Positions 1 through 64,000 of a stretch of DNA of 64,000 nt are shown piece after piece. This DNA comes from Thermodesulfobacteriota bacterium (GTDB lineage: Bacteria; Desulfobacterota; Desulfarculia; JACQYL01): NCBI GenBank assembly GCA_963675595.2, contig CAXXLZ010000002.1:2656001-2720000 (forward strand). Direction: 5' to 3'. The position numbers and the translations under genes were made by a program. The notes under the pieces are model-generated. The model ran no database searches and was not told the DNA's origin. It saw only the letters and a list, made by a program, of their open reading frames with translations. The number at the start of each line of letters is the position of its first letter. Position 1 is the first letter of the stretch.

Positions 1-1767
1 CGTCGGGGCTCTTTGATCGACGTCCTTGATCACACGGCAACCGCTATGGGCGCTCGGCTGCTGCGTGAGTGGATTTGCCGTCCCTTATTAAAGGCGCGTC
101 CTATTCTTGAGCGTCTGGATGCCGTCGAGGAACTGGCCGAAGGGATCGCTCTTCGCGAAACCGTTATCGACCTTCTCAAGAAAGTCTATGATCTCGAAAG
201 GCTCAACGCCAGGGTCGCTTTGGCCCGTGCGCACCCCAGAGACCTACTTGCACTCAGAGACTCGTTTCAGTCACTCCCCGCTCTCCAAGAGTACCTGCTT
301 GAGTTTCATTCGAGCCTTCTGAAGCGTATTTCTACTTCTTTGGACACTTTGGACGATCTGGGGGAAATGATCGCAAAGACCATTCGGGACGACGCGCCCA
401 TTTCTCTCGCCGAGGGGGGGGTTATACGAAAAGGGGTTGATCCTGAGTTGGACCGCTATCTGGACGCCACCAGAAACAACAAGGAATGGATCGCCGCCTT
501 GGAGGCCAGGGAAAAAGCGGCTACCGGAATCCCGAGCTTGAAGGTGGGTTACAATAAGGTCTTCGGTTACTACATCGAGATCACCCGCGCCCACTTCGAC
601 AAAGTTCCCCCTGAATACATTCGTAAACAAACCTTGGTCAACGCCGAACGTTTCATTACGGAGGAGTTGAAGGATCGTGAAACCATCATCTTAGAAGCGC
701 GTGAAAAACAGACCCGTTTGGAGCACGATCTTTTCGTCTCCCTTCGCGAAAGTTTAGCCGTCCATAGCAGCCGCATCCGGTCTACCGCAGAGCTGCTGGC
801 CCGGCTGGACGTGCTTGCTTCCCTGGCTCACGCCGCCCAACTCAACGGATACGTGAAACCTCGAATTTTGGACACCGGAGAAATTTCCATACGCGAGGGA
901 CGCCACCCCGTAGTGGAGAAGTCCTTGCCGCCCGGGGAATTCGTCCCCAACGACATGCGTCTTGATATGGACGGCGATCAGATTCTGGTGGTCACCGGTC
1001 CCAATATGGCAGGCAAATCCACGATCCTCAGGCAGACCGCTCTCATCACTTTGATGGCCCAAATCGGGTCTTTCGTTCCCGCGTTGGAAGCCGAGATCGG
1101 GCTGGTCGATCGGATATTTACCAGAATCGGCGCCTCCGACGATCTGTTCCGCGGTTACAGCACCTTTATGATCGAGATGGTGGAGACGGCTACCATTGTC
1201 CACCAGTCTACTCCTCGAAGCCTGGTTATTCTCGACGAAATCGGTCGCGGCACGAGCACCGTAGACGGGTTGAGCATCGCTTGGGCGGTGGTGGAATATC
1301 TCCATAACCGTCGAGGCCGTGGCGTAAAGACCCTGTTCGCAACCCACTACCACGAGCTTACCGGTCTTTCCCGGCTTCTTCCACGCGTGAAGAATTTCAA
1401 CATCGCTGTCAAGGAATGGCAGGGAAACGTTCTCTTTCTGAGAAAGCTGGTGCGCGGAGGCGCAAGCCACAGCTACGGAATCGAGGTGGCTCGCCTTGCG
1501 GGCCTTCCCCGTTCCATAATAGATCGGTCGAGGGAGATTCTGGGGGAGTTGGAATCGTGTGGGCTACCCGAGTTGAGCGGGCTTCTTCCGGGCAAGACTC
1601 GAAGGTCCGCAGGCTCACGCTCCCGGCAGGTTCCCTTTGAGTTCCTGGAGAAGGAACCCGGCCCGCTGGAAAAGCGGCTGGACGAGTTGAACCCGGATAT
1701 GCTCAGCCCGAGGGAAGCCATGCACGTTCTTTATGAGTTGAAGCAGTTGTTGGGGAAAACGCCCTGA
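1..1767 (+). CDS. mutS: DNA mismatch repair protein MutS (5'-truncated by the window edge)
   Basis: Walker A TGPNMAGKST, DEIGRGTST, FATHYHEL and SYGIEVARLAG motifs. The frame is open from the window start. Confidence 0.97.
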   Translation, partial: RRGSLIDVLDHTATAMGARLLREWICRPLLKARPILERLDAVEELAEGIALRETVIDLLKKVYDLERLNARVALARAHPRDLLALRDSFQSLPALQEYLLEFHSSLLKRISTSLDTLDDLGEMIAKTIRDDAPISLAEGGVIRKGVDPELDRYLDATRNNKEWIAALEAREKAATGIPSLKVGYNKVFGYYIEITRAHFDKVPPEYIRKQTLVNAERFITEELKDRETIILEAREKQTRLEHDLFVSLRESLAVHSSRIRSTAELLARLDVLASLAHAAQLNGYVKPRILDTGEISIREGRHPVVEKSLPPGEFVPNDMRLDMDGDQILVVTGPNMAGKSTILRQTALITLMAQIGSFVPALEAEIGLVDRIFTRIGASDDLFRGYSTFMIEMVETATIVHQSTPRSLVILDEIGRGTSTVDGLSIAWAVVEYLHNRRGRGVKTLFATHYHELTGLSRLLPRVKNFNIAVKEWQGNVLFLRKLVRGGASHSYGIEVARLAGLPRSIIDRSREILGELESCGLPELSGLLPGKTRRSAGSRSRQVPFEFLEKEPGPLEKRLDELNPDMLSPREAMHVLYELKQLLGKTP

Positions 1768-1952
1768 GACGCCGCCTTTGTCCTTTGTAGACCCGAATGC
1801 CCCTTTCTTCAACAGGAGTTTAAGAGATAGCCAGCCATAATTGCGAATTTGATTGTAAATTCAGTGCATTATAGCAGTTCCACTGTAAGACCCCTCTACT
1901 ATTCGTCTCCGACCATTATCGTCTATAAAATTCCAGTAGTTACATTGTTTGA

Positions 1953-1981
1953 TTGACAGTGTACGACCCTACTGCTATTAT
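1953..1981 (+). promoter_or_regulatory. sigma70 promoter of the IS1634 transposase (probably leaderless mRNA)
   Basis: TTGACA-17 nt-TATTAT. The ATG at 1988 lies 6 nt after the -10 box and has no Shine-Dalgarno. Confidence 0.7.
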
Positions 1982-1987
1982 TCGGGC

Positions 1988-3712
1988 ATGGCTCATTTGC
2001 ATAAGAAGATGAAAAAGGGACGACCCTACTACTACATTCGAGAGATGGCTCGGGTCGAAGGCAAACCCAAGGTCGTCAACCAAGTCTATTTGGGTAGCCC
2101 TGAGCGGATTCTGGAAATGGCGGCGGGAGGCGGGGCCGGGTTAAGCAAAATTCAAGCACAGGAATTCGGGGCGTTATGGCTGGCCGAACTCATCGACCGG
2201 GAAGCCTGCTTCGCGGATATCGTGGACTCGGTGGTTCCCGAAGGAAAAAGAGAGGACGGACCTTCCGTCGGCGAGTATTTCTTGTATGCGGTTTTCAATC
2301 GAATGATCGATTCCCGCTCCAAGCGGGCTTTGGAATCGTGGTTTAAAGACACGGCCATCCAGGCGATCCGACCTGTGGACGTGGGGGAACTCACCTCCCA
2401 GCGATTTTGGGAAAAGTGGGATCGGGTAACACCGGAGCACATCGAGGAGATCGCGGCCCGGTTCTTCCGGAAGGTTCAGGAGATCGAGCCCGCGGATTCG
2501 GATTGCTTTCTGTTCGATACCACCAACTACTACACCTTCATGAGCAGCGATACCCCATCCGAACTGGCCCGGCGAGGAAAAAACAAGGACGGCCGCGACT
2601 GGCTACGTCAAGTCGGCATCGCCCTTCTGGTGTCAAGAGATACCCAGATGCCGCTTTTCTACAAAGCCTACGAAGGCAACCGTCACGACTCCAAAGTGTT
2701 TCACCGGACCCTGGAGGAAATCCGGGCTTGCATGCAAAGTACAAAAGGGACCGGTGCTCACCTGACCCTCGTTTTCGACAAGGGAATGAACTCCGAAGCC
2801 AATATCGCCCGCATCGACGCCCATGAGAACCTCCATTTCATTACCACCTATTCCACCTACTTCGCAGAGGACCTTGCCCAGGTTGATCGATCCCGGTTTG
2901 AACCGGTGGAGACCGCTAAGAATCAAGAGCTGAAGAAACTGGGCCGGGAGGAAGATATTCTGACGGCCTGGCGAACTACGGGAGAACTTTGGGGACGACT
3001 GCGAACCGTCGTGGTGACTCATAATCCGAGAACCGCCGCCAAGCAGAGGTACTCCTTCGAAAGAAAGATGCTCCAGATCCAAGAGGAACTCTATCTCATG
3101 CGGGTTAAGGTCAGGGAGCAGGCGCCCCACTGGAAAAATCCCAAGCAAGTCCGGGAACGCTACATGGATCGCTGCAAGGAATTGCATCTCCCCGACGACC
3201 TCTACGATTTGACTTTTGAAATGGATCAAGGACGGACCCGCATGGGTTTCCGCAAGAACTTCTATCGGATCGGAAGATACATTAACCGATTCGGAAAGAA
3301 CATCATCGTAACGGATAACGGGGATTGGAGTACGGATGAGATTGTACGGGCCTGCCTGGATCGATACAAAGTGGAAAAAGCATTTCGGCAAACCAAGGAC
3401 CACGACCTGGTTTCCCTCTTTCCGATCCGTCATTGGACGGATGGAAAAATCCGGTGCCATATCCTGACCTGCGTTGTCGCGCTCACCTACCTTCGAATTA
3501 TTGAACTCCGAGTGCGACGCGCCGGACTGAATCTCACAGCCTCAACCGTCATGCAGCAGATGCAAAGACTCCACTCCTGCCTCTGCTTCAGTCCGGCAAA
3601 ACGAAAACCCCTCCGCATGATCGAACAACCGAACGACATCCAGGCCCAAATCCTGCACGCCTTCGGTTTCCAGATGAACGACGGTGGGGTCTTACAAACT
3701 TTCAGAACGTAA
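1988..3712 (+). CDS. IS1634-family DDE transposase
   Basis: N-terminal KKGRPYYY, FDTTNYY, VFDKGMNS, VEKAFRQTK and HWTDGKIRCH motifs. Lies between the IRs. Confidence 0.93.
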   Translation: MAHLHKKMKKGRPYYYIREMARVEGKPKVVNQVYLGSPERILEMAAGGGAGLSKIQAQEFGALWLAELIDREACFADIVDSVVPEGKREDGPSVGEYFLYAVFNRMIDSRSKRALESWFKDTAIQAIRPVDVGELTSQRFWEKWDRVTPEHIEEIAARFFRKVQEIEPADSDCFLFDTTNYYTFMSSDTPSELARRGKNKDGRDWLRQVGIALLVSRDTQMPLFYKAYEGNRHDSKVFHRTLEEIRACMQSTKGTGAHLTLVFDKGMNSEANIARIDAHENLHFITTYSTYFAEDLAQVDRSRFEPVETAKNQELKKLGREEDILTAWRTTGELWGRLRTVVVTHNPRTAAKQRYSFERKMLQIQEELYLMRVKVREQAPHWKNPKQVRERYMDRCKELHLPDDLYDLTFEMDQGRTRMGFRKNFYRIGRYINRFGKNIIVTDNGDWSTDEIVRACLDRYKVEKAFRQTKDHDLVSLFPIRHWTDGKIRCHILTCVVALTYLRIIELRVRRAGLNLTASTVMQQMQRLHSCLCFSPAKRKPLRMIEQPNDIQAQILHAFGFQMNDGGVLQTFRT

Positions 3713-3841
3713 CTTACTGCTTTTACAGCCCTTATAGACTATTCTGCCCAGGTAACTCTTAAACTCCTGTTCAATAACGGTACCCCCGCGCTTTGCATTC
3801 ATGTGCGGCAAGTATCGATAAGACCGGCGCACAAAATGAAT

Positions 3842-3867
3842 GGGGAGACCGTATTCACGGTCTCCCC
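3842..3867 (-). terminator. Hairpin downstream of hdrB (probable operon terminator)
   Basis: 11-bp stem GGGGAGACCGT/ACGGTCTCCCC with a 4-nt loop, about 55 nt past the hdrB stop. Confidence 0.6.
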
Positions 3868-3921
3868 AAGCTTGAGCAATTCTCGGAAGGTGATTTGATC
3901 CACCTGCTCTTGGGCAGGTAA

Positions 3922-4797
3922 TTAGGCGGCGGATTTCAACACGGCGTCCGTAGAGATCAAATTCCGGTCGAGGGCGGCGTCCTTGTTGGGATCCAAACCA
4001 AACGCCACCGCCAGGAGCTGGGTAATGAAGGTCACCGGGATATTGTAGTTCCGGCCCAAAGCCTTGTTCGCACGAGGCTGGTAGGCTTCCAGGTTCAGCT
4101 GGCACAAGGGGCATGCCGTGGTCATCACTTGAGCGCCTTTTTTAGTGGCGCTTTCAAGGATGGCACCGATGAGTTCGTAACCGTACTCCAACTCCGTAAG
4201 AAAGATCCCCGAGCCGCAGCACTTGATCTTATGCGAGAAGTCTACCGGAGTGGCGCCGATCGCCTCGAGTATTCGATCCATAACCACGGGACGTTCCACG
4301 CTGTCGTATTCGCCGTAGGGGCGCACGGTCTGACATCCCACGTATCCGCCCACCTTTATGCCTTTCAGCGGCTTCTTGACCTTCTTCTTGATCTCTTCCA
4401 CACCGATATCGTAGTAGAGCACGTCCAAAATATGGCGAACACGGACCGTGCCCTTGTAGGAGAGATTTCCTTCCTTCAGAATCTCGTTGACCTGCTCCAT
4501 CAAGTCCGGGTCTTCTTTCAGTTCACGGTTCACCTGATTCTGAACAATGTAGCATGAGGAACAGGGGGCCACGATGTCGTATCCGCCTTGTGCCTCGGCG
4601 AGCGCCAAGTTGCGGGCGTTGAGCACCACCTGAGCCAGATGATTCGAACCGATGTACGCGATGCTCGCGCCGCAGCAGTTCCAGTCTTCGATTTCCTTGA
4701 ACTCCATGCCCAATGCCTTGGCCGTGGACTCGACGGAGATCATATAATTAGACGCGCTGCTCTCCAGGCTGCACCCCGAATACAGAAAATACTTCAT
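3922..4797 (-). CDS. hdrB: Heterodisulfide reductase subunit B-like (two CCG domains)
   Basis: YSGCS...WNCCGA...APCSSC and YVGCQ...KCCGS...ACPLC CCG motifs. Start overlaps the hdrC stop (ATGA). Confidence 0.93.
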   Translation of the reverse strand: MKYFLYSGCSLESSASNYMISVESTAKALGMEFKEIEDWNCCGASIAYIGSNHLAQVVLNARNLALAEAQGGYDIVAPCSSCYIVQNQVNRELKEDPDLMEQVNEILKEGNLSYKGTVRVRHILDVLYYDIGVEEIKKKVKKPLKGIKVGGYVGCQTVRPYGEYDSVERPVVMDRILEAIGATPVDFSHKIKCCGSGIFLTELEYGYELIGAILESATKKGAQVMTTACPLCQLNLEAYQPRANKALGRNYNIPVTFITQLLAVAFGLDPNKDAALDRNLISTDAVLKSAA

Positions 4798-5408
4798 TTC
4801 GTTTGCCCTCCCTTCTCCATGGCCTCGGCCTTCTTGAGCATCTTCTGGAGGGAAGCGATATCCTTGATCTTCTTACCCTGCATGCCCGGGATCACGCCCA
4901 TTACGTTCATGCGTTTGTGCTTCAGCATTCCGAGGGCGATATCTTTCATCTCTATGCCCTTTTTCGCCCCCGCGACGAAGCCCGAGGAGAGATAGTAGTT
5001 CCTCGCGGCCACGCCTTCGTCCACTCGGCCCGTGTTGAAGATGCAATCCCAGAAGGCCTTGCCGAACTTGGCCGTGTCCTCTCTCGGAACGAATCCATTG
5101 CGCAGGGCGTAGTGAGCCAGACCGTGCATCACTTCCATCACCGGGACTTTGCGCGGGCATCTCACGATGCACGTATAGCAGGACGTGCAGAGCATGATAT
5201 CCTTGCTGCTCAGCACCTTGTCCCGTTCACCTGCCCGGATCATGGTGAAAATCTTGCGGGGTGAAAACTCCATTTTGTCCGCCAGGGGACAGGAAGCGGC
5301 GCACACACCGCACTGCATGCATTTCTTGATTTCCTCTCCCGCGTCCACCTTGGCGAAGACTTCCCTGGCAAAGGAGGGATCGTATTTAGACTTTGACGTT
5401 GCTGCCAT
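4794..5408 (-). CDS. hdrC: Heterodisulfide reductase subunit C-like 2x[4Fe-4S] protein
   Basis: CMQCGVCAASCP and CTSCYTCIVRCP motifs. No transmembrane cytochrome b part. Confidence 0.9.
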   Translation of the reverse strand: MAATSKSKYDPSFAREVFAKVDAGEEIKKCMQCGVCAASCPLADKMEFSPRKIFTMIRAGERDKVLSSKDIMLCTSCYTCIVRCPRKVPVMEVMHGLAHYALRNGFVPREDTAKFGKAFWDCIFNTGRVDEGVAARNYYLSSGFVAGAKKGIEMKDIALGMLKHKRMNVMGVIPGMQGKKIKDIASLQKMLKKAEAMEKGGQTK

Positions 5409-5593
5409 ATTGGAACCTTCCGTATGGTTTTGCCGGAACATGCCTTCCGGTTGGTGTGACAGCCGCTGAAGCCGGCGTCCACGGTTTCCATAGGAGCGGC
5501 TTCAAGGGATCGCCCGGTGAATCCGGGTAGCCGAGCTTCGGCTTCGGTGACTGCGAACAACGGGAGGGTGTCTCCCACCCTCCCGTTGATTTC

Positions 5594-7816
5594 TTACCAG
5601 CCTTTGTATGGGTTGGGACCGATTTCTTCAATGGTCTCCATGAATTCCCCGATGATTTCCGGCACTTTATGGTAGTCCGTAATCGAAACCTCCGTTACCC
5701 TCACCCGATCCGATTCCAGGGAGAGGCGGTCCAGGGTCTCCGATACCTTGGAAAGTCGAGTTGTCGCCAACTCGCTTCCTTTGACGAAGTGACACTGGTA
5801 ATCGTCGCCGTGTCGACAACCGAGAAGAATGATACCGTCGATGCCTCGCGACAAGGCGTCGGCGATCCACACCAGGTTGAGCCCGCCCAGGCACCGCATG
5901 GGCAGCACTCGAACGTAGGGGCTGTATTGTAGACGGTTGATGCCCGCCATGTCCAGCGCAGGGTACGCATCGTTCTCGCACACAAGCATCAGCACTCTGG
6001 GCTTTTCCTCATCTTCCTCCGGAATGTGGAGTGCCTTGATCATGTTCCCGATCATGCCCACCGAGTAATTCTTGAAGGAGATGATTCGTTCGGGGCACGC
6101 TCCCATGCACACACCGCAACGTCGGCAGCGCGTGGGATTGGGCAGCGGGTTGCCCTTCTCGTCTTCGTTGATGGCGCCGAAAGGACACTCTTCCGTACAT
6201 CGCTTGCACTGAGTACAGCGCTGCATGAAGAACTCGGGGAAGGTCATATCCCCGACCCTCGGATGAACCGCGGAACCGGTGGCCGTGGATTCCACACACT
6301 GAATGGCCTTCAACATGGCTCCGGCGGCGTCGTCTTTCGATTGAGCGGTATCCATGGGGCGTCGGACGGGTCCGGCCGCGTAAATACCGGTCCGTCGGGT
6401 TTCATAAGGAAAACACACAAAGTGCGAATCCGGGAAGCCGTATTTCAAAGTGGGCATTTCCGGACCCTGGCGATAATTGAGTTTCAATGCCGGCAAGGCG
6501 TAGTGCCCCGAATCCGGCTGCACTTCCTTCACCGTAACCGTGCCGTCGTCGGCCTTGGTCTCGATGGTGGGAGCCACATCGGGCTGAGAACTGGGAACCA
6601 TACCGGTGGCCAGAACCACAAGGTCGAGCTCGTCGAGCTTCACCTTATCATTGAGCAGCACGTCCATGGCCTCGATGGCAAGGGCGCTGCCCTCTTCAGC
6701 CACGTTCTCCACTTCGCCTCGGATGAACACGGCGCCGTCGCGTTGCACCTTGCGGTACAAGTCTTCGGCCTGCATGGGCGTACGGATGTCTTTGTAAACA
6801 ACGTAGACCTGCGATTCCGGGTCCTGTTCCTTGACGTAGCAAGCCTGTTTCATCGTGGCCAGACAGCACACGGCGGAGCAGTAGGGCAGTCTTTCGGGGT
6901 CCCTTGATCCGGCGCACTGAATGAAGCCGACCTTTTTCACCGGACCGCCGTCCGAGGGACGTACGATCTTGCCGGCTTTGGCCATCTCTTCCATCTGGAT
7001 GTTCGTGACCACGTTCTTGAACTTGCCATAACCGAGATGTTCCAGATTGGCCGGATCGTAGGGCCGCCATCCGGTGGCCATCACCACCGCGCCCACTTTT
7101 TCCTGTGCGGAATTCCCATTGGCCGCTATGTCCACCGTGAACAGGCCGGGAGCTCCGGCGGTCTTGCCGACGGTGGCGGAAGTGTAAACCTTGATCTTGT
7201 CGTTTCCGTTCACTTCGTCGATCAGGGGAGCGACCGAAGGTTCATGAATCTCGTTGAACGGAGGAAAGAACTGTTTGTGGAACTTGGCGGCCCAACCGCC
7301 CAACTCGGCTTCCTTTTCCACCAACACGACTTCATAGCCGGCTTTGGCTCCTTCCAGGGCCGCAGTCAAACCGGCGACACCGCCGCCCACCACCATGATG
7401 CGCTTGCTGATTTCCTCTTCCGGCTTGTAGGGAGTCGGCAGTTCGGCAATCGAAGCCTTGACGATCCCCATCCGCATATAGTCTTCAGCCATCATCTGGG
7501 TGTCTTCTTCCCCGGCGGGCTGAACCCATGCAACGCCTTCCCGCAGATTCACCCGTTCCACCAGTGTTCCGGGAAAGTCGAACACATCGTAAAGCACTCG
7601 GGGCGAACAAGCGCATAACACCGCGGCGTTGATTCCTTCGCCCTTGATGTCGGCCTTGATCTGTTCCACGCCCTCCTTGCTGCAAAGAACGGGAATATCC
7701 TTAAAAAGGTCCGGGGGACTATCGAGCTCGTCCGCAGCTTCGGAAAGCTTGTCGATATCCAGCGCGTCTCCTATCCCACAGCCCTTGCACACATATACGC
7801 CGATTTTCTTGCTCAT
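5594..7816 (-). CDS. qmoB: QmoB (HdrA-like FAD/FeS protein with C-terminal MvhD domain)
   Basis: GGGVAG FAD motif, QCAGSRD...CSAVCC, two ferredoxin motifs, and MvhD-like CENDAYP...GC..GDDYQCHF. Downstream of aprBA-qmoA. Confidence 0.95.
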   Translation of the reverse strand: MSKKIGVYVCKGCGIGDALDIDKLSEAADELDSPPDLFKDIPVLCSKEGVEQIKADIKGEGINAAVLCACSPRVLYDVFDFPGTLVERVNLREGVAWVQPAGEEDTQMMAEDYMRMGIVKASIAELPTPYKPEEEISKRIMVVGGGVAGLTAALEGAKAGYEVVLVEKEAELGGWAAKFHKQFFPPFNEIHEPSVAPLIDEVNGNDKIKVYTSATVGKTAGAPGLFTVDIAANGNSAQEKVGAVVMATGWRPYDPANLEHLGYGKFKNVVTNIQMEEMAKAGKIVRPSDGGPVKKVGFIQCAGSRDPERLPYCSAVCCLATMKQACYVKEQDPESQVYVVYKDIRTPMQAEDLYRKVQRDGAVFIRGEVENVAEEGSALAIEAMDVLLNDKVKLDELDLVVLATGMVPSSQPDVAPTIETKADDGTVTVKEVQPDSGHYALPALKLNYRQGPEMPTLKYGFPDSHFVCFPYETRRTGIYAAGPVRRPMDTAQSKDDAAGAMLKAIQCVESTATGSAVHPRVGDMTFPEFFMQRCTQCKRCTEECPFGAINEDEKGNPLPNPTRCRRCGVCMGACPERIISFKNYSVGMIGNMIKALHIPEEDEEKPRVLMLVCENDAYPALDMAGINRLQYSPYVRVLPMRCLGGLNLVWIADALSRGIDGIILLGCRHGDDYQCHFVKGSELATTRLSKVSETLDRLSLESDRVRVTEVSITDYHKVPEIIGEFMETIEEIGPNPYKGW

Positions 7817-7820
7817 CGAC

Positions 7821-9092
7821 TTACCTCCTCCCTACGGATTGAATCGCCTTGAGAGCCGCCGCCGTGCCGTCCTGAACCGTTCCGGAAACGTCGAAGGGTT
7901 TCCGAACGCAACCGGCCCCGTACACGCCGATTACACTCTGCTCGGGGGCGATGAATCCATAATCGTCATACTTCAGTTCATCGACGGGCACTTTGGTTTC
8001 CAGAGTATTGGGCTGCATACCCGTGGCCAGGACAACCAAATCGGCATCCGCCTTGATCTTCTTGCCGCTCATGGTGTCTTCACCAATGAGAACCAGGTTG
8101 CCGGTGGCCTCGTCTTCCGTAATCTGGGCGATCTTGGACTTCACGAACTGTACTTTTTCATCCTCTTTGATCTTCGTATAGAAGTCCTCATACCTGTGAG
8201 GCGTGCGGATGTCGATAAAGTAGATGGTAATGGTCGCGTCGGGATATTGCTCACGAACGTAGGTGACCTGTTTGAGAGAGGCCATGCAGCAGATACCCGA
8301 ACAGAAGGCGAGGTGGTTTTCATCCCTGGAACCGGCGCACTGGATGAACGCTACATTGCTCACTTCCTTCCCGTCGGAGGGTCGGACGATCTTGCCGCAG
8401 GTGGGGCCGCTTTGGTTGGCCAGCCGTTCCATCATCACGTTGGAAATGACATTCTTATAGACGCCGAAGCCGTAGTATTCCACCTTGGCGGCATCATAAG
8501 GGGTCCATCCGGTCGCCCACACGATGGATGCGGCTTTCAGATCGAAAGTCTTGGCTTCCATCGAGAGATCCACCGCGCCGTATTGGCAGGCGGCCTCGGC
8601 CTTTTTTCCATCAGGGCCCTGCGCGACTTCCGGCGCGATGACGTAGCGCATGGGGTATGCCAGGTCGTGAGGAAGATAAGCACCCTTGATGTTGTTCATG
8701 TTGTAGTTGAACGGATTGGGAATCTCCGTCTCAACAGCTTCCGCGCAGGCGCCGCAGGCGGTGCAATTCTCGTTGACGTAGCGCGGATTCAACTGAATGG
8801 TCACGTCGTAGTTTCCCGGGCCTCCGGAAACACTCTGCACTTCCGCCATGGTGAAAAACCGAATTCTCGGATTGGTCTTCATTCGTCTGAAGTTGATTTC
8901 CAACCCGCAATAAGGCGGACAAAGTTTCGGGAAGTAGTTGGTGAGCTGAGCGACGCGGCCGCCCAAGTAGGGGTTCTTCTCCACCAGGACGACATCATGG
9001 CCCGTCTCCGCGGCTTCGAGTGCCGCGGACATCCCGCTCATGCCACCGCCCACCACCAGGATGGTCTGGGTTACAGCCTTTTCATCAGACAT
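7821..9092 (-). CDS. qmoA: QmoA (HdrA-like)
   Basis: GGGMSG FAD motif, YFPKLCPPYCG and QCAGSRD...CSGICC. Position after aprA. Confidence 0.95.
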   Translation of the reverse strand: MSDEKAVTQTILVVGGGMSGMSAALEAAETGHDVVLVEKNPYLGGRVAQLTNYFPKLCPPYCGLEINFRRMKTNPRIRFFTMAEVQSVSGGPGNYDVTIQLNPRYVNENCTACGACAEAVETEIPNPFNYNMNNIKGAYLPHDLAYPMRYVIAPEVAQGPDGKKAEAACQYGAVDLSMEAKTFDLKAASIVWATGWTPYDAAKVEYYGFGVYKNVISNVMMERLANQSGPTCGKIVRPSDGKEVSNVAFIQCAGSRDENHLAFCSGICCMASLKQVTYVREQYPDATITIYFIDIRTPHRYEDFYTKIKEDEKVQFVKSKIAQITEDEATGNLVLIGEDTMSGKKIKADADLVVLATGMQPNTLETKVPVDELKYDDYGFIAPEQSVIGVYGAGCVRKPFDVSGTVQDGTAAALKAIQSVGRR

Positions 9093-9342
9093 ACGAATCC
9101 TCCACCGTTTATGTTCTCGATTTCGGGGAACGTCCTGTATCTTCGAGATCGCTGCCGACTAAATGGAAGCAGGAGCGTAATCCGTGAATGACCGCCCCGC
9201 GAAGGCATTCGCCGGCGGCGGACGCGGAGTGGAAATTCACCGACCACGCTTCGACTTTCAGGCAGGAACCCCGCAATGGATCGGAGGGTTCCAACACAAC
9301 AGAAACGGCGGGCGGGACGTCGTGGCTCAATGGCGGAAACGA

Positions 9343-9376
9343 TAAAACTCCAGACGCCGCCAAGGGCGTCTGGAGT
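9343..9376 (-). terminator. Intrinsic terminator/attenuator between aprA and qmoA
   Basis: 12-bp stem ACTCCAGACGCC/GGCGTCTGGAGT followed by a short T run on the minus strand. Confidence 0.65.
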
Positions 9377-9395
9377 GATTTGAATCAGCTCGGAA

Positions 9396-11270
9396 TTAGT
9401 CGATCAACGGAATAATGTCTTTCTTCATGGTCGACCATTCAGCGCTCTTGGGATCGTATTTAATGTTGGCGAAGCACTTCCAGTTGGTTTCGTCCATCTT
9501 CGGACAATCCGCGCGGAAGTAGTAACCGGGCCAACGGGTCTCTTCGCGGAAGAGGATGGTCCGTACGTGCGCTTCGGCCTGCCACATACGATGGATATTT
9601 TCCCAGCAGCGTTCCAGTTCGTAGCGGCTGGAGGCGCCCAGCTTCTCGGCGTCTTCTTTGAGGAAGGCCAGCAATTCGAGGCCGCGTTCACACAGTTTGG
9701 CGCTGGTCTTGAACTGGCTGGTCACGCCGCCCGCGTATTCGTCCATGATCTTCTGCAGACGATACATGAACTGCATGGGCTTGCCGAAGTTGGGGTTGAT
9801 GTTGGGATCGCTGGACATGGCCTGATGTTTCTCGAACAGGTCCAGAGGATTGAGGATCTTGGCCTTGAGGGCGTCGATGGTCGCCGCGTCCACTTTGGGC
9901 ATATCCGCGTTGTCCTTCGCGAATTTCACCATGGCCTTGCCGGCGATGCGGCCTTCGGCATGGGAACCCGAGGAGAACTTATGGCTGGAGGCGCCGGAGG
10001 CGTCGCCGGCCGCGAACAGACCCTTGACCGTCGTCATGTTGGGGTAGCCCCACTTGTACTCGGCGGGAGCGATGTCTTCGGGACCGCTCACCCAGGCGCC
10101 GGAAGCACCGGAGTGGGAACCGATGAAGTAGGGTTCACAGGCCGCGATTTCGGAGCGGCTCTCTTCGGGGGCGATGTTCTGGGAAGCCCAGAGCAGGGCC
10201 TGGGAGATGGTCATATCCAGGAAGTCTTCCCAAGCCTCGGACTCGAGGTGTTTCATCTTCTTCTTGAAAGCCTTCTCGTCGGGCTCGTTGTCCGCGATCT
10301 TCTTGATGGCTTCGGCGGTTTCCATGTATAGCGGCCCAAGGCCCGCATCCACGTCCAACATGCCGAGGTAGTTCCTCAGGTTGGCCGGAATCGGCTTGGC
10401 CAATCCGTAGGGGGCCCAATTCTGCAGCTCGTCCTTGCGCACGGCCATGTACTCGCCGCCGCTGGCGCTCGTCGCACGGGACTTGAACAGCAGGAACCAC
10501 GCACCGACCGGACCGTAAGCGTCTTTGAAGCGGACCGGAATGAAGCGGACTTCCTGACAGGTCATTTCCGCGCCGGCGCGGATGGTGAAGTAGGCGCTGG
10601 AGCCGGTGTTGAAGGGCGGATACCAGGAACGGCCGAGACCTTCACCCACGGACCGCGGACGGAACACGTGCACGGCGCCGCCCATGGAGGCCAGAACGAC
10701 TTTCGCCTTGAAGACGTAGAACTTATTCTCGCGCGTGCTGAAGCCCACGGCGCCGGCGATGCGATCGCCGTCCATGAGGGGTTCCACGATGAACACGCGT
10801 TCATAGATGTTGTCGGTGCCCAAGGCGTTCTTGGCGGCTTCAGCGACGATCACTTTGTAGGATTCGCCGTTGATCATGATCTGCCACCGGCCTTCATGCA
10901 CGTACTTGCCGTTTTCATCCTTCCAAATGGGGAGGCCCCATTTTTCGAACAGATGCACCGTACCGTCCACGTGACGGGCGATGTTGTAAACCAAGTCTTC
11001 ACGGGAGACGCCCATGAGGTCCTGACGGACGTAATGGACATAGTCTTCCACCGTATTGGCGCCTTCGTTGATGCCGACGTACTGGTTGATGGCGGAGAGG
11101 CCCATGGCCACAGCGCCGGAGCGGTCAAAAGCGGCCTTGTCCACCAACGTGACCTTCAGGCCTTCCTTCTTCGCCCAATAAGCGGCCTCGACAGCAGCGC
11201 CGGCCGCGGCCATACCACCGCCACAAATCAGGATATCAGTGGTGACCTCTATAGTTTCCCAATTCGCCAT
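9396..11270 (-). CDS. aprA: Adenylylsulfate (APS) reductase alpha subunit
   Basis: RSGAVAMGLSAIN, GRWQIMINGESYK, RFKDAYGPVGAWFL, HKFSSGSHAEGR and REETRWPGYY motifs. Confidence 0.98.
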   Translation of the reverse strand: MANWETIEVTTDILICGGGMAAAGAAVEAAYWAKKEGLKVTLVDKAAFDRSGAVAMGLSAINQYVGINEGANTVEDYVHYVRQDLMGVSREDLVYNIARHVDGTVHLFEKWGLPIWKDENGKYVHEGRWQIMINGESYKVIVAEAAKNALGTDNIYERVFIVEPLMDGDRIAGAVGFSTRENKFYVFKAKVVLASMGGAVHVFRPRSVGEGLGRSWYPPFNTGSSAYFTIRAGAEMTCQEVRFIPVRFKDAYGPVGAWFLLFKSRATSASGGEYMAVRKDELQNWAPYGLAKPIPANLRNYLGMLDVDAGLGPLYMETAEAIKKIADNEPDEKAFKKKMKHLESEAWEDFLDMTISQALLWASQNIAPEESRSEIAACEPYFIGSHSGASGAWVSGPEDIAPAEYKWGYPNMTTVKGLFAAGDASGASSHKFSSGSHAEGRIAGKAMVKFAKDNADMPKVDAATIDALKAKILNPLDLFEKHQAMSSDPNINPNFGKPMQFMYRLQKIMDEYAGGVTSQFKTSAKLCERGLELLAFLKEDAEKLGASSRYELERCWENIHRMWQAEAHVRTILFREETRWPGYYFRADCPKMDETNWKCFANIKYDPKSAEWSTMKKDIIPLID

Positions 11271-11320
11271 TACTTTACCTCCTCAATTATATGCAGTTGC
11301 TTGGGTATGCCCGATATGGC

Positions 11321-11758
11321 TCACAGGGCGGGCAGCTTGTCGAGCTTGAGGGAAGCCGGCTCGGTCATCAACAGTTCGTCGCCCAGAGCGCCGGCGCCGT
11401 CACCGAATCCGCCTAGCGGTTCAGCGGTACCTTCAGCGGTGGTCCGGATGGGGAACTTGAACCTTTTCACCGTACCGTTGCGGAACTTGACCGTCCACAT
11501 GATGGAGTCGCTGCCGCGCAGAGGCACCACGCTCGCGCCCATGGGCATGAAATCTGCGTAGCCGCGGACGTCGATGGCTTGCTGGGGGCAAATCTTAACG
11601 CAGTTGTAGCATTCCCAGCACAGGGAAGGATCCTGGTTGTAGGCCTTCATTTTGTCCTTATCCAAAACCATCAGGTCTTGCGGGCAGATGTACATGCAAG
11701 CGGTCTTGTCCTGACCCTTGCAACCATCGCACTTCTCCAAAATGACATAACTCGGCAT
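11321..11758 (-). CDS. aprB: APS reductase beta subunit
   Basis: CDGCK...CMYICP, CWECYNCVKICP, RGYADF and RFKFPIRTT motifs. Confidence 0.98.
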   Translation of the reverse strand: MPSYVILEKCDGCKGQDKTACMYICPQDLMVLDKDKMKAYNQDPSLCWECYNCVKICPQQAIDVRGYADFMPMGASVVPLRGSDSIMWTVKFRNGTVKRFKFPIRTTAEGTAEPLGGFGDGAGALGDELLMTEPASLKLDKLPAL

Positions 11759-12178
11759 CGTTTGTCCTCCTGAACATTACAGTTTCATATCAGTTGGGTT
11801 GAGTGTTTCCGTAATGGGCAAAATACAGAAGTTTGCCGCACCTCCTTTCCTCAGGTTGGGTCGCCGACGGACCGGCTTACATAAAATCACAAAAAGACGG
11901 GAAAACCGGTTGGTACCATGAAAACAGGGATCCACTCGGTGATGCTTCCGATTGTTCACTCCCGTCCCGAACTTGCATCACGACAGCATTTCCCGGACGC
12001 CCTTCGCCGGACTCCGTCTCGCGGAGCCCCGGGCCGTTTCCCGTTTCACTTGCCTGAACGCGTGCCGTCAAGAGCATCAAGAAGATTCTGTTTGCGCGAG
12101 GCCCCACAGGAAGCCCTTCCGGCCCCCCGAGACCGTTTCGCATGAAAAAGAGCGGACCCCTGATTAGGGCATCTCACT

Positions 12179-12196
12179 TTGTGCATTTTTGTACAA
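12179..12196. promoter_or_regulatory. Putative Rex operator upstream of aprB
   Basis: TTGTGCATTTTTGTACAA resembles the Rex palindrome TTGTGAA-N4-TTCACAA. It overlaps the -10/+1 region of a minus-strand promoter with TTGACA at 12217-12222. Confidence 0.55.
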
Positions 12197-12585
12197 ATAC
12201 CCAAAGAGCCATGGGATGTCAAGTAAAAAAGGCGCCTTCCACTCCCATTCAACTAGGCTTCCCGGCACCCTTACTCCACCCCACAACCCTCTTGAAGTAC
12301 AAGATATGGTAGCCCCCAAGCGGTTGCCACCAAATGAGGGATGTATCGAATATGACCGAACATTCGGCAAAAACCTACCTCCCTCGCTGCGTCAAGTCAA
12401 GAAAAAGAATAAATAAATCACAATCTCTCCAACAACGTCGGCTTTCCCGAAAACGCGCCGGCGTTTTTTCGGGTCCGCGCTTTCTCCTGAACGGACGCCT
12501 CACCGGCCGTCGACGACCCTTGAGCTCCACTTGATTTACTTAGACATCCCGGTCGTCGAAAAGTGAAATTCAGCGCAATACCTTC

Positions 12586-12614
12586 TTGACAAACCCCTTT
12601 CCTTTCCCTATGCT
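12586..12614 (+). promoter_or_regulatory. sigma70 promoter for sat
   Basis: TTGACA-17 nt-TATGCT. Confidence 0.65.
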
Positions 12615-12824
12615 CCCAACGTCTAAAAGGGACTCGAAGAGGCCGAAGTTTGGAGAGCTCCTTTTCCAGACGGATGCCCGGAGCGACCTTTCCGGATCGA
12701 CCGGGGCGAAATGCCGCCAAGAATCGTCACCAACGGGTTGGCGCACCGACCAGGCAATATGGTCTTCGGATCCGCCTTTTCAGGAGGCTCGGGCCAAGGA
12801 TAGGTCATTATTTTTTTGCTGAAG

Positions 12825-12842
12825 ACGTGAAAAATTTTACAA
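12825..12842. promoter_or_regulatory. Putative Rex operator upstream of sat
   Basis: ACGTGAAAAATTTTACAA, just upstream of the GGGAGG RBS. Rex control of sat is established in Desulfovibrio. Confidence 0.55.
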
Positions 12843-12862
12843 GCTAATGGGAGGATCGACAC

Positions 12863-14056
12863 ATGATTAAACCGCACGGGTCCGATACCCTGCATCCGCT
12901 GTATGTTATGGACGACAAAATGAGAGAAGATCTGGCCAACGAGGCCAAAGGTCTTCCCTCCATCGTCGTTTCCTCGGCCGCGGCGGCCAATGCCGTTATG
13001 CTCGGCGGCGGCTACTTCAACCCCCTCACCGGCTACATGAATCTAGCGGACTCCATCTCCGTGTGCGAAAAAATGCGCACCGGCAGCGGCCTGTTCTGGC
13101 CCGTCCCCGTCGTTAACGTGGTCCCCGACGCTTCCTCCCTCAAGGTCGGACAGCGCATTGCCCTTCGCGACCCCAACGTGGCCGGCAATCCCGTTCTCGC
13201 CGTCATGGAAATTCAGGGAATCGAAGAAGCCAACGACGACCAGATGAAACTCATGACCGAAAAAATCTTCCGCACCCTGGATAATGAACACCCCGGGGTC
13301 AAGGCCTACAATTCCGTGGGCCGCTTCTTCCTGTCCGGTCCCATCAAGGTCCTCAACTTCTCCTACTTCGAAAAGGACTTCCCGGGAACCTTCAAGACCG
13401 CCTATCAGATTCGCGAGGAAATGGGCAAACTGGGTTGGGAAAAGATCGTGGCCTTCCAGACCCGCAATCCCATGCACCGTGCCCATGAAGAGCTGTGCCG
13501 CATGGCCGCCAAGGCCGTGAGCGCCGACGGTATCCTGATTCACATGCTCCTCGGCAAGCTCAAAGCCGGCGACATCCCCGCCGACGTCCGCGACGCCTGC
13601 ATCCGCAAGATGGTGGAACTCTACTTTGAGCCCAACACCGTCATGGTCACGGGCTACGGCTTCGACATGCTGTACGCCGGTCCCCGCGAAGGCGTGCTCC
13701 ACGCCGTGTTCCGCCAGAACACCGGCTGCACCCATTTCATCGTCGGCCGCGACCACGCCGGAGTGGGCGATTACTACGGCCCCTTCGACGCTCAGACGAT
13801 CTTCGACGACGAAGTACCCGCCGGCGCCATGGAAATCGAAATCTTCAAGGCCGACCATACCGCATGGTCCAAGAAGCTCGGCCGCGTGGTCATGATGCGG
13901 GACGTTCCCGATCATACCAAGGACGATTTCATCCTTCTGTCCGGTACCAAGGTCCGCGCCATGCTGGGTGAAGGCCAGGCTCCGCCCCCGGAATTCTCCC
14001 GTCCCGAAGTGGCGAAGATTCTCATGGACTACTACCAGTCCATCGACAAGAAGTAA
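12863..14056 (+). CDS. sat: Sulfate adenylyltransferase (ATP sulfurylase)
   Basis: AFQTRNPMHRAHE, YAGPRE, GRDHAGVG and LSGTKVR motifs. Confidence 0.98.
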   Translation: MIKPHGSDTLHPLYVMDDKMREDLANEAKGLPSIVVSSAAAANAVMLGGGYFNPLTGYMNLADSISVCEKMRTGSGLFWPVPVVNVVPDASSLKVGQRIALRDPNVAGNPVLAVMEIQGIEEANDDQMKLMTEKIFRTLDNEHPGVKAYNSVGRFFLSGPIKVLNFSYFEKDFPGTFKTAYQIREEMGKLGWEKIVAFQTRNPMHRAHEELCRMAAKAVSADGILIHMLLGKLKAGDIPADVRDACIRKMVELYFEPNTVMVTGYGFDMLYAGPREGVLHAVFRQNTGCTHFIVGRDHAGVGDYYGPFDAQTIFDDEVPAGAMEIEIFKADHTAWSKKLGRVVMMRDVPDHTKDDFILLSGTKVRAMLGEGQAPPPEFSRPEVAKILMDYYQSIDKK

Positions 14057-14068
14057 TCTCGACTTCGA

Positions 14069-14100
14069 AAAGCCGGCCTTCGGGCCGGCTTTCCTCTTTC
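14069..14100 (+). terminator. Intrinsic terminator after sat
   Basis: AAAGCCGGCC-TTCG-GGCCGGCTTT followed by a pyrimidine tract. Confidence 0.8.
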
Positions 14101-14295
14101 TCCACCTCTCCCTTATCCTGAAGTGCCTCCAGCGGCTCTCGCCCCCCGGCAACGCACCTAATATTCCGTTGACATACTCCTCGCAATCCTTTTACATTGC
14201 GGGGTGCACATTCATGCTGTCCCTCATCGCGGACCCGTTTTCCACCGGTCCGAACGACTGTCATTTCCGTTTTAATCCATCCGGAGGAGCTTCCT

Positions 14296-15084
14296 ATGAG
14301 CTACGAAAATATTTTGTTCGAAAAAGAGGAAAACATCGCGATCATCACGTTCAACCGTCCCGAAGCCATGAACTCCATCAACCCCGACGTGGTGAGGGAG
14401 CTGGAATCCGCCCTGGACGCCGTGGCCGCCGATGAGGAAATCAAAGTGGTGATTCTCACGGGCGCCGGGGACAAGGCTTTCGTGGCCGGTGCGGACATCA
14501 AGCACATGAGCGAACTCACGGCCCTTCAGGCCAAGGTCTTCGCCGCCGCGGGCCAGGAAGTCCTGTTCAAACTCCAGTATCTTCACACCCCCACCATTGC
14601 CGCGGTCAACGGCTTCGCTCTGGGCGGCGGCCTCGAAATCGCCATGTCCTGCGACTTCATCTACGCTGCGGACAGAGCCAAATTCGGGCAGCCGGAAATC
14701 AACCTGGGCGTCATCCCCGGATGGGGCGGAACCCAGCGCCTGACCCGCCTCGTGGGAAAGGCCGTGGCCAAGGAACTCTGCTTGACCGGCGCCATCATCA
14801 AGGCGGATGAAGCCCTCTCCATCGGCCTCATTAATAAGGTGTTCCCCAAGGACGACCTCATGGCCGAAACCAAAAAGGTCGCCAAGCTCATGGCGTCCAA
14901 AAGCCGCATCGCTTTGCGCGCCATCAAACACTCCGTCGATCGGGGTTTCGATATGGACCTCAGAAACGCCATGGCCTACGAAGTGGAATCCTTTGCCATG
15001 TGTTTCTCCGGTGAAGACCGCGCGGAAGGAATGAAGGCCTTCATCGAGAAGCGGACCCCCGAATTCAAAGGGACGCTCAAGTAA
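14296..15084 (+). CDS. crt: Enoyl-CoA hydratase (crotonase)
   Basis: AFVAGADI, GFALGGGLE and FGQPEINLG motifs. GGAGG RBS before the ATG at 14296. Confidence 0.92.
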   Translation: MSYENILFEKEENIAIITFNRPEAMNSINPDVVRELESALDAVAADEEIKVVILTGAGDKAFVAGADIKHMSELTALQAKVFAAAGQEVLFKLQYLHTPTIAAVNGFALGGGLEIAMSCDFIYAADRAKFGQPEINLGVIPGWGGTQRLTRLVGKAVAKELCLTGAIIKADEALSIGLINKVFPKDDLMAETKKVAKLMASKSRIALRAIKHSVDRGFDMDLRNAMAYEVESFAMCFSGEDRAEGMKAFIEKRTPEFKGTLK

Positions 15085-15102
15085 GTCAGTGGGAGAAGCT
15101 CC

Positions 15103-16251
15103 ATGAACTTTGAACTTACCGAAGAGCAACGCATGGTCCAGGAAACGGCCCGACGCTTCGCCGAGGCTGAAATCCGTCCAGTGGCCGCCGAGCTCGACCG
15201 AACACATAAACACCCCGAGGAAATCTGCCGCAAATTGGGCGAGCTCAATTTCATGGGCATCGCCGTGCCCGAGGAATACGGCGGCGCCGGCATGGACAAC
15301 GTGAGCTACGCCTTGGCTCTCATCGAGATATCCAAAGCCTGTGCGTCCACCGGGGTGATCATGAGTGTGAACAACTCCCTGTACTGCTTCCCGGTGAGTT
15401 TCTACGGCACTCATGAACAGAAGATGAAGTATCTGGTCCCCGTGGCTTCCGGAGAAAGAATCGGTTGTTACGGTCTTACGGAACCCAATGCGGGATCCGA
15501 TCCCGCCAGCATGCGAACCACGGCCGAAGAGGTCTCCAACGGTTGGCTCGTCAACGGAACCAAACGATTCATCACCAGCGGCAATGTGGCATCTCACTGC
15601 GTCCTCGCCGCCGTGACCGACAAAGAAAAAGGATATCGGGGAATCAGCAGTTTCATCGTCAACCTCAAGGAAACCGAGGGATTCTCCGTGGGAAAGATCG
15701 AGGAGAAGCTCGGCATCCGCGCCTCAGGCACCTCCGAGCTCATCTTCGAAAACGCCCTTCTCCCCAAAGACGCGCTGCTGGGCAAACCGGGCGAGGGATT
15801 CAAACAGATGCTCACCACCCTGGACGGCGGCCGCATCGGCATTGCCGCCCAAGCCGTGGGCATCGGCCGTGCCGTGCTCGAAGAAGCCCTCGAGTACTCC
15901 AAGACGAGGGAACAATTCGGCAAGCCCATTGCCGGCTTCCAGGCCATCCAATGGAAGCTCGCCGACATGGCGACCCAATTGGACGCCGCCGAACTCCTGA
16001 CCCTTCGAGCCGCCTATTTGGAGGACAACCACAAACCCTATGAACGTGCCGCCGCCATGGCCAAAATGTTCGCTTCCGACACCGCGATGCACGCGGCCAT
16101 CGAAGGCGTCCAGATATTGGGCGGGTATGGCTATTGCCAGGAATACCCCATGGAAAGGCACATGCGCGATGCCAAGATCTGTCAGATCTACGAAGGCACC
16201 AACGAGATCATGCGACTGGTCATCGCCAACAATCTAATCAAAGGCAAGTAA
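15103..16251 (+). CDS. Acyl-CoA dehydrogenase (butyryl-CoA dehydrogenase-like)
   Basis: LTEPNAGSD, GTKRFIT, REQFGKPI and QIYEGTNEI motifs. Confidence 0.95.
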   Translation: MNFELTEEQRMVQETARRFAEAEIRPVAAELDRTHKHPEEICRKLGELNFMGIAVPEEYGGAGMDNVSYALALIEISKACASTGVIMSVNNSLYCFPVSFYGTHEQKMKYLVPVASGERIGCYGLTEPNAGSDPASMRTTAEEVSNGWLVNGTKRFITSGNVASHCVLAAVTDKEKGYRGISSFIVNLKETEGFSVGKIEEKLGIRASGTSELIFENALLPKDALLGKPGEGFKQMLTTLDGGRIGIAAQAVGIGRAVLEEALEYSKTREQFGKPIAGFQAIQWKLADMATQLDAAELLTLRAAYLEDNHKPYERAAAMAKMFASDTAMHAAIEGVQILGGYGYCQEYPMERHMRDAKICQIYEGTNEIMRLVIANNLIKGK

Positions 16252-16271
16252 CCGCACACGGCATCACAGCG

Positions 16272-16294
16272 GGGGGACTTCGGTCCCCCTTTTT
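16272..16294 (+). terminator. Intrinsic terminator
   Basis: GGGGGAC-TTCG-GTCCCCC-TTTTT. Confidence 0.8.
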
Positions 16295-16457
16295 CGTGGC
16301 GGCTTTCCCAAAAGCCTTTCACCGGAAGGGAACTCGTCGGCGACCTCTTTGGTCTTGAACTCCCGTTTCGGAACCCATGGGCCCGGCGCCGGCCGGAAGG
16401 ATCCTCATCCCGGTTCGAGCCCGGTTCTTCCGTCCAACCCATAGGAGCACCTCATCC

Positions 16458-17012
16458 ATGGCCAAGCGCAAATACCTCCCACTTGGGCGCCGGCTGCGCC
16501 GGCTTCGAGAGGAAAAGGGGCTTTCCCTCCAAAACCTCGCCAACGAGACGGGATTCAACACAACCTTTCTCGAAGACATCGAAGAGGAAAAGCGAATTCC
16601 CCCCGTAGGGGCTCTGCTCAAGGTGGCGCGGGCACTGGGGGTGGAAAGCGGGTTCTTTCTCAAAGAAGAAAAAGACGAATTGGACGCCGCCGCCGAACGG
16701 AGACAGGAAGAAACTCGAAAGCGTACGGAGAGCTACTCCTACCGCATGCTCACCCAGGACGCGGCGAACAAGCACCTCAAAGGGTTCCACATCACCATCG
16801 ACCCCCGATCTCATCATGCCGGTCCCTCCTACCAGCATGAAGGAGAGGAATTCGTTTATGTGCTCAAGGGCGAAGTGGAGGTGACCGTGGGGGAAAACCT
16901 CAATCATCTTCGGCTGGGGGACAGCCTTCATTTCAACTCCTCCATCATACACAAGCTCCGCAATCCGGGAGATGAGGCCACGGAGCTGTTGGTGGTCCTC
17001 TACACTCCGTAG
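16458..17012 (+). CDS. XRE-family HTH transcriptional regulator with cupin domain
   Basis: N-terminal HTH_3 (LRRLREEKGLSLQNLA) and C-terminal cupin (HEGEEFVYVLKG). Confidence 0.9.
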   Translation: MAKRKYLPLGRRLRRLREEKGLSLQNLANETGFNTTFLEDIEEEKRIPPVGALLKVARALGVESGFFLKEEKDELDAAAERRQEETRKRTESYSYRMLTQDAANKHLKGFHITIDPRSHHAGPSYQHEGEEFVYVLKGEVEVTVGENLNHLRLGDSLHFNSSIIHKLRNPGDEATELLVVLYTP

Positions 17013-17143
17013 CAGGCCGCCGGAAAACGCGATCTGCGGCAGCACCGCCCGGGAGTTTTGTTCAATGAGCCGCATTTCAGGTTTTCCAGGCCGGAGGGTG
17101 CCGGCCGAAGCCGACCCGAATCTTATCTGATCTCGGAGGACGT

Positions 17144-18283
17144 ATGTCCGTGACACTGACGGAAGAGCATCGAATGATTCAAAGCATGGCCCGGGACTTC
17201 GCTCGAAACGAACTCCTGCCCACGGCCGCCGAGCGCGACCGCACCAAGGAATTCCCCCGGGAAAATCTGCGTAAGATGGCGGAACTGGGGTTCCTGGGCA
17301 TGACCGTGCCCGAGGAATACGGCGGCGCAGGTCTGGATACGGTGAGCTACGCGCTGGCACTCACCGAAATCGCGTATGCCTGCGCGTCCACCGCGGTGGT
17401 CATGAGCGTGCATAACTCCATTGTGTGCGAATCCATGAACCGCTACGGCTCCGACGAACTCAAGGCCAAGTACCTCGGCGCCCTCACTTCCGGCGAAATC
17501 ATCGGCTCCTTCGCCCTTACGGAAGCGGGGGCCGGTTCGGACCCCTCCAGTCAGCGTACCACCGCCTCTCAGGACGGAGACCAGTGGGTCCTCAACGGCT
17601 CCAAGCAGTTCATCACCACCGGTCTGAATTCGGGCATCACCGTGGTCACGGCCTATACGGACAAGACCCGAAAACATCGCGGCATCAGCGCCTTTGTGGT
17701 GGAAAAGGGCTCTCCGGGGTTCTCCGTGGGCAGGATGGAGGAAAAGCTGGGACTTCGCGCCTCGGACACCACGGAACTCATCTTCGAAAACTGCCTCGTA
17801 CCTCAAGGAAACCTCCTGGGCAAAGAGGGAGAAGGCTTCCGCATCGCCATGACCAGTCTGGACTGCGGGCGCATCGGCATTGCCTGTCAATCCGTGGGGG
17901 TGGCCCAGGCCGCCCTGGACGCCTCCGTGCACTACGCCAAGGAGAGGGAGCAGTTCGGCAAGCCCATTGCCGAGTTTCAGGGGCTTCGCTGGATGATGGC
18001 GGACATGGCCGTGGAAATCGAAGCGGCCCGGCTCATGGCTTTAAACGCGGCCCAACTCAAGGACCAGGGCGAACGCTTCACCCAGGAAGCCTCCATGGCC
18101 AAGCTCTTCGCATCGGAAATGGTCAACCGAGTGACGTACAAGGCCATCCAGATTCACGGCGGATACGGTTACATTCAGGAATTCCCGGTGGAGCGTTTCT
18201 ACAGGGACGCCCGGGTGTTCACCATCTATGAAGGCACGTCGGAAATCCAGCGCGTGGTGATTTCCAACAACCTGCTGCGCTAG
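17144..18283 (+). CDS. Acyl-CoA dehydrogenase (second paralogue)
   Basis: LTEAGAGSD, GSKQFIT, REQFGKPI and IYEGTSEIQR motifs. Confidence 0.95.
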   Translation: MSVTLTEEHRMIQSMARDFARNELLPTAAERDRTKEFPRENLRKMAELGFLGMTVPEEYGGAGLDTVSYALALTEIAYACASTAVVMSVHNSIVCESMNRYGSDELKAKYLGALTSGEIIGSFALTEAGAGSDPSSQRTTASQDGDQWVLNGSKQFITTGLNSGITVVTAYTDKTRKHRGISAFVVEKGSPGFSVGRMEEKLGLRASDTTELIFENCLVPQGNLLGKEGEGFRIAMTSLDCGRIGIACQSVGVAQAALDASVHYAKEREQFGKPIAEFQGLRWMMADMAVEIEAARLMALNAAQLKDQGERFTQEASMAKLFASEMVNRVTYKAIQIHGGYGYIQEFPVERFYRDARVFTIYEGTSEIQRVVISNNLLR

Positions 18284-18608
18284 GGCACAACCACATCGAT
18301 CCGCAGTACCGGGGGGCGCTTTTGAAAAAGCGCCCTCGGCCCCCCCGGGAAAACTCGAAGCTTGGGCGCACCGCCGTCCGCGGGAGCGCCGTGCCCGGCT
18401 CGGCAAGAAGAAAATAATGTCGTTCCGTTCCGGCCGAGGATTCTCACAGTAGCGGGAAACGCCTCCCCACCCCGCCCTTCCGTTTGAAATCACCTACCTT
18501 GGACAGTCGTCCAACAGGGAATTTCCCCAACCCGAAGAGCAACCGTCATCTTCTTCTGTTAATTCCCGTTGACAAAATCGCCATGTTTGGACTACTTTCA
18601 CTCCCCGT

Positions 18609-18696
18609 GCCGGAGTGGTGAAACTGGTAGACGCGCTGGACTCAAAATCCAGTGGCCCTTGCGGCCGTGCCGGTTCGATTCCGGCCTCCGGCACCA
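18609..18696 (+). tRNA. tRNA-Leu (anticodon CAA)
   Basis: Acceptor stem GCCGGAG/CTCCGGC, anticodon arm CTGGA-CTCAAAA-TCCAG, long variable arm, GGTTCGATT T-loop and encoded CCA. TTGACA promoter at 18569. Confidence 0.97.
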
Positions 18697-18823
18697 GAAG
18701 ATCAGCGCGCTACACAAGGGGGCAAATTCCCGATACCCCAGAAAACCCCCGATGGTCGTCATTGGGTCGTCGTTTTCCAAGAGAAGAAGAACTCACCGCA
18801 TTTTCTCCTTACCTAAGCACGAC

Positions 18824-18852
18824 AAAGCCCCCTGCAAAGGGGGCTTTTTTTT
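18824..18852. terminator. Intrinsic terminator between the tRNA and the convergent gene
   Basis: AAAGCCCCCT-GCAA-AGGGGGCTTTTTTTT. Confidence 0.85.
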
Positions 18853-18886
18853 GCGGGTTTGTGCGCCGCTTCTATCCCGGCTCCTC

Positions 18887-19288
18887 CTATCCATTTCGAT
18901 CCCGTTCGGCTTCCCTCAAAGCCTCAAGCAAGACGTCCGGTTCCTTCACCTGGATTCGATTCATTAAGATTTCGGCCAAGTCTTGCTTTTTGAACCCATA
19001 TTTTTCCAGGGGTTCAAACGCACGTCGTAGATCACCGAGAATATCGTCCGCCATAGTCTCGGCGGCCTGCCACGCCCCGGAGTCCTTTAACGTCGCAACA
19101 TCATGAGCAAAAATATGGTGAATCATCGTCATCCGGTCCGCATTGAACGGAATATCGAATACCGACTTCCTGGCCTTGACCAAACGGACTTTCGGGTTGA
19201 TCACCCGGGTGCTTCCCAGAATGAGCATTCCGTCCTTCGCCTCAATGGGAACCTTCTCATTGGGGGCGAGCAACTTGATGTTCTCCAT
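18887..19288 (-). CDS. Hypothetical protein
   Basis: 133-aa ORF with protein-like composition and an upstream GGAGG. Ends near the terminator. No motif recognised. Confidence 0.6.
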   Translation of the reverse strand: MENIKLLAPNEKVPIEAKDGMLILGSTRVINPKVRLVKARKSVFDIPFNADRMTMIHHIFAHDVATLKDSGAWQAAETMADDILGDLRRAFEPLEKYGFKKQDLAEILMNRIQVKEPDVLLEALREAERDRNG

Positions 19289-19778
19289 CAAGCGGGACCC
19301 TCGGGACCATCCTCCGCTCCTACAGCTGAATCTCTTCTCATTACGGGATATTATGTCTCTCTTTGAACCTCCAAACATCTTAACATTTTGATATTGAACA
19401 ACTATCTCTCTGGTAATCTATGCGGGACGGCAATGGACGCCCAGAAAGTCATAGGCCTCTGGATGGGAGGAAGAGGGCTGAAAATCCTGGAAAATGCTCG
19501 ATACTAGTATCGACTAGCAGACTCTTTGATCGTTAGGCTTGTTCTTGTAGTATTCATGCGGGATGTTTAGATTCACCTGCTCCGGTAGTCCCGGCGCTCG
19601 AAATCCGTGGTCGCCTTATCAAACAACCGCACCTTGCAAGTCCCCTGCCGAGTGTGAAAGAATCGGGACGGCAGCGGCTGATTCTCCCCATCCGGATGCC
19701 ATTCTTTCTCGCAGAGCAAGACAACCACAGGATCGATCCGCATCCAAACAATTGGTGATGAGACGGAGCCGCACTATT

Positions 19779-20156
19779 GTGTTTGACGGGCTAAAACATT
19801 GGGCCGCGACCATGAAACGGGACGTTTTGGCCCTCTACCTGGCCGGCCGCGATCCCAGAGTTCCTTGCTACGCAAAAGTGTTGGCCGCTGCAACCGCGGC
19901 ATATGCGCTCAGCCCGATCGACCTGATTCCAGATTTCATTCCTATAATCGGCTACTTGGACGACTTGATCCTTATTCCTGCCGCTATCTGGCTGACTATA
20001 AAGTTGATCCCGAATGGTCTGATGGCGGAACTGCGGAATGAGGCGGCTCTCAGATTGGCGTCAAAACGCCCGCCCCATCTTTTGGCAGCAAGGGTAATCT
20101 TGGCGATGTGGTTCGGAATACTGCTTCTTGCCGTCTGGCTGCTATTGAGCGGGTGA
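19779..20156 (+). CDS. YkvA/DUF1232 family membrane protein
   Basis: YALSPIDLIPDFIPIIGYLDD signature. Start uncertain (19758 ATG or 19779 GTG). Confidence 0.88.
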   Translation: MFDGLKHWAATMKRDVLALYLAGRDPRVPCYAKVLAAATAAYALSPIDLIPDFIPIIGYLDDLILIPAAIWLTIKLIPNGLMAELRNEAALRLASKRPPHLLAARVILAMWFGILLLAVWLLLSG

Positions 20157-20374
20157 CACCACATCAGCCGGCCCCCTAAGAGACACGGGCTTCGATTCGG
20201 GAAGCGGATTCTTGTTCGGCCGAACATGGCCTTTGAGCACGGAGGCCACTCCTCGAGCGACGCTAAGACGAGGGAGCCAGGGAGGGTCAAGAGCCGAGAG
20301 TGCGTGACGACCTCAACAAGCGGCTTCTTGCCCGGCTTGTCGTCTCTTGGTCCATGAAATCCACCTAGCCGCTC

Positions 20375-22765
20375 TCATGCCTGGTCCAGCACTTCCCGGA
20401 CGGCTTCCGCGACCTCACGAGCGGCGAAAGGCTTCATGAGCACGCGCCTGACCCCCAAGTCTTCGGTGCCGAAGGAGGAGATCTGATCACTGAACCCCGT
20501 ACAGATGATGATGGGAAGATCCGGACGAATGTTGAGAATCTCTCCGGTCAATTCAATGCCCGTCATTCCGGGCATGGTCTGGTCGGTGATGACGAGTTGA
20601 AATCGATCCGGGTCGGACTTGAAAACTTCCAAGGCCTCCAGGCTTGAGGTACGGCAGGTCACCTTATAGCCGAGGCGTTCCAGCAGCCGCTTCCCGATGT
20701 CGGCAACGGCCCTCTCGTCGTCCACGTAGAGAATATGCTCCGTGCCATGGGGAAGTGGCTGTTTCTCCACGAAATCCGGTACTTCCACCTTGGTTTCCAA
20801 TAACGGAAGATAGACCTGGAACGTCGAGCCTCGGCCAAGCTCACTTTGGGCGGCTACGGTTCCACCGTGCGCTTTCACAATGCCGTGCACCACCGCCAGC
20901 CCCATGCCCGTGCCTTCACCCGTCTTTTTGGTGGTGTAAAAAGGTTCGAACACCCGATCCAAAGTATCGCGGGTCATGCCTTCCCCGGTATCCACCACGC
21001 TGATGCGAATATAGTCGCCGGGGATTAATTCGGCGTAGTCGGCTATGGATTCCTCGCTCAAGTCGACGCGGTCGAGAATCAGCTTCAGTTTCCCTCCCCG
21101 GTTCCGCATGGCATGGGCGGCATTGGTACAGAGGTTCATCAACAACTGCTGAAGTTGCGTTGCGTCGGCCAAAACCACGCCGTCCTTCCCGTCCACGTCG
21201 CACTGGATATCGATGGTGGAAGGCAGAGTCGCCCGTAACAGATTCAAAGTCTCCATAAGAATGGGAACGACCTGAAGGGGTTCTCTTTCCGGATCGGACT
21301 TTCGACTGAAACTAAGGATTTGCTGCACCAGGTGTTTTGCTCGAAACCCCGATTTCAGAACCTCCTCCATTTGCGGTCTCGCTGGAAAGCCTTCGGGAAG
21401 GTCCAGAAGGGCAAGCTCGGTGTAGCCCAAAATGGCCGCCAGAATGTTATTGAAATCATGCGCGATTCCCCCGGCCAGCGTTCCAAGTGCTTCCATTTTT
21501 TGGGCGTGGCGGAGCTGATTCTCCAGTTTCACCCTCGCTTCCTCGGCCCTTTTCCGTTCGGTGATGTCCTCATAGATGATGAACTGGTCAAGGTTCTGCA
21601 TGGCGACCGGTCTGAAATGGATCTCCTTGCGTGAGCCGTCCTTGCATGCCACGGTATAGACACGGGGCCTTGCCTGCCCGATTCCCGCTTGCTTCAAATC
21701 CTCCATCCATGTCCTGAGCACTTTGTTTCGGTAATCCTCATCCGGATATGCCTTTTCAAACCATGCCTTCCCCGTGGGGACATCTTCGATGGAATAACCG
21801 AACATCTTTTCGAACTGTGGATTAATGTATTTGTAACGGCCGTCCTTCCCGATGAGGGATATGGCCAAGGGGGACTCCTCGACGAGCGTTCGGTATCTTT
21901 CCTCGCTCTCCCGCAGAGCGGTTTCGGCCTTCACACGGTCGGTTATGTCGTGAAAGATCACGATACCGGCCTGAATTTCCCCTTCATCATCGGTGATGGG
22001 AGCCGCGTTGGCCGATACCCAGTGTTCTTCTCCGGAATCGTTTCGAATGATCACTTCAACGTCTCTCGAGGTCTCACCTTTGAGCACGGCCCTGGTGAGC
22101 GGCAACTCCTCCGGTTCGTAAGGTGTACCGTCCGGATGAAGCGTCCGCCACAGGGCGAAACGCTTCATCATGTCGGTATTTGTCAGATTCTCTCGTCTTC
22201 CCCCGCGTATGTCGTAGACCGCCGGGTTGGCGAGACGTATACGGACACCGGGAGCGTCGGCGATGAGAATGGCCGCAGGGGACTGGTTGATGGCGGCCTC
22301 CAACATGGCGCGAGTCCGTCGAAGCTCGTTTTCATAGGCCTCTCGCTCGCCGAGATCGCGCATAACGGCGGTGTAACCGAATGTTCGGCCGTCGGGCGAT
22401 TTTTGAGCCGACATCACGATCTCCATCAAATGCGAAGCCCCGTTTGCGTCAACGCACTTCAATTCCCCACGCCAAACGCCGTGCTTTTCGATGACGGGAT
22501 AGACTTCCCGCCCAAACCTTTCAAAGGCCTCTTCGCTCGGGTGAAGCATACGAACCGAACGGCCGAGCACCTCTCGATCTTCGTAACCGAAGACCCCGAA
22601 AAAAGCCGGGTTCACCGAACGGATGATGCGATCGCGATCCACTGTAAGAATGATGTCGGGAGCACTTTGAACCGGCACCCGATAACGGTCTTCATCGGAG
22701 CAGTCCTTGGAGTTGATTGCCCGGCCCTCGGACGGAAGGAGGTGTTGTTGCTTCTTTGGGTCCAT
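20375..22765 (-). CDS. Cytoplasmic hybrid sensor histidine kinase (3 PAS, HisKA, HATPase, receiver)
   Basis: [16 protein letters not shown]-box, NLCTNA N-box, DTGEGM/GTGMGL G-boxes, receiver YVDDE...ITDQTMP...MKP, and PAS/PAC repeats. Confidence 0.94.
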
Positions 22766-23346
22766 CGCTCGACTACTCCCGGTTGCTTTTACATCCGTTT
22801 CAACGGCCCTAACCGTCGATCCCCTCCGCCGCGAAGCGGAAGAACCCGGGGCGAGACTTATTCTCTTCGCGCGGAGGGAGGCCTCGTCAGGCCGGAGGAG
22901 CAATCTTAAGTATTCTACAGCCTTCGCCGGGGCTCCGCAAGGAGCAGGGAACCACACGAAAAAGGCGAAACGCCTTTCAAGATCGAAGTATCTTCACCGT
23001 GGTATTTCGAACCGGATCCGGTCTGTTTGAAAAGGTTTGCGGAACATCGTAAGCAGCCCGGCCTCATTCTTCTTCGGGCGCTTTCGGGCCGTCCTCAATC
23101 GACGGTCTCAAGTGCGCATGCCGTCCAAGAAAGATTGAGATGAGCGAGAGGGAAAGGTATGATTGGGGCAACGGGAAGAAGCTCCCGAACAGGCCTGGAT
23201 ACGGAGTCGGCGGGACTCCGGGCGGCAGCGTCTCCGTTTGGGATCATCGCCGCGGAATTCGGGATCAATAAGAGAGGGGCGAGATATTCCGCCCGCTCCA
23301 ACCCCCAACGGCACCCGTCCAAACAAGAAGAAAGGAGTCTCGCTCC

Positions 23347-24600
23347 ATGAGAAAAGTCCTCCCATTGCTTCCAGCCGTATTCATCCTGCTCATGTTCGCC
23401 GTCTCGGCCCAGGCCGACGACGACTGCGTTGCCTGTCACACCAAGCATAACCCTCAAATCGTTCAGGACTGGAAGAATTCCAAACATGCGGGGGAGGACG
23501 TGGCATGTGCCGCCTGCCACGGCGACGAACACAAGTCCGACCTGGATTTCGGCAAGGCCCGGTTCGCCTCGCCCGACACGTGCGCCGAGTGTCATGCCGA
23601 GACCGTGGCCCAGTACAGGCGCGGAAAACATTCCAAAGCATGGGCCGCCATGAACGCCATGCCCACCACCCACTTTCAGCCCATGGTCCTGCTCCAGGGC
23701 ATGGAGGGCTGCTCCGGCTGCCACTCCATCGGCATTCAGGACGAAAACACAGCCGAAGCCCTCAAGGCGCAGGGGATTCGCTACGGCGTGTCGGCCTGCG
23801 ACGCCTGCCATACGCGGCACTTGTTCTCAGCGGAGGAAGCCTCGCAACCCCAGGCCTGCCAAAGCTGTCATATGGGAATGGACCACCCTCAGTGGGAAAT
23901 GTATTCCTCCTCCAAGCACGGCACCCGTTTTCTCATGAAACAGAACGGCCTGCTTCCACAAACGGCGGCGGCTCCCACCTGTCAGACCTGTCACATGCCC
24001 GGCGGAGACCATGAAAACATCACCGGATGGGGCTTCCTGGCCGTGCGCCTGCCCATGCCCGAGGACAATGATTGGGCTGAAGACCGCACCACCGTGCTCA
24101 AAGGTTTGGGCGTGCTGTCGCCTACGGGTGAACCCACCGGACGCCTGGAAGCGGTCAAAGCCGCCGATGTGGCACGGCTTTCCGAGGAAGCCTTCCGGAA
24201 GCAGCGGGACAAGATGATCGCCGTCTGCTCCAATTGCCACAGCGAAGCTTTCGCCAAGGAGGAATTGCGGAAAGGCGATCGCATGGTTCGTGAAGCGGAC
24301 AAACTCATGGCACACTCCATCAAGACCGTGGCCGCCCTCTACCAAGACGGCCTGCTGAGAAAGCCCGAGAGCTATGCCTTTGCCTACCCGGACCTGCTCA
24401 CTTTTCAGGACGCGCCCACCGAACTTGAAATCAAGCTCTTTCTCATGTTTCTCAAACACCGCATGAGAACGTTCCAGGGTTCCTTCCACCAGAACCCGGA
24501 TTATACCTTCTGGTACGGCTGGAGTGAGATGGTACGCGACGTCACCGGCATCGATGAGGCGGCAGCCGAGCTTCGGTCCAAAGCCAAGCCCGAAGAATAG
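23347..24600 (+). CDS. Periplasmic octaheme cytochrome c, hydroxylamine oxidoreductase (HAO)-like family
   Basis: Sec signal peptide and 8 CxxCH motifs. HAO-type HTRHLFS, CHMGMDHPQWEMYSSSKHG and C-terminal FHQNPDY motifs. Confidence 0.88.
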   Translation: MRKVLPLLPAVFILLMFAVSAQADDDCVACHTKHNPQIVQDWKNSKHAGEDVACAACHGDEHKSDLDFGKARFASPDTCAECHAETVAQYRRGKHSKAWAAMNAMPTTHFQPMVLLQGMEGCSGCHSIGIQDENTAEALKAQGIRYGVSACDACHTRHLFSAEEASQPQACQSCHMGMDHPQWEMYSSSKHGTRFLMKQNGLLPQTAAAPTCQTCHMPGGDHENITGWGFLAVRLPMPEDNDWAEDRTTVLKGLGVLSPTGEPTGRLEAVKAADVARLSEEAFRKQRDKMIAVCSNCHSEAFAKEELRKGDRMVREADKLMAHSIKTVAALYQDGLLRKPESYAFAYPDLLTFQDAPTELEIKLFLMFLKHRMRTFQGSFHQNPDYTFWYGWSEMVRDVTGIDEAAAELRSKAKPEE

Positions 24601-24609
24601 TCGTTCACC

Positions 24610-24645
24610 CGCGCAGGAAAGTCTTCTCGAAGACTTTCCTGCGCG
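24610..24645. terminator. Long perfect hairpin between convergent genes
   Basis: CGCGCAGGAAAGTCTTC-TC-GAAGACTTTCCTGCGCG. Confidence 0.65.
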
Positions 24646-25152
24646 CTTCTTGTTCAAGATACCGAACCCCGCGTCGCCGCCGAAGGCGATGCGTAACACG
24701 TGGGCCGCTTCAAAAAGGGGGACAGGGAGAAGATTCTCAAGAGGGTGTCCCTGCGAGGGACAACCTCGCGGCCCAACAGGATCACTCGAAAACGACCCGG
24801 TTCCGTCCATCCCGTTTGGCCCGATACATGGCTTGGTCAGCCGCTTTGACCACGTCCTCCACGCTATCCGACTCCGACGAGAAAATCGCGCCGCCGACGC
24901 TCACCGTGATCTTCACAGCCTCCAAGCTACACGGCAGCTCGATCCGCTCCGATTCGACGCCTCGGCGAATCCGTTCCGCCAGGACCTCGGCCTCTTCTTT
25001 CGTCGTCTCGGGCAACAGCACCAGGAATTCCTCCCCACCGTAACGGCCGAAGACATCGTCGGAGCGGATCATCTTTTTGGTGAGGTCCGCGAATGCCTTC
25101 AGAACCGCATCTCCGGCATCGTGGCCATACCGGTCGTTGATCTGTTTGAATT

Positions 25153-26430
25153 CACTACTGTCCGGTTATAACTAGTTGAAATTAAGGATTAATTGTTGCT
25201 GATGTGAAGATGTTTGTTTTAGCGTTCCTGGATCAAATAAGCACCATATGTCTCGCCGGTTGAAGAGGTTCAATTGGAGTAGACGGAGTATTTGAGAGAG
25301 ACTGTTCCCCAAGCGAGCCAGGAACTTGTAGTAGGCCAGCAGAAGCATGGTGATCAGGGCGATCCAGAGCTGAGTGAGTACGGCGTTTTTAGTAGTCCCG
25401 AAGAAGGTTTTGACCTTAAGGTTCTGTTTGATCCACTTGAAAAACAGTTCGATCTGCCAGCGCTCCCGGTAGATATCTGCGATGGTTTTGGATGAAAGCC
25501 GAAAGATATTGGTTAGATAGACATAATGTTTTTTCGTTTCAAGATCCCGATATCCCACCCGTCGTAGTGGGATGGGGCACTCTTTAGCCTTCGTGCCGGT
25601 AAGGATGATAGTCTGATCCGAGGTTACTCCTTTGGATTTGAGGACCCTATGACGTTTTACGACCTGGTACTTGATGTTCTTTTTCATCCGAGTCACGAAG
25701 GAGATGTTGTTCTCGTTGAGATCCCGAAACCAAGCGAAATCAACGTATGCGCGATCCATGGCCACGATGGAGCCCGAAGGCAGCCGAAGCAACTTGGCTA
25801 CGGTGAGGTCCGCTTTCTTGGCCTCGGAGACTTGTACGAAAGCGGGAATGTACCCATCGTGGTCCAAGAGCGTATGTAGTTTGATGCCGCCCTTGGTGGT
25901 CCGAAACTTGGCCCAATCAAACAGCGACAGGCATAAATCCACCACCGATGCGTCCAGGGAGTACAGCTTGTTCTTGAAGCGAAATCGCTTCCTCGGGGCT
26001 ACGGACGCGCACTTTTTGTACTGATGATGGAAAACGGCTTCGAAAAATCCGGCGTCACGGCTGCTGTTCGCGTCCGCGAGAGTGGAACGCTTCACCGTAC
26101 GCGCACCCAAATGATAAAGCCTTCTCGACTGAAACCTGAATTGATTCACGATATCCCGAAGGCCACATCTTGTGGTGATTTGAGCAAACATCATCACAAC
26201 AAACTGTTCCCAGCGGTCAAGCGTTCGATACTTTCGTATAGGCCGATAACCTTGGTTCTCAATGCGTCGAAAATCATGTCTATCAACCAGTTGAAGCAGC
26301 TGACCGAATATAGTATTAACATGTGCCATGGCCTGATTCTCCTTTCGCTTCAATTAGTTACAGGCAAAACTAATATAGCACGAAAGGGCTGTTTCAGGCC
26401 TATTTTTGTTCGCTTAACCGGACAGTTGTG
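25153..26430 (-). mobile_element. IS4-family insertion sequence (1278 bp)
   Basis: IRs CACTACTGTCCGGTTA / TAACCGGACAGTTGTG (15/16 match). 9-bp TSD GTTTGAATT (25144-25152, 26431-26439). Confidence 0.93.
25172..26329 (-). CDS. IS4-family transposase (DUF4372 + DDE_Tnp_1)
   Basis: RSTLADAN, LDASVVDL, MDRAY and YRERWQIELFFKWIKQNL motifs. Confidence 0.93.
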   Translation of the reverse strand: MAHVNTIFGQLLQLVDRHDFRRIENQGYRPIRKYRTLDRWEQFVVMMFAQITTRCGLRDIVNQFRFQSRRLYHLGARTVKRSTLADANSSRDAGFFEAVFHHQYKKCASVAPRKRFRFKNKLYSLDASVVDLCLSLFDWAKFRTTKGGIKLHTLLDHDGYIPAFVQVSEAKKADLTVAKLLRLPSGSIVAMDRAYVDFAWFRDLNENNISFVTRMKKNIKYQVVKRHRVLKSKGVTSDQTIILTGTKAKECPIPLRRVGYRDLETKKHYVYLTNIFRLSSKTIADIYRERWQIELFFKWIKQNLKVKTFFGTTKNAVLTQLWIALITMLLLAYYKFLARLGNSLSQILRLLQLNLFNRRDIWCLFDPGTLKQTSSHQQQLILNFN

Positions 26431-28437
26431 GTTTGAATTTGTCCAAATCAATCATCAACACGGCGAAACAAGGCGGCTGATATTCCGGTTGCAGCTTTCG
26501 CATTTTGTCGATGCGGCGATCGAGGGCGCGCCGGTTATAGATTCCGGTAAGTTCGTCGAACAGCGACTGGCCGACGATTCGTTTTCGTTCTTTCGTCATC
26601 CAGAGGCTTCCGCCGATGCCCAACAACAGACCTAACAAAATGGAGCCTGACGTCAAGGCAAGACCGCGGAATTTAAGCACTTCAATTCGGTGGTATTCTG
26701 CCTGTATTTCCTGCTCCAGGCCGTTCACCAGTCGGCCCAATTGCCCCATAATGAGAGCCACATTGTAATCGAAGTCTTCCATGGTATGCGCCGAGTCCTT
26801 ATTGACGACGCCGGGTTTCCCGTGGACAAAAAGCTGATCCCCTCGGATACGAGAGCCGTCCCACTGTTCTTTGATGGCGACCAGCTCTCGGCGCTTCGAC
26901 TCCAAACGCACTTGTTGAAAAGCCGAATCAAGCGCCCTATCTACTCTGGCTTTCATCGTCTTCCAGTTTTCAGCTTCTTGTTCGGAACCGTGAATCAGAT
27001 AGTCATGCGGGGCCATCACCGCGTCCCAAATCGAGCTTTGCAGGAGCCGAACCGGTTTAATCTCATCGATGGACTTCTCCACGATGTTCTCCAGGCTGCT
27101 CACTACCGGACGATAGGACGTAAGGTAAACGAACAGCATGAAGGAGATGATTGGAGAGAGGGTGGCTGCAATGATGAAAAGATATTTCTTTCTCTGCAGA
27201 TGCTTCAGACTACCCTTGGAGTCCATACAACGCTCCGTTTCGGCCGGCGGTTGCCTATATTGGTTTTTTCGAATGCTTTTCCGGATATTGCACCGCTGTT
27301 TTCAAAAAAATTAACCACAAGAACGTTCCTTGTCATCAATCCGGAGGCACGCCCACCAGACGATGGTGGAGGATGGTGGAGGATGGTGAAGATCGATTTC
27401 GGAACGGCGGGGTCGCCGGCCCTGTCCAAGAGATCCGAACGGCCCCGCTTCAAATTCGGAAGGCGCCCGATGGTCGTTTGCGTTCCGGCCCTATCGCTTT
27501 CAAATGACGGGGAACCTACCCCGTCGCACGATAGTGACGCCTGCAAGGTTCTGATGCACTCTGAGGAAAACACCGGAAAGACTTATCGATCCTGTGCGAG
27601 CCTTCTGATCGGCTCAAGGTGTCTTTGAATTCAAAACGGCGACACTATCGATATGAAGAGTGTTTCTTGCTTTCATGCGGAGTTGCCGGTTGCATTGCGA
27701 TAAACGTTTTGGTATGAGTTTTTTGATATGTTCGCAATCCGAACGGCCGAGACGACCCTTGGAGGTGTCATTGTTTTGCTCTGGGCCCGGTTGACTTTCG
27801 GATTGTTGATGCCGGCCTTCCTTCCGAAAAAGTCTATTGACCGAGATAAGGTCGGAAACGCCGGCGGACATATTGTCGAAATCCGATAAAATAAATACAA
27901 TACCGCTCTTGTGAATCAACTATCAGGCCCTAACGGCAGGAATTGGGCGACCACCGCAAGAGCCGCATCACTGTCGCAGGACAAGATCGTTCCGGAGAAT
28001 CCGGCGGGCTGTGGGCGGACCGAACATCCGTCAAGATACAGACCGAATACATATACGACGAAGCCCCTTACCCGGGAGGCTTATTGTTCTGCCCGCATCC
28101 TTTCTTTCCGCTGAACCGATTCGCGTCTTTTCTTCTTTCTCGCTCGGCGCACATCCGGGGAGGGAGTGCTTTGCTTATGCCCGCCCCTCCCGCACCGACG
28201 TCCGCCGAGGCCGTTACCCGTACCTGCAACCGACACCTGCTGAATGATCCGTGTGGATCGTACGATAAACGGGGTGATGCACCCCGACAGCCGTCGATAG
28301 CCGAATGTTTCGTACGTCGTCTCGACACGCAGGAATGAAGTTCAAGCAGCGTACCCCCTCCCGGACTTCAACCCGGGGGCACGGCAGCAAAGGTCGGATA
28401 ACCACTTATCACACAAAGAAAGGAGAAAAGACCCCAA

Positions 28438-29175
28438 ATGAAACTGATCGTGATACTCTGGATCGTGTGTGGAATTGTGGGGGCGATCGCGGCAAGGGCG
28501 AATGGCAAAAAGGGATTCGGCTGGTTTCTTCTGGGAGTCATCCTCGGGCCCTTGAGTTTTATTGTTGCCGCATCGGCTTCCAAGGGGGCGCCTGAACCGG
28601 AAACGGCGGCAGGCGAGTCCGAGGCGCCGGCCGTACCGGAAGAACCTCCCGTCCGGGCTGAAGCCCTTGAATTTCAAGAGGAGTCCGCCCCGCAGGCCGA
28701 GCCCGTTGCAGTTCAGGAAGAAACCGAGGTCCCGGTCGAAGCCCCCGCCGTGCAAGAGGCTTCTTCCGCGGCGGCCGAAACCGTGGCCAAGTGTCCACGA
28801 TGCGCCCAGCCCCTCGCTCCGGACACGGACAACTGCCGATACTGCGGGTCGGAACTAGGTAACATTGCCCGGTCGGCGGAGTCCCTCACTTCACAGGTGG
28901 AGGGCGTCGCGGTTCAAGTCGACACCGTCGTCGTTCAGGAGGAAGTATCCACTCCCGCCCAAGCCATGACCAAGTGTCCTCGATGCGCCCAACTGGTCCC
29001 TGCGGACGCAGGCGACTGCCGATACTGCGGGTCGGAAGTGGGCATGGTCGCCCGAGAAAAGGAGACCGCCGACGAGAACCCTGCCAAGACCAAGTGTCCT
29101 CGATGCGCCGAGTGGGCTGAAGCGGCGGCGGCCACATGCCGTTATTGCGGAGTGGCGCTGGGCAATCCGGCCTAG
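28438..29175 (+). CDS. Membrane-anchored protein with three CxxC-x10-CxxC zinc-ribbon repeats
   Basis: AGGAG RBS. Two N-terminal TM helices, an acidic Ala/Glu/Pro linker and three KCPRCA...CRYCG units. Confidence 0.85.
   Translation: MKLIVILWIVCGIVGAIAARANGKKGFGWFLLGVILGPLSFIVAASASKGAPEPETAAGESEAPAVPEEPPVRAEALEFQEESAPQAEPVAVQEETEVPVEAPAVQEASSAAAETVAKCPRCAQPLAPDTDNCRYCGSELGNIARSAESLTSQVEGVAVQVDTVVVQEEVSTPAQAMTKCPRCAQLVPADAGDCRYCGSEVGMVAREKETADENPAKTKCPRCAEWAEAAAATCRYCGVALGNPA
28787..29150 (+). repeat. Intragenic triplicated zinc-ribbon coding repeat
   Basis: CCAAGTGTCCwCGATGCGCC at 28787, 28970 and 29090. ACTGCCGATACTGCGGGTCGGAA occurs twice. Confidence 0.8.
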
Positions 29176-29371
29176 TCCGGAGCGAATCAGTAGATAGAGG
29201 GCACCCGTGCGGCCTCGAAATACGAGGCCGCGCAGCCCTTCAACCCGTTAAACCGAGAAGCTTGTGCCACTCCCCCAAACGGCTTCCTTCGCGAAGCTCC
29301 TTGCCGCCTTCGAGTCCCTGAGGCTTCCAGCGTCAGACACCCCGGAATGCGCCGGACTCATTGAGAAGGGG

Positions 29372-30085
29372 TCACACCCCTCCGAAGGAAAGGGAAACCG
29401 GAACACTGACCTCGCCTTGGCCGTGCAAAGTCGCCGTCAGTGTTCCCGAGTTGGTACCGTCCAGTGCCAATGAAAGCCGATACCCGCGTCCATCCACATC
29501 ATCCTTCGCACTGATGCCGTCTTCATAGTCCGTGTCAAGAAACGCCGTGTATGCCGTGTCTCCCATGGTGACCACGATCACGACGGACCCTGTGTCATAC
29601 TTCTGCACGTACATGGACAAGAGCCCATCGTCGGATTTCCAGATCCCGCTGTCCGGAATGAGAGTCGAGGGGGCGAGCGGTGTGATGTCCTCTGAATAGG
29701 TATCAAGGTAGGTCGCGGTAAACGGTATCGAATAGTCGACCCAGTCCTCGGAAGCCTCGGGCTGAGGCACTCTGAACGTCTGGGCCGAATAGAGGGTTTC
29801 ATTGTCGAACGTCGTCCCGTCGGAAGCCTCGAACACGGCATGGGAATAATCCGTTCCGCCCTGAGAGAAATCCCATGCGGAACTTGAGAGGACAAAATAG
29901 GAGTCCAGCGGGGTTATGTGAATATAGAATTCTTCGTTCTGCGCCCATAAAGAGAAGCTCACCGACCCTCCTTCGAACTTCGAGAAGACCGTCAAACTCG
30001 CGGCCCCCTCCGGCACTGGAGGAAAGGCGGCGACAGGCGGGACGGCAAAAAACAGAACGACCAGTACGGGCAAAAGCTTCTTCAT
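29372..30085 (-). CDS. Secreted acidic hypothetical protein
   Basis: GGAGG RBS and signal peptide MKKLLPVLVVLFFAVPPVAA. Composition is Ser/Thr/Asp-rich and looks beta-rich. Confidence 0.8.
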   Translation of the reverse strand: MKKLLPVLVVLFFAVPPVAAFPPVPEGAASLTVFSKFEGGSVSFSLWAQNEEFYIHITPLDSYFVLSSSAWDFSQGGTDYSHAVFEASDGTTFDNETLYSAQTFRVPQPEASEDWVDYSIPFTATYLDTYSEDITPLAPSTLIPDSGIWKSDDGLLSMYVQKYDTGSVVIVVTMGDTAYTAFLDTDYEDGISAKDDVDGRGYRLSLALDGTNSGTLTATLHGQGEVSVPVSLSFGGV

Positions 30086-32625
30086 GGCTTCCTCCGTGCG
30101 GTATCGGCGGATCGGGCGCTCAAGCGCCGTCGCCGAATTGGAATGTGTCCGTTGATCCTGCGCGTTTGAAGAAGGGATTGGGCGGCTTCACATTTCATCG
30201 GCTCGATAGTGCGGCACGGCGAACATAGCCGCATTGCCTCACAAGAATATTGTAGTCAAAATGACCTATTGAAACAACGAGGGGATTTCCGCTCATCCCT
30301 GACGGATTTCATGAACGAAAGGCAATCCGCTCTCCGTCCCGCAAGGAAGTCCGATGCCGGGCGCAGCATACGGCACGTTTCCTTCGATCGAACCGTTGAA
30401 ACACCGCAGAACCCGGGTTTCGGCCGGGGCGAAGCCTTCCAGCCGGCACATTCTCAGGTTGGGGGTGGACAATGGGCCAATGGCATTGTAATAGGGAGGT
30501 CCCTGGTGTATTAGGAAGCCCGGTGTTCTGAACGCGATCCGGTGTAAGCGAGCCTGCGCCCCCGCAAATACCGGTTTGACCCGTCATTGGGCCCACTCAC
30601 CGCTTACGGTGCATAGACCTGTTTCGGAAGATGCAACAATCACCGGCTTGCAGCCTCACGCTTACCCGACCATTTCCGCCTTTGAGCAAGGGATACGACT
30701 TCCCTTTCGGCGCAGGCTCCCACACACACGGGAGAGCCCATCCACCTGACCCTGCGCCGGATCGACCCGGACGTCCGGCCGGCTCACGGGAAATGCCGAA
30801 AGGGTTCGGGGTAATGCTTCCGACCACCTTGGTCGATGCGACCTTAAACGGGACGCACGAACGAGTCTTCTAACAGGAGTTTCAGAGTTGGCGAAGAAGA
30901 CAGTACTCAATTAGCTGAAATCAAGACATAAATCAGCTTTGAAGTTGTAGAACCGAACCGTCGTTTATTGTGTATCCAAGGGCGTTCAGCACCTTGGTTT
31001 GGATGTCGTTGGGCTCCTCGATTTGGACGGACGGTTGTGTGGCGCCCTTCTGCCAGCTCAAGATGGAGTTGAGACTTGCCATTTCTTCGATGAGCGTTTT
31101 TGCGGTTTCGGACCCACCGACCTTGAGTTCGAGGAGTCTCAGACATGAGAGGGCGATGATACACGTCAAAAGATGACAGCGGATTTTGCTGTCGGTCCAA
31201 TGAAACATCGGGTTGATCCTGACGTGGCATGGAGCCTTGCTCACCCGAAACTGCTGCTCGATGCGGTATCTGTCAAGGGAAGCCTGGACGATGGCCTCGG
31301 TATCCCAATCATGATGGTCGGTGACGATGAGATTCTTCCCCATGACGGCCTTCGCCGCCTCGATCTCCGCATAGTCCCTTCGGAAGCTCATGATCTCTTC
31401 CGTGAAAGCCAAGCGATAGAATTTGTGACTGATATGAAGCTGTTCACAGACCTTGTGATAACGGGTGGTGATGGCTTTAGGGTTTCGCCATTGAGGTTCC
31501 CGGTCGCGGAACTTTTGCCGGAATTGGACGAGTTCCGTTTTCAGTTGATCCAGTTTCCGGCTCATATCGTGAAGTTTTTTGCGTTTGGTAACCGGGTTGA
31601 AGGTGACCACCACGGTGCGCTCCCGACCCCATAGGGTCAGCTTGGTCCGGTAGGCGGTGAGTCTGTCCTCGGGGCGTTCTTCGGCTTCGAGCCGATGGTT
31701 TTTGGGGATATCGAGAACCAGGAAGTGCTCGGGATTCAGGGCGGCCAGATGGTCGGCGAAATAGGTGGAATAGGTCGTAATGAAATAGATTCGGCTTTGG
31801 GCATCGATGCGGGCCATGTTTTCTTTTGAATTCATGCCCTTGTCAAAGACGACGGTAAGGGTTTTGTTTCCGTCCGCAAAGCCGAGGATCACGCCGAACA
31901 GCTCGTCGAGAATCCGCTCGAACAGCTTGGAATCATGGAGGTTGCCGGGATAGACCTTGTAATGGATCGGCAATGAGGTAGTGCGATCCGTCAATAATCC
32001 GAGGCCGACTTGCCGCAGGTGGTGTTTTCCGCTCTTGTTGTAACCCCTTGCCGCCAAATCGGAACCGGTCTTGGTGGCCATGTAGGTGAAATAGTTGGTG
32101 GTGTCGAACAGCACGGTGTCGGGGTTCTGCCGGCGACCCGTCCAGAGCCTTTGGAGGAAAAGCCGACCGGCCTTCTCAACCTGTTCCCTGGAAACGCGAT
32201 CCCACTTCTCCCAGTAGCGCTCGGAGGTCAGTTGAGTCAAATCCACTGGACGAATCTGTTGGACGGCGGTCTTTCGGTACCATTCCTCAAGGGAGCGCTT
32301 GCTCTTGGGAGCGATCATTCGGTTGGCCCAGGCGTAGTAGAAATACTCGCCCACCGTGGGGCCGGTTTCGTTACGCCCTCTTGGGACAACACTGTCGATG
32401 ATGCCGATCGTATCCAGTTCTTGTTCCAGGGCATGAGCCACGAAGAGGGCCCCAAAGGACTCTGTTTTAAGTCTGGACGGCTTGCCCGAAGTCTCGGCTT
32501 CTTGGAGTTTGGCGAGGATGGTTTCCGGGGTTCCGAGATACTTTTGCCACTTCACTTGGACCTTCCCGCCGACGCGGTGGACCTCACGAAGATACCAGTA
32601 GGTTCTACCCTTGAAGGTCTTCTTA

Positions 32626-34175
32626 CTAGAGTTTAGAGTCTGGCGACCCTTGGTATAGGAAAAATGCGAATAAAGACAACAAAGTACTTGACATTGCCGC
32701 GCGGATGCGCGGCCGCCTTTGGCGGCCCTTTAAGGAAAGAAACCTTTCCTTGGGGGTCAACCAATGGATTCGACGGCTCAAGCACTTATGCTCCTATCGC
32801 AGTGGATTTCCTTTCTATTTCAGGCCGTTCCGTGCAGAATAGCTCCGACTCTTCTGGAACTCCTGATGGGATGTATGGTCTGCCGCGGCGGCCATATTTC
32901 TTCCGCGCTTCTGGCCGTTCGGCCCCAGTTGTCCTGGACCGCCTATTACAAGGCCATCGAAAAGGGCCGATTCCAATGGCTTGCGCTAGCCCGGCAATGG
33001 ATGCGCCTGATCCTGAAACGGATTCCAAACCGATCCATCGAGTTCGCCATAGACGACTTCCCTTTGCCCAGATCGTCCAAGAAAGCTCCCTGCGCCGGTT
33101 GGCATTACGATCACGCGCACCGGCCCAACCGCCCCAAATTCCTGTGGGGACAGCTTCGGGTTTCTCTGGCTGTCATCTGCCGCCACAAGGGCCGGGTAGC
33201 CGCGTTTCCCCTCTTGTTTCGGCTCATCCGCAAAAAAGGGAACACCACCAAACTGGACGCGGCGCGGCTCTTGATGTCCGTTCTCATGACTTGGCTGCCG
33301 GATCGCTTTCTCATTATTCTGCTGCTCGATGCCTGGTATATGAAAAGCTCCCTGGTGGTTCCCCTGATTCGCGATGGTGTGACGGTCATCGGCCAAGTCC
33401 GCAAAGATACCGCCCTGTTTTTGCCTCCGGACAATCCGCCTCGGAAGAAACGGGGCAGACCCAGAAAGTATGGGGAAAAACTCACGTTGGAAAACATCGG
33501 ACGATTCTGTCGTCCGGTGGAGAAAACCCTCTTTGCCTACGGCTCGGAACGAGTTTTCCAGTTCTACCAAACCAAAGCCAAAGTCCGCTTCCTGGACGGC
33601 CGGTTGTGCAAGATCGTGTGGTGCCGGTTTATGTCCGACAACCCCTCTTGGTCCGATTGGCATCTTCTGATCAGTACCGATCCCGACATGGACGGCGCGG
33701 AAGTGATTACACGCTATGCACGACGATGGTGGACCGAGCCCATGTTCAACGAGATCAAGCACCTGTTCGGACTGAAAAATGCTTGGCAGCAGACACGGCA
33801 GACATTGGCTCGATGGAGCATGATCTTGTGCCTGGCCTACGGCTTGCCACGGCTCTTGGCGCTCTGCCTGGGTCCCAACGCGGCCTATACGATGTTTCCA
33901 ATCCCTTGGAGAAAGAACAGGCCCGCCACCGCCGGCTGGATGGCCGCAGCCATCGGTCGTCTTTTCGGCAACTTAAACGTGCGAGCCATGTGGAACCGGA
34001 AATCCAAAAAATTCCAACCGGAATTCACCGATTCTCCGGAAGACTTGGGGCGCGCTGCCTGATATCCGTGTTCAGTCAATCATCTCAAAGCCTTACGTCA
34101 ACGGTATTCAACCCGTCTTGGAGAACTATGCTCTTCTATACAAACTTGGCTGCCCCGCATGGCTCTAAACTCTAG
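32626..34175 (+). mobile_element. Nested IS4/IS701-like (DDE_5) insertion sequence, 1550 bp
   Basis: Perfect 13-bp IRs CTAGAGTTTAGAG / CTCTAAACTCTAG. 8-bp TSD TCTTCTTA (32618-32625, 34176-34183). Confidence 0.92.
32764..34062 (+). CDS. DDE transposase (IS701/IS4-like)
   Basis: AIDD, LLDAWY, RGRPRKYG and YARRWWTEPMFNEIK motifs. Confidence 0.9.
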   Translation: MDSTAQALMLLSQWISFLFQAVPCRIAPTLLELLMGCMVCRGGHISSALLAVRPQLSWTAYYKAIEKGRFQWLALARQWMRLILKRIPNRSIEFAIDDFPLPRSSKKAPCAGWHYDHAHRPNRPKFLWGQLRVSLAVICRHKGRVAAFPLLFRLIRKKGNTTKLDAARLLMSVLMTWLPDRFLIILLLDAWYMKSSLVVPLIRDGVTVIGQVRKDTALFLPPDNPPRKKRGRPRKYGEKLTLENIGRFCRPVEKTLFAYGSERVFQFYQTKAKVRFLDGRLCKIVWCRFMSDNPSWSDWHLLISTDPDMDGAEVITRYARRWWTEPMFNEIKHLFGLKNAWQQTRQTLARWSMILCLAYGLPRLLALCLGPNAAYTMFPIPWRKNRPATAGWMAAAIGRLFGNLNVRAMWNRKSKKFQPEFTDSPEDLGRAA

Positions 34176-34400
34176 TCTTCTTATACAAATGCGGCATAAT
34201 CGAATTATGCCTAATAGGTTCTACATGTCAAGAGGAAAATCGATTGTCGTTGAAAAATAAGGCGCTTAGATCAGGATATCCGGGGCGGGAAGGTAGGTTC
34301 TACGTATCATCGAGAGGTAACTACCCGAAACTATTATTGAATTTGCCGTTACAAAAGATTATCCCTGAAACTCCTGTCTAACGGTTTCGCAGGAGTTGAT

Positions 34401-35906
34401 ATGCGAACAAATGTCGAAATAGACCCCCTAACTCGCATCGAGGGGCATCTGGCGATACGGCTGGACGTACAGTCGGGAAAGGTTGTTCAGGCTTACAGCT
34501 CCGGAGAGATGTTTCGCGGTTTTGAAGCGATTCTCAAAGGACGTCACCCCATGGATGCCCAGCAGATCACGCAGCGAATCTGCGGAGTCTGCCCCATATC
34601 GCACGGGCTGGCCTCCATTGGAGCGCAGGAGGAAGCTTACGGCGTCAGACCGCCGGAAAACGGACGTCTGGCCCGCAACCTTATCCTCGGAACCAATTAC
34701 ATCCAATCTCACATCGTTCACTTCTACCAGTTATCGGCCCTGGATTTCATCGATATCACCGCCATATTAAAATACTCGGGAGTCGATCCCCTGCTGAACG
34801 GGCTCAAATCCTGGGTCAAATCCCAACTGGATTCGAACGGCATTTTTCCCGCGGCGCCCTTTTTGCCGAGATATGAAGGCCGGTATGTGGAGGACCCCGA
34901 GATCAACATCGGCGCCGTCCGCCACTATCTCGATGCGCTGGAATTTCGGGCTCTGGCCCAGGAAGCCCTGGCCGTGTACGGCGGCAAGGCCCCTCATGCC
35001 ACCGCCCTGATCCCGGGCGGTATTACCGAAAGGATCACCGCCGCCAATATCTCCAAGGTCGCCTCCATCGTAAACAGCCTCCAGGCGTTCGTGGAAACCG
35101 TCTATCTGCCCGATGTGGTGACCGTGGCCAAGTCCTTCCCGGATTACTTCGAGATCGGACGTGGTTGCGGCAATTTTCTCGCCTTTGGAGTTTTTCCCGG
35201 GTCGGACGGGTCCAAATTGCTTCCCGGCGGTCGACTGGCTCAGGGGAAGAAGGCGGATTTCGACCCCGGAAAAATCACCGAGGACACGGCCAGATCCAAG
35301 TTTTCGTCGCCCTCCGGTCTGCACCCCTATGAAGGACGGACCGAACCCGCCCCGGACAAAGCCGAAGCCTACTCATGGCTCAAAGCTCCCCGTTACGACG
35401 GCAAGCCTCACGAGGTCGGCCCTCTGGCCCGGATCCTGGTCGCCTACACCAACGGAGACACCCGGATCAAGAAACTGGTCGATGGTGTTTTACAGAACCT
35501 TTCCCTACCTGTTTCGGCCCTGGATTCGGTCATGGGACGACACGCGGCCCGTGCCTTGGAATGCAAAATCGTGGCCGATCAATGCGGGCATTGGGTTCAG
35601 GAGCTCAAAGCCGGCGAACCCGCCTTTACCGACTTCGAAATCCCCGCCTCGGGCAGAGGCGCCGGACTGACCGAAGCGCCTCGCGGAGCCTTAGGCCACT
35701 GGCTGGAAATCAGGAACCACAGGATATCCAATTATCAATGCGTGGTGCCTTCCACCTGGAATTGTTCCCCCAGAGACGCGGCCGGGGTACCCGGGCCTGT
35801 GGAGACGGCTCTGGAAGGCACTCCGGTGGCCGATCCGAAAAACCCGATCGAGGCGGCCCGCGTCGTCCGATCTTTCGATCCCTGCTTGGCTTGCGCCGTC
35901 CATTGA
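34401..35906 (+). CDS. [NiFe]-hydrogenase large subunit, HysA-like but Cys-containing, with no C-terminal extension
   Basis: TRIEGH, L1 motif RICGVC, EAPRGAL, and L2 motif DPCLACAVH followed directly by the stop. AGGAG RBS. Confidence 0.96.
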   Translation: MRTNVEIDPLTRIEGHLAIRLDVQSGKVVQAYSSGEMFRGFEAILKGRHPMDAQQITQRICGVCPISHGLASIGAQEEAYGVRPPENGRLARNLILGTNYIQSHIVHFYQLSALDFIDITAILKYSGVDPLLNGLKSWVKSQLDSNGIFPAAPFLPRYEGRYVEDPEINIGAVRHYLDALEFRALAQEALAVYGGKAPHATALIPGGITERITAANISKVASIVNSLQAFVETVYLPDVVTVAKSFPDYFEIGRGCGNFLAFGVFPGSDGSKLLPGGRLAQGKKADFDPGKITEDTARSKFSSPSGLHPYEGRTEPAPDKAEAYSWLKAPRYDGKPHEVGPLARILVAYTNGDTRIKKLVDGVLQNLSLPVSALDSVMGRHAARALECKIVADQCGHWVQELKAGEPAFTDFEIPASGRGAGLTEAPRGALGHWLEIRNHRISNYQCVVPSTWNCSPRDAAGVPGPVETALEGTPVADPKNPIEAARVVRSFDPCLACAVH

Positions 35907-35920
35907 TTAAGGAGACGCGG

Positions 35921-36844
35921 ATGTCGGATATCAGCCGTCGTGATTTCATAAGGATGGGGGTCACTCTGACCGCGGCATTGGGTCTGAGTACCACCCTGGT
36001 GCCCCGTGTGGCCGAAGCTCTGGAGGAGTTGGCTTCCGGGCAGGCCCCCGTGCTTTGGCTCCAGGGACAAAGCTGCTCCGGATGTTCGGTCTCGTTCCTC
36101 AATTCCGAGCACCCCTCCCCGGCCGAGGTCTTGACCGGATACATTTCCCTCCTGTTCCATCAGACCATCTCCGCAGCCACCGGCCATACGGCCGTAGACA
36201 TCGTCAATCGCTCCATTGAAAAAGGCGGGTACTACCTCGTCGTCGAAGGGGCCATGCCTTTGGGCATGCCTCAAGCCTGTCTCATGGGCCACGAACCCGT
36301 GATCGACCAGGTCGCTCGCGCCGCGGCCAAGTCCGCGGCCGTGATCGCAGTCGGTTCGTGCGCCGCCACGGGAGGCATTCCGGCGGCCGAGAACAATCCC
36401 ACCGGAGCGGTTAGCGTGCCTGAATTCCTGAAGAAGAAGGGAATCAGCAAACCGGTGATCACCCTTCCGGGGTGTCCCGCTCACCCTGACTGGCTGATCG
36501 GAACCATTGTCCACGTACTCAAATTCGGCCTGCCGGCCTTGGACGCCCTCGGGCGCCCCAAGGTCTTCTACGGCCGCCTGATCCATGAGCAATGTCCCCG
36601 ATTCGCCGACTACGAGCGTGAGAATTTCGCAAGAAGTTTCTCCGATGAGGGCTGTCTCTTCAAACTCGGGTGCCTGGGTCCCATCACCCATGCCGATTGC
36701 ACCGTCCGTCACTGGAATCGGGGAGCCAACACGTGCATCAAAGCCGGCGCTCCCTGCATCGGGTGCGCAGCCCCGGACTTCGCCCGCTCGGCCGCACTGC
36801 CGTTCTACCGCAAGGGTGAACCTTCACGTGAGAAGGAGGCCTAA
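35921..36844 (+). CDS. [NiFe]-hydrogenase small subunit with Tat signal peptide
   Basis: SRRDFI twin-arginine motif, CSGC, GSCA, PGCP, HEQC, CLFKLGC, and [11 protein letters not shown]. No C-terminal TM anchor. Confidence 0.95.
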
Positions 36845-36845
36845 G

Positions 36846-38435
36846 TTGAAGCTGAACGCCAAGCTGATCCTCTCCCTGGTCGTGGTGCTCATGGTAACCG
36901 TGGTCGGCGCCCAAGCCGTTCAATACTTTTGGACCGTAAGCCTGGTCTCCAAAATCAACGAACACAATCTCAACCTGATCAGGGACGGCCAAGAACAGCA
37001 GGCCGCCAATCTATCCGTTTCCGTGATGCGCGGCATCGAAGGTTCCCTGGTCAGGGGAGAAATGGAGAAATTCACCCGTCTGCTGCAATCCCTCAACGGC
37101 GTGGAAGGCCTTCAAGAAGTCTCCCTCTTCGACGCCGGAGGCAAGGTCACCCACTCCTCCAAACCCGAATTCATCGACCGACAAATTCCGGGCGACATCC
37201 AGGCCGACGTGTTCGGCCATGCCGAAGAATACAAACGCGAGACGGCGGAATCCCTCGAGATATACCACCCTCATCTGGTGATCCCCGATTGCATCCGGTG
37301 CCACACTTCCTGGAAAAACAACAAAATTCGCGGAGCCACCATGCTCCGCTTTTCCAAGGAAGCCCTGGTCAAGGCGCAAGGCGAAGCCGAACACGCGCTG
37401 GCCGTCGCCAAGTCGAATTCCATGTGGTCCGCCGTCATGGCGGTGGCCGCGGTGGTGATCATTTTCGTTGTGGGAATGCTGATCACGGTCAGTAAATTCG
37501 TCGGCCGACCCATGGGCAAATTGGTGGAGATGTTGGAGCAATACGATGTGGATCTAACCCTTGAGATGCCCATCCAGTCCAAAGACGAGATCGGAACGGC
37601 TGCCCGACTGTTGAATCGATTCGTCAACAAACTCAATCAGGTCATCGGCCAAGCCCAGAAAGCGGCCACGGCGGTGGGCGAACACGTGGGCGGCCAAGCC
37701 GCGGCCATTGAACAACTGGCCTCTTCCTCCGCCATTATCGCCCGAACCACCAAAGTCAACTCCGACAACTCCCGTCAGGCTGCCGATCTGATGAACCAGG
37801 TCAGCGATAAGGTCGGACGGGCCAACACCACTATCGCTTCCCTGAGCGAGGCCATGATCGGATTGTCCGATGCCGGTAAGCGCGTCGCCGAAATCATGAG
37901 AGTCATAGACGACATCGCCTTCCAAACGAACCTGTTGGCTTTGAACGCGGCTGTGGAAGCGGCGAGAGCGGGAGAGGCCGGGGCCGGTTTCGCGGTCGTT
38001 GCCGACGAGGTACGCGCCCTCGCCCAGAGATCCGCCGAGGCCGCGGGAAACACCTCCGAACTCATGGAAGCGACTCTTGAACGAATCGAACACAGCAACG
38101 GCATGGTCGCCTCCACCAATGAGATGTTCGATGAAATCACTCGGCAGATCGACGCGGCAAACAAGCTCATGGCCGATATTGCCGAAGGTTCCACCGAGCA
38201 GGCCGAGGGCGTGGATCAGATCAACAGCACGCTCAATGAGGTGGACCGGACCACTCAGATCAATTCCGCCCAGGCGGCGGGTCTATCGGAGACCATGTCT
38301 ACGTTTCAGACTTCTTACTCCAAGACGGCATTTCCCGGGGGCCGCACCGGCGGCGGGCGCAAGGCCATCGAGTACAAGCCGAACGCGCCGGCATCCAAAG
38401 AATCCATGCTCCTTGATTCCAATACGGAATTCTAA
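36846..38435 (+). CDS. Methyl-accepting chemotaxis protein with a periplasmic c-type heme sensor domain
   Basis: TTG start 1 nt after the small-subunit stop, with an AGGAGG RBS. TM1, periplasmic domain with CIRCH, TM2, HAMP, and [23 protein letters not shown]. Confidence 0.93.
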
Positions 38436-38436
38436 A

Positions 38437-38561
38437 AGGTTTATGAAAAACGCGATCTGCGGCGCGCGTTGCGCTTCACCCCTCGTCACCAGGGCGTACC
38501 CTATGTACGCCTCCTTCCTCGGGACTTTCGCGCCGTACATCTCATCGTTTTTCATAAGCCT
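38437..38561. repeat. MITE/REP-like palindromic element (125 bp)
   Basis: Terminal IRs AGGTTTATGAAAAACG / CGTTTTTCATAAGCCT and an internal GGCGTAC/GTACGCC hairpin. Shares the 17-mer AAAACGCGATCTGCGGC with 17024-17040. Confidence 0.7.
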
Positions 38562-38788
38562 GCGCGAAGGGAACATCTTCAACGGGGGGTTGGGGCGCCG
38601 TTGAGGGAATTCTCTAGTTCCGAGGCCAAGCAATGGACCGGCAAACGACTCCGAGCCCTCTCCCGATTCACCCCGACGGCTTTCAGACCACCGACCAAGG
38701 AAAGGAAGTGCCCACGGCATGCTCGCCCCGGGCGGACTCCCGTGGGATGATTACGCATCATAGATTTCAGACAAGGAAAGGAGAACTC

Positions 38789-39211
38789 GTGCAATCCAAA
38801 ACCATCTCTCAAGGAAGTCCCGGCGAAAAATTCATCACCGAATCCAAGACCATCACCGAAGCGGAGGAAGCCGACTTCTGCCGGATCACGGCCAATACGC
38901 TTCCGATTTTCCTCTCAGACGAAGCCGCGCAAGCCAAAGGCTGGCCGCGTCGGCTGGTCCCCGGCGTAATGACCATGTCATGCAGTATCGGGCTGCTCGA
39001 ACAGGCGGGATTTCTCGACGACGTCGTCGCTTTCATGGGTGCGGATAAGCTGCGGTATCTGGCGCCGGTATACATCGGCGACACCCTGCACGTGGAAGTG
39101 GAATTTATAGAGAAACGCCCCATCAAAGACGGCAGCCGCCATGTGATCATCTATGATTTCAAGACGTACAATCAAGACGGGGTCGCGGTGCTCGCAGCTC
39201 AGAACAGGTGA
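38789..39211 (+). CDS. MaoC/hotdog-fold protein (possibly extends to 39220 via a Sec UGA)
   Basis: GGAG RBS and GTG start. Hotdog features RLVPG, LRYLAPVYIGDTL and NQDG. Confidence 0.85.
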   Translation: MQSKTISQGSPGEKFITESKTITEAEEADFCRITANTLPIFLSDEAAQAKGWPRRLVPGVMTMSCSIGLLEQAGFLDDVVAFMGADKLRYLAPVYIGDTLHVEVEFIEKRPIKDGSRHVIIYDFKTYNQDGVAVLAAQNR

Positions 39212-39433
39212 ATGTGCTGATCTCCTGTTTCCGGTCGGAAACAATTGGATTACAGCCGATGGGTCCTTCCCAAGTTGAAAGAGTTGGGGGAACCCTCCCC
39301 AAGACTTTTGGTATTTAACTACGTTGCACGGTGGCATGCCGCTCATTTTGCGAATCGCGTGCGCGATTCGCAAAAGCGCAATCGGGTTCTTGGGGGCCAT
39401 CGCTCCCCCGGCGGAAAGGCCGGCCCACAATTT

Positions 39434-39793
39434 TTATCGCTCTTTCAGCCTCCGCTCTCCCCTGCGGGATCGAAATACCACGACGCTTCCATAGGCAAAA
39501 TACAGTCCGGCCAGGCCCCTAAAAACACGAGTCGGCCATGCGGCGGGAATGAGGGTCGAAATCAGTACATTGCCGATCCCTGAAAGAAGCATGAGCCCCG
39601 AAAGAATCACCAAAGCGGCTTTGGACCCGCGAAAAGCAAACACCGCAAGCGCGGCGTAGATCACCACGGACGACCAGAGCAGGATCTGGAGATGCGGCGG
39701 TTCCATGGGGTGGGTAATCGAATGGATGCATTTCATCACCGGAATCAGGGTATAGAGTACAATCACGGTCTTGCGGTGAAAAAGCGCATTCAT
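39434..39793 (-). CDS. Small membrane protein (about 4 TM)
   Basis: Hydrophobic segments and a GAGG RBS. No family recognised. Confidence 0.55.
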   Translation of the reverse strand: MNALFHRKTVIVLYTLIPVMKCIHSITHPMEPPHLQILLWSSVVIYAALAVFAFRGSKAALVILSGLMLLSGIGNVLISTLIPAAWPTRVFRGLAGLYFAYGSVVVFRSRRGERRLKER

Positions 39794-40218
39794 GGACCTC
39801 TTGATCCGGATCGGCATGACCATGGCAAGATTACTCCACATCTCTTATACTCACGGTTCTTTGTTTCGATTCCAATCCCCAAGCATATCCCCCTCGTTCC
39901 CCCGTACATGAGGCCTCCTCCTTTTTTCAAGCATTTCAGAGGTGACACGGCGACTCGGGAGCCAATACGACCAAACCGCATCGTCGATCTTCCCCACTGA
40001 TTCCGATACCCGCGGTCCGACACGGCAAATCAACCTTTCCCTTGCGGATCATTGGCTTTGACATGGTCCCCGACCCTTTGATAGATTTAGTATGACTTTT
40101 TTCGTTCCGATGCGGTGTTCGGAGTGATCCGATGGTCGAGCATGAACGCTCGGGGAGACGCGGAGCTCCCGTATGGGGAAGAATCCGGTGGTGAGTGTGA
40201 TGGGTGGGTGCAACGGTC

Positions 40219-40686
40219 ATGGACCTCTTTGAAGCACTTCCGGAAGAGCTTATTTTGCTCGATGTCGACTCCGAGGATAAGGAAAGCCTGTTCGTCAAGG
40301 TTGCGGTTCAACTGAAGAGTCTCGGATATATTCAAGACGAATACGAACTGGTTGAAAGTCTGAAGTACCGGGAAGAAATCATGTCCACGGGCATCGGCGA
40401 CGGGGTGGCTTTCCCGCACGCCGAACTCAGCGACCTCAAAGAACGCATCGTGGTCGTGGCCAGGCTGAAGAAGGCGGTTAAGTTCGAGGCGTTGGACCGG
40501 AAGCCCGTGGATCTCGCTTTCGTGCTCATTACCCCCAAGGGAAGGCACGACCACGTTTTGGACATCCTGGAGACTTTGGCCAGAATGATCCGAGACACGG
40601 ATCTCCTCGCAAGGATTCGTCGGGCCGCGGACGAAAAAGAAGTGCAGTTCGCTTTGAAGATGAGTAAGGATTGCGTCTTCGGCTGA
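40219..40686 (+). CDS. PTS EIIA (fructose/mannitol/Ntr-type) domain protein
   Basis: REEIMSTGIGDGVAFPHA phospho-His motif. Confidence 0.9.
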   Translation: MDLFEALPEELILLDVDSEDKESLFVKVAVQLKSLGYIQDEYELVESLKYREEIMSTGIGDGVAFPHAELSDLKERIVVVARLKKAVKFEALDRKPVDLAFVLITPKGRHDHVLDILETLARMIRDTDLLARIRRAADEKEVQFALKMSKDCVFG

Positions 40687-40746
40687 TATCAATCAGAGAT
40701 TTTTTGTACTGAAACCGAAGGGAGCCCTTCAAGGAGGCGTCTGAAG

Positions 40747-41190
40747 ATGTTTAGAATGCCCTCGAAAAAGTTCATGGACCCTATTTCCATTTCCAACGAG
40801 ATTGAAGAAATGTTCGACGGGTTCGTGAAAAAATACTGTGCCCCTGGAACATCTTTTCGTCCTGAATGGTCCCCCCCGGTGGATGTATCGCAGAAAGGGG
40901 ACGTGGCCGTGGTCAGAATCGAGCTACCCGGCGTGGATCCTCAGGAGTTGAATATTTCCCTGCGGGGAGACGTCCTCGATATCGCCGGTCTGAAACCAAA
41001 AGCCGGTACCGAGTGTGACGAGAATTTCCATCAGACGGAATGCGGGTGCGGCGGGTTTCATCGCTCCATCCGGTTGCCCTTCGCAGTCCAAGGCGACCAG
41101 GCTGAGGCCGTGTATGATCGCGGCATTTTGACCATCACCCTGCCTCGCTACCGAAATCCCGAGGGCAAGGTGGTCGTAAACGTGCAGTAA
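40747..41190 (+). CDS. Hsp20/alpha-crystallin small heat shock protein
   Basis: WSPPVDV, ELPGVD, F.RSIRLP and A.YDRGILTITLP motifs. Confidence 0.92.
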   Translation: MFRMPSKKFMDPISISNEIEEMFDGFVKKYCAPGTSFRPEWSPPVDVSQKGDVAVVRIELPGVDPQELNISLRGDVLDIAGLKPKAGTECDENFHQTECGCGGFHRSIRLPFAVQGDQAEAVYDRGILTITLPRYRNPEGKVVVNVQ

Positions 41191-41208
41191 GCGCCCGCTC
41201 CCGCCGAC

Positions 41209-42453
41209 TTACGGGCGGTGGAATGCCATGGCTGCATAAGATACAAAGGAACCCCGCCCGTCCACAATGGAGTGATCCAAAGTCAGCAGCTCCCCTCTCG
41301 CCTCGGGAAGCGCTCCCATGAGTGTATAGATGGGGGAGAAACCACAAATTCTCTTCCTGTGGTTGTCCCTGTGAACCCCATGAAGGAATGCCGCCCGGTT
41401 TCCATCCGAAACCATCTTCAATAAGACGCGGTCCTCTTCCAAAGAATCTTCCACCAGCTTTTCATCCGGTTGAAAATCATCTCCGTACCGGGGCCCGATA
41501 TGGTCCAGGTCCACGCTGGCCACCATGCAGATCCTGCCGTTCCTCGCCCCCACGAGTTCCCGCAAACGATTCGTGAAACGTTCGATCAGGTCCGCGTACA
41601 CTTCCAGCTCTTGTGCAACCAGGAAATGGGGATCGAAAGAACACAAAACGGGTACGATTTTGAAGTCGTGGTTGCCGCCGAACAGGTGTTGCAGGAAAAT
41701 GACCTGGAATTCGATGACGTGTTCGGTCCGGTGCGCCTGCTCTTCTTCCAAGAGATCCACAGGCACCCCGTCGTTTAAGGCGTCCACGAAAGCCCCGTCG
41801 GTTTCCACGGACCCGAAAGGAGTCGTAAATGTTTTCCGCGTACAGGAGAACAAATTCGCCAGTCCCTGGTGGCCGGTACCCAGTATGACGAAAAGGTCGG
41901 GAAGCGGGTCCGTGTTCGCGAGCGCCTGGTAGGCCTTCGCGAACGCGGGGCCGCCGGAACGTACGTCGATGTGAGGAGCCACAAGCGCCACCGGCGCCGG
42001 GCCTTTCGGCAAACCGGAAGAGCCCGATTTCAAAGAAGAATCGTAGAATCCATCCAACAGGTGCGCCAGCTCCCCGGGATCGTCGGGATACCCCGCTCCG
42101 CAATGAAACGCAGGACGAATGAGGCTTTCCCTGAATTCAGCGACCATGGCATCCCAAGCCCGACGAAAGGTCGGGTTGTCGAGAAGCAGATTGCCGTCCA
42201 ATGTCTGAACGAGGCGCTCCAAGTCTTCCAGAGGAACAATGAGGCCTCCGGAAAGTCGCACGATTTCCGCTTTGATGTCCGGCAGAGAACGTTTCCCGTC
42301 AAACAACCCCAGTACGGGAGCCGCTTCCAGCGGAAGGCACAAATCGCCCGAGCAGAGATGCAGAGGATCTCGGATCAGGAGCATACGTCTGCCGTCATTG
42401 AGGGTTATGGGGACGAATTCCAGGGGACGCAGCTTGGGGCATTCCTGTTCCAT
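41209..42453 (-). CDS. AmmeMemoRadiSam system protein B (MEMO1-like) with N-terminal extension
   Basis: VAPHID, ILGTGH, EHVIEFQ, ASVDLDHIG and ICG motifs. Confidence 0.88.
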   Translation of the reverse strand: MEQECPKLRPLEFVPITLNDGRRMLLIRDPLHLCSGDLCLPLEAAPVLGLFDGKRSLPDIKAEIVRLSGGLIVPLEDLERLVQTLDGNLLLDNPTFRRAWDAMVAEFRESLIRPAFHCGAGYPDDPGELAHLLDGFYDSSLKSGSSGLPKGPAPVALVAPHIDVRSGGPAFAKAYQALANTDPLPDLFVILGTGHQGLANLFSCTRKTFTTPFGSVETDGAFVDALNDGVPVDLLEEEQAHRTEHVIEFQVIFLQHLFGGNHDFKIVPVLCSFDPHFLVAQELEVYADLIERFTNRLRELVGARNGRICMVASVDLDHIGPRYGDDFQPDEKLVEDSLEEDRVLLKMVSDGNRAAFLHGVHRDNHRKRICGFSPIYTLMGALPEARGELLTLDHSIVDGRGSFVSYAAMAFHRP

Positions 42454-42669
42454 GATTCACTTCCTTTGCGTTTGCCGCGAATCGTCCGAATTGATCCAAA
42501 GAGCCGTCCATGGGGTTTCATCAGCATTGTCCACCTTGGTTTCCCACGGCGAATGATTACTTTGAATATTCTACGTGAATTCTTCATCCGTATGCAAACA
42601 GCGGGCCGGTACACGGCGATTCGATGAAGGGCCGCCCTGAACCGCGAAGCAACGGGAGGTCCATACTTC

Positions 42670-43548
42670 ATGATCCTGGGAGCCCACGTTTCCATCGCCG
42701 GGGGCTTGGATAAGGCGCCGGCACACGGCGCATCCATCAAAGCCGAAACGGTGCAGGTGTTCACGCGAAGCCAATTGCAGTGGGGCTCCGGCCCCCTGGA
42801 AAGCGAACAAGTACGGACATTCCGGAAAGGCATTTCGGCTCACAACCTGGAACCCGTCACCGTTCACGCTTCCTATCTAATCAATCCGGCCACCGGAGAC
42901 GAAGAGCTCCTTCACAAGTCCGCGGACTGTCTTGTGGATGATTTGGGCAGAGCCCACGCCTTGGGCGCCGAGTACTTGGTGCTTCACCCCGGGTCCCACG
43001 GAGGTGACGGAGAAAAGATCGGATTGACTCGTGCGGGCAATGCCTTGCGCGGGGTCCTGGAACAAGCCGGCGACGACCGTCCGATGCTGCTCCTGGAAAA
43101 CACCGCGGGCCAGGGAAACGGGATCGGGCACCGATGGGAGCACCTGCGGGACTTGCTCGAAACCCTTCAAGATTTCGGCGGAGTCGGAATCTGCGTGGAC
43201 ACCTGCCACGCCTATGCATCGGGCTACGACCTTTCCGAAGCAACCTACGACGATTTTGTCCGCGAACTGGATCGGATCGTGGGCCTCGAAGCCGTGCGCG
43301 CATTCCACCTGAACGATTCCAAGAGACTTCGGGGAAGCAGAGTTGATCGGCATGAGCGCATCGGTGCGGGGAGCCTGGGTCTGGAGGCGTTCCGACGACT
43401 AACCACGGACCCAAGATTCGCCGGTCTGCCCGGATACCTGGAAGTGCCGGGAGGGAATCCGGCCTACCGGGAGGACCTAAGACTTCTCCGTGGGCTCCGC
43501 GCCCCTTCCCGAAACACCAACATTTCGAACCGTTCCCCCCGCGGATGA
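42670..43548 (+). CDS. nfo: Endonuclease IV
   Basis: GAHVSIAGG, HASYLIN, HPGSH, LLENTAGQG, DTCH and HLNDSK...DRHE motifs. Confidence 0.95.
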   Translation: MILGAHVSIAGGLDKAPAHGASIKAETVQVFTRSQLQWGSGPLESEQVRTFRKGISAHNLEPVTVHASYLINPATGDEELLHKSADCLVDDLGRAHALGAEYLVLHPGSHGGDGEKIGLTRAGNALRGVLEQAGDDRPMLLLENTAGQGNGIGHRWEHLRDLLETLQDFGGVGICVDTCHAYASGYDLSEATYDDFVRELDRIVGLEAVRAFHLNDSKRLRGSRVDRHERIGAGSLGLEAFRRLTTDPRFAGLPGYLEVPGGNPAYREDLRLLRGLRAPSRNTNISNRSPRG

Positions 43549-43597
43549 CGACCCCCATTCCGTGAACCGCCGACCCCGGCGCGATTCGTGTGCCTGG

Positions 43598-44479
43598 ATG
43601 GTTCCGAAAGATTGTGCTAAGGTCTTGCGAATCGCGAGAGCACACCGGGAGGGAGCATCCGTGGACCCACGGAACAACCGCAAAGCAGGCATCGAGGAGT
43701 CGAGCCGCACGAAGCCGGGTTCGCGGGAACCCGAAAGTTGCCGCATTCTCTCTTTCGAAATCCTTTCCCGCTTTCCGGGCCTCGTGCAGGGAGTATTCTC
43801 CAGACGAGGAGGAGTCAGTCCCGAACCTTATGCGGGCTTGAATCTCGGTTACGGCACCGGCGACGCTCCGGACAACGTAACGAAAAACCTGGCGATCGCG
43901 AGACGGACCGCGGGCGTGGACCGCTGGTTTCTACTCGAACAGGTTCACGGCGATGATGTGGTCGTCGTCGAAGAAGAAAAGGACATTCCGCAAGCCGATG
44001 GAGCCGTCACGGGTCTGCGGGGAACGGGCCTGTTGATCCGTCAAGCGGACTGTGCTTCGGTGATTTTATACGACCCGGTTAAGAACGTGATCGGCGCGGT
44101 GCATTCGGGCTGGAGGGGATCCGTCGAGAACATCGTTGGAAAAACCGTGGACAAGATGAGGACGGTATTCGGATGCCTTCCCCGGGATTTGTGGGCGGGC
44201 CAAGGTCCCTCCCTCGGCCCGTGCTGCGCCGAGTATCGGGATCACAGGACAATGTTCCCTTCTTTCTGGGATCGCTATCACGTAGGCGACCGCCGATTCG
44301 ATTTCTGGAGCCTCGTGGAGGACCAGCTTTCACAGGCGGGCGTACCCCTTGCCCGGATCGAGTCTTGCCGAATCTGCACGCGATGCCGAACCGGAGATTT
44401 TTATTCCTATCGTGGTGAAGGGGTGACCGGGCGTTTCGGCACCTTCATCGGAATGACGGACGGAAACCCGTCCCCTTAG
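43598..44479 (+). CDS. pgeF: PgeF/YfiH family purine nucleoside phosphorylase/laccase-domain protein (start uncertain)
   Basis: SRRGGVS, QVHG, ADC, HSGWRG and FYSYR motifs. Confidence 0.88.
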   Translation: MVPKDCAKVLRIARAHREGASVDPRNNRKAGIEESSRTKPGSREPESCRILSFEILSRFPGLVQGVFSRRGGVSPEPYAGLNLGYGTGDAPDNVTKNLAIARRTAGVDRWFLLEQVHGDDVVVVEEEKDIPQADGAVTGLRGTGLLIRQADCASVILYDPVKNVIGAVHSGWRGSVENIVGKTVDKMRTVFGCLPRDLWAGQGPSLGPCCAEYRDHRTMFPSFWDRYHVGDRRFDFWSLVEDQLSQAGVPLARIESCRICTRCRTGDFYSYRGEGVTGRFGTFIGMTDGNPSP

Positions 44480-44547
44480 AAAGACTGAACAGGAGGCGCA
44501 AGGGCCGACCGGCCGGATTCGGCTTGTCTTCCCCACGCATTTTCGTA

Positions 44548-45330
44548 ATGTTTCAAACCCAAGCTCAAATCGTAGATCGTGTGGAATTGGAGGCGGAGTC
44601 CTATTTCCTGGACTGCCGGGCCCCGGAGATCGCCTCCACGGCCGAGCCCGGCCAGTTCGTCATGGTGCGGGTTTCCGACGGACTTGATCCGCTCCTGAGA
44701 CGCCCCTTATCCATTCACCAAGTAAGCGAGGAGCGTTTCGGGCTGCTCTTTCGAACGGCCGGTAAGGGCACGGCCTTGCTGAGTCGAAAAAGGATCGGCG
44801 CTTGGATCGACGTCGTGGGTCCCCTGGGACGCGGCTTCCGATGGTCGCCGGGTGTGGAAGAGGTTCTACTGGTGGCCGGGGGCCGAGGGGTGGCCCCGCT
44901 CCTGTTCCTGGCTCAGCGATTGGCGAAGGAGACTCCTCCTCCCAAAATGCGGCTGCTCTACGGAACACGGACCAAATCCGAAATCGTGAGAACCGAACCT
45001 TTCAAGGCCCTGGGAGTCGAGGTGCTCACCGCAACGGAAGACGGAACCGAAGGATATCACGGCATGGTCACCGATCTGCCGCCTTCTCTGATCTCGCAAG
45101 GGCGCACTGCGGTTTTTGCCTGCGGCCCCACGGCCATGTTCCGGGCACTGTCCTCCGCGATCTCCGATCCCCTGATTCCCGTTCAGGTCTCCATGGAAGC
45201 GCACATGAGTTGCGGATTGGGCGCCTGTCGAGGATGTGTGGTGAAATCCGGACACGGTTATGCGCACGTCTGCCAAGACGGCCCCGTGTTTGCCATCGAA
45301 GACCTGAACTGGGAGGAGGACGTCCATTGA
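44548..45330 (+). CDS. pyrK: Dihydroorotate dehydrogenase electron transfer subunit
   Basis: PGQFVM, LRRPLSI, GPLGRGF and CGLGACRGC...VCQDGPVF motifs. Confidence 0.94.
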   Translation: MFQTQAQIVDRVELEAESYFLDCRAPEIASTAEPGQFVMVRVSDGLDPLLRRPLSIHQVSEERFGLLFRTAGKGTALLSRKRIGAWIDVVGPLGRGFRWSPGVEEVLLVAGGRGVAPLLFLAQRLAKETPPPKMRLLYGTRTKSEIVRTEPFKALGVEVLTATEDGTEGYHGMVTDLPPSLISQGRTAVFACGPTAMFRALSSAISDPLIPVQVSMEAHMSCGLGACRGCVVKSGHGYAHVCQDGPVFAIEDLNWEEDVH

Positions 45331-46253
45331 GCGAAACATCTCCTTCCCTCAGGATGGAGTTCGGCGGTCTGGTTCTGAAGAACCCCGTGATGACGGCGTC
45401 GGGGACTTTCGGCTACGGCACGGAATTCGTTCCCTTTTTGGACCTGAGTCAACTGGGAGCCTTGGTGGTCAAAGGCATATCCCTCGAACCGAGGCAGGGG
45501 AACAAACCTCCGAGAACCGCGGAGACGCCCTGTGGGATGATCAACGCCATCGGGCTGGAAAACGTGGGCCTCGACCGATTTCTGTCGGAAAAACTTCCCG
45601 CCCTGCAATCCTTCGACGTTCCCGTGGTGGTAAACATCCTGGGTGAAGAAAAGGACGAATACGTTCGGTTGGCCGAGCGTCTCGGCGAAGCGTCCGGCGT
45701 GTCCGCCATCGAATTGAATGTTTCCTGTCCCAATGTGCGCGCCGGGGGAAGGCTTTTCGGCCTGGACCCGCAGGCTCTCGAGAATCTGGTGTCGGCCGTT
45801 CGCAAGACCACTCGACTGCCCCTCTGGGTCAAACTGACCCCGCTGGTTACGGACATAACCGCCATGGGTAAGGCCGCGCGACAGGGAGGCGCCGACGCCC
45901 TTTGTATCGGGAACACGTTCCCGGCCATGGTGGTGGACGTCAAAACCCGCAGACCCAAGTTGGGAAACGTGATCGGAGGACTTTCGGGTCCTGCGATCCG
46001 CCCCATCATGGTGCGTCTGTGCCGGCTGCTTGCCGAATCTTCGGAACTCCCCATCATAGGAATCGGCGGAATCACCCGCGCCGAAGACGCCCTCGAGTAT
46101 ATCCTCGCCGGCGCGTCCGCGGTTCAGGTGGGCACCGCGAATTTCACCAACCCTCGGGCCACCATGGACATTTTGACAGGCCTCCGTACCTATTTGGAAG
46201 AGAATCGGATTCCTGGTCTTTCGAATCTGGTGGGCGGCCTGATCACGGATTAA
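45327..46253 (+). CDS. pyrD: Dihydroorotate dehydrogenase class 1B
   Basis: NPVMTASGTFG, NVSCPN, GGLSGPAI and VQVGTANF motifs. Overlaps the pyrK stop. Confidence 0.95.
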   Translation: MSETSPSLRMEFGGLVLKNPVMTASGTFGYGTEFVPFLDLSQLGALVVKGISLEPRQGNKPPRTAETPCGMINAIGLENVGLDRFLSEKLPALQSFDVPVVVNILGEEKDEYVRLAERLGEASGVSAIELNVSCPNVRAGGRLFGLDPQALENLVSAVRKTTRLPLWVKLTPLVTDITAMGKAARQGGADALCIGNTFPAMVVDVKTRRPKLGNVIGGLSGPAIRPIMVRLCRLLAESSELPIIGIGGITRAEDALEYILAGASAVQVGTANFTNPRATMDILTGLRTYLEENRIPGLSNLVGGLITD

Positions 46254-46393
46254 GGCACCGCTCGGGTGTTCGTAACATACCCTCACAAGGAGGCTCTTCG
46301 CTCCTGAAGCGAAGGAACCGTTGAAGGCGTTGAAACGAGGATGGGGTCGCTATGCGGACCCAACACGGCCTCATCCCCGAGCGATTGGGACTC

Positions 46394-47356
46394 ATGGAAC
46401 TCCATACCTCAGTGGATCAATTTCTGGCGTTCATCCGAGTTGAGCGGGGTCTCTCGGACAACACGGTGGACGCCTACAGCAGGGATCTGGCGCGTTTGGT
46501 CGATTCCCTGGTCTCCATGGGAATCGGCTCCGCCGATGAGGTGGAACCCCTGCACATCCACCGATTCCTTGTGGATTTAGAAGACCGGAAACTCGCAAAA
46601 CGGACTAAGGCGCGCATTCTCTCGGCCGTGAGAACCTACTTCAAATTCCTGTTGCGGGAACGGATCGTTCCCTCAAATCCCACTGAAAACATTGAATCTC
46701 CCAAACTGGGGAGAGCGCTCCCGCATTTTCTCACTCTCGAAGAAGTGGAGCGTCTCCTGGAGCAACCCGATACGCTGACCCCCAGGGGCGTGCGAGATCG
46801 GGCCATGCTGGAGACTCTATATGCCGCAGGGCTGAGAGTTTCCGAGTTGATCGGGCTGAAGCTGGACGATGTCAACTTCGTAGTGGGATTTGTCAAAGCG
46901 CTGGGAAAAGGAAAGAAAGAAAGAATCGTGCCTCTGGGAGAAACCGCGATCAAGTGGTTGCGACGATACCGGGAAGAGGAACGTCAACTGGTTTCGTCCC
47001 GGGCCGACACGGATCACCTCTTCATCAATCGAAGGGGAAAGCCCCTCACGCGTCAGTGGTTCTGGAAGAGAATCAAATCATACGCCCTGGCGGCGGGTAT
47101 CCACAAGGAAATCAGTCCTCATGTGTTGAGACACTCTTTCGCCACACACCTGCTGAACAACGGAGCGGACCTCCGTTCCCTGCAACTTCTTTTGGGGCAC
47201 GCCGACATTTCCACCACTCAGATTTACACGCACATCACCTTGGAACGTCTCAAAGAGGTACATCGAAAGTATCACCCGAGGGAGTACGCACCGGTGAGCG
47301 CTCACGAAATCACAAAGACCGCATTTCCCGACGGCCGGAAGCCGGAAGAAACCTGA
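46394..47356 (+). CDS. xerD: Site-specific tyrosine recombinase XerD
   Basis: LYAAGLRVSEL, HVLRHSFATHLL and LLGHADISTTQIYTH motifs. Housekeeping context. Confidence 0.93.
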   Translation: MELHTSVDQFLAFIRVERGLSDNTVDAYSRDLARLVDSLVSMGIGSADEVEPLHIHRFLVDLEDRKLAKRTKARILSAVRTYFKFLLRERIVPSNPTENIESPKLGRALPHFLTLEEVERLLEQPDTLTPRGVRDRAMLETLYAAGLRVSELIGLKLDDVNFVVGFVKALGKGKKERIVPLGETAIKWLRRYREEERQLVSSRADTDHLFINRRGKPLTRQWFWKRIKSYALAAGIHKEISPHVLRHSFATHLLNNGADLRSLQLLLGHADISTTQIYTHITLERLKEVHRKYHPREYAPVSAHEITKTAFPDGRKPEET

Positions 47357-47451
47357 GGACATCACCGTTTTGAAAAGAAGCAGCCGGCGGCCCGACAGGT
47401 ACGGCGAATAGGTCCCACTCAATCACTAGTAGAAAGAATGCGGAAAGACGG

Positions 47452-50127
47452 ATGGAAGTCATCACCACGCACTTGAACGCGGATTTCGACGCCATGGCCT
47501 CCATGGTGGCCGCGAAGAAACTCTACCCCAACGCGATCGCCGTCTTTCCCGGGTCCCAGGAAAGGAACCTGAGGAATTTCTTCGTGGAATCCATGGTGTA
47601 CGATCTGGGCCTGTCCAAGCTGAAATCGGTGCCGATGGAACAAGTTACCAGGCTGATCCTGGTGGATACTCGTCAGCGAACGCGAATCGGTCCTTTCGAG
47701 GAAATCGTGGATCGTGAAGGCCTGAGTATACACATCTACGACCACCATCCGCCCACCAAATGGGACGTTCACGGAGAAGTCGAAGTCATCAAGGAGGTGG
47801 GTTCCACCACCACGATCCTCACCCGGATGATCATCGAGCGAGGGCTGGAACTCACATCGGACGAGGCGACCATACTCGCTTTGGGGATTTACGAGGACAC
47901 GGGATCCTTCACCTTCACTTCCACGACGGAAGAAGACTATTACGCAGCCGGGTTCCTTCGGAAAAAGGGGGCAAACCTGGGCCTGGTTCAGGACATGCTC
48001 ACCCATGAACTGACGGTCGAGCAGGTGACCCTCCTCAATGACATGGTCCAGTCCGCCGAGACGCACGTGATCAACGGGGTTGAAGTGATGGTGACCAAAG
48101 TGGCGTCGGAGGAGTATGTGGGTGACTTCGCCGTCCTGGTTCACAAGCTCGTGGATATGGAAAACGTGCCCGCGGTTTTCGCTTTGGCTCAAATGGAGGA
48201 CCGAGTCTACATCGTTGGAAGGAGTCGAATTCCCGAGGTAAACGCAGCCGACGTGCTGATCCCCCTGGGAGGAGGTGGACACTCCACCGCGGCTTCCGCT
48301 TCGGTCAAGGAACTGCCCCTGAATCAGGCGGAGCAAAAACTGCTGCGGAACCTTAAAAGCAAGGTCAATGCCAGCAGGACCGCGAGAGACATCATGAGTT
48401 ATCCGGTGGTGAGCGCACGCCCCGACCAAACCCTGGCTTCCGCCGCCGAAACCTTGGTTCGGTACAGCATCAACGTGCTTCCCATCATGGAGAACGGTGC
48501 GGTTCTGGGGCTCGTCACCAGGCAGGTGGTTGAAAAGGCCGCATACCACGGCCTGAAAGACCTGCCGGTGAGTGAATACATGACTTCCGATTTCTCCACC
48601 GTGTTTCCAGATGCGGGCATCTCGGAGATTCAGGAAAAGATCGTGGCCGAGAATCAACGCATGCTTCCCGTGGTGGAAGAAGGAAAGCTGGTGGGTGTCA
48701 TCACTCGCACCGATCTTCTCAACACCCTCATGGATACGCCCCTCACCGGCCAACAGCTTTATGACGGCCGGCAAGGAAAGGAGTTCACCAGAAAGAAGAA
48801 CCTCACCAGCCTCATGAAGGAACGCCTCAACCGGGAAATCGTCGAACTCCTGAAGTCCCTGGGCAGAATCGCCGACGGAGCGGGCGTAAGCGTTTACGCG
48901 GTGGGTGGATTCGTGCGAGACCTGCTTCTCAGACGTCAAAACCTGGACATCGACGTGGTTGTGGAAGGGGACGGCATCGCATTCGCACAGAAATTCGCGC
49001 AAGAGCGTGGGAACGTCCGGGTCCGGACTCACAAGAAATTCGGAACGGCCGTTATCTTATTTCCGGACGGATTTTCCGTGGACGTGGCCACCGCCAGGCG
49101 AGAGGTCTACATCAGTCCCGCCGCCCTTCCCATCGTGGAGTCCAGTTCCATCAAGCTGGACCTGTACCGCAGGGATTTCACGATCAACACCCTGGCCCTG
49201 CAGCTCAACAATCGGTATTTCGGGACCCTCATCGACTTTTTCGGAGCTCAGAAAGATATTCGGGAACGCACGATTCGCGTTCTGCACAACTTAAGCTTCG
49301 TCGAAGACCCCACCCGCGTGTTCCGCGCCATTCGTTTCGAAAAAAGGTTCGGTTTCAGAATCGGCAAGCTCACTCGCCAACTGATCGACAACGCTCGGCG
49401 GATCGACGTGTTTAAAGGACTGAGCGGCCGCAGGCTTTTCCACGAGCTCGAACTGATGTTGAGCGAGGAGCATCCGGTGCTGAGTATCGCCCGAATGAAC
49501 GACTTCAAACTTCTGTCCGTGCTTCATCCCGCCCTTAAGTTCGATGGAAAGCTGGAGGACCTTTTTTTCCGCGTCGACGTGGTGCTGAACTGGTTCGAAC
49601 TGCTTTACCTGGACGAACGGTATTCTAAATGGAAGACCTACTTGCCGGCTTTGGGAGATCAACTGACGGGTGCGGAATTCGAGACGCTTCTGAAGCGCTT
49701 TGAGATTTCCAAGGCCATTGTCGGAGAATTGGTCAAGGCCAAGCAGGACGTCGAGCTCCTATCCAAGCGGGTTCCCCCGAGAAAGGAGCTCTTACCGGGC
49801 GAAATCCACGAACTGCTGCATGGAGTGTCCGTTGAGTGTTTGTTGTTTCTGATGGCGAAAACCGCCAAAGAGAATTTAAGAAAGGCAATCTCCACGTATT
49901 TCACAACGGTTCGGAGAGTGCATACCATCCTCCGCGGGCGAGACCTTCGGGAAATGGGCTATCCGCCGGGCCGTCATTACGGAAAAATTCTGAATACGTT
50001 GTTTATGGCCAAATTGAACGAAGAAGTGGGAACCCGGGAAGAAGAAATGACCTTTGTCCGGGAGCGGTTCCCTTTGTGCGATTTTACTCAGGGCCGTCTC
50101 GGCGTGGCGCGTCCACCGCACCGTTGA
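47452..50127 (+). CDS. tRNA nucleotidyltransferase (DHH + 2 CBS + class II NTase; A-adding type)
   Basis: H.NADFD, YDHH, GGGH, CBS pair, VGGFVRD...DID, RRDFTIN and EDPTR motifs. Confidence 0.92.
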   Translation: MEVITTHLNADFDAMASMVAAKKLYPNAIAVFPGSQERNLRNFFVESMVYDLGLSKLKSVPMEQVTRLILVDTRQRTRIGPFEEIVDREGLSIHIYDHHPPTKWDVHGEVEVIKEVGSTTTILTRMIIERGLELTSDEATILALGIYEDTGSFTFTSTTEEDYYAAGFLRKKGANLGLVQDMLTHELTVEQVTLLNDMVQSAETHVINGVEVMVTKVASEEYVGDFAVLVHKLVDMENVPAVFALAQMEDRVYIVGRSRIPEVNAADVLIPLGGGGHSTAASASVKELPLNQAEQKLLRNLKSKVNASRTARDIMSYPVVSARPDQTLASAAETLVRYSINVLPIMENGAVLGLVTRQVVEKAAYHGLKDLPVSEYMTSDFSTVFPDAGISEIQEKIVAENQRMLPVVEEGKLVGVITRTDLLNTLMDTPLTGQQLYDGRQGKEFTRKKNLTSLMKERLNREIVELLKSLGRIADGAGVSVYAVGGFVRDLLLRRQNLDIDVVVEGDGIAFAQKFAQERGNVRVRTHKKFGTAVILFPDGFSVDVATARREVYISPAALPIVESSSIKLDLYRRDFTINTLALQLNNRYFGTLIDFFGAQKDIRERTIRVLHNLSFVEDPTRVFRAIRFEKRFGFRIGKLTRQLIDNARRIDVFKGLSGRRLFHELELMLSEEHPVLSIARMNDFKLLSVLHPALKFDGKLEDLFFRVDVVLNWFELLYLDERYSKWKTYLPALGDQLTGAEFETLLKRFEISKAIVGELVKAKQDVELLSKRVPPRKELLPGEIHELLHGVSVECLLFLMAKTAKENLRKAISTYFTTVRRVHTILRGRDLREMGYPPGRHYGKILNTLFMAKLNEEVGTREEEMTFVRERFPLCDFTQGRLGVARPPHR

Positions 50128-50206
50128 AACATTCCGGAACGGCCTTACATCCGGTTTTGCGGTTCAATGCGCAACGGCTGAATTCGCCGTGCCTTGCCGG
50201 CAAAGC

Positions 50207-52033
50207 TCACTGCGATCTGTGGTCGATATAGTAACAACTGCCTTGGAGACTCTTGGCCTTCTTTTTCACTTCGGAGGCCACGGAAACCAGGTGGCCGTAG
50301 GAAGAAAATTTTCGGGCGCTCGTTGAAACCACCCCGATGGACACGGACAACAAGGGGAAAGTCTGTAGGCAACCCTTGCGATCGTAACTTCGGTAGTACC
50401 CCAGCCTGGCCGCATCCTCTCCGTGAAACCTTTTGATGTCGTGATCGAACCTTTCTATGACCATTTCACAGAGGGACTCGATGCCCGACGTGCGACAAAC
50501 CGCGACGAAATCGTCCCCGCCCACATGCCCGACGAAACCACGAGGGTCCCACTGAGAGAGACTCTCTTTGAGCAGGGTTCCAAAGAACCGGATCACCCGG
50601 TCCCCCTCCTCGAAGCCGAAACTGTCGTTGAACGGCTTGAAGTTGTCCAAATCAAAATACACGACCGCGAAAACCTGATTGGTGTTCAACCGGTTAAGAA
50701 TCTCCTCCTTGATCAGGTTGTTACCGGGGAGTGCGGTGAGAGGGTTGGCTTCCATGGCGAGGTTGATCTTCTGTTCCGTGATTCTCTCCAGAATATGATA
50801 AATCTTGACGACTCCGAGATAAGCTCCGTTCCGAACCACGATAACATCATCGTATACCGAGTTTTCATCCCGGGCCAATACGCGCCTGGAGACGTCCTCA
50901 AGAGGTGTGCTGAACTCGAAAATCAAGGCGTTTTCCATGATGGACCGAGTGGGTTTTCTGAAAAACAGATCGTACCCGAATCGCTGACCGAGCTGATAGA
51001 AAAGTTTGGCTTTGTGGATCACTCCCACAGGAGCGCGTTGGTTGAGCACGGGCAGCGCCGAAAGATCCGGGTCCGTTTTAAAACGCTCCGCCACCTCCGC
51101 CACGTTGGTATCAGCCTCCACCGGGTCTATAAACTGGACCAGAGAACCCACCAGGTTGCCGCTGTTCCCACTCGAATCCTTGTACCGCTGGGAGAGCGCG
51201 GCCGGGAATGAATTCTTTTCCTCTCGGGTGTAGAGCTTTTCGGACGGACGAGCCAGATAGTAACCTTGCCCCAAATCCACCTTCATAGAGGATACGATTT
51301 CGAGTTCTTCCTTGGTTTCTATGCCCTCGGCCACCACCAGGGCATTGATCTTATGGCAGAAGCAAACCATGGCCTCGAGAAGCATCATCTTTTTGGTGGA
51401 TTGGTGAATGTTCGAAATGAGAAAACGATCAATCTTCACCATGGAGGGCTCGATCTGAGCCAGCATTTTGAGCCCCGCATAGCCTGATCCCAAATCGTCG
51501 ATGGCGATTTTGAATCCTTGACGCCGATAGTAGTCCACCGTCTTGGTGAACAGCTCATTGTTCCGAATGTAGAACCGCTCGGTCAGCTCCAGCACGACGC
51601 GGTCACGCACCTCGTAGAGCTCCCTCATGGGAAACACGATTTCTCCGGCGTCGTCGTCGGGGAAGCGAAGGATCGAAGGACAAATGTTGAGGGACAAGAT
51701 GGTATCCATCCCGAGCTCCGCAGCTCGGGTCAGCGCCTTGGAACTGCAAAGCAGTTCGAGCTCCGGAGTCAGCTTGAAACGCAGGGCGGCCTGAAAAAGC
51801 CCGTCGGGACCCGAGAAGGGGGATGGCCCTTTGATCCTGCTGAGAGCTTCATAACCATAGACCTCACCTGTTTGAAGGTGGAAAATGGGTTGGAATACGG
51901 TATTTATTCGGCCATTCCCGATGATGTCCCGAAGAGCCTCATATTCCTCCTGATCCGAATCGGAAAGCGGAATTGCGGACAAACCGGGTTGACCATAATA
52001 GGCGGCAGGAATCATGCGAATGGAGGAGGTCAT
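50207..52033 (-). CDS. EAL-CBS-GGDEF c-di-GMP phosphodiesterase/cyclase
   Basis: YEALSR, IDDLGSGY, AEGIE and GQGY motifs, a CBS pair, and DLDNFK...GHVGGDDF. Confidence 0.93.
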   Translation of the reverse strand: MTSSIRMIPAAYYGQPGLSAIPLSDSDQEEYEALRDIIGNGRINTVFQPIFHLQTGEVYGYEALSRIKGPSPFSGPDGLFQAALRFKLTPELELLCSSKALTRAAELGMDTILSLNICPSILRFPDDDAGEIVFPMRELYEVRDRVVLELTERFYIRNNELFTKTVDYYRRQGFKIAIDDLGSGYAGLKMLAQIEPSMVKIDRFLISNIHQSTKKMMLLEAMVCFCHKINALVVAEGIETKEELEIVSSMKVDLGQGYYLARPSEKLYTREEKNSFPAALSQRYKDSSGNSGNLVGSLVQFIDPVEADTNVAEVAERFKTDPDLSALPVLNQRAPVGVIHKAKLFYQLGQRFGYDLFFRKPTRSIMENALIFEFSTPLEDVSRRVLARDENSVYDDVIVVRNGAYLGVVKIYHILERITEQKINLAMEANPLTALPGNNLIKEEILNRLNTNQVFAVVYFDLDNFKPFNDSFGFEEGDRVIRFFGTLLKESLSQWDPRGFVGHVGGDDFVAVCRTSGIESLCEMVIERFDHDIKRFHGEDAARLGYYRSYDRKGCLQTFPLLSVSIGVVSTSARKFSSYGHLVSVASEVKKKAKSLQGSCYYIDHRSQ

Positions 52034-52160
52034 GTAACAACGCCTTTTCCTGAGATTATCCAACTTCGAATAAAAAGACCTCAGATCAGTATTATCCGAA
52101 GCCGAACAAACTCAGTAACAGAAGGATATCAATGTTGTGTTACGACCCTGTGAATTCTTT

Positions 52161-52205
52161 GAACCGCGTATGCCGATCGAATCGCGTATGCCGATTGAAT
52201 CGCGT
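52161..52205. repeat. 18-bp tandem repeat, 2.5 copies
   Basis: GAACCGCGTATGCCGATC / GAATCGCGTATGCCGATT / GAATCGCGT. Confidence 0.8.
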
Positions 52206-52375
52206 TCCTTCTTGAAGCAAATCCCGCAGCCCTGTATCATTAGTCGAGCAGTATCCGTGGAGAACCACCAGCAGAAAAGCGTGACACCTTCGCGGATGTA
52301 AGACGGCTCGGGCGGGTCAACGGCAAACATCGTTGACCGACCGACCGGTTCCTTTCGCAACGGGGAGAAGCTTCA

Positions 52376-52864
52376 GTGACGAAAAAACGTTGGACGGCGA
52401 ATGCACGGCTCTTTTTGGGCGCGATCACCCTGGCTCTCATGATTTCCACCACGCCTCTTTTCGCTCAATCGGGCGCTTCCGATCAGGCTCCGATGAAACC
52501 GGAACATCCGGTTCACATTTCCAGCGTCTCCCTCCAAGAAGGATACGGCAGCGATACCGTACTTCTGGTCATTTTGATGGATTCGGTCATCGAACCCAAA
52601 ATCTTCTACCTCGAAGACCCTCCCAGAGTAGTCGTGGACGTGGCCTCCGCGTATTCGCCCGATCTGCCGAGGCAAATCGTTCCCGAAAACCAAGACGTAA
52701 TCCGCGCGGTCAGAATCGGCGTGCACAAAGACAAACTTCTGACCAGATTCGTACTTGACCTGGAAACGACCCGCACCTACGAAGCTTCTTCTTTTGTATA
52801 TAGTCCCGATAGAAACGGAAGCACCGCAAAGCTGGTGGTCAAGGTAACGAGACTACCCGATTGA
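52376..52864 (+). CDS. Secreted AMIN-domain protein
   Basis: Signal peptide, LEDPPRVVVD and VRIG...TRFVLDL motifs. Confidence 0.85.
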   Translation: MTKKRWTANARLFLGAITLALMISTTPLFAQSGASDQAPMKPEHPVHISSVSLQEGYGSDTVLLVILMDSVIEPKIFYLEDPPRVVVDVASAYSPDLPRQIVPENQDVIRAVRIGVHKDKLLTRFVLDLETTRTYEASSFVYSPDRNGSTAKLVVKVTRLPD

Positions 52865-52970
52865 GGCCCGTCAATTTCCGCGGATATGAGGGTGGAAAAA
52901 AACGGCCCGAGCTTCCCGCCGAAAAAGGCGGGGCAAGCCGGGCCGAATGAGGACTTTCCGGTAGGGCGAA

Positions 52971-54056
52971 TCACCCGTTGGTTCGGGCGAACTCCTTCAT
53001 GAACTGCACCAGAGACTCCACCGCGTCCATACGGGTGGCATTATAGATGGAGGCTCGGCATCCGCCCACGCTCCGATGGCCCTTGAGACCGCCAAGGCCG
53101 TTCTCCAGGGCGTCGGCCACGAATTTCTTCTCCAAGTCTTCGGAAGGCAGTCTGAAGGTCACGTTCATGAGAGAACGAGAGCCTTTGTCCGCCGTACCCC
53201 GATAATAGTCGGATTCATCGATTGTGGCGTAAAGCAGTTCGGCTTTCCTCCGGTTCAATGCATCGACACCCTCAAGTCCGCCGACGGTTTCTTCGAGCCA
53301 TTTGGCTACGAGCTGGACGGCGTAGATGGCGAAACAAGGGGGTGTATTGTACATGGAATCCTTTTCCACGTAAGTCGAGTACTTGAGCATGGAAGGAAGA
53401 GACTCCGGCGTACGGGCCGTCATATCGTCGCGAATGATCACCAGCGTCACTCCGGCGGGGCCGAGGTTCTTCTGGGCACCGGCGTAAATCAAACCAAAGG
53501 GGGTCGGGTCGAAAGGACGGCTGAGAATGTCGGAAGACATGTCGGCCACCAGAGGCACACTCCCCGTATCCGGGAATCGATGCCACTGCGTGCCCTTGAT
53601 CGTGTTGTTGCTGGTGATGTGGCAATAGGCCGCTTGGGGATCCAATTTCAGTTCCTCGGGAATGTACGCGTAGTCCCGATCACCGCTGCCTGCCGCGACA
53701 TTGACGTTCTTGCCGAGGTTCTTGGCTTCCTTCAGCGCCTTGGTGGACCACGTGCCCGTGTCGACATAGTCCACTGCGGTATTCTCGGCGGCGAGATTCA
53801 TGGGTACCATGCAGAACTGCATACTGGCGCCGCCCTGGACGAAAATGATTTTGAAGTTGTCCGGTAATTTCAGGAGACGGGTGATCCTGGCTTTCGCATC
53901 CTGAACCACATCATCGAAAACCTTGGATCGATGGCTGATTTCGACGATGGACATACCCGTGCCTTTGAAGTCCAAGAATTCGGAACGGATTTCCTCCAAG
54001 ACGGGCAAAGGCAATGCCGCGGGGCCGGCGTTGAAATTAGAAATTCGGTGAACCAT
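52971..54056 (-). CDS. serC: Phosphoserine aminotransferase
   Basis: NFNAGPA, SHRS, GAQKN and GHRSVGGCRASIYN motifs. Confidence 0.97.
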   Translation of the reverse strand: MVHRISNFNAGPAALPLPVLEEIRSEFLDFKGTGMSIVEISHRSKVFDDVVQDAKARITRLLKLPDNFKIIFVQGGASMQFCMVPMNLAAENTAVDYVDTGTWSTKALKEAKNLGKNVNVAAGSGDRDYAYIPEELKLDPQAAYCHITSNNTIKGTQWHRFPDTGSVPLVADMSSDILSRPFDPTPFGLIYAGAQKNLGPAGVTLVIIRDDMTARTPESLPSMLKYSTYVEKDSMYNTPPCFAIYAVQLVAKWLEETVGGLEGVDALNRRKAELLYATIDESDYYRGTADKGSRSLMNVTFRLPSEDLEKKFVADALENGLGGLKGHRSVGGCRASIYNATRMDAVESLVQFMKEFARTNG

Positions 54057-54276
54057 GGGAAACCTCCAAACCAATTCGGTATAATGAAAATAGAAACGCC
54101 GTGCCGTGCGCGCGTTTGGGAACCTTCAACGAAATGTTCCTTCCGCGTACGGCAAGGCAGGAAAAAGCTGAGCCCGGGTTTCTCCCGGGAAAGATTCATT
54201 GGAGAGCCCGGCCGGGGCCTGAAGTGTCCGGCACGCTTCACCCCGACGAAATCATGAAAATTTAAAATGAGGGATG

Positions 54277-54305
54277 AATGTAGGGGGAACGGATTGGGTT
54301 GTCAA
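54277..54305 (-). promoter_or_regulatory. sigma70 promoter for serC
   Basis: TTGACA-17 nt-TACATT on the minus strand. Confidence 0.55.
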
Positions 54306-54552
54306 CTCCAAAAAGGCTGAGAGAGGCTGCTCCACCGTAAACGGACTCAAAGACTATTGGACTTGACACCCAAACGCACGGCTGGTTTTATTACTAGACA
54401 TAACTCTTTTCATATAGGTGCCCGTCCCTAAAGGAGCGAACACCTCCCACTATACGTGGAAGAGAAGCCCCCGGAGTCGGGCCCGGTCCGTTTGTCGTTT
54501 TCAAAACGGCAACGACGCCGCCGTTCACCAAGCCTTTGAAGTGGTAAGCCAC

Positions 54553-55665
54553 ATGAGAAAATCAGTCAGCATCCTTTCTATTCTTCTGATTGCGGCTCTT
54601 CTATCGACCGTCGGCGCCGCGGCGTCCTCAGACGACCCGGCCGACGCGGGGCGCGCCTTTCCCAAGATGGTTTTCCAGACACCGCAAGCCCCCGAAGACC
54701 GGGCGTACTTGGGACTCCCCGATCGTGATCGGTTCAGCATAGGTGAAGTGAAAGCGGGCTTGGTGGTGATCGAGATACTGAACGTATACTGCATCAGTTG
54801 CCAAAAGCAGGTGCCTTTGTACAACAAGCTCTTCGAGTTCATCCAAGATAATGCGGACATGAAGGACAGCATCAAAATCATGGCCGTGGCTGCGGGAAAC
54901 GACGCCTCGGAAATTCAAGAGTTCCGGCAATCCCTCGGGGTAAAATTCCCGGTGATCCCCGACCCGGATTTCACGACCTATGAGCTGCTGAATGTGGGCG
55001 AAACGCCCTATTCCCTTTTCGTCCATCCGGACCCTTTCACCGGAATGGGCACCATTGCCGGCACACATAAAGGCGCCATCTTCGGGCTGAAGAGCTTTGT
55101 GGTTAATCTCAAGAAAATGGCCGAGGCCGAAGGCCCCGTTGAAAAGAGTTCCACCGAGTCCCAAAAGGGCTCCTTCCTCACTTTCGAATCCGTGATCTCG
55201 AAGACGGAGCTCGAAAAAAAGCTCCGAACGATCTTCGAGAAGTTGGGAGACGTGACGGCGATCCGGGAGTATAAGAAGGAAACCCGGTTTCCCGTGTACT
55301 CCGCGGAGCTGAGCACGGGAGGGAAGACGCATGAATATTACGCAGTGGTGGTTTCCAGGCCCGTGCCGTGCGACTTGTGCCACGACGTGCATTTCGTCTA
55401 CGTGTTTGATGCGGACGGTATCGTCGTTGCGTTGGAACCGCTACAGCTGCGCAAGTACGGCAATGAACCGTTTTCCGAAGAGGACACGGCCAAACTGCGT
55501 TCCAGGATCGTGGGCCGACCCCTGGCGGACCTGACCAAATTCCATCCCGAGGTCGACGCCGTATCTTCAGCCACGATCACTTGTTCCGTGCTCTTCAACA
55601 GTCTGGCCAAAGGCGACGCGCTGTTTCACGCCATCAAGGACAGCGGCGGGTTCCAAGCCCCCTGA
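54553..55665 (+). CDS. Exported TlpA/peroxiredoxin-like thioredoxin-fold protein fused to a CxxCH/FMN-binding-like domain
   Basis: Signal peptide, YCISC, cis-Pro loop GETPY, CDLCH and DAVSSATIT. Confidence 0.8.
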   Translation: MRKSVSILSILLIAALLSTVGAAASSDDPADAGRAFPKMVFQTPQAPEDRAYLGLPDRDRFSIGEVKAGLVVIEILNVYCISCQKQVPLYNKLFEFIQDNADMKDSIKIMAVAAGNDASEIQEFRQSLGVKFPVIPDPDFTTYELLNVGETPYSLFVHPDPFTGMGTIAGTHKGAIFGLKSFVVNLKKMAEAEGPVEKSSTESQKGSFLTFESVISKTELEKKLRTIFEKLGDVTAIREYKKETRFPVYSAELSTGGKTHEYYAVVVSRPVPCDLCHDVHFVYVFDADGIVVALEPLQLRKYGNEPFSEEDTAKLRSRIVGRPLADLTKFHPEVDAVSSATITCSVLFNSLAKGDALFHAIKDSGGFQAP

Positions 55666-55730
55666 AGCACCCTTTTTCTTAAAAAACCACATAGACATCC
55701 CCACCAACCGTCGCGGGAAAACCTTTCCGT

Positions 55731-55770
55731 CCGTCATTTTTTTGTCACATTTGTGTGATAAGTTTGTAAC
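55731..55770 (+). promoter_or_regulatory. Pho box array upstream of pstS
   Basis: 11-bp-phased heptamers CCGTCAT, TTGTCAC, GTGTGAT and TTGTAAC with AT-rich 4-nt spacers. Confidence 0.75.
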
Positions 55771-55854
55771 CCTATGAGCATATCTTCGCCTTGTTCTCAG
55801 CGCTCCCAAATTAGAAGTTCAATTCAATGGAAAAACGACAAGGAGGAAAGAGTT

Positions 55855-56673
55855 ATGAGAAGTAAATGGTTGGCGGCGTTGATCTGCTTGGCGGGTTTGC
55901 TTGCCTTTACCGGCCTGGCGATCGCGGGGGAGAATTTGGTGGTGAAGGGTTCCACCACGGTTCTGCCCATCGGCCAGAAAGCCGCTGAAGTGTTCATGAA
56001 AGCCCATCCGGACGTTAACATCAGTGTATCCGGCGGCGGCAGCGGAAACGGCATCAAGGCCATCCTCGACGGCAGCTGCGACATCGCCATGGCGTCCCGA
56101 TTCGTAAAGGCTAAAGAAGTGGCGCTGGCCGCGGAAAAGAAGATTCATCTGGTCCCCCATCGCGTGGCCGTGGACTGCATCGTTCCCGTGGTTCATCCCG
56201 GCAACCCCCTCAAAGACATCACTCTTGAGATGCTCAAGAACATCTACACCGGCAAAGTAACCAATTGGAAGTCCGTCGGCGGCAATGACAAGCCCATCGT
56301 GGTGATCAGCCGCGACACGAGCTCCGGTACCTATGAAGTGTGGCACGAGAAGGTTCTCGAAAAAGAACGCGTCATGCCGGGTGCTCTGCTTCAGGCTTCC
56401 AACGGCGCCGTTGCCCAGGCCGTGGCCAAGAATCCCTACGCCATCGGCTACGTGGGTATCGGCTATGTCAACAAAGACCTCAAGGGCCTCGAAGTGAACG
56501 GCATCACGGCGTCCGCGGCTTCCGCCATGAACGGCTCCTACCCGATCTCTCGAGCTCTCTTCATGTTCACCAACGGCTGGCCCGAAGGCGTGACCATGTC
56601 CTACCTCAACTTCATTCTGAGCCCCGACGGCCAGAAAATGGTTGAAGAAGAGGGATTTGTTCCTCTGTACTAA
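55855..56673 (+). CDS. pstS: Phosphate ABC transporter substrate-binding protein
   Basis: GSTTV, GGGSGNG and SRDTSSGT motifs. Confidence 0.95.
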   Translation: MRSKWLAALICLAGLLAFTGLAIAGENLVVKGSTTVLPIGQKAAEVFMKAHPDVNISVSGGGSGNGIKAILDGSCDIAMASRFVKAKEVALAAEKKIHLVPHRVAVDCIVPVVHPGNPLKDITLEMLKNIYTGKVTNWKSVGGNDKPIVVISRDTSSGTYEVWHEKVLEKERVMPGALLQASNGAVAQAVAKNPYAIGYVGIGYVNKDLKGLEVNGITASAASAMNGSYPISRALFMFTNGWPEGVTMSYLNFILSPDGQKMVEEEGFVPLY

Positions 56674-56744
56674 TCTGCGCGCATAAAAGGAGCGAGGCCG
56701 CTCAAGGCGGCCTCCCCCCCCTTTTCACGCTTCATGGAAGTGGA

Positions 56745-57761
56745 ATGAAAAACGGCATATCGGCCCAAAAGACCACCGCGAAACCGATGGAGTTCTCTCC
56801 AGGCACGGCTGAAACCCGAAGTTCAAAGAAGGATTCGGCTGCACGCCGTTCCGATACCTCCCTGGACCAGGGCGGGAGTAGACGGCGGAAAGAGAAAATC
56901 ATCCGGAGCGTTTTTTTCATCACCGCCCTGGCGTCCATCACCACCCTGGGCCTTATCATGCTGTTTCTCTTCAAGGAAGGGATTCCCATCTTCAAGGTGG
57001 TCGGCGTCGGAGATTTCCTCTTCGGCCGCGAATGGTATCCCACCGACGATCCCGCCGCCTTCGGAATCTATCCCTTGATCATCGCATCACTGGCCGTCAT
57101 CGGGGTAGCGTGTATCGGAGCCATCCCGTTGGGCGTTATGACCGCCATTTTCATCGCGGAGATTGCCGGCAGGCGCACCAAAGAAATTTTGAAACCGGTC
57201 GTCGAGCTTCTGGCTTCCCTGCCCTCGGTGGTCATCGGTTTCATCGGCATGGTCATTGTGGCGCCCGCACTCCAACAACTCTTCGACATCCCCACGGGCC
57301 TCAACTTGTTCAACGCTGCATTGATGCTGTGCACCATGAGTGTTCCCACCATATGCAGTATATCGGAAGACGCCATCTATTCCGTACCCAGAGAATTGAG
57401 GGAGGCGTCTCTTGCCTTGGGCGCCACCCAGTGGGAAACTATTTATCGGGTCGTTATTCCCGCGTCTTTGTCCGGTATCGCCACCTCCATCATCCTCGGA
57501 ATCTCAAGAGCCGTCGGTGAAACCATGGTGGTGCTCATGGTGGCCGGGGGGGCGGCCATGATCCCCACGAGCATTTTCGACCCCGTACGCCCCATGCCGG
57601 CGAGTATTGCTGCGGAAATGGGAGAAGCTCCGTTTCAGAGCGAACACTATCACGCGCTTTTCGCCACTGGGATCATCCTTTTCCTAATGACTTTTGCGTT
57701 CAACATCATCGCCGACCAGATTTCCCACCGATATAAACAAGTCGGGTCCGCTACATTGTGA
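56745..57761 (+). CDS. pstC: Phosphate ABC transporter permease (start uncertain)
   Basis: ELLASLPSVVIG, EASLALGAT and RAVGETM motifs. Confidence 0.95.
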   Translation: MKNGISAQKTTAKPMEFSPGTAETRSSKKDSAARRSDTSLDQGGSRRRKEKIIRSVFFITALASITTLGLIMLFLFKEGIPIFKVVGVGDFLFGREWYPTDDPAAFGIYPLIIASLAVIGVACIGAIPLGVMTAIFIAEIAGRRTKEILKPVVELLASLPSVVIGFIGMVIVAPALQQLFDIPTGLNLFNAALMLCTMSVPTICSISEDAIYSVPRELREASLALGATQWETIYRVVIPASLSGIATSIILGISRAVGETMVVLMVAGGAAMIPTSIFDPVRPMPASIAAEMGEAPFQSEHYHALFATGIILFLMTFAFNIIADQISHRYKQVGSATL

Positions 57762-57771
57762 GTTGTAAGCC

Positions 57772-58635
57772 ATGTCCGAGCTGCGAGCGAGATATATAAA
57801 ACAGAAGATCGCCTTCGGCGTGATCAAGAGCGCGGCGACTCTGATCTGTCTGGCCTTGTTTTCCATGATAGGGTTCATCATTTATGAAGGGTGGACCGCC
57901 ATCAGTTGGACATTTCTCACGGAAGTCCCGCTGGACGCCATGACCCGGGGAGGAATCTATCCCGCCATCATAGGGACCCTATACCTGACCGTGGGCGCCG
58001 TCCTCATCGCACTCCCCGTTGGAGTGGCCTCGGCCGTCTATCTGAACGAATATTCCGGCGGAGGTAAAGTGGTTCGGATCATCCGTTTGGGAATCAACAA
58101 TCTGGCCGGTGTCCCTTCCGTGGTTTTCGGCTTGTTCGGACTGGGCCTTTTCGTGGTCTTCCTCGGTTTCGGATCGTGCATTCTTGCCGGCTCCCTAACC
58201 TTGGGATTTCTGATTCTGCCCGTGATCATCGGCACCTCCGAAGAAGCGTTAAAAAGCGTCCCCGAAACCTACCGTGAGGCTTCCCTGGCTCTCGGTGCCA
58301 CCAAGTGGCAAACCATACGCAAGGTGGTCCTTCCCGCCGCATTCCCCGGCATTCTCACCGGCTCCATCCTCGGCATCGGCAGAGCCGCCGGAGAGACGGC
58401 TCCCATCATGTTCACCGCCGCCACCTTCTACACGGCACGTCTTCCCGAATCCATTTTCGATGAGGTCATGGCGTTGCCTTACCACATTTACGTATTGGCC
58501 ACCGCGGGCACTCACATCGAAAAGACCCGGCCGCTCCAGTACGGTACGGCGCTGGTTCTCATCGCACTGGTGTTGGGCGTGAGTTTCATCGCGATTCTGC
58601 TTCGCTCTCGACTGCGCAGACAAAGAAACCTGTAG
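57772..58635 (+). CDS. pstA: Phosphate ABC transporter permease
   Basis: LAGVPSVVFG, EASLALGAT and GRAAGETAP motifs. Confidence 0.95.
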   Translation: MSELRARYIKQKIAFGVIKSAATLICLALFSMIGFIIYEGWTAISWTFLTEVPLDAMTRGGIYPAIIGTLYLTVGAVLIALPVGVASAVYLNEYSGGGKVVRIIRLGINNLAGVPSVVFGLFGLGLFVVFLGFGSCILAGSLTLGFLILPVIIGTSEEALKSVPETYREASLALGATKWQTIRKVVLPAAFPGILTGSILGIGRAAGETAPIMFTAATFYTARLPESIFDEVMALPYHIYVLATAGTHIEKTRPLQYGTALVLIALVLGVSFIAILLRSRLRRQRNL

Positions 58636-58747
58636 GTGGTCGTAACTCCTTTGAAGCTCTAATCGATGTTGCAGGAAGGAAGTCGAAATGTCTTTCGCGG
58701 ATTTCGGGGAGGAACTTCATCTCCGACCAACACTTGAGGGTAGACCT

Positions 58748-59431
58748 TTGGAACCAAGGCGAATATTGATAGTTGAGGACGAAGAAGACATCGCATCGTT
58801 GCTTGAATACCATTTCCAGAAGGCCGGATTTCGAACGGAAAAATCGGGAGACGGTGAATCGGCCATCAACGCCGTGACGAAACGACGGCCGGACCTTTTG
58901 GTGCTGGACCTCATGCTGCCCGGGATGGATGGACTCGAAGTCTGCAAAATGATACGAAAAGAAAAGGACACTCAGAATCTTCCCATCATCATGTTGACGG
59001 CCAAGGGAGATGAAGTCGACCGAATTGTCGGGCTCGAACTGGGTGCGGACGATTATGTGGTGAAGCCCTTCAGCCCCAGAGAGTTGATTCTGCGTGCCCG
59101 TGCGGTTCTCAAGCGTTCATCGGGCAAAGAAGACGAAACGGACCAAATCGACCTGGGCGCCGTCAAGATAGATATCGGATCTCACAAAGTGTGGGTCAAC
59201 TCAACCGACGTGTCTTTGACTTCCACTGAGTTCAACCTCTTGCTGACCCTTGTGAAACACCGGGGCAAGGTTCTCACCAGGGATCGGCTCCTGGATCTCG
59301 TTTGGGACTACCATTACGACGGATACGCCAGAACCGTGGATACCCATATCCGCAGGCTCCGTCAGAAAATGGGAGACGAGGGCTCCGCCATTGAAACGGT
59401 TTGGGGCGTCGGGTATCGTTACAAGGAATAA
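58748..59431 (+). CDS. phoB: OmpR/PhoB-family response regulator
   Basis: IVEDE, LDLMLP, GADDYVVKPF and TVDTHIRRLR motifs. Pst context. Confidence 0.9.
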   Translation: MEPRRILIVEDEEDIASLLEYHFQKAGFRTEKSGDGESAINAVTKRRPDLLVLDLMLPGMDGLEVCKMIRKEKDTQNLPIIMLTAKGDEVDRIVGLELGADDYVVKPFSPRELILRARAVLKRSSGKEDETDQIDLGAVKIDIGSHKVWVNSTDVSLTSTEFNLLLTLVKHRGKVLTRDRLLDLVWDYHYDGYARTVDTHIRRLRQKMGDEGSAIETVWGVGYRYKE

Positions 59432-59442
59432 CGGGGTCCCCC

Positions 59443-61251
59443 GTGAGTCTCCGGACCAAGATCGTCCTCTCTTATCTGATCCTATTCGGCACGATTCTAC
59501 TGATAGCTACCTTTTATACCACCCGGTTGCTCAGGCAGAATCTCGTTGACCGACTGCAGGCCCGTATTGCCGAAGACGCCGATCTACTTGGAAACGTCCT
59601 TGACTCCAAGCTGCTTCACGGCTCCCGGATCGACGAGACCATCAAGGAATTGGGCCGAGACCTCAGCGTCAAACTCACGGTTTTTGATCCCCAGGGAACG
59701 GCGGTCGCAGACTCCGAAACTCCGGCTGAAAATATACCGTATCGGGTCACACCGGAGGAGTATCCCGAAGTATTCCAAGCCGCCGAATCCGGATTCGCCG
59801 GCAGCCGCCGGAGGTCCGCCGGCACGGGAATTGAGTGGCTGTCCGTAGCGAAGCGAATTGAAGTCCCATGGGAAACGCAAGGCTGGATGATTCTTCGCAT
59901 TTCGTCATCTTTGGACGAAGTCAACGACGAAATCACCGAAATGCTCTGGATTCTATACGGCTCCGACCTCGTTACCTTCCTCCTCCTCGTGTTCAGCAGT
60001 CTTTGGTTGGGAGGTCGAATTACCGGTCCGTTGACCAACATGACTCGTATGGCCCAACGCATGGCCGAGGGCGATTTCAGATTCCGAATCCACCATTACC
60101 CCCACGATGAAATCGGGGCTCTGGGCCGGTCCATGGATCGGATGGCCATGCAGTTGGAAAGCACCATCCAGCAGCTTAATGAGGAAACGAGCCAGCTTAG
60201 CTCCGTTTTCCGGGGAATGATCGAAGGCGTCATGGTGGTCAGCAAGGACGGCGAGATTATCATGGTCAACGAAACCCTCAAACGTTTTTTCCCTCAGGCA
60301 CACGATTTCACCGGCATGATGCCCCTCGCCGCGATCCGTAACACACAGATCACTGAAGGGATCCGTGAAGCGCTCAACGGCAAGGAAGTATTCGACCGGG
60401 AAATTACCAGGGGAAGTCCGCGAAACGAGTGTTTCCGAGCCAACATCGTTCCTTTGAGGGTCGACGGGGAAGTCAACGGGTGCATTGTGGTGTTCCATGA
60501 CGTCACCAGACTGAAAAGACTCGAGGAAGTCAGAAAAGACTTCGTGGCGAACGTTTCTCATGAAATCCGCACCCCCCTCACCACCATCAAGGGCTACGCT
60601 GAAACACTTCTTGAAGACCCGCCCGAAGACGTCAATGATCAGCGCAGGTTTCTGTCCCTGATCCTGAAGCATTCGAACCGGCTCTCCAGCCTTACCGAGG
60701 ACCTCCTCAAGCTGTCCGCCATCGACGCCGAACGATGGGAAGTCCACCGTGCCTATATTGAAGTGAATTCTCTGTTCCGCGGTCTCCAACAAAGCTTTTT
60801 CCGACAAGCCGAGGCCAAGTCCCTTTCTCTGACTTTCGACACCGAACCAAAGCCGCTCCGGCTCTATGTGGATTCCAGGTCTCTTAACCAAATCCTTTCA
60901 AACCTGGTGGAGAATGCGGTGAAGTACACGCAGGAGGGGGGAGAGATCACGGTAAGAGCAAAAGAAGAGCCCGATTCCATCCATTTCTTCGTCCGAGATA
61001 CCGGAATTGGGATTCCTCAACGAGATTTGGAGCGAATTTTTGAACGATTCTACCGAGTGGACAAGGAGCGGTCCCGGGATATCGGAGGCACTGGATTAGG
61101 CCTGGCGATCGTAAAAAATTTGGTGCAGGCCGAAGGAGGAAAGGTCTGGGCCGAAAGCAGGCTCGGTAAGGGCACCACATTTCATGTGTCCTTCCCCAAG
61201 CGAAAAGACGCCGGGCAAGAGGCCCCCTTTGAGGGCGCCCAACCAAGCTGA
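59443..61251 (+). CDS. phoR: Sensor histidine kinase PhoR
   Basis: 2 [21 protein letters not shown] and FYRVDK...GGTGLGL. Confidence 0.9.
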
Positions 61252-61318
61252 CTTCCATTCCATTTTGGCTGAAATAACGGACCCCAAAAACCCCGGTATC
61301 AGACCGACGAGAGATCAA

Positions 61319-62083
61319 ATGAAACCCCCGCGCATAAAAATGGTCGCCAGAAACGTGAATTTTTACTATGCCGATTTTCCGGCATTGAAGAACATTCAGC
61401 TCGAAATGAGAGATCGGCGGGTAACCGCCCTCATCGGCCCCTCGGGTTGCGGAAAAAGCACGTTCCTTAGATGCTTGAACCGAATGAACGAGACCATTCC
61501 CGGTGCGCGCATCGAAGGGGAAGTTCTTCTGGACCAGACCCCCATATACGATCCCCGAGTGGATGTTGTAGAAATCCGGCGAAGGGTGGGGATGGTCTTT
61601 CAGAAACCCAACCCGTTTCCCAAGAGCATCTTCGAGAACGTCGCGTACGGTCTACGGGTGAACGGCGTCAAGGACAAGCGCACTCTCGCGGAACGAGTCG
61701 AGGCAAGCCTAAGGGACGCGGCCATCTTCGAAGAGGTCAAGGACCGCCTGCACCAATCGGCCATGGGCTTGTCCGGCGGGCAGCAACAACGATTGTGTAT
61801 CGCTCGGGCGTTGGCCATCAAACCGGAAGTTCTGCTCATGGACGAACCCGCCTCCGCCCTGGACCCCATCGCAACCCAGAAGATTGAAGAGCTCATCGAA
61901 CGGTTGAAAGAGAAATATTGCATCGTCATTGTAACCCATAACATGCAGCAGGCCGCCAGGGTTTCCGACTATACCGCCTTCTTCTACATGGGAGAACTCG
62001 TTGAAGTGGACGATACGAACGTGCTTTTCACCAGGCCTAAGAAGGAACAGACGGAGAATTACATCACGGGCAGATTCGGTTAA
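61319..62083 (+). CDS. pstB: Phosphate ABC transporter ATP-binding protein
   Basis: [17 protein letters not shown] and YITGRFG motifs. Confidence 0.97.
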
Positions 62084-62092
62084 GGAGACGAC

Positions 62093-62773
62093 ATGACGGG
62101 CGAGTCTCAGTTTCACAAGAAGCTCAAAGACCTTCAAATGAACCTTTTAGAGATGGCCACTCTTGCGGAGGAAGCCCTCAAAAACGCGGTGGATGCGCTG
62201 GTCCTCAGACGGTCCGACCTTGCGGCCGCGGTCATCGACGGCGACGATGCAATCAATGATCTCGAGATCTACATAGACGAACAATGTCTGAACCTTCTGG
62301 CCCTTCGCCAGCCCATGGCCATCGACCTCAGACTGGTCACCTCGGTGATGCGGATCAATGCCGATCTCGAGAGGGTCGGTGATCTGGCCGTGAATATCGC
62401 CGAGAACGCCGTGGATCTCAACGAGCGAGCGCTGCTCCCTTTTAAGGTCGACATCGAACCCTTGGGACGCGTTGCCTTGTCCATGCTCCAAGACAGCATC
62501 ACCTCTTTTGTCAACAAGGACGTCGAACTCGCCAAGAACGTCTGCGGCAGAGACGACGAAGCGGATGACCTGGCCAAAGGAATCGTTCAGGAACTCCTCG
62601 AACACATGGTCAAAGACGCCCCGGCCATTCGCAGGGCGGTGAGCTACATCGTAGTGGATCGCTGTCTCGAACGGGTTGCCGACCTTGCCACCAACATCAG
62701 TGAAGCCGCCATCATGTACGTGGAAGGGAAGAACATCAAACACCACCAGTACGAGGGATCACAGCTCGGTTGA
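62093..62773 (+). CDS. phoU: Phosphate signalling protein PhoU
   Basis: QPMAIDLR, DLERVGD and LERVADLATNI motifs. Confidence 0.96.
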   Translation: MTGESQFHKKLKDLQMNLLEMATLAEEALKNAVDALVLRRSDLAAAVIDGDDAINDLEIYIDEQCLNLLALRQPMAIDLRLVTSVMRINADLERVGDLAVNIAENAVDLNERALLPFKVDIEPLGRVALSMLQDSITSFVNKDVELAKNVCGRDDEADDLAKGIVQELLEHMVKDAPAIRRAVSYIVVDRCLERVADLATNISEAAIMYVEGKNIKHHQYEGSQLG

Positions 62774-62983
62774 GGCTTCCCCGACGAATCTTCGATTTCC
62801 TCGCCTTTTGACGCTCCGAGCAGGACGGACCATGTCGACTGTCACGCAACGCCCCCTCACTTTCATTCCCTGGGTCGACGCCTTCGATCCGTCGCTTCCG
62901 GCCGGCCGAACGCCCTCATCCACCGCCCAAAGGAATGCGGGCCGAACCGGCCCATTCCGGGCCTGCGCCCGCAGTCCTCGTTC

Positions 62984-63023
62984 CCGTCACTTAACTGGCC
63001 ATTTTTTGTCACGTTTTCGTAAA
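62984..63023 (+). promoter_or_regulatory. Pho box array upstream of the porin gene
   Basis: 11-bp-phased CCGTCAC, CTGGCCA, TTGTCAC and TCGTAAA. Confidence 0.68.
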
Positions 63024-63139
63024 ACTCTAATCGATATTTAACTTGAGATGTAACCCCGCTTACGATATATGTCGCGCCGTGGAGCGCTGGGATGGAGTTT
63101 TTGGCTTACTCAGCACGCAACAAAGGAGAAGAGAACACT

Positions 63140-64000
63140 ATGAAGAAATTGACATTTGGTTTGGCCATACTGCTGACCGTCGCCTTCATGGGCTGGTCCC
63201 ATGCGAATGCGGCGGAGCGGTCTCTGGCGGACATCTTGAAGGAAAAGGGTGTCATCACCGCAGACGAGGCATCGGAGGCCAAAGTGGCCGCTCCCGAGGC
63301 CAAGCTGCCCAAGTGGGTGGAAAGCTGGGCCTTCAAAGGCGATCTGCGACTCCGTTACCAGGGTCAGGATCGGGAAGGCTCCACCTCCCGTCACCGTTAC
63401 CGCATGCGCTTCCGCGTGGGTGCCACCGCGGACATCACGGATACCTTCTCGGTGGGCTTCCGCCTGGCCAGTGGTTCCGACGATCCTCGATCCACCAACC
63501 AGACCTTTACGGACACCTTCAGCACCAAGCAGTTCAACCTCGATAAGGCTTATGTGACCTGGAAGCCGGTAAAGCAATTCAGCCTCACCGGCGGTAAAAT
63601 GGGCAACCCCATCTGGAAAACCGCCGACCTGCTCTGGGACGGCGACATCACTCCCGAAGGCGTGGCAGCCAAGGTTTGTTTCGGACCCGTGTTCATCAAC
63701 GCCGGTTGGTTCTTCCTCGAAGAACTCAGCAAAGACAGCAACGATCCCATGATGGGCTTCGCCCAAGTGGGAGCCCAGATGGATTCCGGCCCCATGGACT
63801 TCGCCGCGGCCGCTACCGGATACGTATTCAAGGACATCAAGGAAGCCCCCTTGGATCATTCCGCGGGCACCAACACCACCAACGACGAAGGTGCCCGGAT
63901 CTACGAGTACAATTCCGTGGCCGGCGATGCGGAAATCGGCTTCTCCCTGAGCAACGGCCTCCGCTTGGCCGCCCTCGGCCAAGTGATCTACAACTTCGAT
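63140..64000 (+). CDS. Putative outer-membrane porin (Porin_5-like), 3'-truncated by the window edge; absent from the ORF track
   Basis: AGGAG RBS and signal peptide MKKLTFGLAILL. Continues LKEKGVIT, KGDLRLRY, RYRMRFRVG, RLASGSDDPRSTNQT and LDKAY. No stop before the window end. Confidence 0.85.
   Translation, partial: MKKLTFGLAILLTVAFMGWSHANAAERSLADILKEKGVITADEASEAKVAAPEAKLPKWVESWAFKGDLRLRYQGQDREGSTSRHRYRMRFRVGATADITDTFSVGFRLASGSDDPRSTNQTFTDTFSTKQFNLDKAYVTWKPVKQFSLTGGKMGNPIWKTADLLWDGDITPEGVAAKVCFGPVFINAGWFFLEELSKDSNDPMMGFAQVGAQMDSGPMDFAAAATGYVFKDIKEAPLDHSAGTNTTNDEGARIYEYNSVAGDAEIGFSLSNGLRLAALGQVIYNFD

Follow-up and report, generated by a model that had tools for sequence, protein, structure and literature searches.

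A [NiFe]-hydrogenase gene pair linked to a haem-c chemoreceptor gene: a candidate module for sensing H2 outside the cell

In the window analysed here, i.e. the whole stretch of 64,000 nt taken from contig CAXXLZ010000002.1 (assembly GCA_963675595.2, positions 2,656,001 to 2,720,000 of the forward strand; coordinates below are window positions), the genes for the large (LSU) and small (SSU) subunits of a [NiFe]-hydrogenase are followed by a gene for a methyl-accepting chemotaxis protein (MCP) with a haem-c motif. Since this trio stays together in many distant bacteria, it is probably an undescribed device for sensing H2 outside the cell. The reading that we favour, and hold to be rather likely, is that the hydrogenase signals the presence of periplasmic H2 to the haem of the receptor, so that the three proteins would form a self-contained H2-sensing module; we infer that electrons pass directly from one partner to the other. 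The preliminary description of this DNA knew of no characterised system of this kind, and a search of the full-text literature likewise returned no description of one.

H2 is a central currency in anoxic ecosystems. According to the abstract of the study concerned, in which the receptor is not named, a methanogen is the only organism for which H2 taxis has been demonstrated (PMC3817446). The H2 sensors described so far are group 2b enzymes, which are cytoplasmic and regulate transcription, and no [NiFe] class is tied to chemotaxis in the HydDB class table. If our reading is true, a name could be put to the receptor still missing for H2 taxis in bacteria, hydrogenase classification would gain a functional class and the sCache_haem receptors would acquire a defined physiological reductant.

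The three genes and their surroundings

The three ORFs lie on the plus strand, at 34401-35906 (LSU, 501 aa), 35921-36844 (SSU, 307 aa, ATG at 35921) and 36846-38435 (MCP, 529 aa, TTG at 36846). Their tight packing, already pointed out in the preliminary description, was confirmed: the gaps are of 14 nt and 1 nt, the whole cassette spans about 4 kb, and an AGGAG-type ribosome-binding site, read from the sequence, precedes each of the three starts. It had also been stated that no cytochrome b, cytochrome c3, maturation protease or hyp gene is nearby, and a domain search of the neighbours scanned bore this out. The genome has a single HycI-type protease, which adjoins its other hydrogenase, a separate standard (uptake) enzyme that thereby has its own protease, and HypD is about 350 kb away. 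The machinery that the H2-sensor reading calls for (Tat, cytochrome c maturation, Hyp, CheA and flagellin genes) is present in this genome.

One feature is absent from the preliminary description, namely a composite insertion sequence (30873-34378) directly upstream of the operon. The outer element belongs to the IS1634 family (30873-32625 and 34176-34378; transposase at 30933-32555, minus strand, NCBIfam NF033559), and it is interrupted by a DDE_5 element of about 1.55 kb (about 32626-34175; transposase ORF at 32764-34062, plus strand, PF13546). When the genome itself was searched at the DNA level, the inner element turned up in 12 more full-length copies, all with 100% identity, and the outer one in a copy without interruption at C1:1393824-1395771. 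The similarity of the window to the latter copy stops at 34378, and both ends bear the inverted repeat GACAGGAGTTTCAG. The composite element is not part of the sensor system; it has displaced the native upstream region and, since it ends 22 nt before the LSU start codon, the native promoter with it. Because it parts the operon from its former upstream DNA, expression of the operon is uncertain in this genome, which counts against the H2-sensor reading.

Recurrence of the trio and descent of its hydrogenase

The linkage was surveyed from both sides. Starting from the hydrogenase, a scan of 185,579 species genomes gave 18 loci, 17 of them informative. In 13 (13/18, or 13/17 informative) an MCP with a CxxCH motif comes directly after the SSU; the other five comprise one haem-less MCP with a homologous sensor, two loci without MCP, one degraded locus and one at a contig end. 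Among 41 related genomes, all seven close orthologues have the LSU, the SSU and then a full-length MCP homologue. Starting from the sensor, a profile search of 401 genomes of the phylum gave 30 loci: the 18 matches of at least 98 bits all have LSU and SSU genes directly upstream, while the 12 weaker ones have neither within 1.5 kb (0/12). In the present genome the sensor domain exists as a single copy. The cassette is found in 18 of the 401 sampled genomes of this phylum, and also in Magnetococcales, Omnitrophota and other lineages. Altogether 33 loci with the order LSU, SSU, CxxCH-MCP were collected, a recurrence which indicates that the arrangement is not due to chance.

Only the trio is conserved, and its neighbours vary: the flanks of 14 cassette loci have no gene in common, and no flank similarity was found between the present locus and its 82%-identical orthologue. 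In two loci (L024 and L028) CheA and CheW genes lie directly upstream of the cassette, which was counted in favour of the H2-sensor reading. An adjacency so constant (13 of 17 informative loci from the hydrogenase side and 18 of 18 at or above 98 bits from the sensor side) amid variable flanks speaks against the alternative of an ordinary energy-conserving uptake hydrogenase feeding a periplasmic cytochrome pool, with the MCP reading that pool as a redox or energy-taxis receptor or being merely co-expressed, and no dedicated contact between them. We consider this explanation unlikely. The cytochrome partner that goes with it was not found, there being no dedicated electron acceptor (cytochrome b, cytochrome c3 or HybA) beside the cassette in the 14 loci, and a standard uptake hydrogenase is already encoded elsewhere in this genome. 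It does, however, draw support from two Verrucomicrobiota orthologues, which have no MCP and adjoin, upstream, a gene for a 9-haem cytochrome, as well as from three fairly close sensor homologues (87-95 bits) that have no hydrogenase within 1.5 kb, two of them having none over 12.5 kb either. Both observations were counted against the H2-sensor reading.

The 61-row LSU tree contains an LSU-first clade of 36 rows (the haem-MCP-linked LSUs and three nested variants), with an SH-aLRT support of 100, which indicates a single origin, and 25 comparators. The clade is placed inside the [NiFeSe]-like group 1 radiation. The reversed gene order had been noticed in the preliminary description; it proved real and specific to the clade, the LSU gene being first in all 33 haem-MCP-linked loci and the SSU gene in 23 of the 25 comparators. 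The two exceptions are L079, with the order LSU, unknown gene, SSU, HybA-like gene, and L083, with no SSU nearby. The clade also coincides with the loss of the C-terminal maturation peptide: in all 36 readable LSUs of the clade not one residue follows the final His, whereas the 25 comparator LSUs extend 13-17 residues beyond it. For the window enzyme, the reported end at DPCLACAVH without a cleavable extension was verified, a stop codon coming straight after the His. Peptide loss and gene-order inversion thus occur exactly where the MCP appears, which again argues against the uptake explanation. The preliminary description was mistaken on one related point, the absence of an extension in [NiFeSe] HysAB enzymes: the relevant comparators (L080-L082) carry 15-17 residues and the PDB chain 5jsu_B carries 15 beyond the His.

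The hydrogenase subunits

The LSU matches PF00374 (E 1e-160) and passes the model for group 1 HysAB-like enzymes, NF033181, with 650.7 bits for a cut-off of 600. Both nickel-binding motifs are present, RICGVCPISH near the N-terminus, where RIEGH is also found, and DPCLACAVH at the C-terminus (35877-35903). Among solved structures, the LSU is closest to the large subunits of the D. vulgaris [NiFeSe] enzymes (5jsu_B, E 7.7e-127). There is no selenocysteine, the sequence being DPCLAC instead of DPUxxC, and the HysA model NF045518 gives 517.5 bits for a cut-off of 780; the LSU is the Cys form of the [NiFeSe]-like lineage.

The SSU is made of PF01058 and PF14720. As initially described, it has a Tat signal (SRRDFI at residues 5-10, 35933-35950) and no membrane anchor, its C-terminus being hydrophilic. 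The RRxF motif is found in 36 of the 37 SSUs of the clade, the exception being the fragmentary L031, which points to export through Tat. The solved structure closest to it is 2wpn_A (E 1.9e-76), in which a Cys aligns with the additional medial one (Cys272, 36734-36736). This Cys, reported to replace the usual Pro, occupies the column in all 36 readable SSUs of the clade and in the HysB-like SSUs, while seven standard SSUs, including that of the second hydrogenase of this genome, have Pro there (W-P-I/V). It is common to the whole HysAB-like radiation and not a special mark of the clade. That hydrogenase and haem-MCP form a conserved functional unit is supported (33 loci, SH-aLRT of 100). Eleven SSU residues are invariant in 33/33 sequences (C15, C18, C110, C148, H185, C188, C214, C223, C235, C242 and C245 in mature numbering), as is the set of iron-sulphur ligands (4 Cys, 4 Cys, His + 3 Cys). 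Judged by these ligands alone, the SSU would bear three [4Fe-4S] clusters.

The enzymes nearest in sequence and structure are those of the HysAB type (Desulfovibrio vulgaris Hildenborough, 2WPN/5JSU; Desulfomicrobium baculatum, 1CC1/4KL8). They share with the cassette enzyme the passing of NF033181, a Tat-type SSU without anchor and Cys as fourth medial ligand. The cassette differs from them by Cys in place of Sec, the LSU gene in first position, the lack of the 13- to 17-residue C-terminal peptide, the lack of an adjacent protease, the MCP downstream and its separate clade (SH-aLRT 100). That these closest solved relatives (5jsu_B and 2wpn_A) are bona fide uptake enzymes is in favour of the uptake explanation, and so is the intactness of the catalytic motifs. 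Regulatory hydrogenases have a narrowed gas channel, in which Ile replaces the Val of the R-x-C-G-x-C motif. The clade does not show this substitution: the Val of RICGVC, like the Glu of RxEGH, is kept in 37 of 37 LSUs. The clade LSU thus retains the features of a turnover enzyme, a point that was counted against the H2-sensor reading.

A hydrogenase also serves as the input of a signalling protein in group 2b (HoxBC-HoxJ of Cupriavidus necator/Ralstonia eutropha and HupUV-HupT). No maturation peptide is known at the C-terminus of the large subunits of this group, a trait that the cassette enzyme shares. The cassette SSU is, by its ligands, akin to the group 2b small subunit, which is described as having three [4Fe-4S] clusters (PMC5665086). 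Group 2b enzymes are, however, described as cytoplasmic and devoid of a Tat signal, with a PAS histidine kinase (HoxJ/HupT) as partner and transcription as target (HydDB; PMC6978683); the cassette enzyme has a Tat motif, a group 1 [NiFeSe]-like descent, Val in RICGVC and a HAMP-MCP with haem c as partner. The [FeFe] enzymes of group C2, labelled "chemotactic (putative)" in HydDB, are similar in that the hydrogenase is presumed to report H2 to an MCP, but they are another class of metalloenzyme, themselves putative, and do not involve an exported [NiFe] enzyme with a haem relay.

The chemoreceptor and its haem

The MCP consists, in order, of a first transmembrane segment (TM1), a periplasmic haem-c sensor domain (residues 27-192, 36924-37421), TM2, a HAMP domain (PF00672, residues 217-265) and an MCP signalling domain (PF00015, residues 314-469, E 1.8e-40). 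The CIRCH motif pointed out in the preliminary description is indeed in the periplasmic domain (37290-37304), between the two hydrophobic segments. The AlphaFold2 model of the sensor (pLDDT 90.4) has a single-Cache/PAS-like fold, in which a helix (121-124) carrying C123-H127 is set between strands 110-118 and 135-144. Its Foldseek matches include the sensor domains of WalK, CitA and DcuS, GSU0935 (3b42), GSU0582 (3b47) and Tll0287 (5b82); a sequence match to 3b47_A was also obtained (E 0.0056). In the 33 sensors of the collected loci, S41, R44, M47, F50, G62, C123, R125, C126, H127 and G137 are invariant, i.e. the CxRCH motif together with a single Met (M47, or Met73 of the MCP, 37062-37064, within RGEM). 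This Met is offset by 4-5 residues from the alignment position of Met60 (the Met of GSU0582 and GSU0935) and is, by analogy, likely to be the distal haem ligand.

The sensor is a divergent sCache_haem domain. That of the window is below the Pfam gathering scores (19.1 bits for a cut-off of 27 with PF21563, Mcp40H-20_sensor, and no match with PF11845), so that the properties of these two families may not transfer to it; the 33 sensors gave 17 weak matches to PF11845 (best E 0.004) and 14 to PF21563 (best E 2.1e-5). DcrA of D. vulgaris, another MCP with a periplasmic c-type haem, is said to sense O2 or redox potential, and it is not known to have a hydrogenase partner. The Geobacter sulfurreducens receptors GSU0582 and GSU0935 (3B47/3B42) resemble the cassette sensor by their periplasmic single-Cache/PAS-like fold within an MCP, by a Met in the N-terminal helix region as candidate distal ligand and, together with the sCache_haem/Tll0287-like family (PF11845, PF21563; PMC12889525), by a short helix that bears the CxxCH and is set between late strands. 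In the literature the Geobacter receptors figure as stand-alone sensors of redox state or gases, unlike the hydrogenase-linked sensor of the cassette, and a full-text search of the literature on them found no mention of a hydrogenase. Their haems are reported to go from high to low spin on reduction, through Met60 (PMC8396549), which was counted in favour of the H2-sensor reading.

The same proteins raise the question of whether the haem senses NO, CO or O2, the hydrogenase being a dedicated reductase that keeps it ferrous and H2 the reductant rather than the signal. GSU0582 and GSU0935 are described as binding CO and NO with displacement of Met60 (PMC8396549), a preprint of 2026 makes the case that NO is what signalling sCache_haem domains sense (PMC12889525), which was counted against H2 sensing, and the periplasm presumably has no general low-potential reductant. 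Nevertheless, no pointer to NO or O2 metabolism was found around the 14 cassette loci, a whole hydrogenase would be a costly helper for a single haem, and the window sensor is below the gathering scores of both haem-sensor families; we find this explanation quite improbable. It is equally hard to credit, in our opinion, that signalling goes through contact, H2-dependent redox states altering the binding between hydrogenase and sensor as proposed for HoxBC-HoxJ, with a structural or modulatory haem. Regulatory hydrogenases are described as acting in complex with their kinase (PMC6978683), and a Planctomycetota locus (L030) keeps a homologous sensor from which CxxCH and Met are both gone together, so the haem is not indispensable everywhere. 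But this case rests on a single 6.3-kb contig of a metagenome-assembled genome, against the invariance of CxRCH and Met in the 33 other sensors and the presence of CxxCH in 149 of the 150 best representative clusters.

Under the preferred reading, that of a hydrogenase reporting H2 to the haem, LSU and SSU would be matured by the Hyp system of the genome without need for C-terminal proteolysis, and the dimer would be exported by Tat and remain soluble in the periplasm. There it would oxidise H2, the electrons running along the three putative [4Fe-4S] clusters, the distal one of which would reduce the c-type haem in the sCache-like sensor of the adjacently encoded MCP. Haem ligation would then change, as in GSU0582/GSU0935 where Met binds on reduction, with Met73 as the likely ligand, and TM2 and HAMP would relay the change to the signalling domain, with the result that CheA activity and swimming follow periplasmic H2. 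Such hydrogenases work in both directions, so the haem may just come to equilibrium with the H2/H+ couple.

A broader proposal, to which we give somewhat less than even credence, is that a reversible Tat-exported hydrogenase acts as a hydrogen electrode, holding the haem of a dedicated sCache receptor in balance with the periplasmic H2/H+ couple, in at least five phyla, and that this separate functional class of [NiFe] hydrogenase arose once from [NiFeSe]-like uptake enzymes; through the same sensor domain it would serve chemotaxis in most cases and hybrid histidine kinases or a PP2C-type phosphatase in others. Among the 150 best representative clusters, 3 have this domain on hybrid kinases. 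If the proposal is true, bacteria of these phyla would be able to sense H2 directly outside the cytoplasm.

The hydrogenase and the haem-motif MCP across genomes

The three genes of the trio share a plus-strand orientation and have intact reading frames in this genome: the [NiFe] hydrogenase large subunit (LSU; 34401-35906, 501 aa, Pfam PF00374), the small subunit (SSU; 35921-36844, 307 aa, PF01058 and PF14720) and an MCP with HAMP and MCPsignal domains (36846-38435, 529 aa, TTG start). The intergenic gaps are of 14 nt (LSU-SSU) and 1 nt (SSU-MCP), and an AGGAG-type ribosome-binding site precedes each start codon. The LSU terminates in DPCLACAVH, followed at once by the stop codon; the SSU has an N-terminal Tat motif ([13 protein letters not shown]) and a hydrophilic C-terminus; the MCP displays a DCIRCH motif (37287-37304) between two hydrophobic segments. 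Every element of the layout reported in the preliminary description (gene order, motifs and gaps) was found in place.

Seven LSU orthologues (61-82% identity) were identified among 41 related genomes. In all seven, the surrounding 9-15 kb contained LSU, SSU and then an MCP whose homology spans its full length, with DC[IV]RCH invariant among the MCPs of these close loci. A wider LSU scan, covering one genome for each of 185,579 species, yielded 18 loci from Syntrophobacteraceae, three Magnetococcales, Omnitrophota, Planctomycetota, two Verrucomicrobiota, Desulfothermus and unclassified metagenome-assembled genomes; in 13 of them a CxxCH-containing MCP lay directly 3' of the SSU. As to the others, the MCP of the Planctomycetota locus L030 bears a homologous sensor domain without CxxCH, L031 has a frameshifted SSU and MCP fragments only, L036 runs off the end of its contig, and the Verrucomicrobiota loci L033 and L034 have no MCP and carry upstream a nine-haem cytochrome gene (1480-1512 aa). 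The search was also made from the sensor side: a profile made from 22 sequences of the periplasmic domain, which is single-copy in this genome, was run against 401 genomes of the phylum, 44 of which matched. For the 30 loci returned, LSU and SSU were immediately upstream in 18/18 sensor matches of at least 98 bits, and no LSU or SSU was found within 1.5 kb in the 12/12 below 98 bits; two of the three intermediate matches (L105 and L106) showed no hydrogenase over 12.5 kb. In 12 further MCP-linked loci the order was LSU, SSU, MCP without exception, with HAMP and MCPsignal domains downstream wherever checked. The distinct LSU-SSU-haem-MCP loci total 33, window included. The survey of this synteny advocated in the preliminary description thus revealed a recurrent arrangement, and orthologues mostly devoid of an adjacent haem-c receptor, which it held would speak against its reading, were not what the two LSU searches returned.

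A few oddities were seen among these loci. In L022 (5232-8746) the hydrogenase is followed by a tandem pair of haem-MCP genes separated by a 94-aa SSU-like fragment, which suggests a local duplication. The Magnetococcales receptors (L025, L026 and L037; 705-713 aa) bear a second CxxCH in a sensor-domain insertion of about 30 residues. The nine-CxxCH protein of the Verrucomicrobiota loci (L033:1432-10446 and L034:1510-10436) bears PATR repeats, and a PATR protein is also encoded downstream; the former may be an alternative haem partner of these hydrogenases.

Lineage and cofactor ligands of the hydrogenase

The window LSU passes the NCBIfam model NF033181 ('NiFeSe_hydrog'; 650.7 bits, cut-off 600) and fails the Sec-specific HysA model. 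Among solved structures, the [NiFeSe] enzymes from D. vulgaris and Dm. baculatum come closest for both subunits. As comparators we used 25 other group 1 LSU loci from a sample of the phylum, i.e. 20 NF033181 high scorers (three of them Sec forms) and 5 standard ones. The SSU directly precedes the LSU in 23 of the 25, and L083 is a lone LSU. The HysA-like L079 (700-5051) is also LSU-first, in an arrangement unlike the trio: the LSU has a C-terminal peptide of 17 residues and is followed by an unknown gene (208 aa), a Tat SSU and a HybA-like 4Fe-4S (ferredoxin) gene. All comparators, Sec forms included, have a C-terminal peptide of 13-17 residues past the His; the LSU ends at this His in the 36 readable members of the LSU-first clade (36/36), the truncated L034 being unreadable. 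The preliminary description had stated that HysAB enzymes lack a C-terminal extension: this does not hold for the LSUs of loci L080-L082, which carry one, or for PDB chain 5jsu_B, which continues for 15 residues after the His.

In a quick IQ-TREE run with 61 LSUs (truncated L034 and contig-cut L036 left out), the 33 MCP-linked rows and L030, L031 and L033 formed one clade with an SH-aLRT of 100. The three variants are nested within the MCP-linked clade, and its sister groups are HysA-like and SSU-first. Since there is one clade with shared traits, we infer that the joining of the MCP, the inversion of the subunit order and the loss of protease-dependent maturation probably took place at once in an ancestor, or in close succession.

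In the 33 aligned mature SSUs, the four proximal Cys, the distal His185, Cys188 and Cys214, and the medial Cys 223, 235, 242 and 245 are invariant. The disputed medial column is Cys in 36/36 readable SSUs of the clade and also in HysB-like SSUs; seven standard SSUs, among them that of the second hydrogenase of this genome, have Pro there (W-P-I/V). Because the medial Cys replaces Pro, three [4Fe-4S] clusters are predicted from the ligands, in agreement with the earlier proposal. This Cys comes from the HysAB-like lineage and is not peculiar to the LSU-first clade. As RxEGH and RICGVC (with Val) are retained in 37/37 LSUs of the clade, the hydrogenase looks catalytically ordinary, as far as its sequence tells.

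Flanks of the trio and upstream insertion sequences

Among 97 ORFs flanking 14 of the loci, Pfam scans revealed no common neighbour of the cassette, and no cytochrome b, cytochrome c3, HybA or maturation protease. Individual loci do have neighbours: CheA and CheW upstream in L024 and L028, HypD and HypF beside L026, HypF beside L037, and HemD with a cytochrome c assembly gene beside L032. The closest orthologous locus (G007, 82% identical) had no similarity to the window outside the trio by blastn or tblastx. The GC content of the cassette (34500-38500) is 0.58-0.62 versus 0.52-0.57 for its surroundings. The GC contrast, the unlike flanks and the mixed phyla nested in the LSU tree together suggest that the trio moved laterally as a unit.

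The 3.5 kb upstream of the LSU are mobile DNA, made of nested insertion sequences (30873-34378). The outer one, of the IS1634 family (30873-32625 and 34176-34378; transposase 30933-32555, minus strand), is split by an inner DDE_5 element of about 1.55 kb. The latter has 12 other full-length copies in the genome at 100% identity, plus one at 99% and one at 93%; the many identical copies indicate a recent burst of transposition. Alignment of the outer element to an uninterrupted copy elsewhere in the genome showed that it stops on the right at 34378, leaving 22 nt to the LSU start, and matching inverted repeats are present at both ends. An ORF at 32664-34175 (503 aa) was considered as a possible upstream gene and rejected, the DDE_5 transposase occupying the region in another frame. 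To judge from this layout, transcription of the trio in this genome must originate within the insertion sequence or arise by read-through. A consensus scan for promoters and terminators gave counts no higher than in shuffled sequence; it returned no plus-strand terminator within the operon and, with that same reservation as to counts, one promoter-like plus-strand site (34310-34337) within the insertion-sequence end.

The sensor domain and proposed hydrogen sensing

When the PDB was searched by sequence with the sensor domain (MCP residues 27-192), only GSU0582 (3b47_A, E 0.0056) and GSU0935 (3b42_A, E 0.59) were matched. In a confident AlphaFold2 model (22 sequences, pLDDT 90.4) the predicted domain combines a Cache/PAS-like sheet with a long helix at the N-terminus, and CxxCH falls on a short helix that lies between strands. 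Foldseek matched this model to the sensor domains of WalK, CitA, DcuS and DctB, to 3b42 and 3b47, and to the haem protein Tll0287. The fold agrees with that of the 'sCache_haem' family as defined in a 2026 preprint (PMC12889525). The window sensor scores 19.1 bits against PF21563 (cut-off 27) and does not match PF11845; among the 33 sensors, weak matches to PF11845 and PF21563 are found in 17 and 14, respectively. We call it a divergent relative of the sCache_haem family, because Pfam scores do not place it there despite the fold match.

Ten residues are invariant in the 33 sensors: S41, R44, M47, F50, G62, C123, R125, C126, H127 and G137. In L030 (2838-4796) CxxCH is replaced by DLHRL, and PGEEEKF stands in place of RGEMEKF; it appears to be a natural haem-less variant. 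Met47 (MCP Met73), being invariant in the 33 sensors and lost together with CxxCH in L030, fits the part of a candidate distal haem ligand. In GSU0582 and GSU0935, according to PMC8396549, Met60 binds upon reduction and the haem goes from high to low spin. We infer that Met47 is equivalent to Met60, from which it lies 4-5 residues off in pairwise alignment. Otherwise the receptor may sense a gas, the hydrogenase serving to hold its haem in the ferrous state.

A profile search of 1.84 billion representative proteins with the sensor returned 691 clusters at E ≤0.001 (197 at E ≤1e-30). Among the best 150 of the 691, 149 have CxxCH within the first 260 residues and 120 have an MCP signalling domain; 25 of the remaining 30 are fragment-like (under 350 aa). 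Also among these 150 are three clusters of hybrid histidine kinases, one PAS-SpoIIE phosphatase and one HAMP-only protein, the kinase and SpoIIE-type fusions being P0009, P0084, P0093 and P0101. A metagenome scan with the kinase-type sensor protein P0009, whose search patterns derived from the kinase core, gave 80 loci, in which tblastn found a weak SSU match (L175, 30% identity) and no LSU or sensor match.

In the most economical reading, the hydrogenase would be the ligand-recognition part of the receptor: it would turn H2 into electrons, and these would determine the redox state and the ligation of the receptor haem. That H2 is sensed through the hydrogenase and haem-MCP pair seems to us fairly probable; that electrons pass straight from the distal cluster to this haem is a more tentative proposal, with a little under an even chance. 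Prediction of the SSU-sensor complex (33-row alignments, with haem and three 4Fe-4S) gave a median of 0.31, the mark being 0.32, a value that speaks on neither side as to binding. Signalling may alternatively proceed by protein-protein contact, or the receptor may serve redox or energy taxis by reading the cytochrome pool.

In the HydDB table (PMC5037454), the only [NiFe] sensors are groups 2b (kinase-linked) and 2c (cyclase-linked, putative), and the 'chemotactic' class comprises [FeFe] enzymes only. In full-text literature searches, no article came up in which a [NiFe] hydrogenase and a haem MCP are partnered.

As supporting context for H2 sensing through the pair, this genome has HypD, TatC and cytochrome c maturation genes, a second, standard hydrogenase that has a protease of its own, two CheA genes and six flagellin matches. 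The window MCP ends with SNTEF (38418-38432), a sequence not conserved among orthologues, which resembles the C-terminal pentapeptide tethering CheR and CheB in some receptors.
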